Shown: positions 1 through 10,019 of the stretch, in pieces
Position numbering within the stretch: the first letter of the stretch is position 1
Layout of the letters: each line of letters opens with the position of its first letter
IMG/VR virus record: IMGVR_UViG_2721755712_000002
DNA: 10,019 nucleotides
Direction: 5' to 3' (one strand)
Source: a virus
Lineage: Duplodnaviria > Heunggongvirae > Uroviricota > Caudoviricetes
Made by a program: the position numbers and the translations under genes
The notes under the pieces: generated by a model
Database searches by the model: none
What the model saw: the letters and a program-made list of their open reading frames with translations, nothing else
What the model was told of the DNA's origin: nothing

Positions 1-110
1 CTAACCCATTGATTCTTTCGAAAACCTAAATTTGAGGAAGCCGGATAACACCATTTTTATAGCTCCGATCCCTTCAAAGTGAGGGGTAATTTGCCAAAAC
101 AGAGAGAGCA

Positions 111-434
111 TTACTGTCTCTGGCAATCTTTATCGCGATAACGCCTGAAGTACCCTCTCGCTTCCTCATCCATACCAAGAGCCGAATGAGTCCGCTTACC
201 AACATCCATCAATCCACTGAGAACGCCATACATAAAACGGTCGAAACCGTTAGCATTATTAACAACATTTTCCTGTCTGGAATTTTCCTCTGGTGAAACC
301 AAAGGTGATTGCTGCTGTTCTGGTTGGGCATCAAGCACAAAACCATCAGGAAGCTGTGAACTATCAGGAAACTGTGAGTTATCAGGTTGTTCATCGAGCA
401 CAAAACCTTCCGGTAAGATTACATTTGCTGCCAT
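111..434 (-). CDS. Hypothetical protein (107 aa) with an internal tandem peptide repeat
   Basis: ATG 434 with AGGAA upstream, overlapping the 3' end of the 447-aa gene by 16 nt. Repeat PEGFVLDEQPDNSQ / PDGFVLDAQPEQQQ, acidic and Gln-rich. Stop TAA at 111. Confidence 0.45.
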   Translation of the reverse strand: MAANVILPEGFVLDEQPDNSQFPDSSQLPDGFVLDAQPEQQQSPLVSPEENSRQENVVNNANGFDRFMYGVLSGLMDVGKRTHSALGMDEEARGYFRRYRDKDCQRQ

Positions 435-1762
435 TTTCCGTTCCTGTAAATGATTTTCTGACCAGTTTTAGGGTTGGTTGCCGTTGCGCCTTCTGATATT
501 CCTCCGGTTGCCGCTTTTGCCTGTCCAGTGCCAGCCTGTGATGTAGGCTGCCCGGAAACATCGTCAAATAGCTTCGCTTTCCTTCTTTCAAGGCTTTTTC
601 TTAGCCCCTGAGGAATAGTTTCTCCATATGTATCGAGATACTCGTCAACCTGCTGGTTAAACTGCTGCCCCATAGCATTGGCGTTGATTTTTGCGGCGTT
701 AACAATGTTATCCTTTGCCTCCTGCGACAGGCCGTTTCCAGCATTAAGCTGGTCTATGTATCCTTTGATTTGTCCCCATATGCCATCAGACCGCATTACC
801 TGAACCTGTTCGCCTTCACGAACGACTGACTGCGGGTCAAGAGATTTCATGTAGTTGAAGATAATCCCAAGTTGGGCAGCGCCAGTATTTACCTTGCTAA
901 GGGCTTGCAGAGAGTTTGCCGCCGCTCTGACAGAGTTATAATTTTTGCCAAAATTGGTAATGTCAGAATTTAATCCCTTAATTAAGTCTGCTGACGGCTT
1001 ACCTTTTTGCCCCAGCTCCATTAGCTTCAATCCCATCTCATCTGAGTGAATTTGTGCTCGCTGAGCCCTGTCTAGTTGAGCGTTCTGGATATTTGCCCAT
1101 CCTCTCGCGTTCTCCATGTCAGCCTGACGCATACTTTCATCCAGTCGCCCTTGCTCAAGTCGACGACCTTCCATTTGATCTTTGATATCGAAATACTTCT
1201 CATGACCGAGAGAAAACAGCGCCAGATTACCTGCGAAATGCTGGAAGCCCTGCGGGTCATTAACCTGCATTTCAGCAATAGTTTCTGGAGGGATACCTAA
1301 ACGACGCATCTCCTGCTCATTATCCATCATGAACCTGCCAAATGCGCCCTGACCAAGCGATGAGGCTACCTGTGCTTTGAGCGCCAGATTGCCATAATCA
1401 TCCCTTTGAGCATCATCGACATAACTCATCCCTTTACGGACTTCCTCAAACTCTTCTGGGAATGCTGTAATAAGATTACGCATCTGCTCCCTGTCACCGG
1501 ACGCATAAGCATCTGCATAACCTTTCTGGAATGCCGCTTTACGTTCCTGCTGTTGCTGCTGCTTATAAATGTCAGCAACTCCAGCCAGACCACGAAGACC
1601 TGTCAGAGCAACGTTATTTGCACCTGAGCGAGCCAGTTCATTGTTTTCGCGGATCAGACCAAGCGTTGCGTTAATGTCGCTTGCCTTTGGCGCATTCTCA
1701 TTTTGCGCACCGATGCCAGCCAGAAAACCACCAGAATTAATACCCTGTTGCCACGTAGCCAT
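419..1762 (-). CDS. Hypothetical protein (447 aa from ATG 1762; 451 aa if GTG 1774), Q/N/G/A-rich, possibly structural or coiled-coil
   Basis: Long ORF with consistent codon usage. ATG 1762 lies 5 nt after the upstream stop; GTG 1774 is the alternative. Contains a QQQQQ run and Gly/Asn-rich segments. No Shine-Dalgarno clearly visible. No catalytic motif recognised. Confidence 0.75.
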   Translation of the reverse strand: MATWQQGINSGGFLAGIGAQNENAPKASDINATLGLIRENNELARSGANNVALTGLRGLAGVADIYKQQQQQERKAAFQKGYADAYASGDREQMRNLITAFPEEFEEVRKGMSYVDDAQRDDYGNLALKAQVASSLGQGAFGRFMMDNEQEMRRLGIPPETIAEMQVNDPQGFQHFAGNLALFSLGHEKYFDIKDQMEGRRLEQGRLDESMRQADMENARGWANIQNAQLDRAQRAQIHSDEMGLKLMELGQKGKPSADLIKGLNSDITNFGKNYNSVRAAANSLQALSKVNTGAAQLGIIFNYMKSLDPQSVVREGEQVQVMRSDGIWGQIKGYIDQLNAGNGLSQEAKDNIVNAAKINANAMGQQFNQQVDEYLDTYGETIPQGLRKSLERRKAKLFDDVSGQPTSQAGTGQAKAATGGISEGATATNPKTGQKIIYRNGKWQQM

Positions 1763-1766
1763 AAAT

Positions 1767-1940
1767 TTACCCACGTCCAGTTAAAGTGTAAGCCAGCGCC
1801 TTATCCATTAATCCCCGAGCAATTTCGTGGATCGTTGGCGCAACTCCTACCTCTGATTTTTTACGCTGCTCCTCCTGAATTTTCTTTATCGCTTCCATTT
1901 GCTTCTCACTTATCAATACTGGCTTTACTGAAATAGCCAT
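1767..1940 (-). CDS. Small protein (57 aa), possibly ribbon-helix-helix (CopG/Arc-like) DNA-binding
   Basis: ATG 1940 with AAGGGGGG Shine-Dalgarno 4 nt upstream. The 100-aa ORF-track version (to 2069) is an unsupported extension across the terminator hairpin. Predicted pattern of strand (ISVKPVLIS) then two helices; the fold is inferred only. Confidence 0.55.
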   Translation of the reverse strand: MAISVKPVLISEKQMEAIKKIQEEQRKKSEVGVAPTIHEIARGLMDKALAYTLTGRG

Positions 1941-1974
1941 AACGCCCCCCTTAGAACTGTATAAAACAACAGTC

Positions 1975-2003
1975 ATTATAGTTTCATAAAACGCAACATT
2001 CAT
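1975..2003 (-). promoter_or_regulatory. Candidate sigma70 promoter for the 57-aa/447-aa operon
   Basis: Perfect TATAAT on the minus strand (plus 1975..1980), about 35 nt upstream of ATG 1940. The -35 at 17-bp spacing (ATGAAT) is weak. Lies between the terminator and the gene start. Confidence 0.3.
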
Positions 2004-2041
2004 CATTGTGATTGCAAAATATGAAACAAATAGCACAAAAA

Positions 2042-2068
2042 AATGCCACCGTTCAGTAGCTGGTGGCA
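2042..2068 (-). terminator. Candidate rho-independent terminator for leftward (minus-strand) transcription
   Basis: On the minus strand: stem AUGCCACC / GGUGGCAU (plus 2042..2049 pairing with 2061..2068), 11-nt loop, then UUUUUU (plus A-run 2037..2042). The loop is longer than ideal. Confidence 0.45.
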
Positions 2069-2263
2069 TCGTTCTGTATGTCAGGTTTTGACAGTTTTTT
2101 TATGGACTCTAAAAACTATATTTATGGAGTCGCATTACTCTTCACGGCAGGCGCTTTCCAGTTCTGCCCTTGCTTCTGGCTCCATTGGTAATTTGATTCG
2201 CGATCAGCTATGCGGATGGTTTGCTGAACAGGCATAACAACATCTCAGAGGCTATTTTTTGAA

Positions 2264-2280
2264 CTACGAAAATTTCGTAG
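2264..2280. promoter_or_regulatory. 17-bp near-perfect palindrome CTACGAAAATTTCGTAG; candidate operator for a dimeric DNA-binding protein
   Basis: Read directly: 8-bp arms CTACGAAA / TTTCGTAG around a single central base. Located in the 600-bp non-coding region. No T-tract follows on either strand, so it is unlikely to be a terminator. Confidence 0.35.
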
Positions 2281-2435
2281 TGCTCACCTTCAAAAACGTC
2301 ACGCCCTTGTACACTGGATTTTACAAAAGTCTCGTAAAACTCTTTGCTGTTCTGGGCTATGTGCCAAACCGCAGCGAATACCTCCGTCTGCCAGATGAGC
2401 AAAACATACCTTATAAAGAAAATCGCTGTTTTTGC

Positions 2436-2539
2436 TGTACCACCTGTACCACCATGTCACAAACCCTTGTGTGGCGCGGCCTGCAGGTGGTACAGGTGGG
2501 TAAAAATGACCTCTCCCCACCTGTACAGACCTGTACCAT
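2436..2539. repeat. Iteron cluster 1: the same GGTGGTACAGGT core in both orientations, including tandem 9-mers (CTGTACCAC)x2
   Basis: Read directly: CTGTACCACCTGTACCACC at 2436..2454 (reverse orientation of the core), GGTGGTACAGGTGG at 2487..2500, CCACCTGTACAGACCTGTACCA at 2518..2539. Lies immediately downstream of the 245-aa gene stop (2544). Confidence 0.7.
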
Positions 2540-2543
2540 TTAT

Positions 2544-3281
2544 TTAATTTTTACCCATAGCAGCACATAATCCCTTTTTTGAAATATTGAAAAATGCGTT
2601 CATTCTTCCCGCTGGCTTAACCTTGTAGCCGCTTGCCACCATCGCCGCAATAAATGCTCCGTTGGGGATATAGTGCGGGTGATCACTGTGCTGGTGGTTT
2701 ATCTGGTTATATCGCTCCACTTCATGCTTCAACGTGTCAGATGTGGGGTTATCCTGCGGGAAGCTCTCAATCTGGGCATTACTCATCCCGTTGTCTCTGA
2801 TCCATCTCAGGCAGCTTTTCGCCGATACGATAAATGACGGGTTATCAAGCGGGTTTTCCCAGTCCGCATTCCGGTTGTGGAGCGCCAGTCCGTCAAGGTT
2901 AAATTGTGGGTATTCAGCGGTAATTACTGTCACTGCGTGGCGGATTTCAGTCTCGTCACAACATGGCTCATCTCCCACACCAGCAGGGTAATAATCTGAA
3001 CCACCGGGACTGATACAGCGTTTACCACTGAAAGGCCATTGCTTCGCCATTTCGGGTGTTGAGTGATTACCGTCGCTCCGTTCGCGCTGTGCCTCTGTCC
3101 ACTGGCTGGCATATTCAGTAAATGAAACTCTTTGCCCCTGGCGCATCCAGTGCGCAATCATAATTAAAGTGCGTTCCAGACTTTGGATGTCGCCAGCATT
3201 CCCGCACTGTGTAGCGAAACTTTTTAATTCTTCGCGCTCCGTTCTGGTCATTCCCTGCAGTATGCAATAGTTATTGTTCAT
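2544..3281 (-). CDS. Hypothetical protein (245 aa), Cys- and His-containing, no recognisable family
   Basis: ATG 3281 with GAGG upstream, coupled to the 76-aa gene. Segments RCISPGGSDYYPAGVGDEPCCDE and HQHSDHPH could be metal-binding. Followed directly by iteron cluster 1. Good codon usage and length. Confidence 0.7.
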   Translation of the reverse strand: MNNNYCILQGMTRTEREELKSFATQCGNAGDIQSLERTLIMIAHWMRQGQRVSFTEYASQWTEAQRERSDGNHSTPEMAKQWPFSGKRCISPGGSDYYPAGVGDEPCCDETEIRHAVTVITAEYPQFNLDGLALHNRNADWENPLDNPSFIVSAKSCLRWIRDNGMSNAQIESFPQDNPTSDTLKHEVERYNQINHQHSDHPHYIPNGAFIAAMVASGYKVKPAGRMNAFFNISKKGLCAAMGKN

Positions 3282-3501
3282 GTTTTACCTCTCTGATTTC
3301 TGCTGCCATATCTGTTGGCTCTATACAGCCGTCCCGACTTGCCACGCAGGGAATAATGATTTCAACGGTATCGCCGTCAATACACATTTCAACATTCGCC
3401 CATGCCGCAATGGGTAGCCAGTCTGAACGCCCCTCAAACCGTAGCTGCCAGCCAGAGGAAGAAGCTAACTGGCGCACTTTGTAAAATGGTGTGCTCATCA
3501 T
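3271..3501 (-). CDS. Small hypothetical protein (76 aa), first gene of a two-gene module
   Basis: ATGATG start at 3501 with GAGGGA upstream; stop TAA overlaps the next gene's start by 11 nt (ATGAACAATAA). Preceded by iteron cluster 2. Confidence 0.6.
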   Translation of the reverse strand: MMSTPFYKVRQLASSSGWQLRFEGRSDWLPIAAWANVEMCIDGDTVEIIIPCVASRDGCIEPTDMAAEIREVKHEQ

Positions 3502-3545
3502 TGGTTGTTCCCTCTCAGCCAGCCAGAAGAAATGCGTTTGTTAAT

Positions 3546-3648
3546 GGTATAGGTGGTACAGGTCTGGTATAGGTAAGATATTGACCTGTACCACTATAAC
3601 GCATTGTTTTTAATGCTGAATTAGCAAAGTGGTATAGGTGGTACAGGT
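3546..3648. repeat. Iteron cluster 2: exact 19-bp direct repeat TGGTATAGGTGGTACAGGT twice (84 bp apart), a partial copy, and an inverted copy
   Basis: Read directly: 3546..3564 and 3630..3648 are identical; TGGTATAGGT at 3566..3575; GACCTGTACCACTATA at 3583..3598 is the inverted copy. Sits between the stop of the primase-like gene (3678) and the start of the 76-aa gene (3501). Confidence 0.7.
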
Positions 3649-3677
3649 AAAAACGATCTTCTTGTAAAAAGACTATA

Positions 3678-4457
3678 TTAAAAAACATCATAACCCCCCA
3701 TACCGATCAGACGGGCAAACGCAGCCTGTAGAACTCCGACCTCTGGTAGTTCGTAGAACACGCCATTCCCTCGGTCTGGTCTTCCATGCTTCACCAGCCC
3801 CATTTGTGCAAGTGATTTACCCAGTAGTGATCTGGCAGCTGGTTCTTTAAGCTTTTCCCCACGCTCAAGCGACCACGCTACAAATCGACTAACCATATCC
3901 TTTGCAAACAAACGGACTTCGCCATTAAACGGAGGTTCATTGATTAGCTCGCCATAAAGAAACAATTCAACGCCAGACAGCCCCAGCAAGATTTCTTCAC
4001 GTAAGGCATCGGTCTGTGGCGCTCGTTGAGGGTCAAAACCTGAGAGATCCACCCCTTTAAGATGCCAAAGCAACTTTGCGGCACCGCCATCATTAAGCCA
4101 ACTGTACAGCCGATCAAAATACTCCCGGCTCTGTGCTTTTTCAGGAGATGGCTCAAGCACGAGATAGCGGCGCTCTCTTATCCCTGCCTGTAATACCTGT
4201 GTGCTGTTACTGGCAAATATCAACCGGGCAAAATTCGGCATTGGTTCAGCATCAATTCCCTTGCGCTCAAGGTTAAACGTCGGTTCGCTAATAATCGCTT
4301 CCTGAATAGCTTCTGGTACGCCATTGAGCAGTGACATAACCGCGCCAATCATTAACTTGTCTCTGTTGCTTGGGCTGGCCCCTTCAAGCCAGAACCCTAA
4401 AACAGTCTGAACCTGTTCGATGCGACATTGCGCTTCAATGAGCTGGATGTTGGTCAT
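3678..4457 (-). CDS. Primase-helicase C-terminal-like protein (259 aa); helicase motif C and arginine-finger-like segment, no Walker A in this ORF
   Basis: GGAGAG Shine-Dalgarno 6 nt upstream of ATG 4457. Segment ARLIFASNSTQVLQAGIRERRYLVLEPS resembles the motif C (hhhhS/T-N) plus Arg-finger region of SF3/P4-family primase-helicases. No GxxxxGK(S/T) P-loop is present. Product assignment is from recalled motifs only. Confidence 0.65.
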   Translation of the reverse strand: MTNIQLIEAQCRIEQVQTVLGFWLEGASPSNRDKLMIGAVMSLLNGVPEAIQEAIISEPTFNLERKGIDAEPMPNFARLIFASNSTQVLQAGIRERRYLVLEPSPEKAQSREYFDRLYSWLNDGGAAKLLWHLKGVDLSGFDPQRAPQTDALREEILLGLSGVELFLYGELINEPPFNGEVRLFAKDMVSRFVAWSLERGEKLKEPAARSLLGKSLAQMGLVKHGRPDRGNGVFYELPEVGVLQAAFARLIGMGGYDVF

Positions 4458-4717
4458 TTCGCACTCTCCACATCGATTAAACTGATATCTATCAGGGAGG
4501 TAACTTTTTGTAGCCAGCTATTGATTACTGTCGCCTGTTCCCCTCCCACCGAGGGAATAATCTCATTCATCACATGAACCAGACCTGTGCGCGCTCTGGT
4601 AAGCCGTTCAGTCGCGCAATCTGCGGGAGTGAATGTGTCTGGATATGGCTCTTCGCGCCCCAGCAATGATTCAATTTCCAGCTCACACGGATGACGATAA
4701 ATTAAGTTGATATTCAT
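4454..4717 (-). CDS. Small hypothetical protein (87 aa); contains a Gly-rich segment VGGEQAT that could be a degenerate P-loop (speculative)
   Basis: ATGA overlaps at both ends (4717 and 4454). GGTGGTG Shine-Dalgarno-like sequence upstream. Part of the coupled operon. Confidence 0.5.
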   Translation of the reverse strand: MNINLIYRHPCELEIESLLGREEPYPDTFTPADCATERLTRARTGLVHVMNEIIPSVGGEQATVINSWLQKVTSLIDISLIDVESAK

Positions 4718-4908
4718 TTTTCACCACCAAGAATTACCAGCTCTGCACGGGCATCGTTAACCAAAGATGAGCACGCTTTAATCGCATCCACGACATCAGC
4801 AGCGTCCATTTCTTCAGCCGAAAGACTGACAGCAACCAGGACAGCCGCTGCTTGCTCGATTAATTGAAGTGCGGACGTAAGGCGAGGGGTATTAATTGAG
4901 TTATTCAT
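4714..4908 (-). CDS. Small hypothetical protein (64 aa)
   Basis: ATG 4908 with ACGGGGG Shine-Dalgarno-like sequence upstream; 8-nt overlap with the upstream gene; stop TGA overlaps the next ATG (ATGA). Confidence 0.5.
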   Translation of the reverse strand: MNNSINTPRLTSALQLIEQAAAVLVAVSLSAEEMDAADVVDAIKACSSLVNDARAELVILGGEK

Positions 4909-5119
4909 TGGTTGCCCCCGTTTTTACTGGCATTTCGCCACCTTCCAGCAGGAAATGAACGTCACGAACGGCGAGATCCAATATCGCGAGTAACGCCTTC
5001 AGTCTTTCGTCTCGTGAGGGAGAGTTGCTCACCAGAATGTCGTTAATCACTTCTGTCAGTGTGATGATCTGGCTTGTGCGTTCGAGGGGATCCATATGCA
5101 CATCGTAGGTTTTAATCAT
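4901..5119 (-). CDS. Small hypothetical protein (72 aa)
   Basis: ATG 5119 preceded by GGAGGTGG; ATGATTAA overlap with the upstream gene's stop. Corresponds to the C-terminal 72 codons of the 355-codon ORF. Stop TAA overlaps the next ATG (ATGAATAA). Confidence 0.5.
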   Translation of the reverse strand: MIKTYDVHMDPLERTSQIITLTEVINDILVSNSPSRDERLKALLAILDLAVRDVHFLLEGGEMPVKTGATNE

Positions 5120-5306
5120 GTGCCACCTCCATGCGGATACGACCAGCAAAAAAGCAGACGTGATCGCGCACCAGAGAACGGCGAGCATCGCGTTCAGACT
5201 CGGCAGCAATATGATGAATTTTGGCGGTAATTGTCGGGCAATCGCGGCGAACTGCGGCGATAATCCAGATAAATTGCGTTTTTTGGGTAGGGGTAGTAGC
5301 CAGCAT
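5112..5306 (-). CDS. Small hypothetical protein (64 aa)
   Basis: AAGGAGG Shine-Dalgarno 7 nt upstream of ATG 5306. Codons are E. coli-like (CGC, CTG, GAT, GCC) in this frame, whereas the overlapping frame of the 355-codon ORF is rare-codon-rich here. Stop TAA forms an ATGATTAA overlap with the next gene. Confidence 0.5.
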   Translation of the reverse strand: MLATTPTQKTQFIWIIAAVRRDCPTITAKIHHIAAESERDARRSLVRDHVCFFAGRIRMEVAHD

Positions 5307-5968
5307 GTGGCAGCCTCCTTCAGATAGCAGGTTACGCTACCACCGGAAACGCCAATTTCGCTGGTGGTAGCCCAGACAGGGTTGGCGTAACCGGCTCTGA
5401 AGGATACCGGCGCTTCCGAAGAAGCCCCCGCCTGAGCCACCATTGATTGACAAAGGCGCTGGATTATACACCAACGCCCAAAAAATGGGTGAGTCAGACC
5501 TACGACATAAAAAAAGACGCTCGGCGCGTCATATGTCGCCTTCAGAATTTTTAGGACGCCAATCCCGGCACCCGTTTTATGAGGTGCCTTATAACCATAA
5601 ACCGTGTTGCCGCATAACGGCAAGCTCTTTTTTATGGACTCCGAAAACTCACTATTGGAAGAACCAGAAGCACAGTACATCGCGCTCATTTCGTTAACGT
5701 CACGCGCGTGGACGAAGGTTTTTGTGGAGTCACTACACGAGCAGAGAAAGCCATCTACGACCAGAAATTCTCTGGCATAGCCGCTGACCTTCTCAACGCT
5801 AACACCATCGACCGTAATTTCTGACATAGTTAAGGCATCCGCTCCTACCACCAGCAAATGATAAACTTTGCTTGTATCTGCTGTATTAATGTCTGACTTT
5901 GCTGTCATATTGCTGGATTTTGGCGACATACCAGCCAGTGAAAATATCTTCTTCTGGGCGGTTAGCAT
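5303..5968 (-). CDS. Hypothetical protein (about 221 codons) with no in-frame stop; the frame stays open to 4901, giving the 355-codon ORF in the track
   Basis: ATG 5968 has a GGAGG Shine-Dalgarno 7 nt upstream and overlaps the previous stop (ATGCTAA). Codon usage is good in this frame down to about 5306, then rare codons (CTA, TTA, CGA, ATA, AGG) appear while the -1 frame becomes well-coded. At the expected ATGA start/stop overlap the sequence is ATGC, so the 3' end given here is inferred. Confidence 0.55.
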
Positions 5969-6144
5969 TTGTTAACCTCCGCGAACTCCTTCATGAAACG
6001 TGCCAGCGGTTGTACGCATGGCGATTGATACCCGTCGCGATAAAACGTCACTCGGTTGTGAGACACGCTTTCGACAGTAACGAGTGCTCCGTGGGCATCT
6101 TTGTAGCGTTTTTGAGGTTGTGGTGTTCCTGTCGGCTTAAACAT
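5962..6144 (-). CDS. Small hypothetical protein (60 aa)
   Basis: ATG at 6144 forms an ATGTTTAA overlap with the antirepressor stop codon, indicating translational coupling. The longer ORF-track version (5962..6231) is an unlikely upstream extension. Stop TAA at 5962. Confidence 0.5.
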   Translation of the reverse strand: MFKPTGTPQPQKRYKDAHGALVTVESVSHNRVTFYRDGYQSPCVQPLARFMKEFAEVNKC

Positions 6145-6970
6145 GGACCGCCTCCAGACGCTTGGCGAGCCAGCGTTGCGACAGGCGGGTGAGTTCTCCT
6201 TTGCGCTGCTCATATTCCATGCCCATATCAATTAACGTGATATTGGTGCTTTCGAGATATGAGAGGTGCTCAAGCTGTTCTGCGTTCATATGGTCGCGAG
6301 GTTCGCCAGAATAGCCATTTATCCGCGCCCACTGCTTAGCAGTTAGCCCACCAAGAACGATACGAGAAATCATATTGCTCTCGTTTGTGTAGTGGTGTTG
6401 CTGCGTCGTTTTCCCCATCTCGGCACGGGCCATATTCAGCGCATCGCACATTGGCTTGAAGTTGTTTGCGGCACTGATACGGGCTTTTAGCTGGCGACGA
6501 TAGCGGGCGGCGATTTCAGGCACGCTACGCTGTAATTCTTTCTCGCACTGGATGAAATAACGGCGGATAGCGCGACCCTGATCATTGCGTTCGATCATTG
6601 CCAGTTCTTTCGCCATTCCGACACTTAACAGATAGTCTTTGCCGGGTCTGCCAGAGTGCTTAATCTTGCTGTAAGCCGCGCCATTCGGGCTTTTCCCCAA
6701 ATTTGGGGAAATTGTTTTATGGACTGAGTAATCGTGCCCAATGGTGAAGTCATATTCAGAGATGCGATCAGTGATCCATGTAGAGAAGTCTTTTCCCACG
6801 CCCAACGCTTTGTGTAACGCTTTTGCGCTAACAATATTGGTTTCACGCCCGCCTATATGACCAGAAATAACCGGGACAATTGCGGCAAATTCATTACCGT
6901 TAATTGTGCCCAGAGAGGCGTTCAGATGAGGGGCGGCCTCAGAAATTAATCTGCTTTTTTCGATGTTCAT
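6137..6970 (-). CDS. Phage antirepressor, AntA/Rha/KilAC-like (277 aa)
   Basis: N-terminal SAKALHKALGVGKDFSTWITDRI and central GKDYLLSVGMAKELAMIERNDQGRAIRRYFIQCEKEL match the conserved core of phage antirepressor families (recalled motif). GGAG Shine-Dalgarno 8 nt upstream of ATG 6970. Confidence 0.8.
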   Translation of the reverse strand: MNIEKSRLISEAAPHLNASLGTINGNEFAAIVPVISGHIGGRETNIVSAKALHKALGVGKDFSTWITDRISEYDFTIGHDYSVHKTISPNLGKSPNGAAYSKIKHSGRPGKDYLLSVGMAKELAMIERNDQGRAIRRYFIQCEKELQRSVPEIAARYRRQLKARISAANNFKPMCDALNMARAEMGKTTQQHHYTNESNMISRIVLGGLTAKQWARINGYSGEPRDHMNAEQLEHLSYLESTNITLIDMGMEYEQRKGELTRLSQRWLAKRLEAVHV

Positions 6971-6982
6971 TTTTAGTCTCCG

Positions 6983-7414
6983 TTAGGCGGCGTTAAACGC
7001 GTCCGGGTAGAGTTTCAGAATGTCGGCAATTTCCTGCTGAGAAAGTCCGTTGTGATCATTTATGTTCGCAAGATGGTTAACATGAGTGATCACTTTCAGA
7101 ACATCACCACGGCAGGAGAAACGGTAGCGAAGGTGTGTTCCGATACCATCAGGATTCTTTTCGTCGATACGCTCCAGAGTGATTCCAAGCTGGCGTTCTA
7201 ACTCTGTTGCATAGTTACGACCAGAAGACAGACGGCAGTAGCGAAGAATGTCATTTTCTGTCCATCCCTCTATACCAGTACGCAGCATATAGACTCGGGC
7301 ACGATGCTTTTTCGGTGTGCGCTTTGGTGCTTGAAGGGATTTTGTAAGGGGCGTAATATCAGATACGCGAATATCTGAATTAGCCGCCTGTAATGGGCGG
7401 TTTTTCTTTTCCAT
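6983..7414 (-). CDS. Hypothetical protein (143 aa), possibly DNA-binding; basic N-terminus
   Basis: ATG 7414..7412 overlaps the alpA stop. Lys/Arg-rich N-terminal segment (APKRTPKKHRAR), then a region that could be a winged helix. Codon usage consistent with neighbours. No family recognised. Confidence 0.65.
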   Translation of the reverse strand: MEKKNRPLQAANSDIRVSDITPLTKSLQAPKRTPKKHRARVYMLRTGIEGWTENDILRYCRLSSGRNYATELERQLGITLERIDEKNPDGIGTHLRYRFSCRGDVLKVITHVNHLANINDHNGLSQQEIADILKLYPDAFNAA

Positions 7415-7632
7415 CAGGCCACCTTCCCGCGGCGTTCTGCCAGCCAGTTATTAATTTCCACCGCATCAAACGCAGTCACGTTATCTGTTAGCTTCACTGG
7501 GCGTGGAAGAGTGCCATTTTTAACCCATCTATCAATAGTAGGCAGTGAAACACCTAGCAATTCCGGCATGCGAAAGCGACGGATGTATCCAGTTGTTGGG
7601 ATAGCTGATGATGCTGGCTTGTGTACTGTCAT
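7414..7632 (-). CDS. alpA: AlpA-family transcriptional regulator / excisionase-like DNA-binding protein (72 aa)
   Basis: Motif RMPELLGVSLPTIDRWVKNGTLPRPVKL matches the AlpA/Xis-type helix-turn-helix signature (TI-x-RW-x-K-x-G-x-P-x-P-x-KL). First gene after the AT-rich control region. Stop TGA overlaps the next ATG (TGATG). Confidence 0.8.
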   Translation of the reverse strand: MTVHKPASSAIPTTGYIRRFRMPELLGVSLPTIDRWVKNGTLPRPVKLTDNVTAFDAVEINNWLAERRGKVA

Positions 7633-7713
7633 GTCTCTAGTAACCTCTCTGATAGCTCATGAAGTTACTTAAAGTTTAGTGGTTGCCCATACAGTATTTC
7701 TATTAAGACTAGA

Positions 7714-7769
7714 ATCTATTGAAAGAAATTATAAATCTATTGAAAAAATACCGATCCACTGAAAGATTG
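7714..7769. promoter_or_regulatory. Three direct repeats of a (T)CTATTGAAA(G/A)A-like motif at 21-22 bp spacing, upstream of the AlpA-like gene; putative regulator or nucleoid-protein binding sites
   Basis: ATCTATTGAAAGAAATT at 7714..7730, ATCTATTGAAAAAATAC at 7735..7751, partial copy CCACTGAAAGATTG at 7756..7769. They sit 85-135 bp upstream of the minus-strand start at 7632, in a roughly 30% GC region. Confidence 0.35.
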
Positions 7770-7923
7770 CAAATGCAGGTGGGATAATTATTTTCTTTAT
7801 TTTCAATTAGTTACCAGTTTAAAAAATCATTGTTTTATCAAAGAGTTATATCTTTCATCGTCATTCATCATGTTTTTACATTTCTTTTTATCTTTTATTA
7901 TTCAATTGGTTGAGTCGGTTTAT

Positions 7924-7960
7924 AATGGCTCATGATGGCTTAAAATGGCTAATGATAGCT
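7924..7960. repeat. Tandem direct repeat, two 17-bp units with 20-bp period (AATGGCTCATGATGGCT / AATGGCTAATGATAGCT)
   Basis: Read directly: units at 7924..7940 and 7944..7960, 15 of 17 identical. A perfect TATAAT hexamer sits at 7921..7926 on the plus strand. Lies in the AT-rich integrase-proximal intergenic region. Confidence 0.5.
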
Positions 7961-8103
7961 GGCGTATCTTTTAGAGATGGGGTGATTACAGATGAACTAA
8001 GCCGAACAGATATAGCAATGGCTAGGCATAGAATTATCTATGCTGGTGGAGATGGGTAAACAGGTAATGCCCCGCCATTGCTTTGGAGGGGCGTGAAAAG
8101 TGA

Positions 8104-8754
8104 TTAGTCGAGATCGTGGACAGCTAATAAAGCCCGTGAGATTTTTTCTAGGAATGTGGCTTTTGCTATTCCTTTATGGGATATCCCTTCATCCTTGATT
8201 AAGGTTTCTATGTCACGGTATATAGCTGTGCGATTAGGTTTCCCATTTTGGATGTAGGAAGATGAGCCTGATTTTTTTATCAGCAGATGTACTATCAACC
8301 CCATCATTTTCATTGTCCCGTTTTCCTCATCCTGCTTTCTATGCTGCCCACGTCCGCTGCGGTTGGTTTCTTTGATGTAGTTTACTAACTGGAGTCCTCC
8401 AAGGTTTCGGGCTTTTTCTTCCCAGCCCTTGGTGCCACGCAAATCATCAATCGCTTCTGATATTTTCTGAACAATTATTTCTGGTGTATTTGTGTCAATA
8501 AATGGGTAAGAAGCTAAGAAAATATCAAGGGCATGGCAAGGCTCATCTTTACTAGTTTTTTCACCTCTGTACACCTTGATAGCTCTGGCAAGATGAGTTC
8601 TGACAAAATCGACATATTCGAAATTTTCCTCAGGCACATCGCTAATGCGCATAGATGGGTTTAGGCCAGCCAAGGCCACAGCCATTTCATGAGGGGTAAT
8701 CGATACAGATGAACAAAGCCGTTCGATTGGCGATTTTCTCAAGATGTTGTTCAC
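8104..8754 (-). CDS. Hypothetical protein (216 aa), AT-rich cargo gene translationally coupled to the integrase; function unknown
   Basis: ORF starts at GTG 8754..8752, overlapping the integrase stop TGA (ATGTGA); alternative in-frame ATG at 8685. About 40% GC in the counted segments against about 50% for the integrase. Stop TAA at 8104. No motif I can recognise. Confidence 0.6.
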   Translation of the reverse strand: MNNILRKSPIERLCSSVSITPHEMAVALAGLNPSMRISDVPEENFEYVDFVRTHLARAIKVYRGEKTSKDEPCHALDIFLASYPFIDTNTPEIIVQKISEAIDDLRGTKGWEEKARNLGGLQLVNYIKETNRSGRGQHRKQDEENGTMKMMGLIVHLLIKKSGSSSYIQNGKPNRTAIYRDIETLIKDEGISHKGIAKATFLEKISRALLAVHDLD

Positions 8755-10019
8755 ATTTGCCTCCGGGCTTTATCGAATGGCGTTACGTTGTAGTCTTTCC
8801 CGCTTTCCAGTGCCACCAGCAGATCTGCCCACTGTGCCAGTGCTGCTTTACGCTCATCAAAATACTGATGACGGTTATAAATCCCCTCTACGCCCTTAAT
8901 GCGATGATTGAGGCATCGTTCCGCCACGACAGGATCAACACCCAATGCTGCTAAATGAGTACGTGCGGTGCGTCGGAAGTCGTGAATCGTGAAATTAGGC
9001 ACATCCGGCATTTCGGCGCGAACCTTAGCCAGTGCTACGGGTAAAGTGCTTTCCTGAATATGTGGGATCATTCTGTTTTGCATCTTCCTGGCCGGAAGCA
9101 CCCATGCGCTATTACATGAAAAGGTGTGTAGCTCTCTCAACCATTCAACGGCTGGGGAAGGTAGAGGTATATCAATAGGGTCTCCGTTTTTGCTGCGTTC
9201 TTCCGGCAAATGCCATACCGCACCATCTAAATCAAACTCTTCCCATCGTGCGGCGCATAACTCCATCTTACGAACGCATAGTGCCAGCAATAGCTTAAAT
9301 GTCAGTTCGTTCTGGCGGCTGAATCCTTTTGCGGTGCGCATAGCCTCGAATAGCCTGATAAGCTCATCGCGAGTTAGCCAACGGTCGCGGGAAACCTCTT
9401 TACCACCAGCATCAGATACTTCAAACGCTGAACAAGGGTTTATCTCCAGAGCGTGGCGTTTTATCCCATAGTCAAAGATACGGCGTGTCCAGCGTAATAC
9501 ATCTGTTGCTATCGTTGGTGCTCCTCGGTCAACGATACCTTTTAACATGTCGTCAATGTGACGTGGCTTAACGTCCTCTACCTTCATATGCCCAATGCAG
9601 GGGTTAATATCCTTATCAATTCTCCGGCGAAGGATATCGGGATGTTTCCATCTCGGAAGTATCTGTCGCTCGAAGTATTCGGCGGCCAGATCTGAAACGC
9701 GCATGGCGTTTTTCTCAGCCTCCATTTTTGCCAGTGCTTCAGCTTTTCGTTCCTGTTTTTCTGCTGCTACGTCATAGCCAAGAGCAACTCTGGCTGACAG
9801 CTCTTTTGCTGTTTCTCTGGCTTTTGATAGTGACAGTTCGGAGTAAGAGCCGATAACCATAGCCCGCTGTTTTCCTGCGAGCTTATATCGGAATCGCCAG
9901 AACGGGACTGTGTAGTTTTTGGGGTAGCAAATATAAAGGCCGTTGCCGTCTGCCTTGCCATCAAATCTGTCTCCCGCCTTTATCCATGCGCGGATCTGCA
10001 TATCTGTGAGTTTTGGCAT
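8751..10019 (-). CDS. int: Tyrosine recombinase / site-specific integrase, P4 family (422 aa)
   Basis: The ATG is the last three bases of the window. N-terminus MPKLTDMQIRAWIKAG...GNGLYICY...WRFRYKLAGKQ is typical of the P4-integrase arm-binding region. C-terminal catalytic region contains HDFRRT (His-x-x-Arg), LNH and GIYNRHQY (candidate tyrosine nucleophile). Family assignment is from recalled motifs, not a search. Confidence 0.9.
   Translation of the reverse strand: MPKLTDMQIRAWIKAGDRFDGKADGNGLYICYPKNYTVPFWRFRYKLAGKQRAMVIGSYSELSLSKARETAKELSARVALGYDVAAEKQERKAEALAKMEAEKNAMRVSDLAAEYFERQILPRWKHPDILRRRIDKDINPCIGHMKVEDVKPRHIDDMLKGIVDRGAPTIATDVLRWTRRIFDYGIKRHALEINPCSAFEVSDAGGKEVSRDRWLTRDELIRLFEAMRTAKGFSRQNELTFKLLLALCVRKMELCAARWEEFDLDGAVWHLPEERSKNGDPIDIPLPSPAVEWLRELHTFSCNSAWVLPARKMQNRMIPHIQESTLPVALAKVRAEMPDVPNFTIHDFRRTARTHLAALGVDPVVAERCLNHRIKGVEGIYNRHQYFDERKAALAQWADLLVALESGKDYNVTPFDKARRQM

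What the first reader, a model, noticed from the sequence alone, without database searches (positions are those of the whole stretch)
1941..2543. 600-bp non-coding region with a terminator, a perfect -35 hexamer, a 17-bp palindrome and a possible 37-codon ORF
Between the 245-aa gene and the 57-aa gene there is no ORF of 60 codons or more. The region holds a minus-strand terminator hairpin (2042..2068), a perfect TTGACA on the plus strand (2087..2092) with a weak TAAAAA -10 at 17 bp, an imperfect direct repeat ATGGACTC-N-ATGGAGTC (about 2102..2130), a 17-bp palindrome (2264..2280), and a 37-codon minus-strand ORF (2122..2235, MPVQQTIRIADRESNYQW...) with acceptable codon usage. This density of signals suggests a regulatory hub, perhaps an sRNA or antisense RNA and an operator for the adjacent small DNA-binding protein.
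Basis: seen in the sequence. Interest (0 to 1): 0.5.

Follow-up and report, generated by a model that had tools for sequence, protein, structure and literature searches.

The report
Satellite island junction with borrowed packaging sites
The "non-coding hub" is the junction between the replication genes and the DNA-injection genes of a known kind of phage-parasitic island, and its small direct repeat is a copy of the stretch of a helper phage's small-terminase gene where the DNA-packaging signal is expected, which could explain how such islands get packaged.

Summary
The window is an EcCIMP1-type phage-inducible chromosomal island (PICI), a degraded copy between dinD and yicC.

Read on the gene (minus) strand, 2543..1941 holds:
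- a second cluster of replication iterons (CCTGTACC);
- a frameshifted anti-repressor pseudogene that contains the palindrome;
- a chimeric 37-codon ORF that carries a stop codon in relatives;
- a strong intrinsic terminator;
- a conserved promoter with a LexA-type box (1957..1972) for the 57-aa gene and ejection-protein operon.

The units are copied from the small-terminase gene (terS) of CUS-3-type P22-like phages. In a TerS alignment they fall within a codon of the mapped P22 pac site. A second TerS type (Kapi1, the proven helper of EcCIMP1) and an allelic variant each have matching copies in related islands.

I propose the units are packaging signals for helper terminase, at about 0.55 confidence for that function. 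The sRNA, the TTGACA promoter, the palindrome as operator and the small protein are not supported.

The parts
2435..2538 (.). Iteron cluster with core CCTGTAC/GTACAGG. Copies: CTGTACCAC x2 at 2435..2452, inverted GGTGGTACAGGTGG at 2486..2499, CCCACCTGTAC at 2516..2526, ACCTGTACCA at 2529..2538. This is the second (P4 crr-like) cluster of the primase-helicase replicon.
   Evidence: There are four exact 7-mer cores in 114 nt against 0.015 expected. The same architecture is kept downstream of the 245-aa homologue in Raoultella L162. The iteron type changes together with the replication module: islands with the TOPRIM-DUF927 primase carry GTTGGTTCA.
2396..2434 (.). A+T-rich stretch next to the iterons (minus strand: caaaaacagcgattttctttataaggtatgtttt).
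   Evidence: Seen directly in the sequence. It is conserved in Raoultella L162. A related 'ttttataagga' core lies between the GTTGGTTCA iterons of L003 and L005.
3555..3650 (.). First iteron cluster, with the same CCTGTACC(ACC) repeats, right after the primase-helicase stop codon. It lies outside the finding and is the likelier origin proper.
   Evidence: It is conserved in Raoultella L162 and Xenorhabdus L163.
2194..2343 (-). Decayed anti-repressor gene (phrog_1726 type). Homology runs over 2194..2303 in two reading frames, and a 10-nt deletion causes the frameshift. 2343/2344 is a recombination breakpoint between island variants.
   Evidence: tblastn, DNA alignment with Klebsiella phage phiKp_30 gp080, family assignment, breakpoints at query positions 251 and 403.
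2263..2281 (.). 19-bp palindrome ACTACGAAA-A-TTTCGTAGT. It corresponds to codons H-Y-E-I-F-V-V of the pseudogene.
   Evidence: The element also recurs at the DNA level in non-coding spots of other P22-like phages.
2122..2235 (-). 37-codon ORF, not a gene. The N-terminal half is the anti-repressor remnant. The C-terminal half is the tail of a 152-aa gene that is present in L004.
   Evidence: A nonsense codon (TGG->TGA at codon 26) is present in L134, L138-L141 and EcCIMP1. No family match.
2116..2140 (-). terS-derived unit A, degenerate: GAGTAATGCGACTCCATAAATATAG.
   Evidence: It is conserved as GCGACACCATAAAGG in Leclercia-type islands L006 and L144.
2094..2118 (-). terS-derived unit B: TAGTTTTTAGAGTCCATAAAAAAAC. 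This is the candidate pac-like site for CUS-3-type small terminase.
   Evidence: The exact 14-mer GAGTCCATAAAAAA occurs at 2096..2109. The unit matches CUS-3 terS. It sits 150-210 nt upstream of the 57-aa start in E. coli, Leclercia-type and L142 islands. Among all CUS-3 genome 12-mers, only those from this site occur at least twice in the window.
5626..5650 (-). Third, best-preserved unit, GAGTTTTCGGAGTCCATAAAAAAGA, identical to CUS-3 terS over 24 of 24 nt. It lies just upstream of the isrK promoter. A degenerate copy lies at 5718..5731.
   Evidence: The unit is absent upstream of isrK in phages SfV and JL22.
2088..2093 (+). It is probably fortuitous.
   Evidence: Not part of any scan hit. 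Not conserved outside the E. coli group.
2037..2070 (-). Intrinsic terminator that ends the upstream (replication) transcription unit.
   Evidence: A terminator with a different stem sequence sits at the same place in L006, L007, L008 and L142-L145.
1993..2015 (.). Inverted repeat GCAAT-N13-(A/G)TTGC over the -35 region. It is a candidate operator whose binding protein is unknown.
   Evidence: The arms are conserved while the spacer varies across 21 loci.
1975..1980 (-). -10 hexamer TATAAT of the promoter for the 57-aa gene and ejection-protein operon.
   Evidence: Nearly invariant in the promoter alignment. The -35 is weak, which is why the consensus scan misses the promoter.
1957..1972 (.). 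LexA-type SOS box CTGT-N8-ACAG, starting 2 nt downstream of the -10.
   Evidence: It is the only match in the window, against 0.11 expected. It is at the same position in L005, L006, L132-L145 and EcCIMP1. The same pattern also hits upstream of dinD in L001; I take that to be the known dinD SOS box, from my own knowledge, and use it as a rough control.
1767..1940 (-). 57-aa gene with SD AAGGGGGG at 1945..1952. It is the first gene of the operon that continues into the gp20-like ejection protein.
   Evidence: The start codon and protein are conserved across genera. The AlphaFold model shows an extended N-terminus plus two helices. The RefSeq 100-aa version would run through the promoter and the terminator.

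Best explanation
The 600 bp is the junction between two modules of an EcCIMP1-type PICI, a phage satellite of P22-like phages. It is a patchwork of functional sites and gene debris, not one regulatory unit.

Reading with the genes (descending coordinates):
1. A second cluster of iterons for the island's P4-alpha-like primase-helicase replicon, with an A+T-rich stretch (inferred function).
2. A dead anti-repressor gene, which accounts for the palindrome and for half of the 37-codon ORF (shown).
3. Two tandem 22-bp units copied from the part of a CUS-3-type helper phage's small-terminase gene that corresponds to the P22 pac site. The derivation from terS is shown. The function is inferred: the helper's small terminase recognises these units on replicated island DNA and starts headful packaging there, in the direction of the island's genes. 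The island carries further copies, and related islands carry equivalent copies for Sf6/Kapi1-type terminase, so one island could be packaged by several helper types.
4. An intrinsic terminator that closes the replication operon (strongly supported).
5. A sigma-70 promoter with a LexA box over its start site, which drives the 57-aa gene and the ejection-protein genes. DNA damage, which also induces helper prophages, would therefore switch this operon on (inferred from sequence and conservation).
For: Identity of the island:
- The gene order is int, HTH, AntA/B, DUF4222, Ash, primase, gap, small gene, gp20/gp16. This is the same as in E. coli MP1 EcCIMP1.
- EcCIMP1 is experimentally induced and transduced by the P22-like phage Kapi1. 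Its packaging mechanism is stated to be unknown (PMC11773190).

Origin of the units in terS:
- About half of 120 exact IMG/VR hits to the 15-mer lie in one gene. That gene is terS of CUS-3, phiv205-1, N7 and phiKp_30.
- Window 5627..5650 is 24/24 identical to CUS-3 terS.
- Of all 12-mers in the 40-kb CUS-3 genome, only those at the terS site occur at least twice in the window.

Second terminase type:
- Of all 12-mers in the Kapi1 genome, only GACAAGTACGCG occurs at least twice in EcCIMP1. It occurs three times, all on the gene strand, and it maps to Kapi1 terS.

Position in terS:
- The P22 pac is annotated in gene 3 at codons 90-97. It is described as a 22-bp asymmetric site inside terS (PMC9611059; PMC10996546).
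- In a TerS alignment it falls within one codon of both the CUS-3 and the Kapi1 segments.

Covariation:
- Island L142 carries GAGTTTTGCGAGTCCATAAAAA.
- TerS 'EFCESIKK' alleles carry exactly that DNA, 22/22, including the CG->GC change.

Conserved placement:
- The unit sits 150-210 nt upstream of the small gene in three diverged island lineages, while the flanks differ.

Helper availability:
- CUS-3-type terS is full length in 395 of 5426 complete E. coli genomes.

Other parts:
- Iterons.
- Pseudogene.
- Terminator.
- Promoter and LexA box.
Against: Against the packaging reading:
- No experiment shows that the CUS-3 or Sf6/Kapi1 segment is a pac site. The equivalence with P22 pac rests on a weak alignment: BLASTP finds no significant P22-CUS-3 similarity, and the Pfam GP3_package match has E = 0.09.
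- Unit B in the window is only 18/22 to the CUS-3 22-mer (20/25 to the full unit), and unit A is more degenerate. EcCIMP1's own copy at this position has a T->A change in the core.
- Islands L007, L008 and L146-L152 show no such unit in the stretch examined.
- The variant units of L143 and L145 found no terS match by exact search.
- The best copy abuts the isrK promoter, so a transcriptional role there is possible.
- The Sf6-type copies carry an extra palindrome, TACGCGCGCGTA, that is not in terS.

Against function in this particular copy:
- This island looks defective. The primase-helicase is cut to 259 aa (755 aa in L162/L163), gp16 is cut to 107 aa, and gp14/gp7 are missing. The sites here may be relics.

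Untested:
- LexA binding and iteron function.
Confidence: 0.6

Rival explanations
1. One reading: a regulatory hub. A plus-strand promoter (TTGACA/TAAAAA) makes an sRNA or antisense RNA, the palindrome is the operator of the adjacent 57-aa DNA-binding protein, and a 37-aa peptide may be encoded.
For: - The listed sequence features exist.
- The 57-aa protein is predicted as an extended segment plus two helices, which is compatible with a ribbon-helix-helix fold.
- The palindromic element recurs in intergenic places of other P22-like phages, so it may bind something.
Against: - No Rfam match in the region and no promoter-scan hit.
- TTGACA and the palindrome are absent from Leclercia-type and other relatives that keep the 57-aa gene.
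- The palindrome lies in a frameshifted pseudogene and is inherited from an intact phage gene.
- The ORF carries a stop codon in six relatives.
- The 57-aa protein has no Pfam, PHROG, PDB-sequence or Foldseek support as a DNA binder.
Confidence: 0.08
2. The terS-like units are neutral debris left by past recombination between the island and P22-like phages, with no present function.
For: - The same gap clearly holds other debris: the anti-repressor remnant and the chimeric ORF.
- Unit A and the 5718..5731 copy are degenerate.
- EcCIMP1's copy at this position has a core substitution.
Against: - Debris should be single-copy with arbitrary ends. Here two to four copies per island share the same roughly 22-25-nt boundaries. 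All lie on the gene strand, at two or three separate places.
- The core is kept in three diverged lineages whose flanks are unalignable.
- Two unrelated TerS types both contribute the same codon segment.
- An allelic change in terS is mirrored in an island.
Confidence: 0.15
3. The units do bind a helper protein but serve another purpose. They could be decoys that titrate small terminase and so interfere with helper packaging. Or they could be binding sites or UP-like elements that couple island promoters, such as the isrK promoter, to a helper-encoded factor.
For: - The best copy ends 3 nt before the -35 of the isrK promoter and is A-rich, like an UP element.
Against: - isrK promoters in SfV and P1-like phage JL22 lack the unit.
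- In the finding's region the units are followed by a terminator, not a promoter.
- A decoy role and a packaging role share the same first step, TerS binding, so this is more a variant than a true rival.
Confidence: 0.15

Closest known systems
EcCIMP1, the PICI of E. coli MP1 mobilised by the P22-like phage Kapi1 (Pick et al., ISME J 2025, PMC11773190)
   Same: The gene order and many identical or near-identical proteins are shared: Ash, AntA/B, DUF4222, the small gene, and gp20-like. The same roughly 590-bp gap follows the replication genes, with the same pseudogene, units, terminator and promoter.
   Different: The window copy sits at dinD/yicC rather than tRNA-Thr/proA. It has a different replication module (Zn-ribbon/Toprim_3/DUF5906-type helicase fragment plus 76-aa and 245-aa genes and CCTGTACC iterons) instead of TOPRIM-DUF927 with GTTGGTTCA iterons. 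It lacks gp14 and gp7, has a truncated gp16 and has no accessory region. The paper does not describe pac-like sites, iterons or a LexA box; it calls the packaging mechanism unknown.
Helper packaging signals carried by satellites: the two cos sites of EcCICFT073 (PMC6739421); also P4 cos and SaPIbov5 cos, from my own knowledge
   Same: A satellite without its own terminase carries a copy of the helper's packaging signal and depends on the helper's small terminase.
   Different: Here the helper is a headful (pac) packager. The copied piece is about 22 bp taken from inside the terS coding sequence. It is present in several copies and for at least two terminase specificities. No Rpp-like redirecting protein was found.
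P22 pac site (22-bp asymmetric site in gene 3; BK000583 feature 4..25)
   Same: Similar length, asymmetric, inside terS. It is within one codon of the same alignment position in the N-terminal domain.
   Different: The sequence differs: GAAGATTTATCTGAAGTCGTTA against GAGTTTTCGGAGTCCATAAAAAAGG. No P22-type pac was found in any island locus at up to 5 mismatches. Function is shown for P22 only.
Phage P4 ori/crr iterons bound by the C-terminal domain of the alpha primase-helicase (my own knowledge)
   Different: The iteron sequence and spacing differ. Which protein binds is unknown. The primase-helicase is truncated in this copy.
LexA control of SaPI operon I, the packaging module (Ubeda et al. 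2007; title seen in the reference list of PMC6739421)
   Same: The operon downstream of the replication module in a PICI carries an SOS box at its promoter.
   Different: This is a Gram-negative island. The operon encodes ejection proteins rather than terS and capsid-size genes. LexA binding has not been tested.

Membership tests
PICI (phage-inducible chromosomal island), EcCIMP1 type | Integrase at one end, followed by AlpA/HTH regulator genes in the same direction | tested here: met
   Integrase at 8751..10019(-) and HTH regulator at 7414..7632(-) in the RefSeq annotation of the identical locus. The order is the same as in EcCIMP1.
PICI (phage-inducible chromosomal island), EcCIMP1 type | Own replication module (primase/helicase) with an adjacent origin | tested here: inconclusive
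   Only a 259-aa helicase-type fragment remains, matching DUF5906 and phrog_1156, against 755 aa in relatives. Iteron clusters are present.
PICI (phage-inducible chromosomal island), EcCIMP1 type | No capsid, terminase or lysis genes; size about 10-20 kb | tested here: met
   The only virion-related genes are gp20-like and a gp16 fragment.
PICI (phage-inducible chromosomal island), EcCIMP1 type | Induction, excision and transfer depend on a helper phage | not testable with these tools
   Shown for EcCIMP1 with Kapi1 (PMC11773190), not for this copy.
Phage pac site (headful packaging signal) | The sequence occurs in the helper genome at the place where its terminase starts packaging, typically within or near terS | tested here: inconclusive
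   The units match terS of CUS-3-type and Kapi1 phages. They align within one codon of the P22 pac. The pac sites of CUS-3 and Kapi1 have not been mapped, and the P22 alignment is weak.
Phage pac site (headful packaging signal) | Short asymmetric site of about 20 bp, with its orientation defining the packaging direction | tested here: met
   The units are 22-25 bp, non-palindromic, and every copy is on the gene strand.
Phage pac site (headful packaging signal) | Required in cis for packaging and recognised by the small terminase | not testable with these tools
   Needs transduction assays or mapping of DNA ends in virions.
Iteron-type replication origin (P4 ori/crr-like) | Several copies of one short repeat in direct and inverted orientation, next to an A+T-rich stretch | tested here: met
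   Four core 7-mers in 114 nt against 0.015 expected.
Iteron-type replication origin (P4 ori/crr-like) | The repeat type changes together with the replication protein | tested here: met
   CCTGTACC goes with the Zn-ribbon/Toprim_3/DUF5906 module in E. coli, Raoultella and Xenorhabdus. GTTGGTTCA goes with TOPRIM-DUF927 in E. coli and Leclercia. AAAAGTGGGGA goes with an AAA_25 helicase.
Iteron-type replication origin (P4 ori/crr-like) | Supports replication when the initiator is supplied | not testable with these tools
   Not tested.
LexA (SOS) box | CTGT-N8-ACAG with an A/T-rich centre, overlapping a promoter | tested here: met
   At 1957..1972, starting 2 nt after TATAAT. It is the only match in the window and matches 14 of 20 positions of TACTGTATATATATACAGTA by eye.
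LexA (SOS) box | Conserved in relatives at the same position | tested here: met
   Present in L005, L006, L132-L145 and EcCIMP1. Degenerate in L007, L008 and L146-L152.
LexA (SOS) box | Bound by LexA, and de-repressed by DNA damage | not testable with these tools
   Not tested.
Ribbon-helix-helix regulators (Arc/Mnt/CopG), for the 57-aa protein | Sequence or profile match to a known RHH family | tested here: not met
   No Pfam hit at E <= 1, no PHROG, no meaningful PDB sequence hit and no Foldseek hit.
Ribbon-helix-helix regulators (Arc/Mnt/CopG), for the 57-aa protein | Strand-helix-helix topology | tested here: inconclusive
   The AlphaFold monomer has an extended stretch at 1-11 and helices at 12-28 and 37-53, mean pLDDT 75. 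The strand would form only in a dimer.
Known sRNA / antisense RNA families (Rfam) | Covariance-model match within 1941..2543 | tested here: not met
   The only real hits are C4 (5360..5447) and isrK (5510..5587), elsewhere in the window.

The most novel reading that the evidence does not exclude
EcCIMP1-type islands get themselves packaged by carrying short (about 22 bp) multi-copy mimics of the pac segment that lies inside their helpers' small-terminase genes. They collect mimics for several terminase specificities (CUS-3 type, its Cys allele, Sf6/Kapi1 type), so one island can ride different P22-like helpers. As a by-product, the island copies pinpoint the still unmapped pac sites of CUS-3-type and Sf6-type terminases.
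Probability: 0.5. Interest if true: 0.72.

Novelty: new variant of a known kind. Interest (0 to 1): 0.6.

Why it matters
The paper that described EcCIMP1 could not say how the island is packaged and found only very low transfer by Kapi1 (PMC11773190). The units give a concrete, testable answer. They also predict that CUS-3-type phages, present in about 7% of complete E. coli genomes, are better helpers.

If the idea holds, three things follow:
- It would be an example of a satellite copying a pac signal from inside a helper gene, and of one island holding signals for several helper types.
- It would help locate pac sites in P22-like phages other than P22.
- The LexA box would tie expression of the island's ejection-protein operon to the same DNA-damage signal that induces helper prophages.

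For genome annotation, the analysis shows that the palindrome and the small ORF are pseudogene debris. It also shows that the RefSeq 100-aa call over this region is probably an over-extension of a 57-aa gene.

Tried and rejected
- Rfam scan of the whole window at E <= 1: nothing in 1941..2543.
- Sigma-70 consensus scan: no site on either strand. The real promoter has a weak -35 and was found only by conservation.
- Pfam and PHROG scans of every mechanical ORF in the gap and of the 37-aa and 57-aa products: no hits.
- 57-aa protein: profile search of PDB sequences and Foldseek on the model gave only noise.
- I first thought the 245-aa protein was the iteron binder. That idea weakened when a homologue turned up beside a different origin type (L160) and when the same iterons were found right after the primase-helicase gene.
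- I considered a Q-antiterminated PR'-like late promoter upstream of the terminator, and C4 or IsrK base-pairing with the units. No supporting sequence was seen by eye, and both ideas were dropped.
- Exact search for the L143/L145 unit variants in viral contigs found only the islands themselves and chance hits.
- P22-type pac at up to 5 mismatches: absent from all island loci.
- BLASTP of P22 gp3 against CUS-3 TerS: not significant. Only the multiple alignment places the sites together.
- The shared 12-mer ATGGCAATCATC (terL) in L003 was judged to be chance.
- The paper on Sf6 small terminase (PMC3643300) is not held, so I could not check whether pac mapping exists for Sf6 or CUS-3.
- One literature search was wasted on the word 'Ash'.
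Full report
WHAT THE WINDOW IS

The window is 100% identical to a roughly 10.5-kb island in many E. coli genomes. It lies between dinD and yicC, and all its genes are on the minus strand. The gene order is:
- integrase;
- a 216-aa gene;
- an HTH regulator;
- an AntA/B anti-repressor;
- DUF4222;
- an 'Ash family' gene;
- small genes;
- a 259-aa 'primase-helicase family' protein;
- a 76-aa and a 245-aa gene;
- the gap in question;
- a small gene;
- a P22 gp20-like ejection protein (Pfam Inj_translocase, E = 2.5e-73);
- a 107-aa fragment that matches only the N-terminus of a roughly 700-aa PHROG family (phrog_6704), in the position of the gp16-like gene in relatives.

Fuller relatives have a 918-aa TOPRIM-DUF927 primase, the same gap, the same small gene, then gp14-like, gp7-like, gp20-like and gp16-like genes, and accessory genes such as PerC.

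This family has been described. EcCIMP1 of E. coli MP1 is a PICI that is excised and transduced only with the P22-like helper phage Kapi1. The authors state that its packaging mechanism is unknown, that transfer is very inefficient, and that only 2 of 21 carrier strains have a Kapi1-like prophage (PMC11773190).

The window copy is degraded in three ways:
- the primase-helicase is reduced to its C-terminal 259 aa, against 755 aa in Raoultella and Xenorhabdus relatives;
- gp16 is cut short;
- gp14 and gp7 are absent.

CHECK OF THE OBSERVATION

The following features are present:
- the terminator;
- the direct repeat (family D8);
- the palindrome, which is really 19 bp at 2263..2281 (pair I24);
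- the 37-codon ORF;
- TTGACA, at 2088..2093.

'No ORF of 60 codons or more' is not literally true. None of those ORFs matches a family. One of them, 1767..2069, which RefSeq annotates as 100 aa, is the 57-aa gene read back through its own promoter and the terminator.

The region is conserved in pieces. Window 1941..2343 is 94-98% identical in hundreds of E. coli genomes, with breakpoints at 2191 and 2343. Window 2344..2543 travels only with the 245-aa gene, in 127 genomes.

ANATOMY, READ WITH THE GENES (DESCENDING COORDINATES)

(a) 2543..2396: iterons

Directly after the 245-aa stop codon come copies of CCTGTACC/GGTACAGG in both orientations, then an A+T-rich stretch. Four exact 7-mer cores fall in 114 nt, against 0.015 expected.

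The same repeats form another cluster at 3555..3650, right after the primase-helicase stop codon. That cluster is conserved in Raoultella and in Xenorhabdus. The cluster in the finding's region is conserved in Raoultella.

Islands with the TOPRIM-DUF927 primase have, at the equivalent spot, GTTGGTTCA x3-4, an A+T-rich core, then TGAACCAAC x3. This also holds in Leclercia, where the flanks have diverged. A third module, with an AAA_25 helicase, has AAAAGTGGGGA repeats.

(b) 2343..2194: a dead gene

tblastn with a 242-aa protein of the P22-like Klebsiella phage phiKp_30 (phrog_1726, anti-repressor) matches the window in two frames. One frame gives RDVFEGEHYEIFVVQK. After a shift, the other gives MPVQQTIRIADRES.

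The DNA alignment shows a 10-nt deletion in the island just after the palindrome. The palindrome is the codons H-Y-E-I-F-V-V, and the identical 36 nt are in the intact phage gene.

The 37-codon ORF starts in the second frame of this remnant. It ends in the C-terminal tail of a different gene, which is intact (152 aa) in island L004. Six relatives, including EcCIMP1, carry TGG->TGA at its codon 26. It is not a gene.

On the gene strand this is two adjacent 22-nt units: GAGTAATGCGACTCCATAAATATAG and TAGTTTTTAGAGTCCATAAAAAAAC.

The 14-mer GAGTCCATAAAAAA occurs again at 5628..5641, just upstream of the isrK promoter, with a degenerate copy at 5718..5731.

A scan of viral contigs with the 15-mer showed that about half of 120 hits lie in one coding context...[19 protein letters not shown].... 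This is the small terminase of CUS-3, phiv205-1, N7, phiKp_30 and others: phrog_309, next to a large-terminase gene closely similar (99% over the overlap) to that of CUS-3. Window 5627..5650 is 24/24 identical to CUS-3 terS.

An unbiased check gave the same answer. Of all 12-mers in the CUS-3 genome, the only ones present at least twice in the window come from this terS site.

The unit lies 150-210 nt upstream of the small gene, on the gene strand, just before the terminator, in three lineages whose flanks cannot be aligned:
- E. coli islands;
- Leclercia-type islands (1 of 25 mismatches; L006 has an extra copy whose similarity to terS extends to ATCCTGAATTTCTTGAG...);
- L142.

isrK in phages SfV and JL22 has no such unit, so the unit is not a part of isrK promoters in general.

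WHY I READ THE UNITS AS PACKAGING SIGNALS

1. In P22 the pac site is a 22-bp asymmetric sequence inside gene 3 (terS). It is annotated at BK000583 4..25, which is codons 90-97, E-D-L-S-E-V-V-T (PMC9611059; PMC10996546).

2. In a multiple alignment of P22, Kapi1, CUS-3 and 27 other TerS sequences, those codons fall within one codon of CUS-3 Y-P-E-F-S-E-S-I. The P22 part of that alignment is weak, because BLASTP sees nothing significant.

3. Kapi1, the proven helper, has an Sf6-type TerS without the CUS-3 motif. Yet of all 12-mers in the Kapi1 genome, exactly one occurs at least twice in EcCIMP1. It is GACAAGTACGCG, with three copies, all on the gene strand. It maps to Kapi1 terS codons R-D-K-Y-A, the same alignment position. 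L003 and L004 carry these copies too.

4. A prediction held. Island L142 has GAGTTTTGCGAGTCCATAAAAA, and TerS alleles with Cys at that position (EFCESIKK; Citrobacter/Hafnia and Raoultella prophages) have exactly that DNA, 22/22, including the CG->GC change.

5. All copies of both types point the same way.

6. CUS-3-type terS is common in E. coli, full length in 395 of 5426 genomes. This fits the authors' suspicion that helpers other than Kapi1 exist.

Satellites that carry a helper's packaging signal are known. EcCICFT073 has two cos sites and needs the phage TerS (PMC6739421).

What is shown is the origin of the units in terS, together with their conservation. What is inferred is that terminase uses them.

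Caveats:
- the pac sites of CUS-3 and Sf6-type phages are not mapped in anything I could read;
- unit B here is only 18/22 to the CUS-3 22-mer (20/25 to the full unit);
- EcCIMP1's copy at this position has a core change;
- several distant islands show no unit;
- the L143/L145 variants found no terS partner.

(d) 2070..2037: terminator

The hairpin plus seven T residues folds at -19.9 kcal/mol, z = -5.1. Relatives have a terminator at the same place with different stem sequences. It ends the replication-module transcript.

(e) 2036..1941: promoter of the small gene and ejection-protein operon

An alignment of 21 loci from several genera shows a conserved block: TTTCAT, TGCAAT, ATGA, ATTGC, TG.AA.TATAAT, then CTGT-N8-ACAG, a Shine-Dalgarno sequence, and ATG.
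- The -10 is a perfect TATAAT (1975..1980). The -35 is poor, which is why the consensus scan is silent.
- CTGT-N8-ACAG at 1957..1972 is the only such site in the window, against 0.11 expected. It sits at the same position in E. coli, Leclercia-type and L142-L145 islands and in EcCIMP1, with variable inner bases.
- The same pattern also picks a site upstream of dinD in the flanking chromosome. I take this to be the known dinD SOS box, from my own knowledge, and treat it as a rough positive control.

A LexA box over the transcription start suggests SOS control. That would echo LexA control of SaPI operon I (Ubeda et al. 2007; title seen).

The inverted repeat GCAAT-N13-ATTGC over the -35 region is a further candidate operator. 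If the 57-aa protein is a DNA binder, this is a better candidate site than the palindrome.

The 57-aa protein is conserved across Escherichia, Serratia, Klebsiella, Raoultella and Erwinia. It is modelled as an extended segment plus two helices. It has no match to any known DNA-binding family, so 'small DNA-binding protein' remains a guess.

The region is signal-dense and partly regulatory, but not in the way proposed:
- there is no evidence for an sRNA;
- the TTGACA and the palindrome are not conserved with the small gene;
- the ORF is debris.

The one listed feature that turns out to matter is the direct repeat.

NOVELTY AND SCORE

The island family, the terminator, the promoter and the iterons are ordinary members of known kinds. 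The terS-derived multi-copy, multi-specificity units are, as far as the searchable literature shows, undescribed. They bear directly on an open question stated in the EcCIMP1 paper.

I rate the finding as a new variant of a known kind, with interest 0.6. Confidence is about 0.85 in the anatomy and about 0.55 in the packaging function.

Noticed in passing
window 5360..5447 (-) and 5510..5587 (-): Strong Rfam matches to C4 antisense RNA (79.9 bits) and isrK (59.9 bits) lie inside the ORF that RefSeq calls a 355-aa 'ash family protein' (4901..5968). The Ash domain covers only residues 124-232. The true start may be the ATG after C4, near 5305, preceded by AGGAGG. This would give the island a P1 immI-like module of sRNA plus anti-repressor.
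   Followed up: partly
window 2255..2290; L172, L173, L178, L183, L203, L205, L208, L213, L215, L219; L176, L181: The 20-mer CACTACGAAATTTTCGTAGT, extended by TCAAAAA in most copies, has 58 exact hits in viral contigs. Most lie in anti-repressor genes. At least ten lie in a non-coding insertion of about 75 nt between ant and the tailspike gene of P22-like phages, inside the 'bsq1 boundary sequence'. Phages epsilon34, Emek, Kapi1, CUS-3 and HK620 have the flanks but lack the insertion. This DNA-level element of unknown function could be a protein site, a recombination boundary or a homing target.
   Followed up: partly
L165 (EcCIMP1) 2358, 4112, 4400 (-); L003 2153, 4300; L004 4392, 4678: Repeats tATTTTGCGACAAGTACGCGCGCGtag lie in the accessory region of full-length islands. 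They share 12-19 nt with Kapi1 (Sf6-type) terS and also carry a palindrome, TACGCGCGCGTA, that is not in terS. More degenerate copies (GACCAGTACGCG) lie nearby in L003.
   Followed up: partly
window 3555..3650: A first cluster of the same CCTGTACC(ACC) iterons follows the primase-helicase stop codon, around an A+T-rich core. It overlaps the mechanical 58-aa ORF 3515..3691, which is therefore probably not a gene.
   Followed up: partly
window 3678..4457 (-), 111..434 (-): The primase-helicase is only the C-terminal 259 aa of a 755-aa protein (Zn_Ribbon_Prim/Toprim_3/DUF5906 in L162 and L163). The gp16-like gene is only a 107-aa N-terminal piece. gp14- and gp7-like genes are missing. This widespread island variant (127 genomes) is probably not autonomous.
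   Followed up: partly
window 1767..2069 (-): RefSeq annotates a 100-aa protein (WP_014639841.1) here. Other genomes annotate a 53-57-aa version (WP_001018522.1 in L003/L004, identical to the window's 57-aa product; WP_001018524.1 in EcCIMP1). The longer ORF runs through the LexA box, the -10 and the terminator, and is not conserved in other genera.
   Followed up: yes
L003 9440..9560, L004, L005 4440..4560, L006 2190..2300, L165: A textbook origin follows the TOPRIM-DUF927 primase gene of EcCIMP1-type islands: GTTGGTTCA x3-4, about 45 nt of A+T-rich sequence, then TGAACCAAC x3. The iterons are conserved in Leclercia although the flanks are not.
   Followed up: partly
window 2497..2507 / 2547..2557: A perfect 11-nt inverted repeat, TGGGTAAAAAT / ATTTTTACCCA, brackets the stop codon of the 245-aa gene (pair I11). 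Its meaning is unknown.
   Followed up: no
L001 9761..9776: The CTGT-N8-ACAG pattern also hits about 46 nt upstream of the chromosomal dinD gene beside the island. This is presumably the known dinD SOS box (my own knowledge), and I used it as a rough positive control for the pattern.
   Followed up: no

What the first reader, a model, noticed from the sequence alone, without database searches (positions are those of the whole stretch)
2436..3648. Two clusters of GGTGGTACAGGT iterons bracket a two-gene module
An exact 19-mer (TGGTATAGGTGGTACAGGT) occurs twice 84 bp apart at 3546..3648 with partial and inverted copies, and the same 12-bp core recurs in both orientations, including tandem 9-mers, at 2436..2539. 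The clusters sit immediately upstream of the 76-aa gene and immediately downstream of the 245-aa gene, and just downstream of a primase-helicase-like gene. That arrangement is reminiscent of the paired ori and crr iteron sets bound by the P4 alpha protein, or of the rep-ori layout in PICIs, but this motif is not one I recognise. It could be a replication origin for the element, or operators through which a regulator controls the enclosed module.
Basis: partly seen in the sequence, partly recalled or inferred. Interest (0 to 1): 0.7.

Follow-up and report, generated by a model that had tools for sequence, protein, structure and literature searches.

The report
Split replication origin of a phage satellite
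The two repeat clusters are the two halves of the replication origin of an E. coli phage-satellite island, most likely recognised by the helicase part of its own primase-helicase; the kind of element is well known, and in this copy the enzyme is truncated, so the origin is probably a relic.

Summary
The 9-bp unit GGTAYAGGT occurs 9 times exactly, plus 2 degenerate copies. All copies lie in two clusters, window 2433-2540 and 3545-3648, against about 0.1 expected by chance.

The window is a PICI-type satellite island at dinD-yicC. All genes lie on the minus strand, and its primase-helicase is cut to 259 aa by a 2.4-kb deletion.

Comparison with about 40 related loci supports iterons of a bipartite origin belonging to a DUF5906-type helicase:
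- The core TGGTAYAG lies directly 3' of homologues of the helicase half, from Methylococcales to Enterobacterales.
- A 44%-identical relative keeps the layout but uses CTAACCCA. A sister island with a DUF927 helicase uses GTTGGTTCA.
- Recombination swaps the helicase half and the iterons as one cassette.
- In compact relatives the two halves abut with no genes between them. Here the 76-aa and 245-aa genes sit between them.
- 245-aa homologues beside other helicases have other iterons, so that protein does not set the specificity.

The operator reading is not the primary role. No binding or replication was tested. This is a new member of a known kind, of moderate interest.

The parts
3545..3648 (-). 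Origin half B. It has six 9-bp iterons. Read on the coding (minus) strand: a tandem pair ACCTGTACC-ACCTATACC (3648-3631), a 38-bp AT-rich spacer, one inverted unit (3584-3592), then three direct units (3574-3566, 3563-3555, 3554-3546).
   Evidence: GC is 30-37% here against about 50% in the flanks. Iteron columns are invariant in 45 of 54 cases against 31 of 122 elsewhere, across relatives whose primase is 65-88% identical (p = 5e-13). The same layout lies directly 3' of the helicase gene in 17 or more further loci.
2433..2540 (-). Origin half A, a mirror image of part of half B. On the coding strand: GGTACAGGT (2537-2529) and TGTACAGGT (2527-2519); one opposite unit ACCTGTACC (2497-2489) fused to the GC-rich CAGGCCGCGCC; then a tandem pair GGTACAGGT-GGTACAGCA (2450-2433) followed by an A-tract.
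   Evidence: The outer edges of halves A and B form a 24-nt inverted repeat, 88% complementary (I1). Half A is conserved in E. coli, Raoultella and Salmonella relatives, and it directly abuts half B in Buttiauxella, Hafnia, Rahnella, Citrobacter and Methylococcales loci.
3678..4457 (-). A 259-aa fusion remnant. The first 54 codons come from an upstream 73-aa ORF. They are joined to residues 577-783 of the 783-aa Zn-ribbon/Toprim/DUF5906 primase-helicase. The remnant keeps the C-terminal winged-helix domain, which is the inferred iteron binder, but lacks the primase and most of the helicase.
3271..3501 (-). A 76-aa gene lying between the origin halves. Its function is unknown. It is found only with this helicase type, in Enterobacterales.
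   Evidence: No Pfam, PHROG, NCBIfam or PADLOC match. It is conserved 3' of the primase in L004-L009, L022, L030 and L036.
2544..3281 (-). A 245-aa gene lying between the origin halves. It belongs to an orphan family with a possible C-terminal winged-helix domain. It is an origin-proximal accessory gene and does not determine iteron specificity.
2341..2432 (.). The distal edge of the exchangeable 'helicase half + origin' cassette. Homology with the sister island, which carries a different helicase, resumes at window 2340.
   Evidence: blastn of the window and L002 against L003. About 400 E. coli genomes share only window 2050-2343.

Best explanation
The two clusters are the two halves of an iteron-type replication origin belonging to the island's own primase-helicase. 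That enzyme has a Zn-ribbon, a Toprim primase domain, a DUF5906-type SF3 helicase and a C-terminal winged-helix domain.

Inferred mechanism:
1. The winged-helix end of the enzyme binds the 9-bp units (family consensus T-GGTAYAG-N-T).
2. The oppositely oriented sets position helicase hexamers around the AT-rich spacer of half B, which melts.
3. The enzyme primes its own DNA synthesis, as described for P4 alpha and PICI Pri-Rep.
4. Half A acts as the second, cooperating set, like P4 crr. It normally abuts half B, but here it has been moved 1.0 kb away by the 76-aa and 245-aa genes.

In this window the enzyme has lost residues 1-576. The origin can therefore fire only if an intact enzyme is supplied in trans. 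Otherwise it is a recent relic, still 100% identical to the origin of intact copies.

Shown here: the repeats, their confinement to the island, their linkage and co-variation with the helicase half, the cassette exchange and the truncation. Inferred only: binding, melting and replication.
For: 1. Confinement and significance.

2. Linkage to the helicase. A pattern scan of 185,579 species genomes gave 40 loci. In 18 of them the match lies 17-453 bp from the 3' end of a homologue of helicase-half residues 351-783, at 37-61% identity. These include Methylobacter, Methylomonas, Oceanospirillaceae, Alteromonadaceae, Buttiauxella, Hafnia, Rahnella, Moellerella, Erwinia and Xenorhabdus. Some of these loci show no similarity to the N-terminal primase part. 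Only the Xenorhabdus loci carry the 76/245 genes.

3. Co-variation with conserved layout:
- A 44%-identical primase (L011) has CTAACCCA units in the same arrangement.
- The sister island L003 has the same backbone and an 85%-identical primase N-terminus, but a DUF927 helicase half. It carries GTTGGTTCA as 3 tandem units, an AT-rich spacer and 3 inverted units, directly after the stop codon.
- Plasmid pMP1 (7.6 kb) has a DUF5906 helicase as its only replication-like gene, followed by TTCCACGTT iterons.

4. Cassette exchange. The segment swapped between L002 and L003 runs from about primase residue 341 to about 95 bp beyond half A.

5. Purifying selection on the units. Iteron columns are invariant in 45 of 54 cases, against 31 of 122 elsewhere.

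6. Domain evidence. The C-terminal domain is a confident winged-helix fold.

7. Island type. The order int, alpA, primase and then the origin matches Gram-negative PICIs, in which a pri-rep-ori fragment was shown to replicate (PMC6092414).

8. Precedent. In the P4 record, crr lies directly 3' of alpha and has tandem units 9 bp apart plus inverted units.
Against: - No experiment or binding data exist. The assignment of the winged-helix domain as the binder is inferential.
- P4's origin-binding domain (1ka8) was not among the top 60 fold matches of the C-terminal domain.
- Only the N-terminal primase third resembles P4 alpha, at 33% identity.
- One relative, L008, keeps both small genes but has no half A within 5 kb. 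Half A is therefore not obligatory at that position.
- In Xenorhabdus ehlersii the half next to the primase is degenerate, and an intact B-type set lies 4.9 kb upstream.
- No sigma-70 promoter, terminator or DnaA box was found that would further define the origin.
- In this window the initiator is truncated, so the origin is probably inactive.
Confidence: 0.85

Rival explanations
1. The repeats are operators. A regulator, either the 245-aa protein with its possible winged helix or the primase C-terminal domain, binds both clusters to control transcription of the enclosed 76/245 genes and of the operon downstream of cluster A.
For: Cluster B lies 44 bp upstream of the 76-aa start codon. Cluster A lies upstream of the 100-aa / ejection-protein operon. 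The 245-aa model shows weak winged-helix matches. Initiator binding at an origin often also autoregulates nearby genes, so this could be a secondary role.
Against: In most lineages the two clusters abut, with no gene between them and with varied genes downstream. 245-aa homologues at 67% and 55% identity sit next to different iterons and a different helicase. No promoter-like site was found in either cluster. There is no terminator after the primase gene, so read-through transcription is likely.
Confidence: 0.1
2. The clusters are terminal inverted repeats or recombination sites of a small mobile cassette that carries the 76-aa and 245-aa genes.
For: The outer edges of the clusters form a 24-nt inverted repeat, 88% complementary (I1). 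The gene pair is absent from compact relatives. In some Xenorhabdus loci only the 76-aa gene lies between the halves.
Against: The dyad symmetry exists in compact origins that have no cargo (L010, L019, L049, L052). Neither protein resembles a transposase or recombinase. The unit that actually recombines includes the helicase half. 245-aa homologues occur without these repeats.
Confidence: 0.03
3. The clusters are a partition (centromere-like) site or a packaging site rather than an origin.
For: Arrays of short direct and inverted repeats are also typical of parS/parC sites and of some pac sites.
Against: The island has no ParA/ParB or terminase small-subunit gene. The repeats co-vary with, and are exchanged together with, a helicase. 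A 7.6-kb plasmid has the same gene-plus-iteron arrangement as its only candidate replicon.
Confidence: 0.02

Closest known systems
Replication origins of Gram-negative PICIs (EcCICFT073 and relatives; Fillol-Salom et al. 2018, PMC6092414)
   Same: The island layout is the same: int, alpA, a unidirectional operon, pri-rep, and an origin directly 3' of the initiator gene. The origin has sets of iterons flanking an AT-rich stretch. The insertion site yicC-dinD is already listed for a catalogued PICI, EcCIRM13514.
   Different: The paper's figure with the iteron sequences could not be read, and GGTACAG is not in its text or supplements. It is therefore unknown whether this iteron type was among those shown. 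Here the two halves are 1.0 kb apart with two genes between them. The copy in the window has a truncated initiator.
Satellite phage P4 ori and crr, bound by the alpha primase-helicase
   Same: Two separated sets of a short repeat are bound by one multidomain primase-helicase. One set (crr) lies directly 3' of the gene and has tandem units 9 bp apart plus inverted units. The primase N-terminus is homologous, at 33% identity over 335 aa. A 49%-identical relative of this helicase sits in a P4-like satellite, L010. The island also carries a P4/P1-type C4 RNA and an isrK-like RNA.
   Different: P4's repeat is an 8-bp unit annotated 'ori type 1 repeat', a different sequence from the one here. The helicase and origin-binding half is not detectably similar by BLAST. 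P4's origin-binding domain is not among the top fold matches. P4's sets are 4.5 kb apart and crr is a 120-bp duplication. Here the sets are 1.0 kb apart and mirror each other.
SaPI Pri/Rep-ori modules (Gram-positive PICIs)
   Same: [quoted passage not shown]
   Different: The proteins are unrelated in sequence, the host lineage differs, and the SaPI origin is compact rather than split.

Membership tests
Gram-negative PICI (phage-inducible chromosomal island) | Integrase, alpA regulator and primase genes co-oriented in one direction, in a 10-20 kb island at a specific att site | tested here: met
   int 8751-10019, AlpA 7414-7632 (PF05930) and the primase remnant 3678-4457 are all on the minus strand. 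The island lies between dinD and yicC, a site listed for EcCIRM13514. A putative 12-bp att repeat flanks 10.4 kb.
Gram-negative PICI (phage-inducible chromosomal island) | Origin immediately 3' of pri-rep, with iteron sets flanking an AT-rich region | tested here: met
   Cluster B starts 30 bp after the stop codon. It has a tandem pair, a 38-bp AT-rich spacer and an inverted unit.
Gram-negative PICI (phage-inducible chromosomal island) | Helper-phage-dependent induction, replication and packaging | not testable with these tools
   This needs induction experiments. The truncated primase suggests this copy cannot replicate on its own.
P4 alpha / ori-crr replicon | Initiator homologous to P4 alpha over the helicase and origin-binding domains | tested here: not met
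P4 alpha / ori-crr replicon | P4 type I iterons | tested here: not met
   The unit here is GGTAYAGGT. P4's annotated type 1 repeats are 8-bp units at other positions and of a different sequence.
P4 alpha / ori-crr replicon | Two separated cis-acting iteron sets, one directly 3' of the initiator gene | tested here: met
   Clusters B and A lie 1.0 kb apart. The sister island also has two GTTGGTTCA sets, 6.1 kb apart.
Iteron-type origin with a cognate initiator (general) | Iteron sequence co-varies with the initiator while position and layout are kept | tested here: met
   TGGTAYAG goes with DUF5906 helicases at 37-100% identity. CTAACCCA goes with a relative at 44% identity. GTTGGTTCA goes with the DUF927 helicase. 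TTCCACGTT goes with the pMP1 helicase.
Iteron-type origin with a cognate initiator (general) | Initiator binds the iterons, and the fragment supports replication | not testable with these tools
   This requires EMSA or footprinting and a plasmid replication assay.

The most novel reading that the evidence does not exclude
The 76-aa and 245-aa genes are not passive passengers. They would form a previously unrecognised origin-embedded control module: their transcription through the origin, or the winged-helix-like 245-aa protein acting on the host replisome, would license or limit satellite replication. The 245-aa family would then be a portable origin-proximal replication factor that works with unrelated helicases (DUF5906 and AAA_25). 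In addition, the truncated 259-aa protein, which retains only the origin-binding domain, could act as a trans-dominant blocker of incoming related satellites.
Probability: 0.15. Interest if true: 0.6.

Novelty: new member of a known kind. Interest (0 to 1): 0.35.

Why it matters
- It assigns a function to two unannotated intergenic repeat clusters that are present in about 2.4% of complete E. coli genomes.
- It defines a cognate pair, a helicase half and an iteron (T-GGTAYAG-N-T), that is conserved from methanotrophs to enterobacteria and moves between satellites as a cassette.
- That pairing is useful for annotating satellite replicons, predicting incompatibility between co-resident islands, and building orthogonal replicons.
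- It also flags an orphan, origin-proximal 245-aa protein family as a candidate replication accessory factor.
- It does not reveal a new kind of system.

Tried and rejected
- **Literature search for the motif strings.** It returned only primer noise, so it was uninformative.
- **Supplements of the PICI paper.** They contain no iteron sequences, so I could not establish whether this iteron was already drawn in its Fig. 2a.
- **The att site published for EcCIRM13514 (GAGCAGATTCAA).** It is found only once here, with one mismatch. A different 12-mer, ATTATGTACACC, flanks the island instead.
- **DnaA boxes.** None found.
- **Sigma-70 promoter and terminator scan of 1900-3800.** Nothing lay in the clusters.
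- **Rfam.** No RNA family covers the clusters.
- **PADLOC.** The 76/245 genes are not a known defence system, so the idea of a defence hotspot flanked by repeats was dropped. They are also conserved rather than variable.
- **C4 RNA complementarity to the recurrent GCCAGCCAGA motif.** None found, so that link was rejected.
- **tblastn of the primase against phage records.** Only distant hits below 34% identity, and no bona fide phage with this replicon.
- **afdb50 fold library.** It was unavailable.

Full report
**1. What the window is**

The window matches E. coli chromosomes at 100% identity, for example ETEC O6:H16 strains. It lies inside an island of about 10.4 kb inserted between dinD and yicC. 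A 12-bp direct repeat, ATTATGTACACC, lies on both sides of the island.

All island genes are on the minus strand. In order they are:
- integrase (8751-10019)
- a 216-aa ORF
- an AlpA-type regulator (7414-7632)
- a 143-aa ORF
- an AntA/AntB protein
- a DUF4222 protein
- an ash-family protein
- two small ORFs
- a 259-aa 'primase-helicase family protein' (3678-4457)
- the 76-aa gene (3271-3501)
- the 245-aa gene (2544-3281)
- a 100-aa ORF
- a homologue of the P22 gp20 ejection protein

This is the published layout of Gram-negative PICIs: int, alpA and pri co-oriented, with the origin 3' of pri. The same paper lists a PICI at yicC-dinD (PMC6092414).

**2.

The 12-mer GGTGGTACAGGT with up to 2 mismatches occurs 9 times, against 0.28 expected. 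The 9-mer GGTACAGGT with up to 1 mismatch occurs 12 times, against 1.16 expected. Ten of those twelve copies lie in two clusters, 2433-2540 and 3545-3648.

The exact 19-mer is at 3545 and 3630, which is 85 bp start to start. In the full-length island plus flanks, the exact unit GGTAYAGGT is found only in these clusters. Only one stray copy lies in 24 kb of flanking chromosome.

Cluster B is present in 129 of 5426 complete E. coli genomes. It usually occurs once per genome and is never annotated.

**3. Anatomy on the coding (minus) strand**

Cluster B starts 30 bp after the primase stop codon. It consists of:
- a tandem pair ACCTGTACC-ACCTATACC
- a 38-bp AT-rich spacer
- one inverted unit
- three direct units, the last ending 44 bp before the 76-aa start codon

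GC content here is 30-37%.

Cluster A starts 3 bp after the 245-aa stop codon. It consists of:
- two units in the inverted sense
- one direct unit fused to a GC-rich CAGGCCGCGCC
- an inverted tandem pair followed by an A-tract

The outer edges of the two clusters are inverted repeats of each other (I1). The whole region therefore has dyad symmetry.

**4. The initiator in this window is a remnant**

A 16.4-kb version of the island (L002) has a 783-aa protein with Zn-ribbon primase, Toprim and DUF5906 domains.

The window differs from L002 by two deletions:
- L002 9777-12172, with 5-bp microhomology. It fuses 54 codons of an upstream ORF to primase residues 577-783.
- L002 1699-5671.

**5. Comparative evidence that these are origin iterons of the helicase half**

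(a) *Close relatives.* Primases at 88%, 72% and 69% identity (E. coli, Raoultella, Salmonella) keep the order primase, cluster B, 76-aa gene, 245-aa gene, cluster A. In the alignment of cluster B, iteron columns are invariant in 45 of 54 cases, against 31 of 122 for other columns (p = 5e-13). For cluster A the counts are 13 of 36 against 15 of 108 (p = 0.007).

(b) *Genome-wide pattern scan.* I scanned one genome per species for CTGTACCA-N(25-55)-TGGTAYAG-N-TGGTAYAG. This returned 40 loci. In 18 of them the match lies 17-453 bp from the 3' end of a homologue of primase residues 351-783, at 37-61% identity. The hosts include Methylobacter, Methylomonas, Oceanospirillaceae, Alteromonadaceae, Buttiauxella, Hafnia, Rahnella, Moellerella, Erwinia and Xenorhabdus. 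Several of these loci have no similarity to the N-terminal primase part. About four hits in unrelated phyla look like chance. From 151 copies in 17 loci, the consensus is T-GGTAYAG-N-T.

(c) *Compact origins.* In most of these lineages the B-type and A-type halves are directly adjacent, with no gene between them. This includes a P4-like Citrobacter satellite, L010. In Xenorhabdus innexi and X. yunnanensis only the 76-aa gene lies between the halves. In E. coli, Salmonella and Raoultella both genes do.

(d) *Co-variation.*
- A 44%-identical DUF5906 primase (L011) has the same layout built from CTAACCCA.
- The sister island L003 shares the backbone and has an 85%-identical primase N-terminus, but its helicase half is DUF927. 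It lacks the 76/245 genes. Directly after its stop codon it carries three tandem GTTGGTTCA units, an AT-rich spacer and three inverted units.

(e) *Cassette exchange.* The segment that differs between L002 and L003 runs from about primase residue 341 to about 95 bp beyond cluster A. The helicase half and both clusters therefore move as one unit.

(f) *A plasmid with the same arrangement.* The 7.6-kb Vibrio plasmid pMP1 has a DUF5906 helicase as its only replication-like gene. It is followed by 9-bp TTCCACGTT iterons in both orientations.

**6. Who binds the iterons**

Its homologues at 67% and 55% identity lie in other islands, directly after AAA_25-type helicases. The iterons there are AAAGTGGGGAG and AAGTGGGTA, and no GGTACAG units are present.

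Iteron identity therefore follows the helicase, not the 245-aa protein. The 245-aa family looks like a general origin-proximal accessory gene, often followed by SSB. The 76-aa protein has no detectable relatives outside this context.

**7. Mechanism (inferred)**

The winged-helix end of the primase-helicase binds the units. Oppositely oriented sets load hexamers around the AT-rich spacer of half B. The enzyme then primes its own synthesis.

Half A is the cooperating second set. It is analogous to P4 crr, which the P4 record places directly 3' of alpha, with tandem units 9 bp apart plus inverted units.

There is no terminator between the primase gene and cluster B, and no promoter-like site was found there. 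Transcription of the 76/245 genes probably reads through the origin. A secondary regulatory role for initiator binding cannot be excluded.

**8. Caveats**

- Nothing was tested biochemically.
- One relative, L008, lacks half A within 5 kb although it keeps both small genes.
- In X. ehlersii the primase-proximal half is degenerate, and an intact B-type set lies 4.9 kb upstream.
- The placement and number of sets are therefore flexible, as with P4 ori and crr.
- Membership in the P4 alpha family fails for the helicase and origin-binding half. Membership in the Gram-negative PICI layout is met.

**9. Verdict**

The kind of element, an iteron origin 3' of a satellite's primase-helicase, is known. 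What I believe is new here:
- the specific iteron/helicase pair and its deep conservation
- the split of the origin by two conserved orphan genes
- the cassette-wise exchange of helicase half and origin
- the fact that the copy in this window has lost its initiator

Noticed in passing
L002:1935-2055 (deleted in the window); L003:3200-3321 and 9341-9451: The sister island has two sets of its own iteron, GTTGGTTCA, 6.1 kb apart: one after its DUF927 helicase and one near perC. The full-length parent of the window (L002) still carries an orphan GTTGGTTCA set near perC, although its helicase is the DUF5906 type. This suggests that a helicase-plus-origin cassette replaced an older DUF927 replicon.
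   Followed up: partly
window 5360-5447 (-) and 5510-5587 (-): Strong Rfam matches to C4 antisense RNA (79.9 bits) and isrK (59.9 bits) lie inside the 'ash family' gene. This is a P4/P1-type RNA immunity element in the island.
   Followed up: no
window 1715-1724, 3447-3456, 3518-3527 (exact); 1580, 3101, 7439, 9789 (1 mismatch): A second recurrent motif, GCCAGCCAGA, gives 7 hits against 0.68 expected. It lies next to the iteron sets in relatives, including L011, which has different iterons (near-copy GCCAGCCAAGAA), and L010. It is not complementary to the island's C4 RNA. Its function is unknown.
   Followed up: partly
window 2050-2343: This 294-bp non-coding stretch upstream of the 100-aa / ejection-protein operon is 95-98% conserved in about 400 further E. 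coli genomes that lack this origin. It holds a perfect palindrome, ACTACGAAA-N-TTTCGTAGT, at about 2262-2280, and a related TACGAGACTTTTGTA. It may be an operator for late or helper-dependent expression.
   Followed up: no
window 419-1774 and 111-434; L002:3793-7238: The island carries a homologue of the P22 gp20 ejection protein (PF16928, E = 2.5e-73). In the full-length form it also has a 705-aa neighbour that matches an uncharacterised phage protein family (phrog_6704). The window copy of that gene is cut to 107 aa by the second deletion. Satellite-encoded ejection proteins suggest interference with, or remodelling of, a P22-like helper.
   Followed up: no
L001:11705-11716 and 22077-22088 (just outside the window ends): A 12-bp direct repeat, ATTATGTACACC, flanks the island and is a candidate att core. 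About 0.02 such matches are expected by chance. The att sequence published for the PICI at this site (GAGCAGATTCAA) is present only once, with one mismatch.
   Followed up: partly
one search hit list (P0044, P0052 and related proteins): One primase N-terminus (Zn-ribbon plus Toprim), at 75-85% identity, is fused to at least three unrelated helicase halves: DUF5906 only, DUF927, and D5_N/Pox_D5 as in P4 alpha. This indicates frequent domain-level recombination inside the primase-helicase gene.
   Followed up: partly

What the first reader, a model, noticed from the sequence alone, without database searches (positions are those of the whole stretch)
3678..4717. Primase-helicase-like gene without a recognisable Walker A; possibly a degraded or split replication gene
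The 259-aa product carries a segment resembling SF3-helicase motif C plus an arginine finger (IFASNSTQ...RERR), but no P-loop. The preceding 87-aa ORF contains a glycine-rich VGGEQAT segment that might be a degenerate Walker A lacking the lysine. If so, the element has a split and inactivated primase-helicase, and the retained C-terminal part, where P4 alpha carries its origin-binding domain, may serve as an iteron-binding protein for the adjacent repeats. Alternatively these are unrelated small proteins.
Basis: inference. Interest (0 to 1): 0.5.

Follow-up and report, generated by a model that had tools for sequence, protein, structure and literature searches.

The report
Deletion-made remnant of a primase-helicase
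The 259-aa gene is a leftover made when a 2.4-kb deletion inside an E. coli phage-satellite island fused the start of a small gene to the tail of its primase-helicase, so the island has lost its own replication enzyme; this is ordinary decay of a mobile element.

Summary
The 259-aa ORF (3678-4457, minus strand) is not a split gene. It is an in-frame chimera created by a 2,401-bp deletion with 5 bp of microhomology (CGCTT, 4296-4300).

- Residues 1-53 are the N-terminus of a 73-aa small gene.
- Residues 54-259 are residues 578-783 of a 783-aa P4-alpha-like primase-helicase (Zn ribbon, Toprim, DUF5906). This protein is intact at the same dinD/yicC site in E. coli O6:H16 strain 2014EL-1346-6 and in at least 115 other genomes.
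- The deletion removed the primase, Walker A (VPGTGKGT, residues 517-524) and Walker B.
- Motif C, the RERR segment and a confidently predicted C-terminal winged helix remain.
- The 87-aa ORF is an intact, unrelated gene, identical in the intact island. It is not a Walker A remnant.

Two clusters of GGTAYAGGT iterons survive next to the remnant. Across Gammaproteobacteria their core is about 50-fold enriched just 3' of homologous genes, so they most likely mark the origin.

The island belongs to the published EcCIMP1 PICI family. The deleted form occurs in 9 of 5,426 complete E. coli genomes, always together with a second in-frame deletion. No cognate helicase copy was detected elsewhere in those genomes. 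Whether the remnant still binds the iterons is untested. Interest is low.

The parts
3678..4457 (-). 259-aa chimeric ORF (RefSeq WP_072327873.1, annotated 'primase-helicase family protein')
   Evidence: ORF list and annotation. Its prefix is identical to the 73-aa protein and its suffix to residues 578-783 of the 783-aa primase-helicase.
4301..4457 (-). N-terminal 52-53 codons taken from the 73-aa small gene (WP_000181940.1, phrog_20558), with its own GGAG ribosome-binding site and its ATGA coupling to the 87-aa gene
   Evidence: Common prefix of 54 residues; the alanine at the junction is shared by both parents. phrog_20558 hit on residues 3-54. RBS context.
4296..4300 (.). Junction of deletion B: 5-bp microhomology CGCTT. 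2,401 bp of the intact island (L003 11802-14202) are missing.
   Evidence: blastn of the window against L003 and L002; junction sequences.
3678..4295 (-). Retained 3' part of the primase-helicase gene, encoding residues 578-783 and the stop codon. It holds the last strands of the DUF5906 NTPase core with motif C (IFASNS, nt 4203-4220) and RERR (nt 4167-4178), a helical linker and the C-terminal domain.
3681..4010 (-). C-terminal domain containing a winged helix (fusion residues about 150-259), the presumed iteron-binding domain
4454..4717 (-). 87-aa ORF (WP_001024673.1): an intact, independent small gene, not part of the helicase
   Evidence: Identical to the copy in the intact island L003. 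A homologous 87-aa ORF sits at the same position in EcCIMP1 beside a different primase. No family hits. No similarity to the helicase.
3544..3650 (.). Iteron cluster I: six GGTAYAGGT copies in both orientations flanking an A+T-rich spacer, starting 28 bp after the helicase stop codon. Putative origin, placed like P4 crr.
   Evidence: Family-wide enrichment 3' of homologous genes. P4 crr layout.
2434..2539 (.). Iteron cluster II: three exact GGTACAGGT copies plus one near-copy, directly 3' of the 245-aa ORF
   Evidence: A second cluster at a similar distance occurs in the Buttiauxella loci L009 and L022.
196..198 (.). Junction of deletion A: 3,973 bp lost, TTA microhomology. Found in the same nine genomes as deletion B.
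111..434 (-). Second in-frame fusion ORF (107 aa): residues 1-80 of a 705-aa protein joined to the last 28 residues of PerC

Best explanation
The window is an EcCIMP1-family phage-inducible chromosomal island (PICI) inserted between dinD and yicC. Its replication module has been destroyed by an illegitimate-recombination deletion.

Shown:
- A 2,401-bp deletion between two CGCTT pentamers removed the last 19 codons of a 73-aa gene, the whole of a 200-aa gene and codons 1-577 of a 783-aa primase-helicase.
- The two ends happen to join in frame, giving a 259-aa ORF.
- This ORF keeps the 73-aa gene's ribosome-binding site and its start codon, which overlaps the upstream stop.
- It lacks the Zn ribbon, the Toprim primase domain, and Walker A and Walker B.
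- It keeps motif C, the RERR segment and the C-terminal domain.

Inferred:
- The product cannot hydrolyse NTP, prime or unwind DNA.
- Its first 100 or so residues are probably unfolded.
- The island can no longer replicate on its own after excision, although both iteron clusters (the presumed origin) remain.
- In intact relatives the C-terminal winged helix is the most likely reader of the TGGTAYAGGT iterons just 3' of the gene, as the P4 alpha C-terminal domain reads the iterons of ori and crr.
- The remnant is most probably a neutral by-product that may keep some iteron binding.
For: Deletion and fusion:
- Window 196-4300 equals L003 7697-11801 at 100% identity, and window 4296-10019 equals L003 14198-19921 with 2 mismatches. 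L003 is the intact island at the same chromosomal site with the same integrase.
- Prefix and suffix identities and the junction sequences define the fusion.
- Two PHROG families hit the two halves separately.
- All 55 related loci match only query residues 33-259, never the first 32. Most matches begin at residues 53-55, at the junction.

What was lost:
- The intact parent has Zn_Ribbon_Prim at 34-69, Toprim_3 at 221-321 and DUF5906 at 514-613.
- Walker A is at residue 517 and Walker B at 558, both deleted.
- The parent aligns to the NrS-1 helicase 6k9c over residues 474-653.

Structure: residues 1-100 have pLDDT below 50, and the C-terminal domain is mostly above 90. The fold matches are winged helices.

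Iterons:
- Nine exact copies against 0.08 expected, none in the deleted DNA.
- The TGGTAYAG core occurs at 11.95 per kb in the 300 bp 3' of homologues in 53 loci, against 0.233 per kb elsewhere. 38 of 53 loci have two or more copies there.

Distribution:
- Both junctions occur in the same 9 of 5,426 genomes.
- The deleted segment is present in at least 115 genomes.
- Megablast finds no second copy of the helicase tail or iteron region in the nine genomes.

Island family: EcCIMP1 is a functional PICI mobilised by phage Kapi1 (PMC11773190) and has the same gene order.
Against: - Nothing contradicts the deletion origin.
- Loss of autonomous replication is inferred, not measured. A diverged helicase encoded elsewhere, or by a helper phage, could act on the retained iterons, and megablast would miss copies below about 85% identity.
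- Both deletions in this island are in frame. The chance of that is about 1 in 9 if they were independent and random, which leaves a little room for selection.
Confidence: 0.9

Rival explanations
1. Exapted remnant. The fusion protein is expressed and kept because its winged helix still binds the TGGTAYAGGT iterons. It would then act as a dominant-negative origin blocker (exclusion or incompatibility against incoming sibling islands) or as a regulator.
For: - The winged-helix domain is intact and confidently predicted.
- Both iteron clusters are retained.
- The fusion is in frame with a native RBS and start codon.
- No terminator-like site on the coding strand lies within 3678-4908, the run from the 64-aa gene through the fusion.
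- A second, independent remnant in a Psychromonadaceae MAG begins only about 5 codons away, at intact residue 573.
Against: - The variant occurs in only nine genomes, and its flanks are 100% identical to the intact sibling, so there has been no time for selection to show.
- An in-frame outcome has a one-in-three chance.
- The N-terminal 100 residues are predicted to be disordered.
- The other remnants were found with a C-terminal query, so their retention of the C-terminus reflects how they were found.
- Other remnants break at different points, residues 464 and 643.
Confidence: 0.08
2. One reading: a split helicase, in which the 87-aa ORF carries a degenerate Walker A (VGGEQAT) and the 259-aa ORF carries the rest.
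For: Only the adjacency of the two ORFs and a glycine-rich heptad.
Against: - The 87-aa ORF is identical in the intact island, where it lies three genes upstream of a complete helicase.
- A homologous 87-aa ORF sits at the same position in EcCIMP1, next to a different primase.
- It has no similarity to the helicase (E 5.4) or to the family profile (probability 0.07%).
- The real Walker A, at residues 517-524, was in the deleted DNA.
Confidence: 0.01
3. The ORFs are unrelated small proteins, or the junction is an assembly artefact.
For: None beyond the lack of a full Pfam hit.
Against: - 206 residues are identical to the tail of the intact helicase.
- Full-length family members match at E values down to 1e-62.
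- The same junction is present in nine independently assembled complete genomes.
Confidence: 0.01

Closest known systems
Satellite phage P4 alpha protein (primase-helicase with a C-terminal ori/crr-binding domain) and its iterons
   Same: The intact parent (783 aa, against 777 aa for P4 alpha) has the same order of domains: Zn_Ribbon_Prim, Toprim_3, DUF5906 NTPase and a C-terminal DNA-binding-type domain. Its primase part is 33% identical to P4 alpha (E 9e-41). A cluster of short iterons in both orientations lies directly 3' of the gene, as crr does in P4, and there is a second cluster elsewhere.
   Different: - No D5_N or Pox_D5 Pfam hit.
- The helicase and C-terminal parts do not align with P4 alpha by BLASTP or hhalign.
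- TIGR01613 scores 20 bits against a cut-off of 108.7.
- The iteron is TGGTAYAGGT, whereas P4's type 1 repeats are 8 bp long.
- The window copy keeps only the last 206 residues.
EcCIMP1, the E. coli PICI mobilised by the P22-like phage Kapi1 (PMC11773190)
   Same: Same gene order: int, alpA, 143-aa gene, antA/B, DUF4222, ash, 64-aa gene, 87-aa gene, 73-aa gene, 200-aa gene, primase, then ejection protein and PerC. The 73-aa and DUF4222 proteins are identical.
   Different: - EcCIMP1 carries a TOPRIM+DUF927 primase instead of the DUF5906 type.
- It is inserted at a different site (tRNA-Thr/proA) with a different integrase.
- It is intact and functional, whereas the window copy has two internal deletions.
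NrS-1 phage primase-polymerase helicase domain (PDB 6k9c, 6k9e)
   Same: It is the only solved structure with sequence similarity to the parent's NTPase core (E 1.1e-10, residues 474-653). IFASNST aligns with IINSNET, and RERRYLVLE with SDRRFNVIE.
   Different: It has a different N-terminal primase type. The similarity ends before the winged-helix domain.
Winged-helix domains of replication initiators and loaders (Cdt1, ORC/Cdc6) and of MarR/SarA-type regulators
   Different: Sequence identity is only 5-18% and no Foldseek match reaches E 0.001. This is resemblance of fold only, with no evidence of family membership.

Membership tests
SF3-type helicase NTPase (Pfam DUF5906, PF19263) | Walker A P-loop (GxxxxGK[ST]-like) | tested here: not met
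   Absent from the 259-aa ORF. In the intact parent it is VPGTGKGT at residues 517-524, inside the deleted DNA.
SF3-type helicase NTPase (Pfam DUF5906, PF19263) | Walker B acidic motif | tested here: not met
   LLVFADEV at residues 558-565 of the parent lies upstream of the breakpoint at residue 578.
SF3-type helicase NTPase (Pfam DUF5906, PF19263) | Motif C and the following arginine segment | tested here: met
   IFASNS (residues 80-85) and RERR (94-97). N84, E95, R96 and R97 are invariant in 23 homologues. The segments align with the NrS-1 helicase. Assigning R96 or R97 as the arginine finger is inference.
SF3-type helicase NTPase (Pfam DUF5906, PF19263) | Score above the Pfam gathering threshold over the whole domain | tested here: not met
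   24.7 bits against a threshold of 27.6, covering profile positions 71-106 of 114 only. The intact parent scores 71.3 bits over positions 2-106.
P4 alpha-type primase-helicase | Zn-ribbon and Toprim primase domain | tested here: not met
   Absent from the window ORF. Present in the intact parent (PF08273 at 34-69, PF13362 at 221-321, 33% identical to P4 alpha).
P4 alpha-type primase-helicase | D5_N and Pox_D5 (origin-binding) domains, or the TIGR01613 P4-family signature | tested here: not met
   The parent has no D5_N or Pox_D5 hit, whereas P4 alpha has both. TIGR01613 scores 20.4 bits against a cut-off of 108.7. hhalign against P4 alpha gives probability 0.17%.
Iteron-binding replication initiator | DNA-binding (winged-helix) domain | tested here: met
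Iteron-binding replication initiator | Cognate iterons adjacent to the gene and conserved with it | tested here: met
   Nine copies in the window against 0.08 expected. In 53 homologous loci the core is 51-fold enriched in the 300 bp 3' of the gene.
Iteron-binding replication initiator | Demonstrated binding of the protein to the iterons | not testable with these tools
   Needs a gel-shift or footprinting experiment.
EcCIMP1-family PICI | Integrase, AlpA, antirepressor, Ash, primase and PerC in conserved order at a specific chromosomal site | tested here: met
   Synteny and identical proteins with E. coli MP1 EcCIMP1 and with the intact siblings L002 and L003. In the window copy the primase and PerC are truncated.
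EcCIMP1-family PICI | Induction, replication and packaging by a helper phage | not testable with these tools
   Shown experimentally only for EcCIMP1 (PMC11773190).

The most novel reading that the evidence does not exclude
The in-frame remnant (winged helix plus a stub of the NTPase core) is made from the AlpA-driven operon when a helper phage is induced. It occupies TGGTAYAGGT iterons and so blocks the origin of incoming sibling islands that carry the intact helicase. That would be a satellite-against-satellite exclusion factor born from gene decay. The near-coincident truncation point in an unrelated Psychromonadaceae island would then mark a functional domain boundary.
Probability: 0.06. 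Interest if true: 0.5.

Novelty: new member of a known kind. Interest (0 to 1): 0.17.

Why it matters
- It corrects an annotation trap. RefSeq names the ORF 'primase-helicase family protein', but it is a deletion chimera that cannot be a primase or a helicase. Satellite-finding schemes that score a 'primase' hit would count this island as replication-competent.
- It gives a precisely dated-looking example of how PICIs decay: two microhomology deletions, both in frame, in one ETEC-associated group of genomes.
- As a by-product it defines a candidate initiator-origin pair. A DUF5906 helicase with a C-terminal winged helix is accompanied by TGGTAYAGGT iterons 3' of the gene, and the pairing is conserved across several orders of Gammaproteobacteria. 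This could be tested directly.

Tried and rejected
- Sequence search of the last 140 residues against PDB found only chance-level hits (E at least 0.55), and P4 alpha's origin-binding domain was not found.
- hhalign of the family alignment against P4 alpha found nothing.
- BLASTP against P4 alpha aligned only the primase part of the parent.
- NCBIfam gave no hit for the 259-aa or 87-aa ORFs.
- I tried to find whether the nine deleted genomes carry an intact cognate helicase. Their 'second place' disappeared when the query was limited to 3500-4322. It therefore lies in the module of small genes at 4323-4500, presumably in another island. I could not obtain its coordinates.
- No GGTAYAGG iterons above chance were found in the Photobacterium locus L005. 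About 15 of the 53 loci lack the core motif and may use other repeats.
- The promoter and terminator scan was uninformative, with counts no higher than in shuffled sequence.
- I considered whether several remnants keeping the C-terminus shows selection. I rejected this because they were found with a C-terminal query.

Full report
**Observation.** The minus strand carries a 259-aa ORF at 3678-4457 and an 87-aa ORF at 4454-4717, with overlapping stop and start codons. The 259-aa product contains IFASNS and RERR and has no P-loop. Three results tie it to helicases.
- Pfam matches DUF5906, the SF3-like NTPase family, but only profile positions 71-106 of 114 and below the gathering score (24.7 against 27.6 bits, E 3.9e-5).
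- PHROGs matches residues 58-235 to positions 637-820 of an 855-position 'DNA primase' profile (E 3.4e-17). It separately matches residues 3-54 to a small family of unknown function, phrog_20558.
- A search of 5.8 billion proteins finds full-length DUF5906 proteins of about 445 aa that match the C-terminal four-fifths of the ORF (E 1e-43 to 1e-62).

**What it is.** The window is 99.98% identical to E. coli strain 99-3165 (L001). There it is an island between dinD and yicC, and RefSeq calls the ORF a 'primase-helicase family protein'. ETEC H10407 (L002) carries a longer form of the island. E. coli O6:H16 strain 2014EL-1346-6 (L003) carries a longer form at exactly the same chromosomal site, with the same integrase and the same flanking proteins.

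Compared with L003, the window is three collinear blocks:
- window 1-198 equals L003 3526-3723;
- window 196-4300 equals L003 7697-11801 at 100% identity;
- window 4296-10019 equals L003 14198-19921 with 2 mismatches.

Two deletions separate the blocks. Deletion B is 2,401 bp and lies between two CGCTT pentamers (window 4296-4300). It removed the 3' end of a 73-aa gene, a complete 200-aa gene and codons 1-577 of a 783-aa gene. The two reading frames differ by one position and 2,401 is 1 modulo 3, so the join is in frame. Residues 1-53 of the 259-aa ORF are the N-terminus of the 73-aa protein (WP_000181940.1). Residues 54-259 are residues 578-783 of the 783-aa protein (WP_001355493.1). The alanine at the junction is shared by both parents. 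The fusion keeps the 73-aa gene's GGAG ribosome-binding site and its ATGA coupling to the 87-aa gene.

**What was lost and what remains.** The intact protein has Zn_Ribbon_Prim at 34-69, Toprim_3 at 221-321 and DUF5906 at 514-613. Walker A (VPGTGKGT) is at residue 517 and Walker B (LLVFADEV) at 558. Both are upstream of the breakpoint and are gone. The remnant keeps the following.
- The last part of the NTPase core, with motif C and the RERR segment. These are invariant in homologues and align with the NrS-1 helicase 6k9c.
- A helical linker.
- A C-terminal domain.

**The 87-aa ORF.** It is identical in the intact island, where it sits three genes upstream of the complete helicase. A homologous 87-aa ORF occupies the same position in EcCIMP1, which has a different primase. 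It has no family hit and no similarity to the helicase (E 5.4) or to the family profile (probability 0.07%). The idea that it carries a degenerate Walker A is refuted.

**The repeats.** GGTAYAGGT occurs nine times in the window, against 0.08 expected.
- Six copies, in both orientations, flank an A+T-rich spacer at 3544-3650. This cluster begins 28 bp after the helicase stop codon.
- Three more copies, plus a near-copy, lie at 2434-2539.
- None was in the deleted DNA.

The layout recalls P4, where crr with its type 1 iterons lies directly 3' of the alpha gene and a second set forms ori.

A scan of one genome per species returned 55 related loci from Enterobacterales, Methylococcales, Alteromonadales and other orders. 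In the 53 usable loci, the core TGGTAYAG occurs at 11.95 per kb in the 300 bp after the gene and at 0.233 per kb elsewhere. 38 of the 53 loci have two or more copies there. This includes homologues only about 45% identical at the protein level, for example the Rheinheimera locus L006. The iterons are therefore a conserved companion of this helicase family and most likely mark its origin. That the winged helix reads them is an inference from fold, position and the P4 precedent.

**Relation to known systems.** Against P4 alpha, the parent's primase part is 33% identical (E 9e-41). The helicase and C-terminal parts do not align. The parent also lacks the D5_N and Pox_D5 domains that P4 alpha has. 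It scores far below the TIGR01613 cut-off. It is P4-alpha-like in architecture but is not a member of that subfamily.

The island as a whole matches EcCIMP1, a PICI shown experimentally to be induced, excised and packaged by the P22-like phage Kapi1 (PMC11773190). Gene order is the same and some proteins are identical. EcCIMP1, however, carries a TOPRIM+DUF927 primase, so the replication module has been swapped between relatives.

**Distribution.** The junction of deletion B is found in 9 of 5,426 complete E. coli genomes, all 100% identical over 3.5 kb. The junction of deletion A is found in exactly the same nine. The deleted segment is present nearly full-length in at least 115 genomes. With a query limited to the helicase tail and iterons, the nine genomes show a single place. 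Megablast therefore detects no cognate intact helicase elsewhere in them.

Deletion A (3,973 bp, TTA microhomology) also makes an in-frame fusion. It joins 80 residues of a 705-aa protein to the last 28 residues of PerC.

**Mechanism and rivals.** The best-supported reading, at about 0.9 confidence, is simple decay. Microhomology-mediated deletion inactivated the island's primase-helicase and left a chimeric ORF as a by-product. The island keeps its origin-like iterons but not its initiator-helicase, so it should excise without amplifying.

The one live rival, at about 0.08, is that the remnant is expressed and useful as an iteron-binding blocker. The points in its favour are the intact winged helix, the retained iterons, the in-frame fusion with native translation signals, and a second remnant in a Psychromonadaceae MAG that starts only about 5 codons away. 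The points against it are listed here.
- The deletion looks recent.
- An in-frame join happens by chance one time in three.
- The N-terminal third is predicted to be disordered.
- The other remnants were found with a C-terminal query, so they could not have lacked the C-terminus. They also break at other positions: an IS insertion at residue 464 in L007 and an internal loss of residues 552-642 in L064.

The split-gene and unrelated-protein readings are refuted.

**Verdict.** This is a real feature that is now explained and ordinary. It is a truncated, fused remnant of a P4-alpha-like primase-helicase in a decayed EcCIMP1-family PICI. The interest is low. The only modestly new by-product is the widely conserved pairing of this helicase family with TGGTAYAGGT iterons.

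Noticed in passing
window 1-434 (junction at 196-198; ORF 111-434, minus strand): A second deletion of 3,973 bp relative to L003, with TTA microhomology, removed three small genes and most of PerC and of a 705-aa gene. It also produced an in-frame fusion ORF of 107 aa. It occurs in exactly the same nine genomes as the helicase deletion.
   Followed up: yes
L003 3716-3723 and 14195-14202 (window about 188-195 and 4293-4300): The 8-mer GTCCGCTT lies at the left edge of deletion A and at the right edge of deletion B. With the strict co-occurrence of the two deletions, this could mean one complex template-switching event rather than two separate ones. It could also be chance.
   Followed up: partly
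window 2434-2539 and 3544-3650; loci L006, L009, L020-L027, L046, L053, L055, L059, L060: The iteron core TGGTAYAG(GT) is conserved 3' of homologous DUF5906 helicase genes across several orders of Gammaproteobacteria, even at about 45% protein identity. Some enterobacterial relatives (L009, L022) also have a second cluster about 1.2 kb downstream, as the window does. About 15 of 53 loci lack the motif.
   Followed up: partly
whole window; L063 (E. coli MP1, EcCIMP1): The island belongs to the published EcCIMP1 PICI family but carries a different replication module: Zn-ribbon/Toprim/DUF5906 instead of TOPRIM+DUF927, between conserved flanking genes. This points to module swapping between related satellites.
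   Followed up: partly
window 419-1774 (minus strand): A 451-aa homologue of the P22 injectosome DNA/protein translocase (Pfam Inj_translocase, E 2.5e-73) is encoded by the satellite island. This fits a P22-like helper phage, as for EcCIMP1 and Kapi1.
   Followed up: no
L065 4983-5648; L064 4457-5468; L007 3442-5999: There are independent decayed copies of the same helicase in other bacteria. A Psychromonadaceae MAG copy starts at intact residue 573, about 5 codons from the window's breakpoint, and is joined to an integrase fragment. One copy has lost residues 552-642. One is cut by an IS at residue 464.
   Followed up: partly
proteins P0029-P0031 (Logan assemblies): These 160-aa proteins are read-through fusions of the 87-aa and 73-aa genes (…VESAS-MTNIQL…). 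In some strains, then, the stop codon of the 87-aa gene is lost.
   Followed up: no
window 7920-7960: A 20-nt unit (TTAAAATGGCTAATGATAGC) is repeated twice in tandem in the A+T-rich region (GC 0.35) between the 216-aa ORF and alpA. It may be a regulatory site.
   Followed up: no
window 4901-5968 (minus strand): The 355-aa 'Ash family' protein has its Ash domain only in the middle (residues 124-232, E 5.9e-34). Long N- and C-terminal extensions match no family.
   Followed up: no
window 341-386: An 18-nt tandem repeat (2.6 copies) inside the 107-aa fusion ORF encodes the repeated peptide PDGFVLD.
   Followed up: no

Follow-up and report, generated by a model that had tools for sequence, protein, structure and literature searches.

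A long open frame over an antisense RNA immunity cassette and an icd-like gene: a probable counterpart of the P4 eta gene

Genes and RNA elements at the locus

The window (the whole stretch of viral DNA that was analysed, 10,019 nucleotides) carries a 355-codon open reading frame on the minus strand at 4901..5968. Its start codon, ATG 5968, comes after GGAGG (5980..5976) and shares bases with the stop codon of an upstream DUF4222 gene in ATGCTAA (5968..5962). Such an overlap of stop and start is the arrangement that would be expected for translational coupling. The frame is closed by TAA 4903..4901, which lies within ATGAATAA, where the next gene starts, and the small genes downstream form a chain with overlapping stops and starts. 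According to the original prediction, the frame is a composite that hides a 64-aa gene in another frame and a terminal 72-aa gene, and automated annotation would report a single protein and miss both. The composite nature of the frame was confirmed. In the 100% identical genome NZ_CP029981.1, the region is annotated as a single 355-aa “ash family protein”, and neither of the small genes is listed. The Icd-like gene is also unlisted in 20 of 25 full-length matches taken as an evenly spaced sample from complete E. coli genomes. The features of the locus are as follows, in the direction of the long frame.

6970..6137, upstream gene of the AntA/AntB family (AntA-domain match)
5962..6144, minus strand, upstream DUF4222 gene (Pfam DUF4222, 85.5 bits; a PGAP CDS in the identical genome)
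4901..5968, minus strand, long frame of 355 codons, a putative eta-like “shield” ORF
5600..5968, minus strand, N-terminal 123 codons of the long frame, no known domain
5628..5649, minus strand, 22-nt motif AGTTTTCGGAGTCCATAAAAAA, conserved and in part dyad-symmetric, its centre about 50 nt before the 5' end of isrK
5594..5623, minus strand, putative internal promoter, equivalent to P4 PLE (-35 TTGCCG 5623..5618; 18-nt spacer; -10 TATGGT 5599..5594)
5510..5587, minus strand, isrK-type RNA, equivalent to P4 seqA (Rfam RF01394, 59.9 bits; gathering score 50)
5562..5556, minus strand, target a1 UUGGCGU in the isrK-type RNA, complementary to C4
5546..5539, minus strand, target b1 UCUGAAGG in the isrK-type RNA, complementary to C4
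5530..5516 (hairpin) and 5515..5509 (U run), minus strand, intrinsic terminator in the isrK-type RNA, from a terminator scan
5360..5447, minus strand, C4 / P4-CI-type antisense immunity RNA (Rfam RF01695, 79.9 bits; gathering score 45)
5404..5396, minus strand, C4 recognition loop UCCUUCAGA
5388..5382, minus strand, single-stranded ACGCCAA of C4
5355..5349, minus strand, target a2 UUGGCGU, downstream C4 target, equivalent to P4 seqC and P1 a2/b2
5324..5316, minus strand, target b2 UCUGAAGGA, downstream C4 target, overlapping the icd Shine-Dalgarno sequence AAGGAGG (5320..5314)
5112..5306, minus strand, icd/kil-like gene of the cell-division-inhibitor type, 64 aa, read at -1 with respect to the 355-codon frame
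4901..5119, minus strand, 72-aa gene, in the same frame as the long frame, with the Shine-Dalgarno sequence GGAGGTGG at 5130..5123

The primase has mostly been lost from this copy of the element, and selection on the copy may have ceased.

The part of the frame that precedes position 5306 had been taken for an ordinary gene. Instead, its last 97 codons consist of a promoter-like site, two RNA genes and their targets. The two RNAs belong to Rfam families, lie on the same strand as the long frame and occupy 5587..5360. In two related loci (L018 and L022), the Rfam c4-a1b1 match overlaps isrK. The -10 element of the putative promoter ends 6 nt before the isrK 5' end, and the bases TATGGTTATAGC upstream of isrK are conserved in most loci and align with the annotated “-10” of the P4 record. 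A consensus promoter scan returned nothing convincing in the region and did not call this site; its position and conservation suggest a PLE-like internal promoter. The 22-nt motif further upstream, which is possibly the site of a regulator, is found at an equal distance from isrK in 10 other loci and has a further copy at 2096..2117 (chance expectation 0.01).

The fold of the C4 RNA is reflected in its covariation. Across 24 sequences, 98.9% of the cells were paired and both sides had changed in 16 of the 27 pairs, and slid controls reached 33–53%. Additionally, the perfect match between C4 loop and target averaged 8.7 nt for cognate combinations from 23 loci and 5.0 nt for non-cognate ones. 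Loop and targets co-vary, and the C4 loop is predicted to pair with its targets both in isrK and over the icd Shine-Dalgarno sequence.

Coding content of the composite frame

The 64-aa ORF matches the NCBIfam model phage_ICD_like (NF033153) with 71.6 bits against a cutoff of 25, and its product is 42% identical to P4 Kil (E 1e-9). In relatives, the icd frame shows a pN/pS of 0.28, and 63% of the differences fall on icd third codon positions. Judged by these values, the icd frame is the frame under purifying selection in relatives and the 64-aa ORF is a real gene. Codon usage had been predicted to favour the shorter frame beyond about position 5306, and this held for the icd overlap only: over 5308-5120, the icd frame scores +0.43 log2 odds with 0 very rare codons and is the best of the three frames, whereas the long frame has 6 very rare codons and a score of -0.05 log2 odds. 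The sequence elements named in the original prediction (AAGGAGG 5320..5314, ATG 5306, GGAGGTGG 5130..5123 and ATGATTAA 5119..5112) are all in place.

The ATG of the 72-aa gene lies within the last of these elements and overlaps the icd stop codon. The gene has a pN/pS of 0.10-0.28, and PGAP annotates it separately (WP_001426173.1) where the long frame is broken. In the 355-aa product, a pLDDT above 50 is reached only in the part that this gene encodes (56-76). By these measures, the 72-aa ORF behaves like a gene. Searches of Pfam, NCBIfam and PHROG gave no family match for its protein. A relation to P4 epsilon was considered for this gene and rejected; the two show no similarity.

The N-terminal 123 codons of the long frame are of a different kind. 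They have no match in Pfam, NCBIfam or PHROG, their pN/pS is 0.39-0.57 with 10/7/10 differences by codon position, and their pLDDT is 21-32. In Klebsiella relatives, an unrelated sequence stands in place of this part, and in one close relative (L003) it is interrupted by a stop codon. This segment is probably a translated linker that joins the upstream gene to the immunity cassette.

Conservation of the frame across relatives

The openness of the long frame was assessed in 34 loci that were sampled through Icd and not through the long ORF; a protein search with the whole ORF is biased to open frames and was left out of the openness statistics. Seven loci with no C4/isrK match at the gathering score (L026, L027, L029, L032, L033, L035 and L037) were left out of the cassette statistics. 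Over 28 distinct cassettes, the long frame contains 0 stop codons, and the other two frames contain 92 and 89. The distance from isrK to C4 takes six values (144, 132, 129, 105, 102 and 189), every one of which is a multiple of 3. The long ORF starts at least 354 nt upstream of the icd ATG, and upstream of the internal promoter-like site, in 30 of 30 loci. In every locus, its first ATG has an SD-like run and is no more than a few bases away from an upstream stop codon, which it overlaps in most loci.

Over icd itself, all 12 loci (10 of them distinct) in which the long frame runs +1 to icd have an open +1 frame, but only 1 of the 18 in which the two are in frame. With a pS of 0.55, an exact calculation for synonymous recoding gives a per-locus chance of openness of 0.03-0.70 and a product over distinct lineages of about 2e-5, which is a rough figure, since the counts come from related loci and are not independent events. 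P4 has the in-frame arrangement and also an open +1 frame over kil, so such openness can arise without any shielding function of the frame.

At the junction between the frame and icd, the loss of a stop codon had been proposed. At 5306..5303, the sequence is indeed ATGC in place of ATGA (context CACATGCTGG, 5309..5300), exactly where ATGA would overlap start and stop, and the equivalent Gifsy-1 orf45 ends in AUGA at the start codon of the gene that follows. Three genes could then have been fused by a recent point mutation or by an error in sequencing. This is very improbable. The TGA that was to be sought at 5303..5305 is absent from all 10 distinct relatives in which the two frames stand in the same relation, nor do these have any other stop codon at the ATGA position. 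No shorter protein that ends there is present in the databases. The full-length 355-codon frame occurs in 478 of 5,426 complete E. coli genomes (approximately 9%), the full-length frame falls into protein clusters with more than 1,000 member sequences, and it is open in lineages that have diverged at about 55% of synonymous sites. Because the long frame is kept open in relatives, no stop codon was lost, and ATGC at the icd start appears to be the normal state of this subfamily.

The same openness could indicate that the locus encodes a true 355-aa multi-domain protein of the “Ash family” (Bro-network), the functional sequence of which overprints icd. The product matches Pfam PF10554 (Phage_ASH) with 117.2 bits against a cutoff of 26, and full-length homologues of 330-355 aa exist, down to 49% identity in Klebsiella. 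The original prediction had held that homologues conserved over their whole length would speak for one long protein; in those that exist, however, conservation resides in the RNA sequence, in Icd as read in another frame and in the 72-aa gene. The translated RNA cassette alone, that is, the last 97 codons upstream of 5306, accounts for 110 of the 117 bits of the Ash match. This RNA-bearing part has a pN/pS of 0.90, with 35/27/31 differences by codon position, and its residue changes track the changes in RNA stems and loops. Over icd, the pN/pS of the long frame is 1.84 in group A and 1.65 in group B, the same as where that frame is closed; on these values, a second protein overprinting icd was rejected. 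Neither the exchange of the N-terminal part for unrelated sequence in relatives nor the model of the full-length product, in which the pLDDT is below 50 over residues 1-298 (from a shallow alignment), agrees with a long functional protein. Such a protein is improbable, although somewhat less so than a lost stop codon. Genuinely overlapping coding, which had been offered as one option, stands insofar as the overlapping frame is kept stop-free and fails insofar as the residues it encodes show no conservation (pN/pS 1.84). From these comparisons, the long frame appears to be conserved for its openness, with the amino-acid sequence unconstrained over the RNAs and icd.

The Pfam match itself can be explained in the same terms. 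As a protein domain, Phage_ASH shows no protein-level conservation here (pN/pS 0.90; pLDDT 21-30 over residues 124-232), and its model scores a translated promoter, isrK, C4 and their targets. In P4, Phage_ASH matches the immunity region, which is the ORF of the old annotations “put. ash gene” and “cI gene product”. P4 epsilon belongs to PF25738 and not to PF10554. PF10554 served as the epsilon marker in a search for P4-like satellites (PMC8628076); as a marker it still finds satellites, but mislabelled as epsilon. A match to Phage_ASH should be taken as a sign of an antisense immunity cassette of the P4/P1 type and not of a protein function.

It may also be asked whether the frame is translated at all. 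The RNA elements are strongly conserved, and a pattern without stops in one frame could simply be inherited with them; the unconstrained amino-acid sequence and the open +1 frame that P4 has over kil without obvious need would both fit. This possibility is unlikely, although it is the strongest of the competing explanations. Stops are also absent from the variable spacers and the specificity loops, where differences amount to as much as about 37%, and at least five changes in spacer length have occurred, every one of them in frame. Moreover, the frame reaches an SD-preceded ATG at or near the upstream stop codon through sequence that is unrelated between the E. coli and Klebsiella elements. 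Translation of the P4 eta gene has been shown by experiment, as summarised in PMC10111431.

Relation to known immunity systems and a possible role of the frame

The immunity region of satellite phage P4, as outlined in PMC10111431 (Sabbattini 1995; Forti 1999), comprises the PLE promoter, seqA, the CI RNA (seqB), seqC and the nested genes eta and kil. The present locus has its parts in the same order and with the same Rfam families: in P4, isrK matches at 1155-1232 (seqA) and C4 at 1340-1427 (CI, RF01695, 74.9 bits), and P4 Kil is homologous to the Icd-like protein. In both, a long ORF (1035-1679 in P4, ending in Kil) runs from the stop codon of the upstream gene, starts upstream of the internal promoter and passes over the RNAs, and Phage_ASH covers the same stretch. 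Several features that define a P4-type region are found here: an RNA of the CI/C4 type between the putative promoter and the kil-like gene, targets on both sides of it with the downstream one at the ribosome-binding site, a small Kil/Icd-like gene directly behind the RNA, and a coupled long ORF. The P4 type further has a constitutive internal promoter and, around kil, a terminator that depends on Rho, with termination suppressed by translation; of these, the promoter may correspond to the promoter-like site at 5623..5594 with its conserved -10-like bases. There are also differences. The upstream coupled gene is a DUF4222 gene here and an alpA homologue in P4, the next gene is not epsilon, and the specificity loop reads UCCUUCAGA here and CCUGUGAA in P4.

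The main difference concerns the reading frame. The P4 genes eta and kil are read in a single frame and end at a common stop codon, whereas the long frame here runs +1 to icd and ends with the next gene. The ATG codons of C4 and icd lie 137 nt apart (2 mod 3), as against 138 or 141 nt in P4-type loci, and with 137 nt instead of 138 the long frame enters icd at +1 and is not nested. It is then stop-free across the whole of icd and continues as an in-frame fusion with the next gene. A P4-like nested Eta-Kil fusion could still be produced if ribosomes slipped by -1 at CCC AAA AAA C (A run 5284..5279), as a slip of this kind would land in the icd frame and the six-A run lies 22 nt into icd. A programmed frameshift was rejected as highly improbable: the run is not conserved, being missing in L006, L016, L019, L030, L031 and L036, six of the 10 distinct relatives whose long frame is likewise +1 to icd, and the frame is open far beyond it.

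The immI operon of phages P1 and P7 reportedly consists of the c4 antisense RNA, a1/b1 and a2/b2, icd and ant (Citron and Schuster 1990; Riedel 1993). Its C4-family RNA (Rfam RF01695, RF03163) is cut from the transcript that it regulates, and it has two target pairs, the downstream one over the icd ribosome-binding site. No long ORF over c4 is known from P1. The C4 RNA, a1/b1, a2/b2 and icd of immI are all present in the locus described here. The antirepressor gene directly follows icd in immI and depends on icd being translated; here, the 72-aa gene takes that place, and the AntA/AntB-family gene is found upstream (6970..6137).

In Salmonella Gifsy-1, the isrK-orf45-anrP region (Hershko-Shalev 2016, PMC4825925) contains an isrK-family RNA with a terminator, followed by orf45 over a processed RNA of about 80 nt. 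orf45 starts after isrK, is translated and is coupled to the next gene, with a stop in AUGA on the anrP start, and its nucleotides are conserved while its amino acids vary (PMC4825925). An isrK-family RNA with an intrinsic terminator is likewise present here (hairpin and U run, 5530..5509), and the in-frame ATG at 5443 corresponds in position to the orf45 start, 45-46 codons before the ATG of the next gene. In contrast to orf45, the long frame starts 380 nt before isrK and passes through an ATGC junction without a stop to run to 4901, and the next gene is icd-like rather than the antirepressor gene anrP.

Taken together, the 355-codon frame is likely to be the counterpart of P4 eta, translated over an RNA immunity cassette. 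By analogy with P1 immI and with P4 (Forti 1999, outlined in PMC10111431), transcripts from the internal promoter would be processed to C4 RNA. C4 would pair with a1/b1 and a2/b2 and block the translation of icd, and the untranslated RNA would then be terminated, which would constitute the immune state. Transcripts that begin further upstream would include ATG 5968, and ribosomes that start there would traverse the targets, the C4 sequence and icd. This traffic could prevent the RNA from folding and guard it against Rho, making such transcripts insensitive to immunity, and selection would act only on the openness of the frame and not on its amino-acid sequence. For promoter use, Rho dependence and shielding, this scheme follows P4 and P1.

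A more tentative proposal concerns the subfamily as a whole. A change of 1 nt in the spacer may have put the shield ORF out of frame with the toxic Kil/Icd, with selection since keeping the +1 frame stop-free over icd without constraining its product. Transcripts from upstream could thereby be protected from antisense immunity and Rho while no Kil-containing protein is made and ribosomes are delivered into the next gene. This idea is perhaps less likely to be right than wrong.

In approximately four-fifths of the sampled copies, the annotation contains neither of the RNA genes and also lacks the 72-aa gene and the toxin gene of the Icd/Kil type. The out-of-frame version of the P4 eta/kil arrangement is previously undescribed, and the locus offers a simple test bed for the translation-dependent protection of transcripts from Rho and antisense RNA. 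If the proposal for the subfamily is true, these elements would provide a clear example from nature of an overlapping frame that is selected only for being translatable.

The element and its composite frame

The window belongs to an integrative element of the P4-like satellite type and is identical (100%) to a stretch of the E. coli 99-3165 genome, at a site adjoining yicC/rph. All of its genes lie on the minus strand, and its 355-codon open frame (the long frame) contains members of two Rfam RNA families, both on the strand of the frame itself.

Features of the window
10019..8751, minus strand, integrase
7632..7414, minus strand, AlpA-type regulator
6970..6137, minus strand, AntA/AntB-family gene
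6144..5962, minus strand, DUF4222 gene
5968..4901, minus strand, 355-codon frame
5587..5510, minus strand, isrK-type RNA (Rfam, 59.9 bits), 3' end a hairpin and U run
5447..5360, minus strand, C4 antisense RNA (Rfam, 79.9 bits)
5404..5396, minus strand, C4 loop, UCCUUCAGA
4908..4714, minus strand, small gene 1 after the long frame
4717..4454, minus strand, small gene 2 after the long frame
4457..3678, minus strand, primase remnant

The original prediction held that the long frame conceals two small genes, and its sequence statements on 5968..4901 were all correct when rechecked. The 64-aa ORF, at 5306..5112, encodes an Icd-like protein (gene icd; NCBIfam, 71.6 bits). The 72-aa ORF at 5119..4901 is also a gene, with a pN/pS of 0.10–0.28 and a separate PGAP annotation where the long frame is broken. 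Codon usage over 5308–5120 is far the best in the icd frame (+0.43 versus -0.05 log2 odds for the long frame), and very rare codons number zero there versus six in the long frame. As anticipated, PGAP annotates a single 355-aa "ash family protein" on the identical sequence, and the Icd-like gene is missing from the annotation in 20 of 25 full-length matches from complete E. coli genomes sampled at even spacing.

Pfam Phage_ASH (PF10554) is the sole protein-family match of the 355-aa product (residues 124–232, nt 5599..5273), and translation of 5599..5309 alone yields 110 of its 117 bits. In P4 the match is the stretch of the long ORF, in the eta/CI-RNA region, that P4 records label "put. ash gene (aa 1-137)" or "cI gene product". 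P4 epsilon (1672-1959 of the P4 record, L038) matches PF25738 (170 bits), not PF10554; PF10554 has been used as the P4 epsilon ('Ash') profile for detecting P4-like satellites (PMC8628076).

Elsewhere in the element, the 259-aa 'primase-helicase family protein' (3678-4457, minus strand) is a deletion fusion. Residues 1-54 share 98% identity with a 73-aa protein that stands alone in the related locus L003, and the match of the remainder to a phage primase profile is confined to the C-terminal part of the profile (637-820 of 855). The TOPRIM/DUF927 part is missing, and this copy is probably replication-defective. The gap downstream of the remnant holds a perfect 19-nt direct repeat, TGGTATAGGTGGTACAGGT (3545-3563 and 3630-3648, plus-strand coordinates, spacing 85 nt), which could be iteron-like or origin-related. 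A 15-nt direct repeat, AATCTATTGAAAGAA (93% identical, 7713-7727 and 7734-7748, spacing 21 nt), is intergenic, upstream of the AlpA-type gene, where a regulated promoter would be expected. The element is mosaic. Its flanks are 1-2% different from those of relatives; the isrK-C4-target cassette (5321-5563) differs from L003 and L004 at 90 of 243 positions with zero indels, and the AlpA gene (7414-7632) differs from L002-L004 at ~47-49% of positions. The pattern in the cassette resembles a swap of immunity specificity.

RNA genes inside the long frame

The C4 fold is well supported by covariation, which is established in the window and its relatives. Across 24 relatives, 98.9% of cells are paired, versus 33-53% in slid controls, and both sides have changed in 16 of 27 pairs. 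The C4 loop UCCUUCAGA is complementary to UCUGAAGGA (5324..5316), a site overlapping the Shine-Dalgarno sequence of icd, and also to UCUGAAGG within isrK (5546..5539). A second single-stranded C4 element, ACGCCAA (5388..5382), is complementary to UUGGCGU at 5355..5349 and 5562..5556. Over 23 loci whose loop sequences are diverse, loops match their own targets over a mean of 8.7 nt, versus 5.0 nt for the targets of other loci.

The window carries two copies (5628-5649 and 2096-2117, minus strand) of a 19-22 nt motif, TTTNNGAGTCCATAAAAAA, that is partly dyad-symmetric about GGAGTCC; the number expected by chance is 0.01. One copy is centred ~50 nt upstream of the isrK 5' end, and the other lies upstream of an ORF ending at 1767. 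The motif also stands ~59 nt upstream of isrK in L013, L017, L021, L022, L023, L030 and L037; its retention at the same distance in distant relatives makes it a candidate regulator site, which may be common to two promoters. An int-alpA RNA (RF02996, 47.6 bits) lies upstream in the related locus L028 (317-384), and this family has no match in the window at gathering score.

Openness of the long frame and its relation to icd

To avoid a bias towards open frames, 34 loci were sampled through the Icd protein from species-representative genomes. C4 is present in 27 of them, together with isrK in 26, at fixed positions upstream of icd. In the other seven (L026, L027, L029, L032, L033, L035 and L037, from Rosenbergiella, Tatumella, Pantoea, Erwinia and others), C4 and isrK give no match at gathering score; the icd frame, where readable, stays open far beyond the 5' side of the conserved core, with a different N-terminal sequence. 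The control region of these loci may be diverged or of a different kind.

Stop avoidance is likewise established in the window and its relatives. Between the isrK start and the icd ATG of 28 distinct cassettes, the long frame contains no stops, versus 92 and 89 in the other two frames. The distance from isrK to the C4 ATG is 144, 132, 129, 105, 102 or, in P4, 189 nt, each a multiple of three. In every locus the frame reaches past the promoter-like site to an ATG that lies 354-1127 nt upstream of icd and has a Shine-Dalgarno-like run. This ATG is at an upstream stop codon or no more than a few bases away, and in most loci the two overlap. Amino acids are not conserved along the frame: the RNA cassette has a pN/pS of 0.90 (differences by codon position 35/27/31), and the N-terminal 123 codons one of 0.39-0.57. 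The AlphaFold pLDDT is below 50 at residues 1-298 of the 355-aa product (shallow alignment). Stop avoidance, multiple-of-three spacing and unconserved amino acids together indicate that the long frame looks selected for being translatable, as expected of an eta-type ORF.

The loci form two groups according to the relation of the long frame to icd. In the in-frame group (18 loci, P4 included), the C4 ATG and icd ATG are 138, 135 or 141 nt apart; in the +1 group (12 loci, 10 distinct, window included), the distance is 137, 134 or 140 nt. All 12 loci of the +1 group lack stops in the +1 frame across icd, and 9 of the 10 distinct ones carry it on, in frame, into the next gene; within the in-frame group the +1 frame is open in P4 only. 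Given each Icd protein, the chance of openness by synonymous resampling is 0.03-0.70 per locus, and the product over distinct lineages, ~2e-5, is a rough figure because the lineages are related, although their pS is 0.55. Inside icd, the +1 frame is without protein-level constraint, with a pN/pS of 1.84 versus 1.65 in loci where that frame is closed; icd's own frame has 0.28. A conserved frameshift site is absent among the relatives compared that share the +1 relation.

The icd start (5306..5303) reads ATGC, and loss of a stop from a canonical ATGA had been suspected there. No +1-group relative has a stop at this position and no shorter database protein ends there, so a stop was not lost. The long frame is composite, as proposed, but the composite is a designed one.

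Comparison with P4, P1 and Gifsy-1

The cassette is built like the immunity regions of phages P1/P7 (immI) and P4. Its anatomy and homology are established in the window and its relatives: the Rfam models that match the window also match P4 seqA with its terminator (1155-1232) and CI RNA (1340-1427), and the long P4 ORF (1035-1679) covers both, with Kil at its end; Kil and the Icd-like protein share 42% identity. In P4 the long frame enters icd in frame, whereas in the window it is +1 to icd; judged by sequence, the window is an out-of-frame variant of the P4 eta/kil arrangement. According to the summary in PMC10111431, transcripts from a constitutive promoter inside eta are terminated via CI and seqA RNA interactions and processed to CI RNA. 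The same summary describes Kil as the short form of Eta and adds that only a late promoter further upstream yields full-length Eta, which is coupled to the preceding gene and whose translation prevents termination. Gifsy-1 isrK-orf45-anrP is a further relative, where a translated ORF over a processed RNA, conserved in nucleotides and not in amino acids, ends in AUGA on the start of the next gene (PMC4825925).

The long frame is probably a P4 eta-type shield ORF, a translated frame that would protect transcripts, overlying an Icd/Kil-like gene and an isrK/C4 cassette for antisense immunity. By analogy with P4 and P1, which also suggest how promoters are used, the C4 RNA would be processed from the transcript and Rho-dependent termination would occur, and translation of the long frame would protect the transcripts, as that of Eta does in P4.

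What the first reader, a model, noticed from the sequence alone, without database searches (positions are those of the whole stretch)
7633..8103. Very AT-rich 470-bp control region with tandem repeats upstream of the AlpA operon
This is the longest intergenic gap in the window. It contains a tandem 20-bp-period repeat (7924..7960), three TCTATTGAAA-type direct repeats at helical-turn-multiple spacing (7714..7769), and a perfect plus-strand TATAAT (7921..7926) that could drive a transcript antisense to the 216-aa gene. It is likely the main regulatory switch of the element: the promoter and operators for the leftward alpA operon, perhaps with divergent or antisense transcription. The AT-richness also makes it a candidate for H-NS silencing.
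Basis: partly seen in the sequence, partly recalled or inferred. Interest (0 to 1): 0.45.

Follow-up and report, generated by a model that had tools for sequence, protein, structure and literature searches.

The report
Satellite island's alpA promoter-operator region
This AT-rich gap is the control region in front of alpA, the master switch gene of a phage-satellite island in E. coli, and its conserved repeats always travel with one uncharacterised neighbouring gene that may be the regulator that senses the helper phage.

Summary
The described features are all present. The window is an EcCIMP1-like Gram-negative phage-inducible chromosomal island (PICI) inserted at yicC, with every gene on the minus strand. 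The gap 7633-8103 lies between a 216-aa gene (p216, overlapping int by 4 nt) and alpA.

Eleven divergent relatives show what is conserved, mainly the alpA-proximal ~135 bp:
- Direct repeats TTTCAATRGAT at 19- and 21-bp spacing, plus a fourth copy 16 bp on that overlaps a weak -35.
- An invariant TAnnnT -10 (7673-7678).
- A covarying inverted repeat or hairpin (7636-7672) whose 3' arm overlaps the Shine-Dalgarno sequence.

The repeats occur only where p216 occurs, whatever the AlpA or integrase variant. Other islands carry unrelated ~300-aa proteins in the same slot, each with its own operator-like motif.

The distal ~330 bp is not conserved in sequence but shows a strict 10-bp periodicity in all eleven relatives.

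It is not the replication origin, because iterons sit next to the primase gene. There is no conserved ORF or antisense promoter. The plus-strand TATAAT is part of the repeat unit.

Which protein binds the repeats is inferred, not shown.

The parts
8104..8754 (-). p216 gene. It overlaps the int stop by 4 nt. It is the variable 'slot' gene that always accompanies the repeat array.
   Evidence: same CDS in RefSeq; no Pfam or PADLOC hit, only phrog_30524 of unknown function; co-occurrence with the repeats. AF2 pLDDT 90.5 with no PDB neighbour.
8069..8092 (-). GC-rich hairpin just after the p216 stop. It has no U-run. A second hairpin lies at 8026-8043.
   Evidence: fold of 7990-8110, -30.3 kcal/mol, z -3.2; not scored as an intrinsic terminator.
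7904..8103 (-). C-rich, G-poor stretch on the sense strand (C 0.28-0.34, G 0.10-0.17). Candidate Rho-dependent terminator that insulates alpA from int-p216 read-through (inferred).
   Evidence: C>G skew of 0.14-0.38 in the first half of the distal region in all 11 relatives. L021 has a canonical intrinsic terminator here instead.
7917..7960 (-). Tandem array of four 10-bp units (GCYATnnTnA on the minus strand). The plus-strand TATAAT 7921-7926 lies inside it.
   Evidence: homologous arrays in L008 and L012 with core RYCRTT.
7773..8103 (.). Distal region with strict 10-bp sequence periodicity. The property is conserved although the sequence is not.
   Evidence: lag-10 autocorrelation excess z = 3.3 here and 4.4-6.7 in 10 relatives. 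These gaps and the P4 vis-upstream region fill the top of 2676 control windows; register display.
7781..7910 (-). Very AT-rich block (GC about 0.20-0.25) with A-tracts phased at 10 bp over about 5 turns. Predicted intrinsically bent DNA.
   Evidence: highest helical-period A/T-tract power in the window, 0.69 against mean 0.10, sd 0.10.. GC by window.
7754..7764 (-). Operator repeat R1 (TTTCAGTGGAT).
7735..7745 (-). Operator repeat R2 (TTTCAATAGAT), 19 bp after R1.
   Evidence: invariant columns.
7714..7724 (-). Operator repeat R3 (TTTCAATAGAT), 21 bp after R2.
   Evidence: invariant columns.
7698..7708 (-). Degenerate repeat R4 (TCTTAATAGAA), 16 bp after R3. It overlaps the -35-like TAGAAA (7697-7702). 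With the 3' flank of R3 it forms an imperfect palindrome ATTCYAG-N5-7-CTRGAAT.
   Evidence: anchored alignment of 11 loci..
7673..7678 (-). -10 element TAAACT. T1, A2 and T6 are invariant in all aligned relatives. An 18-nt spacer separates it from TAGAAA. The predicted start is near 7666 (inferred).
   Evidence: invariant T426, A427, T431; hexamers TAAACT, TACTAT, TAGGAT, TACACT, TATCAT, TAGAAT.
7636..7672 (-). Inverted repeat or RNA hairpin (arms 7664-7672 and 7636-7644). Its 3' arm overlaps the 3' end of the Shine-Dalgarno GAGAGG (7644-7649), which the predicted stem occludes, just before the alpA ATG (7630-7632).
   Evidence: 78% of cells paired against 31-45% when slid, 6 of 9 pairs with compensatory changes, 0 of 500 shuffles reach the score.: -14.6 kcal/mol, z -3.6.
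7414..7632 (-). alpA (72 aa). The full-length start is confirmed by N-terminal conservation. It overlaps the next gene by 1 nt.

Best explanation
The gap is the composite cis-regulatory region of alpA, the master activator of an EcCIMP1-like Gram-negative PICI. The parts below are listed in the direction of transcription (minus strand).

1. After the p216 stop come hairpins and a C-rich, G-poor stretch. These probably stop int-p216 transcripts (inferred).
2. A 10-bp-periodic, AT-rich segment with phased A-tracts follows. It probably forms bent DNA that helps a protein assembly or a silencer (inferred).
3. Next is an operator array of three direct repeats (TTTCAATRGAT, spacing 19 and 21 bp) plus a fourth copy lying over the -35.
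4. The promoter is a weak sigma-70 type: TAGAAA, 18 nt, TAAACT.
5. An inverted repeat or hairpin occludes the Shine-Dalgarno sequence; its 3' arm overlaps the 3' end of the SD. Its 5' arm starts right at the -10, so the predicted start falls inside the arm. Read-through RNAs could then fold and hide the ribosome site, while promoter-initiated RNAs could not (inferred).

The most likely binder of the array is the product of the adjacent 216-aa gene, which is co-expressed with int in the resting island. I think it holds PalpA off, or tunes it, until a helper-phage signal arrives, after which AlpA reinforces its own expression.

Shown: the anatomy, its conservation, and the strict linkage of the array to p216.
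Taken from related islands: helper inducibility and AlpA autoactivation.
Inferred: who binds, the sign of regulation, the start site, and the roles of the distal part.
For: Identity of the island.
- The window shares gene order and near-identical proteins with EcCIMP1.
[quoted passage not shown] Conservation.
- Across 10 aligned p216-type gaps (11 loci analysed), only the proximal 135 bp aligns.
- Invariant columns fall on the repeats and on T/A/T of the -10.

Linkage of the array to p216.
- The array is present in every locus with p216. That is 11 distinct modules, with p216 identity down to 33%. Every island hit from two blind pattern scans also carries p216, and a 36% p216 homologue (L132) has the repeat pair about 275 bp downstream of it.
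- The array is absent from 17 loci without p216, although their AlpA is up to 93% and Int up to 91% identical.
- It is present where AlpA is only 61-65% or Int only 64% identical.
- The motif cluster is unique within the whole island and differs from the integrase arm sites (TATGTACAC).

Other slot families. They carry their own conserved palindromes at the same place. For example, TCGCARCGAAAA-N4-TTTTCGYTGCGA is kept between proteins only 41% identical.

p216 itself. It overlaps the int stop. It has a conserved C-terminal KG(I/V)xxST(F/Y)xxK motif reminiscent of recombinase-type HTH.

Other elements. Hairpin. Periodicity. A-tract phasing. C>G skew.
Against: DNA binding by p216 is not shown.
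- There is no Pfam hit, and only sub-threshold HTH hits in a few homologues.
- Profile comparison with AlpA and with the other slot families gives nothing.

The 5' end of PICIs is a reported site for defence cargo (PMC11364771), so p216 could be cargo.

The linkage could be hitch-hiking. Homologous recombination is easy in the conserved int 3' end and alpA leader, but hard in the divergent spacer between p216 and the array.

EcCIMP1 has a helper-inducible alpA promoter with no annotated gene between int and alpA.

The promoter matches only 8 of 12 consensus positions and was not reported by the scan. No transcript data exist for the start site.

RNAalifold did not predict the hairpin by itself. 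A covarying inverted repeat could equally be a DNA operator.
Confidence: 0.55

Rival explanations
1. The repeats are sites for an activator that is not p216. Candidates are a helper-phage protein, AlpA itself, or a host factor. p216 would then be unrelated accessory or defence cargo that merely sits in the same recombination module. The array spanning about -37 to -95 would work like tandem class I/II activator sites at a weak promoter.
For: - The promoter is weak (8 of 12), as expected for an activator-dependent promoter.
- Helper-dependent activation and AlpA autoactivation are the published behaviour of related alpA promoters.
- PICI 5' ends carry immune genes.
- p216 has no recognisable DNA-binding domain.
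- P2 Cox activates P4 PLL through arrays of about 10-bp boxes (PMC3936717).
Against: - AlpA is an unlikely binder. Loci with 89-93% identical AlpA lack the repeats, and loci with 61-65% identical AlpA have them.
- p216 matches no PADLOC defence model.
- The module boundary falls in the alpA leader, so each slot gene brings its own promoter architecture. That is unexpected for pure cargo.
- No cox boxes or Ogr/Delta sites are present.
Confidence: 0.3
2. The distal AT-rich, 10-bp-periodic part is the island's origin of replication, as in satellite P4. There the ori, with tandem 10-bp and 8-bp repeats, lies directly upstream of the alpA homologue vis.
For: - P4 annotation places rep_origin 9086-9809 upstream of vis, with 3 x 10-bp and 6 x TGTTCACC repeats.
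- The P4 region is the only non-p216 sequence near the top of the lag-10 ranking.
- L008 and L028 have GTTCAC(C) at 10-bp spacing.
- The island primase N-terminus is 33% identical to P4 alpha.
Against: - The window has a separate, strong iteron cluster (TGGTAYAGGT, about 11 copies) at 3545-3648 and 2435-2537, beside the primase gene. None lie in the gap.
- EcCIMP1, with a different helicase half, has different iterons (TGTTGGTTCAA) at the same primase-proximal place.
- The identical gap occurs with both helicase types.
- Related islands with other slot genes have only about 100 bp upstream of alpA.
- The published PICI ori lies downstream of pri.
Confidence: 0.05
3. The gap hides an unannotated gene or antisense RNA on the plus strand. 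Candidates are the 45-49-aa ORF 7910/7922-8059, or a transcript from TATAAT 7921-7926.
For: An ORF and a perfect -10 hexamer exist. One plus-strand promoter-like hit lies at 7919-7946.
Against: - No ORF in the gap is conserved among 11 relatives. tblastx similarity appears in all frames and only over the repeat and promoter block.
- Indels not divisible by three separate the window from L008.
- The TATAAT is not conserved.
- There is no Rfam family above threshold.
- There is no PHROG hit for the peptide.
Confidence: 0.04
4. The distal ~330 bp has no specific function. It would be drifting spacer whose 10-bp periodicity reflects repeated slippage duplications in AT-rich DNA.
For: The sequence is not conserved beyond close relatives. 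The length varies from 210 to 452 bp. An IS66 element sits in it in one genome.
Against: - The lag-10 signal is present in all 11 independent versions, in unbroken register over 110-190 bp.
- It is essentially absent from about 2,600 control windows.
- The strand-specific C>G skew and the phased A-tract block recur at the same relative positions.
Confidence: 0.15

Closest known systems
alpA promoter regions of Gram-negative PICIs (EcCIMP1, EcCICFT073)
   Same: Same island family as EcCIMP1, with shared p143, antA, DUF4222, ash and icd genes. Same position downstream of int and upstream of alpA. A fragment of similar size (-449..+50) is a helper-inducible, AlpA-autoactivated promoter.
   Different: The sequence is unrelated to the EcCIMP1 gap. 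EcCIMP1 has no p216, no TTTCAATRGAT array and no 10-bp periodicity. No cis-elements have been defined in the papers I read.
P4 vis-upstream region (PLL late promoter, cox boxes, ori)
   Same: It lies upstream of the AlpA homologue that opens the leftward operon. It is several hundred bp long and AT-rich, with tandem 10-bp repeats and lag-10 periodicity. The downstream operon likewise carries a C4/CI-type RNA. A helper protein acts on the repeats to switch the satellite on.
   Different: No cox boxes, no TGT-N12-ACA sites and no TGTTCACC iterons are present in the window. There is no divergent sid-type operon. The ori is elsewhere.
SaPI / Gram-positive PICI Stl (Rpr) repressor-operator switch
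   Same: A highly variable gene lies next to int, is transcribed with int, and sits directly beside the promoter of the island's activation and excision genes. Many unrelated variants exist, each with its own site, as expected if each senses a different helper.
   Different: The gene is co-directional with alpA, not divergent. p216 has no detectable HTH family or Stl similarity (Foldseek hits to Stl have E of 6-8 and are meaningless). Repression and anti-repression are untested.
IS10/Tn10 fold-back inhibition of read-through transcripts
   Same: An inverted repeat can occlude the ribosome site, and its 5' arm lies at or upstream of the element's own predicted start. Only externally initiated RNAs would fold. 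The comparison rests on my own knowledge of Davis, Simons and Kleckner 1985.
   Different: The start site is only predicted. The repeat could be a DNA operator instead.

Membership tests
Gram-negative PICI alpA control region | Lies between int (or an accessory gene after int) and alpA, co-directional, in an island with int, alpA and pri | tested here: met
   Island at yicC|dinD with int, alpA, primase and PerC, syntenic with EcCIMP1.
Gram-negative PICI alpA control region | Transcription induced by helper phage and boosted by AlpA | not testable with these tools
   Shown only for EcCIMP1 and EcCICFT073. Their upstream sequences differ from this one.
Sigma-70 promoter | -10 and -35 hexamers with 16-18-nt spacing at a conserved position | tested here: inconclusive
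   TAGAAA-18-TAAACT is 8 of 12 and below the scanner threshold. However, T1, A2 and T6 of the -10 are invariant in the aligned relatives.
P4 PLL/Psid-type late promoter | Ogr/Delta site TGT-N12-ACA near -55, or cox boxes TTAAA(G/C)NC(A/C) | tested here: not met
   No match in the gap.
Iteron-type replication origin (P4 ori or PICI ori) | Iterons matched to the element's initiator, adjacent AT-rich unwinding region, co-variation with the initiator | tested here: not met
   Iterons that co-vary with the helicase type lie beside the primase gene. The same gap occurs with two helicase types.
Repressor-operator switch of Stl type | Adjacent gene encodes a sequence-specific DNA-binding protein | tested here: inconclusive
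   No domain hit. Novel all-alpha fold. There is only an HTH-like C-terminal motif.
Repressor-operator switch of Stl type | Operator co-varies with the regulator gene and overlaps the promoter | tested here: met
   The array is present if and only if p216 is present. R4 overlaps the -35. Linkage by descent is not excluded.
Structured 5' leader controlling translation | Helix kept by compensatory changes and covering the Shine-Dalgarno sequence | tested here: met
   6 of 9 pairs compensatory, 78% paired against 31-45% slid.. Whether it acts as RNA or as DNA is unresolved.
H-NS-silenced AT-rich region | H-NS occupancy | not testable with these tools
   Only compatible features: GC 0.20-0.28 and phased A-tracts.
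Rho-dependent terminator | C-rich, G-poor unstructured RNA downstream of a gene lacking an intrinsic terminator | tested here: inconclusive
   C>G in all 11 relatives. No U-run terminator here. No functional data.

The most novel reading that the evidence does not exclude
The variable gene between int and alpA (p216 here, unrelated ~300-aa proteins elsewhere), together with its matched operator in front of alpA, is the unidentified helper-sensing switch of Gram-negative PICIs. It would be a functional counterpart of Stl. Each protein family would hold PalpA off and be released by a different helper-phage protein. p216 would represent a new DNA-binding fold, and the 10-bp-periodic bent DNA would serve as its assembly platform.
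Probability: 0.25. Interest if true: 0.8.

Novelty: new variant of a known kind. Interest (0 to 1): 0.55.

Why it matters
How helper phages switch on alpA is an open point for Gram-negative PICIs. In the papers I could read, the inducer is unknown and the existence of a repressor is called unclear.

This locus gives defined, short targets for that question:
- four repeats and a -10 within 100 bp;
- a covarying leader hairpin;
- a single candidate regulator gene that is always linked to them.

The broader pattern, in which several unrelated slot proteins each have their own motif at the same spot, suggests a modular sensor layer. That layer could set which helper mobilises which island. These islands are common in ETEC and ExPEC, where they carry PerC-like regulators, so this bears on the spread of virulence and defence genes.

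Tried and rejected
- Replication origin in the gap. Rejected. Iterons lie next to the primase gene and co-vary with the helicase type, and the same gap goes with two helicase types.
- Integrase arm sites. Rejected. The arm-type repeats at the island ends are TATGTACAC, and the TTTCAATRGAT cluster is unique to this spot.
- AlpA as binder of the repeats. Disfavoured by the identity table.
- Small ORF or antisense RNA. No conservation.
- Remnant of a longer slot gene. blastx of the gap against the ~300-aa slot proteins gave nothing.
- P4-type sites (cox box, Ogr/Delta site, TGTTCACC). Absent from the window.
- Homology of p216 to AlpA or to the other slot families. None found by hhalign. The N-terminus of the other slot families shows only a weak resemblance to AlpA (E = 0.034).
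- Structure searches for p216.
- E. coli-only comparison. Uninformative, because 110 genomes carry the gap at 99% identity or more.
- RNAalifold on the leader. It returned no structure, so the helix had to be named and counted.
- Blind pattern scans. Most of the 106 hits in metagenome and viral collections were chance matches in AT-rich DNA. Only the 14 with p216 homologues, 13 of them with int or alpA alongside, were relevant.

Full report
**Context.** All real genes in the window are on the minus strand.
- int is at 8751-10019.
- A 216-aa gene (p216, 8104-8754) overlaps the int stop.
- The gap spans 7633-8103.
- It is followed by alpA (7414-7632), a 143-aa gene, antA, an Ash-family gene containing Rfam C4 and isrK RNAs, a truncated primase, and a P22-type ejection protein.

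The gap is found at 99% identity or more in 110 of 5426 complete E. coli genomes, mostly ETEC and ExPEC. It always sits inside a ~15-kb island between yicC and dinD that RefSeq leaves unannotated at this spot. The island is syntenic with EcCIMP1 and shares near-identical proteins with it. EcCIMP1 is an experimentally characterised PICI mobilised by the P22-like phage Kapi1.

**The observation.**
- GC is 0.28 over 7651-7950.
- Two perfect copies and one imperfect copy of TTTCAATAGAT (minus strand) lie at 7714-7764, with spacing 21 and 19. An exact 12-mer repeat this close occurs in 0.1% of shuffles.
- A 41-bp tandem array lies at 7920-7960.
- TATAAT lies at 7921-7926.

Two corrections are needed. 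The array is better read as four 10-bp units. The gap is also not clearly the longest, because 1941-2543 is 603 bp without a CDS in RefSeq.

**Relatives.** E. coli copies are too similar to be informative, so I collected relatives in other genera.
- An AlpA profile retrieved 22 loci.
- p216 homologues gave seven more.
- Blind DNA-pattern scans of metagenome and viral collections gave 14 relevant hits among 106, the rest being chance matches.

In most islands, the ~1.1 kb between int and alpA holds one ~300-aa gene followed by only ~100 bp. These genes fall into at least three unrelated families. Only islands with p216 have a long gap of 350-592 bp.

**The conserved proximal part.** Aligning ten p216-type gaps shows that only the alpA-proximal ~135 bp is conserved. 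Anchored on the third repeat, it aligns without indels in all 11 loci.
- R1, R2 and R3 (consensus TTTYAAWRGAW) have spacing 19 and 21.
- A fourth, degenerate copy lies 16 bp further on. With the flank of R3 it makes an imperfect palindrome.
- About 20 nt later comes CCAC-TAnnnT.

The three invariant letters T, A and T fall on positions 1, 2 and 6 of a -10 hexamer (window 7673-7678, TAAACT). Eighteen nt upstream is TAGAAA, inside R4. This is a weak promoter, matching 8 of 12 positions and missed by the scanner. That suits a promoter which, in related islands, is silent until a helper phage is induced. With a start near 7666, the four sites are centred near -37, -53, -74 and -95.

**Who binds the repeats.** The array tracks p216 and nothing else.
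- It is present in every p216 locus, even where p216 is 33% identical, AlpA is 61-65% identical, or Int is 64% identical. A 36% p216 homologue (L132, locus cut before alpA) also has the repeat pair about 275 bp downstream of it.
- It is absent from 17 loci without p216, although their AlpA reaches 93% and their Int 91% identity.
- Within the complete island, the motif cluster occurs only here.
- The integrase arm-type repeats at the island ends are different.

The other slot families have their own conserved motifs at the same position. One example is a 12-bp-arm palindrome kept almost unchanged between proteins only 41% identical. So the unit that recombines as a block is "slot gene plus alpA promoter architecture", with junctions in the int 3' end and the alpA leader.

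I take this as the main argument that the slot proteins regulate alpA. p216 would be made together with Int in the resting island, and I think it most likely holds the promoter off. The argument is not proof.
- Linkage by descent would give the same table.
- The 5' end of PICIs is a reported place for defence cargo.
- EcCIMP1 has no annotated gene in the slot.
- p216 has no detectable DNA-binding domain.

A deeper alignment gave a confident structure model (pLDDT 90.5). It is all-helical and has no significant neighbour in the PDB. Only a conserved C-terminal KG(I/V)xxST(F/Y)xxK motif resembles recombinase-type helix-turn-helix sequences.

**The leader.** Directly before the alpA ATG, an inverted repeat (window arms 7664-7672 and 7636-7644) flanks a ~19-nt loop; its 3' arm overlaps the 3' end of the Shine-Dalgarno sequence, which the predicted stem occludes. 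Across 24 loci from all slot families:
- 78% of cells pair, against 31-45% when the partner is slid;
- six of nine pairs show compensatory changes;
- no shuffle reaches the covariation score.

The window's version folds at -14.6 kcal/mol with z = -3.6. RNAalifold did not find it unaided. Because the 5' arm begins right after the -10, the predicted start lies inside it. Transcripts entering from int-p216 could therefore fold and mask the ribosome site, while promoter-initiated ones could not. This logic is known from IS10 (my own knowledge). It depends on an unmapped start site, and a DNA-level operator is an alternative reading.

**The distal part.** The remaining ~330 bp does not align beyond close relatives and contains no conserved ORF. 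Three properties recur in all 11 versions.
1. There is a sharp excess of sequence identity at a lag of exactly 10 bp, with an echo at 20 bp. It has z = 3.3 in the window and 4.4-6.7 elsewhere. It runs in unbroken register for 110-190 bp, with units that drift along the array. Among 2676 control windows from about 300 kb, the top of the ranking is filled by these gaps and by one other sequence, the region upstream of vis in satellite P4.
2. The first half is C-rich and G-poor on the sense strand. It follows GC hairpins without U-runs. The most divergent relative instead has a textbook intrinsic terminator. This suggests that the job here is to end int-p216 transcription, probably through Rho.
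3. A block of A-tracts phased at 10 bp lies at 7781-7910. It gives the strongest such signal in the window and predicts bent DNA. That would suit wrapping by an oligomeric regulator or H-NS binding, neither of which I can test.

**Comparison with P4.** In P4, the region upstream of vis, the AlpA homologue, holds the late promoter PLL. It also holds three tandem 10-bp repeats, which read as cox boxes on the other strand, and the origin with TGTTCACC iterons. The helper's Cox protein binds arrays of such boxes, bends DNA, and activates PLL.

The window's layout is analogous, but it fails the specific membership tests. It has no cox boxes, no Ogr/Delta sites and no P4 iterons.

The origin hypothesis is rejected for the following reasons.
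- The window has about 11 TGGTAYAGGT iterons beside the primase gene.
- EcCIMP1 has a primase-helicase with the same N-terminal half but an unrelated C-terminal half. It has different iterons at the same primase-proximal site.
- The identical gap occurs with both helicase types.

**Verdict.** The interpretation as the alpA promoter-operator region is supported by comparative evidence and by published experiments on related islands. The antisense-promoter idea is not supported.

New relative to what I could find in the literature:
- the defined operator array and its strict association with an uncharacterised protein family;
- the slot-specific operator pattern across islands;
- the covarying leader helix;
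- the conserved 10-bp periodic architecture.

The binder, the sign of regulation and the start site remain inferences.

Noticed in passing
window 5360-5447 and 5510-5587 (minus strand): Rfam C4 antisense RNA (79.9 bits, E 7.5e-15) and isrK (59.9 bits) lie inside the Ash-family ORF 4901-5968. This suggests a P1/P4-type RNA immunity module downstream of alpA.
   Followed up: no
window 3545-3648 and 2435-2537: Clusters of TGGTAYAGGT / CTGTACCAC iterons (about 11 copies, both orientations) flank the region 3' of the primase gene. This is the likely replication origin. EcCIMP1, with a different helicase half, has TGTTGGTTCAA iterons at the equivalent place.
   Followed up: partly
window about 4296-4300: Relative to strain UPEC129, the window lacks 2.4 kb. 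The deletion removes the N-terminal two thirds of the primase-helicase and two small genes, so this copy of the island is probably replication-defective. Relative to TW10598, it keeps the ash/C4 segment that TW10598 lacks.
   Followed up: partly
L004-L025, between int and alpA (about 2850-4000 in each locus): The int-alpA slot holds at least four unrelated protein families, none with Pfam or PADLOC hits. Each is followed by its own conserved palindrome or direct repeat in front of alpA. Several share an N-terminal IPxxxYxxxxRAAxxLxxxxxDLLHFA module weakly resembling AlpA.
   Followed up: partly
window 7968-7976 (L003 6344-9041): In E. coli strain 500010, an IS66-family element (ISCro1) is inserted in the distal part of the gap with a 9-bp duplication. 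It separates p216 from the repeat arrays and alpA by 2.7 kb.
   Followed up: partly
L001 16410-16470 and 1575-1600: TATGTACAC-type repeats lie at both ends of the island next to yicC and dinD. They are probably integrase arm-type sites.
   Followed up: no
[not shown]
   Followed up: yes
window 341-386: Tandem 18-bp repeat AACTATCAGGAAACTGTG x 2.6 lies near the start of the ejection-protein gene region.
   Followed up: no
window 419-1774: A P22 gp-type DNA ejection (injectosome translocase) gene is carried by a satellite island that has no capsid or tail genes. EcCIMP1 has the same, plus a lytic transglycosylase.
   Followed up: no
L008 (CACSKA010000004.1): A contig labelled Chryseobacterium sp. 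18061 carries an island about 90% identical in Int, AlpA and p216 to the E. coli one. This suggests a mislabelled or contaminated assembly.
   Followed up: no
window 7414 and 8751-8754: alpA overlaps the next gene by 1 nt, and int overlaps p216 by 4 nt. Both suggest translational coupling.
   Followed up: no

What the first reader, a model, noticed from the sequence alone, without database searches (positions are those of the whole stretch)
8104..8754. AT-rich 216-aa cargo gene translationally coupled to the integrase
The ORF starts at a GTG overlapping the integrase stop (ATGTGA) and is about 40% GC in the segments I counted, against about 50% for its neighbours, followed by a roughly 30% GC intergenic region. 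This suggests a separately acquired gene inserted into the slot between the integrase and the AlpA-like regulator, which tends to be variable in P4-integrase islands. The protein has no motif I recognise. Single-gene abortive-infection or defence proteins often occupy such positions.
Basis: partly seen in the sequence, partly recalled or inferred. Interest (0 to 1): 0.6.

Follow-up and report, generated by a model that had tools for sequence, protein, structure and literature searches.

The report
Integrase-coupled satellite gene with promoter array
The 216-aa gene is real and sits in a swappable slot of an E. coli phage satellite, but it looks less like a defence gene than like an uncharacterised integrase-coupled protein that always travels with a conserved four-repeat DNA array at the promoter of the satellite's master switch gene alpA.

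Summary
ORF 8104-8754 (- strand) starts at a GTG that overlaps the integrase stop (ATGTGA). It has a GGAGG 5 nt upstream, 42.4% GC against 49.3% for int and alpA, and a 471-nt, 34% GC spacer after it.

The slot is variable. Of 319 E. coli genomes with this integrase, 109 carry this cassette. Others carry at least four unrelated AT-rich genes of 281-321 aa.

The gene is not random cargo. It belongs to a small family seen here only in Enterobacterales (phrog_30524, no Pfam, NCBIfam or significant PADLOC match). The AF2 model is confident (pLDDT 90.5) but matches no solved or viral fold. In all 14 distinct contexts examined the gene lies directly after a P4-type integrase, in several satellite types.

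It also co-occurs with a four-site direct-repeat array (TTTCAATGGAAT-like, about 20-nt spacing, last site at the -35) upstream of the next operon. DNA-only scans recovered 20 full arrays. All 18 with enough upstream sequence had a family gene upstream. Sister cassettes with near-identical alpA lack the array.

Best reading (about 0.4): a DNA-binding regulator of the alpA promoter, made together with Int. Rivals are an excision cofactor like PICMI IOLG, or defence cargo. No function has been tested.

The parts
8751..10019 (-). P4-type tyrosine integrase (422 aa). The island is inserted next to yicC.
   Evidence: Pfam Arm-DNA-bind_3, Phage_int_M and Phage_integrase. Flanked by yicC in E. coli E8.
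8760..8764 (-). GGAGG Shine-Dalgarno for ORF216, inside the 3' end of int, 5 nt before the GTG.
   Evidence: Sequence read directly.
8104..8754 (-). ORF216, an integrase-overlapping gene and member of phrog_30524. It is all-alpha with two domains. The most conserved segment is RGxHRKxDE (residues 135-143), and the C-terminal half is basic.
8014..8082 (.). Inverted repeat just after the ORF216 stop: 16-nt arms, 88% complementary, 37 nt apart, containing the AGCCAT motif. No T-run follows, so it is not a clear intrinsic terminator.
   Evidence: I2. The scan found no terminator-like site on the - strand here.
7917..8031 (-). Gene-proximal short direct repeats (TAAGCCATnA-like). Units sit 10 nt apart in the gene-strand sequence and pair into 20-nt repeats. 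Repeats at the equivalent position in other family loci have different sequences.
   Evidence: (D1, D3).
7697..7764 (-). Four-site direct-repeat array S1-S4: TTTCAGTGGATC, TTTCAATAGATT, TTTCAATAGATT, TCTTAATAGAAA. Spacing is 19, 21 and 16 nt. S4 lies at the -35 position of the putative alpA promoter.
   Evidence: (D2). The 3-site pattern matched in 0 of 200 shuffles.
7673..7678 (-). Candidate -10 hexamer TAAACT for the alpA operon. A TAnnnT hexamer is present at the same place in 11 loci.
   Evidence: Read from the sequences. Inference; the simple promoter scan did not list it.
7639..7669 (-). Hairpin in the alpA 5' UTR (AGTAAC...GTTACT) that encloses the alpA Shine-Dalgarno. It is present in both cassette types.
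7414..7632 (-). AlpA-family regulator, first gene of the operon downstream of the array.
   Evidence: Pfam Phage_AlpA 6e-6.

Best explanation
ORF216 is the integrase-coupled half of a two-part regulatory cassette of P4-integrase phage satellites.

Proposed mechanism:
- The protein is translated from the int transcript, through its own SD and a 4-nt stop/start overlap.
- It is an all-alpha protein of two domains with an unrecognised fold. The N-terminal half is neutral to acidic. The C-terminal half is basic and carries the most conserved motif (RGxHRKxDE) and an HTH-like 'G-x-x-K-S-T-F/Y-x-x-K' tail.
- I propose that the C-terminal half binds the four phased TTTCAATGGAAT-type repeats lying 60-130 nt upstream of the alpA start codon, with the last repeat over the -35 position. 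In this way it would set or gate transcription of the alpA operon, the satellite's induction switch.

Shown: the int coupling, the family, the fold novelty, the array, and the near-exclusive co-occurrence of array and gene.

Inferred: DNA binding, the promoter assignment, and the regulatory role. The sign of regulation (repressor held off by a helper signal, or helper-responsive activator) is unresolved. The genetics of the positionally analogous PICMI iolg, whose loss abolishes induction, would fit an activator or co-factor.
For: 1. Positional conservation. In 14 of 14 distinct contexts a family member lies directly after a P4-type int: 4-nt overlap in 5, 1-nt overlap in 1, 1-nt gap in 2, 9-98 nt gap in 4 (one of the 14 retains only an int remnant upstream). 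This holds at protein identities of 21-83%, across yicC-site and ssrA-site islands, P4-like elements with DUF927 primase and Ogr, and a capsid-forming PICI-like element.

2. Array follows the gene. A cluster of at least three PWM sites with fixed 19-21/20-21/16-17 nt spacing lies upstream of the next gene in 11 of 12 loci where the family gene is followed by that operon. The twelfth has weaker copies.

3. The array is independent of the downstream gene. It is present before AlpA proteins only 25-35% identical to each other, and before non-AlpA genes (a 94-aa protein in L002/L031 and a 206-aa protein in L022). It is absent from sister cassettes L005-L008, whose alpA is 92-98% identical to the window's.

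4. DNA-only searches find the protein. The IMG/VR scan gave 3 full arrays, and 2 of the 2 with upstream sequence have the gene. The metagenome scan gave 17 full arrays, 16 with a family gene directly upstream on the same strand; the 17th has only 182 nt of upstream sequence.

5. The array sequence is conserved while the proteins have diverged to 21-30% identity. The most conserved protein block is 131-150, and the C-terminal half is net basic.

6. S4 overlaps a weak -35, 17-19 nt from a conserved TAnnnT hexamer.

7. Scattered sub-threshold HTH hits occur in individual members: Phage_AlpA, HTH_Tnp_Mu_2, HTH_20, SpoIIID, and PADLOC 'DNA binding HTH'.

8. Literature. How helpers switch on alpA in Gram-negative PICIs is unknown, and no repressor has been identified (PMC6092414). 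In PICMI115, int and iolg are constitutive while alpA is phage-induced (PMC10803314).
Against: - Gene and array could be linked only by shared descent of a cassette, with the array bound by a host or helper factor.
- Two family contexts (L009, L016) have other cargo between the gene and alpA, lack this array, and instead carry a 3x TATCCGGAC array. The gene therefore persists beside int without this array, which fits an int-related role.
- Many metagenome arrays are near-identical copies, giving about six distinct types.
- The PWM was built from the loci it first scored.
Confidence: 0.4

Rival explanations
1. Integrase cofactor, the functional equivalent of PICMI IOLG. The protein is made stoichiometrically with Int and takes part in the excision or integration complex, for example as an architectural or directionality partner together with AlpA. 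The promoter array would be unrelated to it.
For: The stop/start overlap with int matches the defining feature of iolg. In PICMI115, iolg is needed for excision, packaging and transfer, and iolg occurs as 13 unrelated families between int and alpA (PMC10803314). The family stays fused to int even where the array is missing and extra cargo intervenes (L009, L016).
Against: The same integrase (96-99% identical) works in islands with unrelated slot genes that are not overlapping (18-95 nt gaps). Integrases 72-73% identical pair with family proteins only 22-24% identical, so there is no int/partner co-evolution. This reading does not explain the array association. The PICMI result itself does not separate a role in the excision complex from a role in switching on alpA.
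Confidence: 0.22
2. Anti-phage or helper-interference cargo: a single-gene defence or abortive-infection protein carried in the 5' accessory region of the satellite.
For: The slot is swapped between otherwise near-identical islands and always holds AT-rich genes of unknown function. PICIs are reported to carry immune systems at their 5' or 3' ends (PMC11364771). Divergence is fast relative to int. One alternative occupant has a weak PADLOC candidate hit, PDC-S31 at E 0.002.
Against: No significant PADLOC hit for ORF216 or 33 relatives. No Cys, His or Asp appears among the invariant or nearly invariant positions. The strict int-adjacency and the cognate promoter array are not expected for exchangeable defence cargo. 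In L009 and L016 the real extra cargo sits after the family gene, not in place of it.
Confidence: 0.15
3. Replication or maintenance module. The protein would bind the gene-proximal 10-nt-phased repeats next to the 22-26% GC stretch, acting as an iteron-binding initiator or partition adaptor.
For: Blocks of 10-nt-phased tandem repeats followed by a very AT-rich stretch lie downstream of most family genes. Some blocks (GTTCAC/T units in L002, L003 and L021) resemble, from my memory, P4 alpha-protein iterons (TGTTCACC).
Against: The repeat sequences differ between and within loci, so a single specific binder is unlikely. The satellites encode their own primase-helicase. No NTPase partner is present. 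No Rep or ParB-like similarity was found.
Confidence: 0.08

Closest known systems
IOLG (integrase-overlapping gene) of Vibrio PICMI satellites (Nat Commun 2024, PMC10803314)
   Same: It lies directly after int, with a 4-nt stop/start overlap, between int and alpA in a small phage satellite. Its function is unknown. It occurs as many unrelated families, and large non-coding regions lie nearby.
   Different: No sequence relationship is detectable. All 34 representative relatives and all 67 clusters come from contigs or names pointing to Enterobacterales. A requirement for excision has not been tested here. A promoter-array partner is not described for IOLG.
SaPI Stl / PICI Rpr master repressors
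   Same: The gene lies next to int, is transcribed in the same direction as int, is highly divergent between otherwise similar islands, and would control the promoter of the induction/replication operon.
   Different: Stl and Rpr are transcribed divergently from the operon they repress and have recognisable HTH domains. ORF216 is co-directional with alpA, has no recognisable HTH, and its regulatory sign is unknown. Gram-negative PICIs are reported to lack a known repressor (PMC6092414).
Phage P4 late-left promoter (PLL) control by Vis, Cox, Ogr and delta, and P4 CI-RNA immunity (from my own knowledge of P4)
   Same: The alpA (vis-like) gene is the first gene of an operon that continues through an ash/CI-RNA region to the primase. 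C4 and isrK RNAs are present in the window. Phased direct repeats upstream of a helper-responsive promoter recall the Cox boxes.
   Different: The repeat sequence is unrelated to the Cox boxes or the Ogr/delta TGT-N12-ACA site as I recall them. The gene order is int-orf-alpA rather than that of P4. No sid-delta-psu was seen in the window.
Satellite defence hotspots (P4 cos-proximal hotspot; PICI 5'/3' accessory regions)
   Same: Rapid cassette swapping occurs between islands with near-identical core genes.
   Different: This slot lies between int and alpA and includes the alpA promoter. The occupant studied here has no defence-family match and is positionally fixed to int.

Membership tests
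phrog_30524 (unknown function) | Full-length match to the family HMM | tested here: met
   E 3e-34 over residues 11-209. Relatives L002, L009 and L010 also match, at 1e-120 to 1e-24.
IOLG / int-overlapping gene of satellites | Start codon overlaps or abuts the int stop, on the same strand | tested here: met
   GTGA 4-nt overlap. The same or near-same junction is seen in relatives.
IOLG / int-overlapping gene of satellites | Lies between int and alpA in a phage satellite | tested here: met
   The gene order is int, ORF216, alpA, antA, ash with C4 and isrK RNAs, then primase.
IOLG / int-overlapping gene of satellites | Required for helper-induced excision and transfer | not testable with these tools
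   Needs genetics. Shown only for PICMI115 (PMC10803314).
IOLG / int-overlapping gene of satellites | Sequence homology to a PICMI IOLG family | not tested
The exhaustive profile search found only 34 representative relatives. All named relatives from the companion search are Enterobacterales.
Known anti-phage defence proteins (PADLOC-DB 2.0) | Significant match to a defence-system HMM | tested here: not met
   0 hits for ORF216. Among 33 relatives only scattered hits with E >= 0.0014.
Known anti-phage defence proteins (PADLOC-DB 2.0) | Protects against phage when expressed | not testable with these tools
   Needs plaque assays.
Excisionase / RDF (Xis, Vis, AlpA, Cox, TorI type) | Small winged-helix protein (roughly under 120 aa, from my own knowledge) with a recognisable Xis, AlpA or MerR-type HTH | tested here: not met
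   216 aa with two helical domains. No Pfam hit at threshold; only 1-2 relatives give sub-threshold Phage_AlpA hits.
Stl/Rpr-type satellite master repressor | Recognisable HTH DNA-binding domain | tested here: inconclusive
   A motif resemblance and a basic C-terminal half, but no significant family or fold match.
Stl/Rpr-type satellite master repressor | Divergent transcription from the operon it controls | tested here: not met
   ORF216 and alpA are on the same strand.
P4-like / PICI-type satellite (the host element) | P4-type int, alpA, ash/CI-RNA region, primase, and no full phage morphogenesis module | tested here: met
   (C4 at 79.9 bits, isrK at 59.9 bits). The primase is truncated in this window but intact in strain E8.

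The most novel reading that the evidence does not exclude
The ORF216 family is the missing helper-sensing switch of a class of Gram-negative satellites. It would be a new-fold, Int-co-translated transcription factor. Its fast-evolving N-terminal domain would read a helper-phage protein. Its conserved C-terminal half would occupy the four-repeat array at the alpA promoter. The whole gene-plus-operator cassette would be exchanged between islands to change helper specificity. That would make it a Gram-negative counterpart of SaPI Stl and a functional explanation for int-overlapping genes such as PICMI iolg.
Probability: 0.2. Interest if true: 0.8.

Novelty: new variant of a known kind. Interest (0 to 1): 0.6.

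Why it matters
Induction of Gram-negative PICIs and P4-like satellites depends on helper-triggered expression of alpA. Neither the inducer nor any satellite-encoded sensor or repressor is known (PMC6092414), and the role of integrase-overlapping genes is an explicit open question (PMC10803314). This work offers a conserved protein-plus-operator-like module at exactly that promoter. It is present in about a third of one common E. coli island type and in related elements of Klebsiella, Yersinia and Serratia. That gives a concrete pair of molecules to test: one protein and one 70-bp DNA. It also shows that the int-alpA slot swaps regulatory regions, not just cargo, which affects how satellite hotspots are mined for defence genes.

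Tried and rejected
- Family and sequence searches found nothing usable for ORF216: Pfam, NCBIfam and PADLOC were empty, and PHROGs gave only phrog_30524, a family of unknown function. PDB sequence searches with the full-length and C-terminal profiles were also empty.
- The first AF2 model, built from 12 close homologues, was poor (pLDDT 65.8). It was replaced by a 33-sequence model (pLDDT 90.5).
- The search for related loci failed with the diverse alignment and found nothing with P0031 in IMG/VR.
- The genome-contig scan found only 2 loci.
- AlpA autoregulation as the explanation for the array was rejected. The array is absent where alpA is 92-98% identical and present before non-AlpA genes.
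- Int arm-type sites were rejected. The array is about 2 kb from the att end, is absent with 99% identical int, and is present with int only 24-27% identical.
- A test of whether the gene-proximal repeats depend on the primase type was confounded, because the comparison island also has a different primase.
- A correlation between the array variant (AATAGAT or AATGGAA) and the putative recognition helix was suggestive at best (and my reading) and is not used.
- RNAalifold on the alpA leader failed because of misalignment. Single-sequence folds were used instead.
- Rfam found no RNA family in the 7633-8103 spacer beyond a chance-level CRISPR-DR hit.

Full report
**Context**

All genes of the window lie on the - strand. 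In order they are:
- a P4-type integrase (8751-10019);
- the ORF in question (8104-8754);
- a 471-nt spacer;
- an AlpA-family regulator (7414-7632);
- a 'PM1773 family' protein, an AntA antirepressor and an 'ash family' ORF;
- a truncated DUF5906 primase;
- a P22-type DNA-ejection protein.

The 2.6 kb around the finding is 100% identical to many E. coli chromosomes, largely ETEC isolates. There the element sits next to yicC. Rfam finds the C4 antisense RNA and isrK inside the 'ash' ORF. The element is therefore a P4-like or PICI-like phage satellite.

**Observation**

- The GTG at 8754 overlaps the integrase TGA within ATGTGA.
- A GGAGG lies 5 nt upstream.
- Exact GC is 42.4% for the ORF, 49.3% for int and for alpA, and 34.2% for the spacer, with 22-26% stretches.
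- The ORF is about 2.5 SD below the rest of the window.
- Homologues start at the same codon and have a conserved N-terminus.

**Is the slot variable?**

Yes. The integrase occurs in 334 of 5426 complete E. coli genomes, 319 of them with at least 80% coverage. The ORF216 cassette occurs in 111 genomes, 109 of them complete, nearly always at 99% identity or more.

Other islands at the same site have 96-99% identical int and 92-98% identical alpA. They carry instead unrelated AT-rich genes of 321, 316, 281 or 293 aa (GC 36-41%). Homology breaks about 25 nt inside the int 3' end and resumes at or just before the alpA start. The swapped unit therefore includes the region upstream of alpA.

**Is ORF216 arbitrary cargo?**

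No. It matches only phrog_30524, a family of unknown function. An exhaustive profile search of 1.84 billion representative proteins found 34 relatives. The word-indexed search found 67 clusters, and all named ones come from Enterobacterales: E. coli, Salmonella, Klebsiella, Buttiauxella, Yersinia, Serratia and Rouxiella. None has a Pfam domain of its own.

I examined 14 distinct genomic contexts. In every one the gene lies directly after a P4-type integrase:
- yicC-site islands of several genera;
- an ssrA/smpB-site E. coli island;
- Yersinia and Serratia P4-like elements with a DUF927 primase and Ogr;
- a 16.5-kb capsid-encoding element deposited as phage vB_KppS-Ant;
- a context where only an int remnant is left.

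The junctions are a 4-nt overlap (5 loci), a 1-nt overlap (1), a 1-nt gap (2) or a 9-98 nt gap (4). The family evolves far faster than int. The Yersinia and Serratia integrases are 72-73% identical to the window's, but their partner proteins are only 22-24% identical. Low GC relative to int is a family trait in most members, with L009 and L016 as exceptions.

**The protein**

With a 33-sequence alignment, AlphaFold2 gives pLDDT 90.5 and pTM 0.60. The model is all-alpha, with two domains joined near residue 131-136.

Invariant or nearly invariant residues are G30, T90, P91, G119, R135, G136, E143, K149, L158, I178, G195 and K204. None is a Cys, His or Asp, so they do not suggest a catalytic site. 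The best-conserved block is 131-150 (RGxHRKxDE...KLxGLL). The C-terminal half is net basic and the N-terminal half is neutral to acidic. The tail 'IS-x-x-G-x-x-K-S-T-F/Y-x-x-K' resembles an HTH recognition helix of the resolvase or transposase type. That is my reading only. Support is limited to sub-threshold HTH hits in a few members.

**The spacer and the array**

*Architecture.* Upstream of alpA, at 7697-7764, lie four direct repeats: TTTCAGTGGATC, TTTCAATAGATT, TTTCAATAGATT and TCTTAATAGAAA. Their spacing is 19, 21 and 16 nt. The last repeat sits where a -35 would be, 17-19 nt from a TAAACT hexamer. The three-site pattern never occurs in 200 shuffles of the window.

*Occurrence.*
- The same architecture (consensus TTTCAATGGAAT) lies upstream of the next operon in 11 of 12 distinct loci where a family gene is followed by that operon. 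The twelfth has weaker copies.
- It does not track the downstream gene. It precedes AlpA proteins that are only 25-35% identical to each other, a 94-aa non-AlpA regulator (L002, L031) and a 206-aa protein (L022).
- It is missing from the alternative cassettes, whose alpA is nearly the same as the window's.
- It does not track int, which is 24-100% identical across these loci.

*Reverse test.* I searched public DNA with array-only patterns.
- IMG/VR gave 3 full arrays. Two have upstream sequence, and both have the family gene upstream.
- JGI/ENA metagenomes gave 17 full arrays among 81 pattern hits. Sixteen have a family gene directly upstream on the same strand. The seventeenth has only 182 nt of upstream sequence.

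*Caveats.*
- Many of these loci are near-identical copies, giving about six distinct types.
- The PWM came from the first set of loci.
- L009 and L016 carry other cargo between the family gene and alpA. They lack this array and instead have a 3x TATCCGGAC array before a different alpA type.

**Interpretation**

The gene and the array behave as one conserved module. The module sits at the promoter of the satellite's induction gene and is exchanged as a unit between islands.

The simplest mechanism is that the protein, made together with Int, binds the array and controls alpA transcription.

Published work leaves room for this. In Gram-negative PICIs, alpA is the helper-induced activator of the cycle, and neither the inducer nor any repressor is known (PMC6092414). 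In Vibrio PICMI satellites an 'integrase overlapping gene' (iolg) has these properties (PMC10803314):
- it has an ATGA overlap with int and lies between int and alpA;
- it belongs to 13 unrelated families of unknown function;
- it is constitutively expressed with int;
- its deletion abolishes excision, packaging and transfer.

That phenotype would fit either an activator of the alpA regulon or a member of the excision complex. It argues against a simple repressor in that system.

I put the regulator model at about 0.4, an Int or excision cofactor at about 0.22, defence or interference cargo at about 0.15, and a replication or maintenance role at about 0.08. The remainder is unassigned. DNA binding, the promoter assignment and any regulatory effect are inferences. 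Nothing functional was tested.

**Comparison with the known, and novelty**

By position the gene is an enterobacterial int-overlapping gene. By sequence and fold it belongs to no characterised family. The fixed association with a promoter array has not been described in the papers I could search.

It fails the tested criteria for known defence proteins and for Xis/AlpA-type RDFs. It meets only part of the Stl/Rpr pattern.

I rate it a new variant of a known kind. Interest is 0.6, because it offers a directly testable protein/DNA pair for an open question in satellite biology.

Noticed in passing
window 5360-5447 (-) and 5510-5587 (-): The C4 antisense RNA (RF01695, 79.9 bits) and isrK (RF01394, 59.9 bits) lie on the same strand inside the 355-aa 'ash family' ORF (4901-5968), under the part that matches Pfam Phage_ASH (residues 124-232). 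The island therefore has P4-type RNA immunity, and part of the annotated CDS may really be RNA genes.
   Followed up: partly
window 7639-7669 (-); L003-L008, L018: A hairpin in the alpA 5' UTR (xGTAAC...GTTACx) encloses the alpA Shine-Dalgarno. The outer pairs differ compatibly between loci (AGTAAC/GTTACT, CGTAAC/GTTACG, CCCGTAAC/GTTACGGG, CCCCTAAC/GTTAGGGG). It is present in both ORF216-type and alternative cassettes, which suggests translational control of alpA.
   Followed up: partly
window 7917-8082; L002 7130-7330; L010 6766-6815; L013 6750-6800; L019 3835-3900; L021 3690-3860; L022 3760-3800: Blocks of 10-nt-phased tandem direct repeats lie just downstream of family genes. Their sequences differ between loci and even within one spacer. 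Examples are TAAGCCATnA; CATTCAACAG x4, ACGACACGTA x3 and TGTTCATCA x6; GTTGCCATCA x4; and GGGTYTCWAG x4. A 22-26% GC stretch follows. The function is unknown; candidates are iterons, Cox or Apl-like sites, or bent DNA.
   Followed up: partly
L005 1833-2798, L006 1825-2775, L007 1831-2676, L008 1839-2720: The alternative occupants of the int-alpA slot are 281-321 aa with 36-41% GC and have no Pfam or PHROG family. Three share a C-terminal segment (about 74 aa at 78% identity between L005 and L006; about 54-70 aa at 27-39% to L007) and a short N-terminal similarity, around unrelated middles. In my reading of the spacers, three of the four (L005, L006, L008) are followed by a clear terminator-like hairpin. 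The alpA upstream region is then only about 110 nt and has no repeat array.
   Followed up: partly
window 3678-4457 (-) compared with L001 5878-9058: The primase is truncated in this window. Only the C-terminal 228 aa (92.5% identical) of the 783-aa DUF5906 primase of strain E8 remain, apparently fused to the start of an upstream small ORF. This copy of the island is probably replication-defective.
   Followed up: partly
L017 4506-7268 compared with L001 5878-8229: Islands at the same yicC site with 99% identical int carry different primase modules (TOPRIM+DUF927, 920 aa, or DUF5906, 783 aa). The backbone is therefore mosaic beyond the int-alpA slot.
   Followed up: no
L009 9960-10040; L016 11560-11630: A different three-copy direct-repeat array (TATCCGGAC-like, about 20-nt spacing) lies upstream of another alpA type. 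In these two islands the family gene is separated from alpA by extra cargo: a 390-aa gene on the opposite strand plus two small genes in L009, and a 1490-aa protein in L016.
   Followed up: no
window 419-1774 (-): A P22-type injectosome DNA/protein translocase gene (Pfam Inj_translocase, 2.5e-73) lies inside a satellite-like island. This hints at a P22-like helper, as reported for EcCIMP1 and phage Kapi1 (PMC11773190).
   Followed up: no
L003 (CACSKA010000004.1): The record is titled Chryseobacterium sp., but its integrase, family protein, AlpA and PM1773-like protein are 82-90% identical to the E. coli island. The contig is probably an enterobacterial contaminant or is mislabelled.
   Followed up: no
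window 6983-7414 (-): Recent RefSeq annotations name the gene after alpA 'PM1773 family protein'. The NCBIfam release searched here gave no hit for it.
   Followed up: no
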